Shown here: piece after piece, positions 1 through 11,354 of the stretch | Layout of the letters: each line of letters starts with the position of its first letter | Position numbering within the stretch: position 1 is the stretch's first letter | NCBI GenBank assembly: GCA_015522685.1 | Contig: WALU01000012.1 | Span: 1-11,354 of the forward strand | Reading direction: 5' to 3' | Length of the DNA: 11,354 nt | Origin: Thermoproteota archaeon | GTDB taxonomy: Archaea; Korarchaeota; Korarchaeia; Korarchaeales; Korarchaeaceae | Made by a program: the position numbers and the translations under genes | The notes under the pieces: model-generated | Told to the model about the DNA's origin: nothing | The model's input: the letters and a program-made list of their open reading frames with translations, nothing else | Database searches by the model: none

Positions 1-236
1 AGATAACTAACTGTGATTTCATATATACTAATCATCATGAGGAGATGGTAAAGAGATCGACTCTATTAATCTCTAGGCTAAAGGCCCAGAAAACTGTGAA
101 TCTTGTTATAAGAATGCATCAGGTCTTAGATAGCTTTAAATCCTCTTATCGAAGTTCTGATACTTTCTTGATCAGCGTTATAGTCGAATCCTTGAGGCTA
201 TCTAGCCGGAAAATATGTTTATTTTTCCCTCACTGC

Positions 237-254
237 TGCAGTATCGATGCTGCA
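237..254. promoter_or_regulatory. Near-perfect 18-bp palindrome ending on the probable start codon of the glycosylase gene; candidate operator
   Basis: TGCAGTATCGATGCTGCA has one mismatched pair and ends at the A of ATG 254. An AT-rich TATA-like tract (TTTATTTTT, about 218-226) lies about 30 bp upstream. Confidence 0.4.
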
Positions 255-1057
255 TGCCTGAGAGAAAGGCCTTAACTGTGGAAAGAGTCTTGGAGAATGG
301 AGAGAAGTTCAAAGAAACTTACATTTACATCCCTAGAGAAATTTCCCTGTTCCAGAAGGCTAGAGATGAGAATGATTGGTTGAGCGCTCTCAGATTCTTC
401 TTCAACAGAGTTCTCTTTCAAGGGAGGGCTGATACAATATCCAGCAAGGTGTTTAGAAGGGTCACGGAATCTATCGAAGAGGCTATAAGAGAGACAGGGG
501 AAAACGTCTCCTTAGGGGATCTAAAAGAGGTTCTAAGGCCGAAATTAGAGAGGCGAATAGGAAGAGGGAAGGTAGGAAAGGGAGGGGATATAGAGCTGGT
601 CATGAGCACCTTGAACTTCTTAGAGGAGGAAGTCGAGGACAGGAATATAATCAACTATTCGATTCGCTTGATAAAATTCGGACAGATCGACTGCCTCTAC
701 TATCGCTTATGTGAGGAGATAAAGGGTGTAGGCCCTAAAACTGCATCCCTGTTCCTACGCGACCTCTACTTCATCGCTGAAGAGGAGATCGGGGATTCAT
801 TCCGGAGGTCGAAGGACTTTCTGTTTCTCCTCCCTGTGGATGTCTGGGTCAGGAGGGTCGTGAGCTGCTTAGGCCTGTTTGATTATCCACCTAGCAAGTG
901 GAGCGGTGGGAGTTCTGAGCTGGATAGAGAACTCAGAAAGGTCATGGTGGAAAAATTCATGGAAAAAGCACCTTTGTTTGATGCTGGAGCATGGTACACA
1001 GGATTTCACGAGATGAAGAGAGGATTCTATCCGGAGTGTATTCCCAAGAAGAGCTAA
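254..1057 (+). CDS. HhH-GPD superfamily DNA glycosylase/AP lyase-like protein (endonuclease III/Ogg-like fold, no Fe-S motif), about 267 aa
   Basis: The HhH motif IKGVGPKTASLFL includes the Lys of bifunctional lyases, and the catalytic-Asp motif LPVDVWVRRV is present. There is no C-terminal CX6CX2CX5C. ATG 254 (MPERK) is preferred over ATG 215 because the extra N-terminus overlaps the TATA-like tract and palindrome. Confidence 0.8.
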   Translation: MPERKALTVERVLENGEKFKETYIYIPREISLFQKARDENDWLSALRFFFNRVLFQGRADTISSKVFRRVTESIEEAIRETGENVSLGDLKEVLRPKLERRIGRGKVGKGGDIELVMSTLNFLEEEVEDRNIINYSIRLIKFGQIDCLYYRLCEEIKGVGPKTASLFLRDLYFIAEEEIGDSFRRSKDFLFLLPVDVWVRRVVSCLGLFDYPPSKWSGGSSELDRELRKVMVEKFMEKAPLFDAGAWYTGFHEMKRGFYPECIPKKS

Positions 1058-1102
1058 GTTGCGATTTCTTCTGGCGATAGAATGCTGATGGGAGCTATCT
1101 TT

Positions 1103-1133
1103 TTTATATCTAAGTATACCCACTCGGGTATAC
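1103..1133 (+). promoter_or_regulatory. TATA box plus perfect 8-4-8 inverted-repeat operator of the wHTH gene
   Basis: TTTATATC (1103-1110) is followed by GTATACCC-ACTC-GGGTATAC (1114-1133), which ends just before ATG 1135. Confidence 0.75.
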
Positions 1134-1134
1134 G

Positions 1135-1488
1135 ATGAACCTGTCTACAGAACTTCTCATCCCCTTGATTAAGAGACCTGTTTACCTGAGGACCCTCAGG
1201 CTCCTATCCAAGAGGGAAATGTATGCAAGGGAACTTAAGTCCTTGCTGCCTAATTGGGGTAGAATATCCCGTAGACTAGCTGAGTTGGAAGAGATGGGCT
1301 TTATCGCTAGGGAGAGGCGTGACAGGAGGATATACAGTAAATTGACAGATAAGGGCAGAGAGTTCGTCAAGTTACTAGATTCCATGGATCCAAAGGTTGC
1401 TGAGAGTTTGGGAATTAAGATAAAAGCACCTGAGAATCTCAAGGAATCCGTGCTAGATGTAGCTTTAGGAAGGCTAGAGGAACTTTAA
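1135..1488 (+). CDS. Winged helix-turn-helix transcriptional regulator (ArsR/MarR-like), 117 aa
   Basis: The pattern LRTLRLLSKREMYARELKSLL..ISRRLAELEEMGFIARER..RRIYSKLTDKG shows the recognition helix, wing and YxLTxKG-like motif. Confidence 0.85.
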   Translation: MNLSTELLIPLIKRPVYLRTLRLLSKREMYARELKSLLPNWGRISRRLAELEEMGFIARERRDRRIYSKLTDKGREFVKLLDSMDPKVAESLGIKIKAPENLKESVLDVALGRLEEL

Positions 1489-1499
1489 TCTCTCCAAGC

Positions 1500-1505
1500 T
1501 TTTTT
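1500..1505 (+). terminator. Possible archaeal oligo-T terminator
   Basis: A T6 run starts 12 nt after the wHTH stop codon, between convergent genes. Confidence 0.3.
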
Positions 1506-1636
1506 CTAGTATTATGTATAGAAGATGCTATCCCTCCTCTCTGGCTGAATATATGGAAGATCTTGAGCCTCTTGAACTCCACTTTTCCTTTCCTTAACCT
1601 TAACTCTTTGTACTGCCCTAATTGAGCATTAGTGAA

Positions 1637-2543
1637 CTAGAGTTCTATAGCTAGCATCTCTATCTCCCTTTTTATCTCTTTTAGAAAGCTCTCAAACTCT
1701 AACGGAGGTTTGATTATGAAGAGACTCCTCTCGAAGGGATCCCCTAAGATTTGGCGAGATATACTGAGTTCTCTTTTATTCTTTTCCAGCGCGTCTCTAT
1801 ACTTCTTGTAGTATAGGGAAAATCTAATCTTATCGATAATGCTGTCCTTATAGTCCGCTACTCTGAAGCCATGCTTATATAGCATAAATAGATCGTAAAA
1901 ATCTCTTAGCTTCTGAGCCCTTCTCGTTAGAATGGCCCTGATTTTCTCACACAGTATTTCTCTCTCATCGTAAGCTTGAACCTCAAATTCTCTGTAGTAT
2001 TTCAGGAACTCGTCAAAATATACCCAATCCTCCTTACTTAACTTTACATTGCTTAGGAGGGTTTTAACCTTAGCTTCCTTTACTCCAAACAATATTTTCT
2101 CAATGAAGTTCACTTGAATCTTCACTAACTCCGTCTTTTTCCAAAGCTTAAAGGTGACCATTCTTCCACCGCTACCATACTCAATAAATCTCTTATTTCT
2201 TAGATCAGCTTCGAATTCCAAGTTCAATTCCTTACCGGTCCTATCTAAAACTCTTCCAAACTTTTTCGATTTCACTGAGTAGGCTTCTCCTTAACTCCTT
2301 CTTTCCCTTTCCCTGCCATACAGTCTGATCTTTCCATGTGAAATCTAAGTCTACGCTGAACCTATAATATCCAAAATAGCATTTTATTAGGCAACTTCCT
2401 CCCTTGAATAGGTATTTCTCTCCTAGTTCGGAATTTATTCCCCGAAGAATTCGATGTAAAAGTACATCCTTCTCTACTAGGCTAGCATTCTCAACTCCAG
2501 ATTTCTCAGAGATGAAGGAAATGAACTCAGATAATTCCGGCAT
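1637..2543 (-). pseudogene. abiEii: AbiEii-family nucleotidyltransferase toxin (type IV TA), split by a +1 frameshift; about 301 aa if repaired
   Basis: The N-terminal half (2241-2543) has FKGGSCLIKCYFGYYRFSVDLDF, the GG..R.S.DLDF motif. The C-terminal half (1637-2275) has EILCEKIRAILTRR..KLRDFYDL. Removing one A from the A5 run (T5 at 2262-2266) gives a continuous ...SEIEKFGRVLDR... Confidence 0.88.
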
Positions 2544-3162
2544 GTTCTAGCACCTTCTCAACGCTCTTCGGATATGCTTCTACATATCTTAGCACCTTGG
2601 CGCGTTCAAGCTTTTCAGCATACTCCTGGATGAACGAGATTATCCTCTCTTCCGGAACGCTCCTGTATCTGAAGATGTATATGAAGTCTAGAATGGTTTT
2701 CTCAGGATCAGAGAAGACAATCTCATCCTTCTTTATTGTTCCGAATAGCAGCTCCCTTTTCAGTTTCATGAACTTCACTGGTTCCCCGTTTATCTTTATC
2801 TCCTTCGCCCTGAATATCCTGTCGTTCAGTACGAATATCGTTGGATGGAATTCGTGAGTCAAGCCGTTTAGTCTTAATGCGGTATACAGTCCGAAGTACC
2901 AGCTGAGCTTGAGCTTGTTCATCCCCAAGGCTATAAGCTTCAAGGTATCCACGGACCTTCTGAATTCAAATTCTTCAACTGTCTTGACGTAGTAGAGCCC
3001 ACGGAGTATCCTTATGAGGTATCCATAATGGATTAGAAAGTTAATAGTATTGGTGGGATCTGATTTGAACTTCCTGATGATGTCCTTCAGGGAATCCCTG
3101 TCTATTACCCGCCCGCCATAGCTGGATAACACGTACCTGCTTAACCTTCTCACGATAGTCAT
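2527..3162 (-). CDS. abiEi: AbiEi-family antitoxin / transcriptional regulator (type IV TA), 211 aa
   Basis: It has an N-terminal wHTH with GYLIRILRGLYYV, followed by YFGLYTALRLNGLT and SDPEKTILDF motifs. It overlaps the abiEii start by 17 bp. Confidence 0.88.
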   Translation of the reverse strand: MTIVRRLSRYVLSSYGGRVIDRDSLKDIIRKFKSDPTNTINFLIHYGYLIRILRGLYYVKTVEEFEFRRSVDTLKLIALGMNKLKLSWYFGLYTALRLNGLTHEFHPTIFVLNDRIFRAKEIKINGEPVKFMKLKRELLFGTIKKDEIVFSDPEKTILDFIYIFRYRSVPEERIISFIQEYAEKLERAKVLRYVEAYPKSVEKVLEHAGII

Positions 3163-3205
3163 TTATATAACAATATTTAATAAAGTTTATTATAGTGATA
3201 TAAAT
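3161..3205 (-). promoter_or_regulatory. abiE promoter with inverted repeats; candidate AbiEi autorepression site
   Basis: Arms ATTTATATAACAATA (3161-3175) and TATAGTGATATAAAT (3191-3205) are 13/15 complementary. An inner perfect palindrome TAATAAA-G-TTTATTA lies at 3178-3192. The element abuts the start codon. Confidence 0.55.
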
Positions 3206-3487
3206 AACGTCCTATAATGTGAGATGCTATTTACCTTGATTTCAGAGTACATAGGAAGCCGCTTAGGAAGGTAAAGCTCAGACATCCCCTCGTTCTTCAG
3301 CTCGTGAGCTAGCTCAACGTTAGATTGTTTGCATAGGCTAGATAAAATGGTATTGGAGCAACATATTCAGGAAACATGAAGATCCATGAACCAATGAGAT
3401 ATTGGGCTCAAGCGAAGGGTTACAACATCTGAGACTCGAGGTTAGAGGAGTCTACTTTCTTACATGGAGACTTATATATTTTATTGG

Positions 3488-3509
3488 GTCTACAATATTG
3501 GTTGTAGAC
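3488..3509. repeat. Perfect 8-6-8 inverted repeat downstream of a TATA-like tract; orphan operator-like site
   Basis: The repeat is GTCTACAA-TATTGG-TTGTAGAC. An extra GAGTCTAC half-site lies at 3448-3455 and TTATATAT at about 3471-3478. Confidence 0.5.
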
Positions 3510-3784
3510 TCATATGGGATGGAGTTCAAAGGATTTTGGATAATGTGAGACTTACAAGACCATTTACAGGGTTCCTGTGTAGTTTCGCGGAGAGAATGTG
3601 CTCCATCACCTTTTGTTTGCATCTCGTAGCCCTGGCGCCGAAAAATGGCTTGGAAGCTATTACGATTACATTAGTAAGCAACTACCTAAGAGTTACGAGG
3701 AAATTAAGGGAATATGGTTTAAGGTTTCAGGTAAAGGCATTTTTAGATATCTTTATTATACTACTAAAATTGCATAGTTACTCG

Positions 3785-4036
3785 ATGAGCGAGAGGGTGA
3801 GGGTTACCAGGAACTATCAGGTGACCATACCAGCTTCAATAAGGAGGAAAGCGGGCATCAAGGAAGGTGATTACTTGGTGGTCTACTTGAGCGAAGAGGG
3901 TCACATTGTGATGGAGAAGGTGAGAAGGAAAAGGAAGACGCTCAGATCGGGGAGGAAGCTCACCATGGATGAGATAGATGAACTCATTGAGAAGGGTATG
4001 AAGGAGTCTTTTCGACCTGGGGAAGAGGATTCCTAG
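3785..4036 (+). CDS. vapB: AbrB/MazE/SpoVT-family DNA-binding antitoxin (VapB-type), 83 aa
   Basis: MSERVRVTRNYQVTIPASIRRKAGIKEGDYLVV is the AbrB swapped-hairpin signature. A TATA-like TTTATTATA at 3752-3760 lies about 25-33 bp upstream, and a PIN-domain remnant follows. Confidence 0.88.
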   Translation: MSERVRVTRNYQVTIPASIRRKAGIKEGDYLVVYLSEEGHIVMEKVRRKRKTLRSGRKLTMDEIDELIEKGMKESFRPGEEDS

Positions 4037-4043
4037 GGAAAGG

Positions 4044-4236
4044 ATGGCAGTACGGAATTTAGAGACTGTTGGTGATGAGGAGGCCCTCTTAGATACAAAC
4101 ATCCTCATTTAATTTACGATACATATGAGGATTCCCTGTACCACATCGATGCATCGCAGCTTCTAGACGGGCTGAGGGTCTGGGTAATTCCCTTAATAGT
4201 ATTTTACGATTATACATGATTCCTAAAGGGAATGGT
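4044..4236 (+). pseudogene. vapC: VapC (PIN domain) toxin remnant with a 5-bp duplication frameshift, a nonsense codon and 3' truncation
   Basis: ATG 4044 gives MAVRNLETVGDEEALLDTNILI*. Removing one copy of ATTTA (4107-4111/4112-4116) gives LLDTNILIYDTYEDSLYHIDASQLLDGLRVWVIPLIVFYDYT*FLKGM, a typical archaeal PIN N-terminus. TGA 4217-4219 sits where Trp is expected. Confidence 0.82.
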
Positions 4237-4319
4237 GCTGATGCTGTAGTGTACCAGCATTTCGGCCAGCTTTTTCCTCGCCGATAATGCTTGAAATATT
4301 CCTCCACTAGGACATTCAC
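4237..4319 (-). pseudogene. N-terminal remnant of a probable COG2150-like regulator of amino acid metabolism (ACT-domain family)
   Basis: GTG 4319 overlaps the ATPase stop (GTGA). With one base restored near 4282-4283 it reads MNVLVEEYFKHY(P)ARKKLAEMLVHYSIS, resembling the YFxxYPARxKVAxxLxxxGLS N-terminus recalled for this archaeal family. Only about 28 codons remain. Confidence 0.5.
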
Positions 4320-5017
4320 ATTTCCTTCTTTTCCCTTATTATCCTCACCGTCCTTTCAGCGACCTCCTTTTTCGTCCTCTGGAACATCTCACGCGAGAAT
4401 TCGAAGGGGACTTCTCCATTGGGAGCGATTCCCCTAAACTTCTTAGCCTGGATGTAGACATTATCGCTTCTCTTGGAGAACTCTAGAACGTTGTCGGCAT
4501 TCTTCTCTAGCATCGCGTTTACCTCCCCAAACATCTTGGAGTTGACCGCAATGAAGGAGGTCACTCCTTTCGCCTTTAGCTTGGAGATCACTTCTATCAG
4601 GGTCTTTCCAAGCTTCTCCTTGTCATCCGCCTTCACTAGGAGCAGGGTAAAGGACGGTATCACAACTATGGTCTTTTCACCAGCCATTCTCAGGCCCTTC
4701 TCAAGCTGCTCCACCTTTGAGAAGTTGCCGATGCAGTAGTTGCTCTCGATCCGTTTAAGCTCCTCGCAGGACGGTTGGTAATCTAAGAAGGTTATCCTCC
4801 CTTCATCCTCTTCCCGGAGGCCGAAGATGTGCATGTTCCTCAGGATGCCCTGGATGGGGGAGCTGGTCGCGAAGTAAAGAACCTTCCAATCTGAGTGATC
4901 CCTCAGGAACTCAACCACGAACTTTTGGGCGAAGAGGGGCTTTGCTGCCGCCATCGGCCCGGAAAGAGTGGTAAAAGCAGGAAGCTCAAACTCAAAGGCA
5001 TTGAAGCGAAAGCGCAT
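4316..5017 (-). CDS. KaiC/GvpD/RAD55-like RecA-superfamily ATPase with degenerate Walker motifs (subunit B), about 233 aa
   Basis: The P-loop region is LSGPMAAAKPL, the Walker B region IVVIPSFT and the C-terminal region ADNVLEF..IQAKKFRG. It is paralogous to the upstream gene. ATG 5017 follows a GAGGTGG SD; GTG 5026 is the alternative start. Confidence 0.8.
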   Translation of the reverse strand: MRFRFNAFEFELPAFTTLSGPMAAAKPLFAQKFVVEFLRDHSDWKVLYFATSSPIQGILRNMHIFGLREEDEGRITFLDYQPSCEELKRIESNYCIGNFSKVEQLEKGLRMAGEKTIVVIPSFTLLLVKADDKEKLGKTLIEVISKLKAKGVTSFIAVNSKMFGEVNAMLEKNADNVLEFSKRSDNVYIQAKKFRGIAPNGEVPFEFSREMFQRTKKEVAERTVRIIREKKEM

Positions 5018-5027
5018 TGCCACCACC

Positions 5028-5777
5028 TCACAGTCTCTTTATCGCAGGGATAAGGTTTTTCTTGCCCCTTTCTGCCTCTTTCCTTATCTCCTCTAGGAGT
5101 TCCTTTGAAAGGGGAACCTCAACCTCGGTCTTGTTGAAGAGGGCTCCTTTAACACGCTCGATCCTTAGGAACAGCTTCATCGGTTTCTCCATCCTGCTGA
5201 ACATTAGGTTATCACTGGCCCTCTCGAGCTCCTCGATCATGTCCCTGAAGACATCTGTGTTAACCGTGAAAAAGTATGTCCTCGTCTTATCCGCCCTGAG
5301 AAGCCCTTTGATTTTCTCATGGATTGCTTTCCTGTAGGTCGGTGAGAAGAAGAGCAGGTTCAGGGCCGCACCGACGATCATCGTCCCGAACTCGCTTGGG
5401 GTATTGCTGAGGTATATGTTTGCCAGTGAAAGCGCCTTGTCCCACACATCAGGTTTTACTAAATTTGCCTTTACGTGATCATCTTCGACTATCTCAATAT
5501 CCTCTATCGTCGGGTCAAGCTCTATGAAGAATACCCTGCTGTAGTATTCTTTAAGGTCTGTTCCAAGGAGCCTCATGGTGTCCTTGAGGTATTCAAGTGT
5601 CGTACTCGTGAGGACGGAGGTGACTCTGCCACCCTTCCTGAGCCACTCTGAAGTGAATATATAACCTATTAGAGGTTTTCCCGAACCGCCTGGCCCGCTC
5701 ACTAGCGTTGAGGTGTTTGCGGGGAACCCCTCCGGGAGTACCTCTCTAAGCCATTCTGCCTCGAGCCTCATTATCAT
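5028..5777 (-). CDS. KaiC/GvpD/RAD55-like RecA-superfamily ATPase (subunit A), 249 aa
   Basis: LREVLPEGFPANTSTLVSGPGGSGKPL is a KaiC-type N-terminus and P-loop, and SDNLMFSR..FLRIERVKG is a KaiC-type C-terminus. A GAGGTGA SD lies upstream. Confidence 0.85.
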   Translation of the reverse strand: MIMRLEAEWLREVLPEGFPANTSTLVSGPGGSGKPLIGYIFTSEWLRKGGRVTSVLTSTTLEYLKDTMRLLGTDLKEYYSRVFFIELDPTIEDIEIVEDDHVKANLVKPDVWDKALSLANIYLSNTPSEFGTMIVGAALNLLFFSPTYRKAIHEKIKGLLRADKTRTYFFTVNTDVFRDMIEELERASDNLMFSRMEKPMKLFLRIERVKGALFNKTEVEVPLSKELLEEIRKEAERGKKNLIPAIKRL

Positions 5778-5944
5778 AATCTCACCTCATTAAGTTAGTA
5801 TAATCTAATTACATTCGTGAGTTGTTTTATCAACTTAAACTTTACGGATCGATCTCAGATAAAAAATCGAGAAATGAGTAGAGATTATTAAGAGAAAACT
5901 AGGATAACCTAACTCTATACTAGGGTAAGAGGAGCTTCTCATCG

Positions 5945-6156
5945 AGGGCATCTGCACGCTTCCTACTGCACGCGATATTACTCATTCTCAGAGAACTTTT
6001 AAGGCCTGATGTATTGCTGTGGGACGACTTAGGATTCTGATGCTCAGGCTCAGTGAGGGTAAACTGATCTCCAAGCCCCTGAGTGGTGACGAAGCAGCAA
6101 GTCTCATTGAGAGCGGGCTCGATATAAGATTGGCGGGGGCCCTTATAGCGAGCTAA
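5945..6156 (+). pseudogene. Fragment of an ABC/AAA (AAA_15/AAA_21-like) ATPase with an internal deletion
   Basis: RELLRPDVLLWDD (Walker B-like, ending at 6028) is joined out of frame at about 6030/6031 to RILMLRLSEGKLISKPLSGDEAASLIESGLDIRLAGALIAS*, which resembles the GxDxR C-terminus of archaeal ATPases. No start codon or Walker A motif is present. Confidence 0.5.
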
Positions 6157-6552
6157 GACATTAAGCAACTGGATCCTCAAATGCAGAAATCTAGCAGTCA
6201 TATCACGCGCGGTTAAGGGAATCACTATCCAAGATAGAAGGCAGGAGAGGTCAGCGCTCAAGATGGTTATAAGAGTTGAATATTCATTAAAAGAAGAGCT
6301 TTTGGCTCCTCGTTAGTGAGAATAATGAATGCATCCCACACTCATATCAGGCTCCAGATGCCTGCTGAGATACGATAATTCACCTCACCACTCTATATAC
6401 ACACTCATCCTCATCATAAGCATCTAGGTGATCGAGTGATGCCTTTAGATAATCCTTCCATAGAATCATTCCTCAGGGAAGCCTCAAAGATTATTTCCAA
6501 GGATTAAGGGTTCGTTCTTGTGCATTAGAATGGCATTTTCATGAATTTAAGT

Positions 6553-6797
6553 TCACCGCGTTGGCAAATACTTCTCCTTCCTTGAAGACTTGAACGCCGT
6601 TATCACGAGGGCGTAGTTACGTTCTAATCTGTAAACAACCACAAGAACCTTATCTCCTATATCCCTAACAGATTTAATTACTTCTCCTCTGATCGAGTTA
6701 TCAGGAGATTTTATACAAGCCTCTACTTCCTCCTTTCCTTGCTTATTCCCCTTTGAAACATTCTCTCCAGAGCGTGAAGTGTGTACTTTACCTTCAT
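6553..6797 (-). pseudogene. DUF4258-family (RelE/BrnT-like) putative toxin, frameshifted by a 5-bp duplication; 79 aa if repaired
   Basis: ATG 6797 gives MKVKYTLHALERMFQRGISKERRK*. Removing one AAGGA copy (TCCTT x2 at 6731-6740) gives ...HALERMFQRGISKEEVEACIKSPD...VLVVVYRLERNYALVITAF, the DUF4258 pattern, in a 240-nt frame. Confidence 0.85.
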
Positions 6798-6802
6798 ACT
6801 CT

Positions 6803-7024
6803 TCAAATTCTTGCCACACTCTCCACTCCTTCTCTAACCAGCTTATCGAGATCTACGCCCGACTTCGAGAAGTTAAGGATCTCCAACCCTATTATCTTAC
6901 CTCTCTCATTAAGATCAGCTATAATTCTCTCATTTACCTCTACGGAATCTGAGACCTTACCCTCTTTCACCCGTATGTAGAGGGCGTCAGCTACTTTATC
7001 ATAAGACACTCTTAGCTCTTCCAT
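6803..7024 (-). CDS. DUF2283-family protein, putative antitoxin partner of DUF4258, 73 aa
   Basis: The signature VSYDKVADALYIRV...IIADLNERGKIIGLEIL is present. Only 5 bp separate it from the DUF4258 start. Confidence 0.9.
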   Translation of the reverse strand: MEELRVSYDKVADALYIRVKEGKVSDSVEVNERIIADLNERGKIIGLEILNFSKSGVDLDKLVREGVESVARI

Positions 7025-7085
7025 TAATGTTATCCTCGCTGCATTAGGTAATAAAGGCTTCCTACATGTGGAGAAGTTCTGTAAG

Positions 7086-7119
7086 ATCTCACCATGTTGG
7101 AATCAGCAATGGTGGAGAT
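7086..7119. repeat. Imperfect long hairpin / inverted repeat upstream of the DUF2283 gene
   Basis: ATCTCACCAT-GTTG-GAAT-CAGC-A-ATGGT-G-GAGAT forms about 14 bp of stem with two single-base bulges and one G-U pair. Confidence 0.3.
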
Positions 7120-7652
7120 ATATCACATTGGGAACGGTCTTCAGTGCTCTGCTGGCAAGTGCTAAGGATAGTGGATTAGATTAGGTATACGAACCTAAGG
7201 TTAGTTAGTTGCAACCTTGAAGATAATCCGCAGAGATTCATTTATACACTTCAAATCACTTTATGATAACTTAGCAAACCATCCTTATGCATCCTTCACC
7301 TCGCTAAATTCCTAAAGCCTCCATGGTCATGCTCCTCACATCCTCTGGATCCAGCATTAGAATATAGAGGATCTTCTCTTATCGATCTTTATCTTATCGT
7401 GGCTCGGTGTAGTCTATACGATTCTTTTCCAGTAAACATCAACTATTTTAGAAAAGGATTTCAGATTATTATGATGAATGTAAATATATGGAGGATCATC
7501 AATAAGGTGTTAAGTAAATCAATCGATGACCTTAGGAGTGTAAGTGATGAGAGAATAATTCAGAATATGCTGAAGATTAATCCATTGAGATCCACTCTAT
7601 TCTCAGATCAAATCAGATTAGAGATCCTAGTGTGTTGCCTAGTTCGCTGGCA

Positions 7653-7677
7653 TGTGAAGGAGGTGGAGGCCTTCACA
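7653..7677. repeat. Perfect 8-bp stem hairpin downstream of the radical SAM gene; possible terminator or stability element
   Basis: TGTGAAGG-N9-CCTTCACA is followed by GTTTT on the + strand and lies about 50 bp past the stop at 7730. Confidence 0.3.
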
Positions 7678-7729
7678 GTTTTCGTAGGCGCGTACTAAGG
7701 CGCTCCTCCTTCCAAGGATATATGCATGC

Positions 7730-9061
7730 CTAAGTCTGAGTTCTTAGGCCCCATTCTCTAAACATATTGACGCTCATATATATACTGCGCTGCATTATAT
7801 GTATCAGATACATAGCTGGACCCCCTTTAACATAGTAACAGCCATCTATACTAGGCTTCTCGCCTAGCATCCTCAAAGCCGCTGCAATAAATGCTGCAAA
7901 CTTCGCGCCACGTTCTCCGTACCTCTCAACAAGTATTGAGGGACATAAGCGTAGTCCAAAGACTTGCGTAGATGTATAATATAGCATATCCTCGCTCGGA
8001 GCAATATGAAGCGCCTTTGTGCCGGAGAATCCTCTTTTCTCGACAAGCTTAGCATACTTCTTGATGCTAAAAGTATTCGCGTATGCGTAGCTACCGAGTC
8101 TACCTATGCCGCTTATCCCTAATGCAAAGAACTTATCATAATCGATTATGTACTCATCTATGAGGTCTGAGCCTCTATTCATACACCACGCTGTTGAAGG
8201 CAAGTACTTATGCCTAATAGCCTCACAAACTATTGTTTCATAAAGTCTCGGCTCAAAGGGGTGCCATGGTCCTTCAGCACGTTGCCTCATAAGTTTTCGC
8301 AGCCCTGGTGCAGGCATCATGGGGTAAAATGTTACTTGGTCAGCCCCCAGCGAGAGAGACTTAGCCGCTTCCTCACGTATTCTCTCGACTGTATCGTTCC
8401 GGGCGCCCCAGAGCATATCGATATTAAGAGTTCTAAACTTTCCTCTAGCTGCCTCAACTGCTCTAAGCGAGTGAGCAACTCGATGATGGAGACGGCCGAG
8501 CTCTATAAGCCTCTTATCATCAAGAGCTTGAACTCCGATACTTAGCCTCGTTATGTTCACCGAGCGAAGAACTGAGACAGCTTCATCATCTATGTCTAAG
8601 GGGCTTGCCTCTGTAGAGATGTCTATTCCACTGCCAAAATAACTCTTAAGAAGATCTATAATCTCAGCTAGCTCATATATATTTATCGAGGGTGTCCCAC
8701 CACCTATGTAGACTACGCGTATCCTTGCGTTTTCAGCATTAGATGCAAGCCATTCAATCTCCTTCTTCAACGCGGACGCATACAATACATCAAGCTTAGG
8801 ATCATAAGGGTATTTCACGAAGCAGCAAAATCTGCAAAGCGGAGTATGGCAGAAAGGCATATGAATATAGAGAATATAATCCCCCTTAGCAATGCCCCGC
8901 ACTACCTTGTAATGCTCATCCGGGTCAGCATCACTCTCTATAAGTTTTCTAAAGAATGCCTCTGTACGAGCAGTTACGATACTACCAATAAGAAGCTTTC
9001 CGAGAGAACGTATAGAACTAGGGACATGCTCATTACATAGCTTGTCGCTACCCATACTCAT
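7730..9061 (-). CDS. Radical SAM protein, HemN/coproporphyrinogen III oxidase-like family (COG0635), 443 aa; actual substrate unknown
   Basis: Motifs seen are LYIHMPFCHTPLCRFCCF (cluster motif), VYIGGGTPS, ISTEASP, RLSIGVQ, LNIDMLWG, ADQVTFYPMM and FFALGISG. The start could instead be ATG 9055. Confidence 0.9.
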   Translation of the reverse strand: MSMGSDKLCNEHVPSSIRSLGKLLIGSIVTARTEAFFRKLIESDADPDEHYKVVRGIAKGDYILYIHMPFCHTPLCRFCCFVKYPYDPKLDVLYASALKKEIEWLASNAENARIRVVYIGGGTPSINIYELAEIIDLLKSYFGSGIDISTEASPLDIDDEAVSVLRSVNITRLSIGVQALDDKRLIELGRLHHRVAHSLRAVEAARGKFRTLNIDMLWGARNDTVERIREEAAKSLSLGADQVTFYPMMPAPGLRKLMRQRAEGPWHPFEPRLYETIVCEAIRHKYLPSTAWCMNRGSDLIDEYIIDYDKFFALGISGIGRLGSYAYANTFSIKKYAKLVEKRGFSGTKALHIAPSEDMLYYTSTQVFGLRLCPSILVERYGERGAKFAAFIAAALRMLGEKPSIDGCYYVKGGPAMYLIHIMQRSIYMSVNMFREWGLRTQT

Positions 9062-9262
9062 TACCAGTCCTTTATTCTCCGAAACATTACATTAAATAAT
9101 CATGGATGAATAGGGTCCTTGGCCCATCTCGCCAAAGGCTTTTGTGAACAAGTAGGCTATATTTAAGGTCTTATTTGCATATGTGCGAATTTCCCTAGAT
9201 GAAACAGATTCTAAGATAGGTACAACTTGTTACATCGCGCGCGATTATCTCTATAATGAACT

Positions 9263-9628
9263 TCAACCCATCTCAGTCAAACGTCTTGTCTTACTCCTAA
9301 TATCCTCCATCTCCTGCCTTGCAGCCCTAAGCAGGGATATTTTAAGTAGAGAATCTCTCTCCACAAGAATCTTGCAGTTAGAGAGAGAACTTACTCTGAA
9401 ACTAGGCGGAGCATAGTCCAAGAGCCTTACATCTACATATATGCCTATCTCCTTGGTCAGTAGATCGCTAAACTCCTCACAGAATTCTACTTCTTCATTC
9501 CTAGTTACCCTAAATCCTGTAAAGACTACAACATCAACATCTCTGAACACCTCTGATTCCAAGAATCCGCCATGAACCGCTGCTAGCAGCACCTCTGGGC
9601 GATTCAGCTCTCTACTCAGAATCTTCAA
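9263..9628 (-). CDS. mntA: MNT minimal nucleotidyltransferase antitoxin (MntA-like, type VII TA); true start probably further upstream
   Basis: LLAAVHGGFLESEVFRDVDVVVF gives the G[SG]..DxD motif and YVDVRLLDYAPPSF the third Asp. The frame stays open upstream to at least 9703 (..KFSFHRLGKKEKDKILKIL) with no ATG, GTG or TTG. Confidence 0.85.
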   Translation of the reverse strand: MKILSRELNRPEVLLAAVHGGFLESEVFRDVDVVVFTGFRVTRNEEVEFCEEFSDLLTKEIGIYVDVRLLDYAPPSFRVSSLSNCKILVERDSLLKISLLRAARQEMEDIRSKTRRLTEMG

Positions 9629-9683
9629 TATCTTATCCTTTTCCTTCTTTCCAAGCCTATGAAAGGAGAATTTCCTATGCTCC

Positions 9684-10099
9684 TCAATTTTCCTCAGGTA
9701 AATTATCCATCGCCTCCCTGATGAACCTCCTCACGGATTCCAAGCCACAGGACTTGGCTTCTCTGTAGAGCCTAGAATCATCGATATCCCAGTACCTGTG
9801 AACCACATGTTCCTTAGAGCTGCAAGCTTACTCATACTATCCGCTGTGTTAGGGGATACGATCCCGCGCAAAGCTAGCTTTCTGAAAACATCTTTATAGC
9901 TCTCAGAAGACTCATTAAACCTCCTCTCTAAGATATAAATCCCTAGATCTGCCGCCGCTTCTACTATCTGAACTATTGAGTATCTAGCAGAAAACCTAGC
10001 CGTTCTATTTCTCAAGAAGGTTTTTTCATCCGTAGAGTGCAACTTCTCAAGTTCATCCAGAGCTTCTTCTATCTCGGAAATCCTTCGACGAAGTTTCAT
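9684..10099 (-). pseudogene. hepT: HEPN (DUF86/HepT-like) RNase toxin with a 1-bp deletion inside the RX4H catalytic motif; about 138 aa if repaired
   Basis: The sequence ARYSIVQIVEAAADLG...ESYKDVFRKL...LRN leads into AAC ATG TG GTT CAC AGG TAC TGG GAT ATC GAT GAT. Adding one base at about 9805/9806 gives RNM(L/V)VHRYWDIDDSRLYREAK...PEEN* with the stop at 9684-9686. Confidence 0.88.
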
Positions 10100-10121
10100 T
10101 CACCAATATCTCTATAATTAG

Positions 10122-10136
10122 CTTATAAATATAAAT
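10122..10136 (-). promoter_or_regulatory. TATA-like promoter of the HEPN-MNT operon
   Basis: TTTATATTTATAAG lies on the minus strand about 23-37 bp upstream of ATG 10099. Confidence 0.45.
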
Positions 10137-10349
10137 TCGTCAAGCTTTATCTCGGGCCATTCGCTACAATCATTAGGATCACCTCGCCGCAGAATTCCTC
10201 CATTAATGCTTTAGACGAAGACTATGTCCTCTTCGCTCGAATGCTTTCACAAGCCTTATAAAGCGCGCAATCTATCACCGGTGTAATGAGCGAGGCACTT
10301 AAATACTCGAAATATGCGTATGAAAGTTTTTATGATTAAGGGAGAAGAA

Positions 10350-11354
10350 ATGAATAATAAAGTAATAATAATTGGCGCAGGCATAGCAGGTTTATCAACA
10401 GGTTGCTACTTACAGATGAACGATTACGAAACAGAAATATTCGAGATGTATAATCTTCCTGGTGGGTTATGCACGTCATGGAAAAGGAAGGATTACATTT
10501 TCAATGGATCTATTCACTGGCTTGTTGGAACAGGCAAGAAAATAAGCGTGCATAAAATATGGGAAGAGTTGCATGCAATTGAAGATGGAAGAATATTAAA
10601 TTTTGATGAATTTTGCAGAATAGAGCTGGGGAAGGGAAAGTTCTTCAGGGTATATACAGACGTGAATAAGCTAGAGGAAGAAATGCTCAAAATTGATACT
10701 GAAGATGATAAGATAATAAAAAAATTTACAGATGCTGTGAGAGAATTTGCAAAATGTGATTTGCCAGTGGACAAAGCCCCAGAATTATATGGAGCGGTTG
10801 ATGGCATTAAATTCCTCTTTAAACATCGACATTTCTTAAAACTGCTTAGGGAGTGGAAGGATATAAGTATAGGGGAGTACAGCAAGAAATTCAAGAATGA
10901 AAACATGAAAAAGATTTTCCAACAACTGCTGGACATCGATTTACGACTCTCCATGGCAATACTCTTAATGACTCTCGCTTGGATGCATCTGAAATCAGCA
11001 GGATACCCACTTGGTGGTTCACTTGAATTTGCAAGGGCAATTGAGAAGAGATATACTTCCTTGGGTGGTAGGATACATTACAATTCGAAGATATCAAAAA
11101 TAACAGTCAAAAATAATAGAGCAACAGGAGTAAAGCTCGCTGATGGCAGCATTCATAGAGGAGATATAGTTATTTCAGCAGCAGATGGGCATTATACGAT
11201 ATTTACTATGCTTGAGGGAAAATATGTGAATAAGAAGATTATGAAGATCTACAGTAACTGGGATTTGTTTCCTTCACTCTGCCAGATTTCTATCGGCGTA
11301 AAAAAGAGTTTTGATGGATATCCACACGCTATAAATTTTTCACTTCATAAACCC
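10350..11354 (+). CDS. Phytoene desaturase (CrtI/COG1233)-family FAD-dependent oxidoreductase, partial (runs off the window; absent from the ORF track)
   Basis: Hand translation gives MNNKVIIIGAGIAGLSTGCYLQMNDYETEIFE..PGGLCTSWKRKDYIFNGSIHWL (Rossmann GxGxxG and GG motif), then GYPLGGSLEFARAIEKRY..LGGRIHYN and DIVISAAD. The frame is open for 335 codons to the edge, with an AAGGGAG SD upstream. Confidence 0.9.
   Translation, partial: MNNKVIIIGAGIAGLSTGCYLQMNDYETEIFEMYNLPGGLCTSWKRKDYIFNGSIHWLVGTGKKISVHKIWEELHAIEDGRILNFDEFCRIELGKGKFFRVYTDVNKLEEEMLKIDTEDDKIIKKFTDAVREFAKCDLPVDKAPELYGAVDGIKFLFKHRHFLKLLREWKDISIGEYSKKFKNENMKKIFQQLLDIDLRLSMAILLMTLAWMHLKSAGYPLGGSLEFARAIEKRYTSLGGRIHYNSKISKITVKNNRATGVKLADGSIHRGDIVISAADGHYTIFTMLEGKYVNKKIMKIYSNWDLFPSLCQISIGVKKSFDGYPHAINFSLHKP

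Follow-up and report, generated by a model that had tools for sequence, protein, structure and literature searches.

The window analysed here, 11,354 nucleotides of a Korarchaeum-type archaeal genome (a draft in 63 contigs, 92% complete), raises the question of why five toxin genes of toxin-antitoxin (TA) systems are broken where four antitoxin genes are whole. The toxins belong to five unrelated families: AbiEii, VapC, TumE, DUF4258 and HepT. An earlier note on this DNA had described four TA systems with a damaged toxin in each. These four lesions are all confirmed at their sites, each by comparison with intact homologues, while a fifth toxin remnant, of the TumE family (6338-6498), had been overlooked. 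The antitoxins AbiEi, AbrB, DUF2283 and MNT are uninterrupted, as had been stated, and are full length according to profile or orthologue alignment. Two explanations were offered at the time, namely stepwise toxin-first disarming of an island, or a retained bank of orphan antitoxins. The first is supported by the present data and the second is given no support by them. It is likely, at a probability of roughly 0.8, that the window represents a 'TA islet' of high turnover midway through ordinary two-step erosion.

AbiEii is a GTP-specific nucleotidyltransferase and the toxin of a type IV TA system. The AbiEii pseudogene is found at 1637-2543 on the minus strand, and PF08843 matches both of its pieces. 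The N-terminal part (2241-2543, minus strand) corresponds to positions 2-91 of the 296 in the PADLOC profile PDLC02321, and the C-terminal part (1637-2275, minus strand) to positions 88-289. Alignment with four full-length relatives of 299-308 aa reveals one additional base in the A5 run at 2262-2266. The pieces join at ...LLSEIE/K/FGRV..., and one A less in the run restores the frame. A single open frame of about 300 aa is thus absent, the pieces being frames of 100 and 212 aa. The antitoxin/regulator AbiEi (2527-3162, minus strand, 211 aa) is open and full length, matching positions 2-203 of 205 in PADLOC PDLC02273 (E-value 4e-80); it gave no match in Pfam or NCBIfam. The adjacent genes fit the two profiles across their full length, AbiEii as two pieces, and the gene pair, the order and the PADLOC profiles agree with AbiEi-AbiEii systems of type IV, the window differing in its frameshifted toxin. 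A homologue of AbiEi was found in one of 20 congeners (G007, 40% identity), where the open AbiEi gene adjoins an AbiEii gene with at least two frame changes (three frames read by eye).

The second antitoxin, of the AbrB/MazE fold and VapB type (3785-4036, plus strand, 83 aa; PF04014, E-value 3e-14, and TIGR01439), is open and lies directly upstream of a VapC (PIN) remnant, as expected for VapBC. It is 71-74% identical to its orthologues over residues 1-76 of 76. Its stop codon has been lost (TGA to CGA), giving seven extra C-terminal codons, and the junction alignment places an insertion of about 65 nt at the AbrB/VapC junction, next to the lost stop. The VapC remnant (4046-4234, plus strand) was identified by alignment with intact orthologues of 133-140 aa in G002, G009, G020, G003 and G023, of which it retains residues 10-51 only. 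A duplication of ATTTA occupies 4107-4116, TGA is found at 4217-4219 where the relatives have TGG (Trp), and the likeness to a 136-aa orthologue stops at 4234, the 3' two-thirds being missing. The remnant was not detected in a PIN profile search, and a PIN domain in one frame with the conserved acidic residues is absent. In G002, G009 and G020 AbrB-VapC is directly convergent on MNT-HepT, while about 5 kb separates these modules in the window, where the truncation of VapC falls at this join.

The last 54 or so codons of a TumE-family toxin gene are found at 6338-6498 (plus strand), matching proteins of G007, G014 and G005. The remnant corresponds to residues 69-122 of the 124-residue frames of these genomes and is split over two frames, with a frameshift at 6391-6394; the N terminus is gone. 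Counted from the first start codon, the homologous frames encode 120 aa. The family was assigned via the G007 homologue (PF20126 TumE, E-value 7e-18). A TumE profile search of the window's own genome found nothing, and comparison with this genome and the fetched loci gave no remnant of a TumA-like partner beside the toxin. The DUF4258 toxin pseudogene (6553-6797, minus strand) matches an 83-aa orthologue of G003 in different frames, one for residues 4-23 and the other for residues 22-81. DNA alignment with this intact gene gives a surplus of 5 nt, AAGGA being duplicated at 6731-6740, and the longer piece, at 16.6 bits, falls below the Pfam cut-off of 25 bits. Its antitoxin, DUF2283 (6803-7024, minus strand, 73 aa; PF10049, E-value 8e-18), is open and 78% identical to that of G003 over 73 of 73 residues, and is present in the window with no open DUF4258 after it.

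The last module resembles the HepT-MntA systems of type VII, in which MntA adenylylates HepT. The pair, the order and the matches to PF01934, NF047751 and PF18765 agree, the difference being that the window HepT is broken in the catalytic Rx4H. This HEPN RNase pseudogene (9684-10099, minus strand) matches positions 1-89 and 90-119 of PF01934 in separate frames; the intact 141-aa HepT of G015 aligns over residues 1-98 in one frame and over 99-141 in the following one. The motif (RNxxVH) is short of one base at 9806/9807, so that R and H are read in different frames; the window HepT lacks the intact Rx4H motif required of a HEPN RNase. The MntA-like nucleotidyltransferase (MNT) antitoxin (9263-9628, minus strand, 121 aa) is open and scores exactly at the cut-off for PF18765 (26.9 bits) and 17.7 against a cut-off of 60 for NF047752. 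It is 74% identical to an orthologue in G015 (residues 1-109 of 122) that is paired with an intact HepT. A direct repeat of 18 nt (9246-9263 and 10107-10124, 16 of 18 identical) flanks the module. As it is absent beside the modules of G015, G002, G009 and G020, and as repeats of similar size are found elsewhere in the window, it is possibly due to chance.

The window also contains passenger genes. Two KaiC-like ATPase genes (4316-5777, minus strand, 236 and 249 aa; PF06745) are open, and of 41 genomes searched only the window's own, G000, has the pair. An open HemN/HemW-like radical SAM gene (7730-9061, minus strand, 443 aa; PF04055, NF006385) was found in none of 20 congeners. Its relatives in metagenomes are 61-69% identical and have no other window gene in common with it, and a metagenome scan with the protein gave no independent same-species assembly of the island (best relatives at most 69% identical). 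A rearrangement scar of 54 nt at 10132-10185 (minus strand) derives from the 5' end of etfA (electron-transfer-flavoprotein alpha), with 95% identity to C15:12045-12099, where an intact gene begins; a G002 homologue matching PF01012 and PF00766 supports the family. Searches against Pfam, NCBIfam and PDB sequences lend no support to the label 'glycosylase' that one passenger had been given. Taken as a whole, the island is a patchwork of accessory genes: the radical SAM gene was not found in any of 20 congeners, nor the KaiC-like pair in any of 40 other genomes, and G002, G009 and G020 have another arrangement of AbrB-VapC and MNT-HepT. Signs of a mobile-element origin (integrase, tRNA target, terminal repeats) did not emerge from the list of ORFs, the scans for Pfam domains and tRNAs or the repeat search, and no RNA genes or tRNAs were found within the window. 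In the intergenic stretches 3163-3784, 7025-7729 and 9062-9262, comparison with the own genome and the fetched loci turned up no remnants.

The damage is of two sorts. The small mutations, of slippage type, are the base gained in the A run, the tandem duplications of 5 bp (two), the loss of one base and the nonsense codon; the rearrangements are the truncated VapC, the truncated TumE and the etfA scar. All five small lesions fall in the 2.0 kb of toxin remnants (p = 0.0007 for random placement in 8.5 kb of coding DNA), and the other 6.5 kb of open window genes have none, though 17 homopolymer runs of at least five bases are present there. The toxins might nevertheless be intact in the cells if the indels stem from sequencing, assembly or strain mixing in a metagenome bin. 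The genome is a draft in 63 contigs, the AbiEii piece is present on one contig only in the database, and two lesions are single-base indels, one of them in a homopolymer; the extra base in A5 and the 1-base deletion could be consensus errors. Tandem duplications of 5 bp, nonsense substitutions and truncations are not typical sequencing errors, and two, one and two of these, respectively, are among the lesions. None of the 17 homopolymer runs is disturbed, the A7 run included, in line with the earlier statement that the long passenger genes are uninterrupted. A further check shows the assembly to be clean. The congener G012 supplied 743 reference ORFs (800 kb) for comparison with the genome, and 366 of these, conserved genes, allowed an assessment; 310 run intact through one frame and two are frameshift candidates, one itself a HEPN toxin. 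Twelve best alignments had a stop away from the ends, and about four of these were judged real by eye; most of the others were due to query ORFs that are over-extended or antisense. The argument of the earlier note against random indel errors therefore holds, and random assembly error is an unlikely cause of the toxin lesions. Toxins in the assemblies of other species have independent breaks of the same kind, and an artefact is quite improbable. The lesions are toxin-specific, real and independent of each other.

Another proposal is that the toxins are turned off by slippage-prone, fast-reverting lesions, or are read via programmed frameshifting, as in contingency-type expression. The first lesion is indeed of slippage type in three of the four modules, and a third short tandem duplication, of 7 bp, breaks DUF4258 in G020. 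However, the shifts vary in sign and size (+1, +5, +5, -1), so that no single recoding event fits, the truncated VapC and TumE cannot revert, and the orthologues in the congeners are plain open frames, which means that the shifts are not conserved. Reversible silencing is accordingly very improbable.

Stepwise toxin-first disarming is supported by the lesions, which are real and independent, by the intact orthologues of congeners, by the mosaic make-up of the island and by the recurrence of this decay across the genus. The alignment of orthologous loci proposed earlier gave intact toxin orthologues in congeners where the window toxins have lesions. A cell would be expected to survive the loss of a toxin, not that of an antitoxin, and the first lesion in each module would then fall in the toxin. 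An antitoxin without its toxin would be a gene without a job and would decay later, and the four antitoxins may still be open simply because too little time has elapsed, the fifth being already gone. Three of the four modules have only the obligatory first lesion, and since this lesion must hit the toxin, the open antitoxins say nothing on retention; recent neutral decay is expected to leave just such frames open. For the two informative later lesions, both in VapC, p = 0.38. When compared with orthologues, pN is 0.12-0.13 in the toxin remnants and 0.10-0.16 in the antitoxins, and pN/pS is 0.15-0.18 and 0.17-0.22, respectively. As these values are alike in toxin remnants and antitoxins, the toxin breaks are recent. 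In the dN/dS comparison the toxin remnants looked as constrained as the antitoxins, and since synonymous sites are saturated (0.61-0.89), pN/pS cannot separate decay from retention.

The four antitoxins could instead be kept by selection, as anti-addiction immunity to incoming elements that carry related toxins, as extra antidote to resident paralogous toxins or as transcription regulators. Orphan antitoxins were reportedly proposed as anti-addiction modules by Saavedra De Bast et al. in 2008. Such a role would require that a matching toxin comes in on a mobile element and is neutralised. Retention would fit with four of four frames being open and full length, with the GG...DVD motif that can be read off the MNT sequence, and with complete paralogous modules in the same genome, AbrB-PIN in C2 (49 and 43% identity) and DUF2283-DUF4258 in C52 (59 and about 50%). 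In the available part of a review, retention is called plausible, though for most orphans it has yet to be demonstrated (PMC7354431). Against it, open antitoxins are just what recent toxin-first decay would leave, the later VapC lesions, the only informative ones, give p = 0.38, the TumA partner of TumE is already lost, and AbrB has lost its stop codon. Furthermore, no open HepT of the window MNT's own subfamily was found in the genome, and the closest paralogue of the module, C31 (MNT 29%, HepT 33% identity), has a broken HepT too. Maintenance by selection is thus unlikely.

A census of the genus gives a wider view of the decay. In 17 of its 21 genomes, 74 HepT genes were found and paired with MNT using our own HMMs; the table has 75 rows, two rows of one gene (L192) being merged, and a 118-aa MNT flagged as broken (L171) being counted as open. 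Both genes are open in 45 cases, only the toxin is broken in 10, both are broken in six, the toxin is broken with no MNT found in five, only the antitoxin is broken in two, and the remaining six are edge or borderline cases or had no MNT found. This amounts to 10 toxin-only, 11 both-lost and two antitoxin-only cases, with 21 of the 74 toxin genes degraded. MNT is open beside 10 of these 21 and broken or missing beside 11, which argues against retention. A raw comparison of family tables (frames below 100 aa in 12 of 76 HepT rows and in 10 of 150 Polbeta rows among the matches listed) was set aside as biased, 103 weaker Polbeta rows having been left out. Since both antitoxin-only breaks (C36 and C53) are in the window's genome, the toxin-first order is not absolute there. 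Lesions are found in five of seven HepT modules in this genome and in 18 of 67 in the congeners. In C53 HepT is open and MNT gutted, while in its paralogue C51 MNT is open and HepT truncated, and such reciprocal defects would need protection in trans. It is conceivable, though unlikely, that surviving antitoxins act in trans, duties being distributed among paralogous modules such as these two; the four in the window would then not be debris but a buffer kept up against paralogous toxins of the same genome or elements coming in.

Toxin-first erosion is general across the genus, as seen for AbiEii in G007, DUF4258 in G020 and HepT in the census. All five toxins of the window are broken, as against seven of 30 in the rest of the genome (post hoc Fisher test, p = 0.002), and plain decay does not by itself explain the clustering of all five dead toxins in one 11-kb contig. 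Mine et al. are said to have described two-step erosion of ccdO157 in E. coli in 2009. In the available part of a later study such erosion is described for ccdO157 and for Photorhabdus, with 185 toxin-only, 186 both-lost and eight antitoxin-only cases in the latter (PMC13617665, Belot et al., 2026). The HepT census (10, 11 and 2) resembles these figures. Judging from that part, it is common to Photorhabdus and the present case that toxin-only pseudogenes beside open antitoxins are frequent, that antitoxin-only defects are rare, that both-lost cases are about as many as toxin-only ones, and that the modules are found in small islets of high gene turnover. The window likewise combines damaged toxin genes next to open antitoxins with intact orthologues among its relatives and a location in a variable region. 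It differs in that the host is an archaeon and in that types II, IV and VII are involved (AbiE, HepT-MNT, DUF4258-DUF2283, TumE and VapBC), the bacterial cases being type II only. Antitoxin genes left beside frameshifted or missing toxins also recall the orphans presented in the available part of the review cited above, such as those beside the parE pseudogene of Caulobacter and the frameshifted YacB of Shigella, and the 2253 predicted orphan antitoxins of Klebsiella, which mostly belong to degraded systems (PMC7354431).

The pattern is the already described wearing-out of TA pairs and not a new system. It has little weight as a discovery, and offers a neat archaeal example of a process for which the documentation has so far been mainly bacterial, with type II, IV and VII modules side by side in one decaying islet. 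Three of the observed toxin knock-outs are due to short tandem duplications, 5 to 7 bp long, and across the genus 21 of 74 HepT genes are degraded in class proportions that resemble those of Photorhabdus. When such genomes are annotated, 'solo' antitoxins should be expected beside unannotated toxin wreckage.

The draft genome (1.48 Mb in 63 contigs; completeness 92%, contamination 0.7%, GC 41.8%) contains the window as a complete contig, C12, of 11,354 bases. It encodes four antitoxin/toxin pairs, AbiEi/AbiEii, AbrB/VapC, DUF2283/DUF4258 and MNT/HepT, together with a 280-aa gene (215-1057, + strand), a small winged-helix gene, two KaiC-like ATPase genes (4316-5777, - strand) that are divergent with a mutual identity of 27%, a HemN/HemW-like radical SAM gene (rSAM; 7730-9061, - strand) and the start only of a CrtI-like oxidoreductase gene. 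The 280-aa gene has a homologue in the congener G007 with 71% DNA identity. The label of glycosylase that it had been given finds no backing in sequence searches of Pfam, NCBIfam, PADLOC or the PDB, none of which returned a match. A helix-hairpin-helix-like GVGPKTA motif was seen by eye only.

The earlier note claimed that all four toxins are broken while the antitoxin frames are open, and both statements hold when the genes are compared with their relatives. AbiEii is split over two frames which match one and the same PADLOC profile (positions 2-91 and 88-289 of 296). Its full-length relatives have 299-308 aa, the top one (64% identical) being labelled Bathyarchaeota, and display the sequence LLSEIE-x-FGS across the join; the window regains this only if one A is removed from the A5 run at 2262-2266. 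Around 12 of the 120 best AbiEii relatives in the protein database have 193-257 aa rather than the usual ~302; contig ends are likely to have cut some of these, and others may be additional split toxins. In VapC, ATTTA is duplicated (4107-4116), a conserved TGG is replaced by TGA (4217-4219), and nothing beyond 4234 resembles the 133-140-aa orthologues found in five congeners, so that residues 10-51 remain. The AbrB/VapC junction has gained an extra ~65 nt, and the AbrB stop is altered from TGA to CGA, adding seven codons. DUF4258 has a duplicated AAGGA (6731-6740), a surplus of 5 nt in comparison with the open 83-aa gene of G003. HepT has lost one base between the R and the H of its Rx4H motif; residues 1-98 of the open 141-aa gene of G015 match one frame, and residues 99-141 the following one. 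AbiEi, AbrB, DUF2283 and MNT are all full length relative to profiles or orthologues.

A fifth system had been overlooked. At 6338-6498 (+ strand) lie, in two frames, the final ~54 codons of a toxin of the TumE family. Intact genes of ~120 aa are present in G007, G014 and G005, each downstream of a small TumA-like gene (PF20126, E 7e-18, for the G007 toxin; NF045776, weak); in the window both the N terminus and the TumA-like partner are missing.

The lesions could in principle be errors of sequencing or assembly. As a control, 743 ORFs from 800 kb of the congener G012 were compared with the whole genome. Of the 366 assessable ones, 310 lay intact in a single frame, 12 were partial and nine were at contig ends. 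Stops inside the alignment were found in 33; 12 best alignments had a stop away from the ends, and about four of these were judged real by eye, most of the others stemming from over-extended or antisense query ORFs. Only two were frameshift candidates, one a HEPN toxin gene and the other the 3' end of a tmcA-like gene. The 6.5 kb of open genes in the window, with 17 homopolymer runs of at least five bases including one A7, have no lesion, whereas the 2.0 kb of toxin remnants have at least five. Tandem duplications of 5 bp, nonsense codons and truncations are not typical sequencing errors. The earlier argument against random indel error is upheld; a small doubt remains for the two single-base indels.

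Similar damage is found across the genus. In G007, AbiEii has at least two frame changes (as judged by eye from its three reading frames) next to an open AbiEi, and in G020 DUF4258 (L006, C6 ~1690-1720) is knocked out by a 7-bp tandem duplication. Together with the two 5-bp duplications in the window this makes three independent knock-outs by short tandem duplication, a hint that these archaea often mutate by slippage duplication. HepT loci were collected by a family search of 21 genus genomes and scored with HepT and MNT profiles built from open copies, giving 74 genes out of 75 table rows. The pieces of L192 were merged by hand into one gene, the 118-aa MNT of L171, flagged broken solely for a short profile match, was taken as open, and a weak Pfam HepT match in G017 was not recovered by the census profile. 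Both genes were open in 45 of the 74 cases, only the toxin was broken in 10, both genes in six and only the antitoxin in two; in five the toxin was broken and no MNT found, in two MNT was not found, in two it was cut by a contig end, and two were borderline. These counts are not independent events, since loci are common to related species. HepT-like and MNT-like domains share a single frame of 250-254 aa, an apparent toxin-antitoxin fusion, at L185 (G009:C26), L187 (G002:C9) and L188 (G020:C55); a further fusion of this kind, L201 (G005:C79), carries a frameshift in its HepT part.

The island itself seems to have been rearranged. AbrB-VapC and MNT-HepT lie tail to tail in G002, G009 and G020, while in the window ~5 kb containing the KaiC-like pair, the TumE remnant, DUF2283/DUF4258 and rSAM separates the two pairs, and the join cuts through VapC. 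The rSAM gene is present in none of 20 congeners and two of 20 more distant relatives, its metagenome relatives (61-69% identity) have no neighbour in common with the window, the KaiC-like gene is absent from all 40 other genomes searched, and AbiEi is present in one of 20 congeners; taken together, these distributions mark the island as a mosaic of accessory genes. Also overlooked was a rearrangement scar, a 54-nt copy (10132-10185, - strand) of the opening codons of an electron-transfer-flavoprotein alpha gene, 95% identical to the intact gene on C15. In G002 and G020 this gene is found about 1-2 kb away from the homologous cluster. The HepT-MNT pair is flanked exactly by an 18-nt direct repeat (9246-9263 and 10107-10124, 16/18 identical) with a 12-nt core found in only four copies genome-wide. 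The related modules in G015, G002, G009 and G020 have no such repeat next to them, and the one in the window may represent chance or a cassette boundary.

Profile searches of the rest of the genome, with one atypical AbiEii match excluded, gave ten PIN matches, all open, four open and two broken HepT, three open and three broken HEPN, three open and two broken AbiEii, one open DUF4258 and two open ParE. All five toxins in the window are thus broken versus seven of 30 elsewhere (p = 0.002, post hoc). All AbrB and DUF2283 matches elsewhere are open, and one MNT is broken. This MNT, on C36 (12658-13443), is split into three frames beside an open 137-aa HepT with its RNILVH motif, and is an antitoxin-first lesion, the opposite of the expected order. 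Two paralogous pairs display reciprocal defects: on C53 (~8090-8280 and 7688-8011) a 151-aa HepT is open while MNT is a 70-aa frame that lacks ~65 residues from its middle, the catalytic Asp pair among them, and on C51 (23010-23643) a 141-aa MNT is open while HepT is reduced to 78 aa. Over 68 residues, the HepT genes of both pairs share 50% identity. Five of seven HepT modules are damaged in this genome compared to 18 of 67 in congeners. This excess, the death of every toxin on the contig, and the fact that both antitoxin-only cases of the census belong to this genome are odd features.

Two explanations had been offered for the open antitoxins, stepwise disarming of the island and a retained antitoxin bank. 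Since the first lesion must hit the toxin, and three modules hold just that lesion, their intact antitoxins are uninformative. Only two later lesions, both in VapC, are informative (p = 0.38), and on this evidence antitoxin intactness carries no meaning, leaving the bank without support from it. Toxin remnants and antitoxins are alike in pN and pN/pS relative to orthologues, with synonymous sites saturated, which indicates that the toxin breaks are recent. TumA is already lost, and in the genus about half of the HepT genes that are broken have lost their MNT. Toxin-first decay fits this shape, which matches the two-step erosion described in Photorhabdus (PMC13617665). Reviews describe the same erosion for ccdO157 of E. 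coli and regard orphan antitoxins as mostly remnants (PMC7167474; PMC7354431). A comparative survey from 2009 lists Korarchaeum toxin-antitoxin genes and states that pseudogenes were hard to detect (PMC2701414), and among the titles and abstract openings of the four papers found on Korarchaeum and toxin-antitoxin systems none concerns their decay in this group. The observation of broken toxins in this archaeon is real, and its explanation is ordinary.
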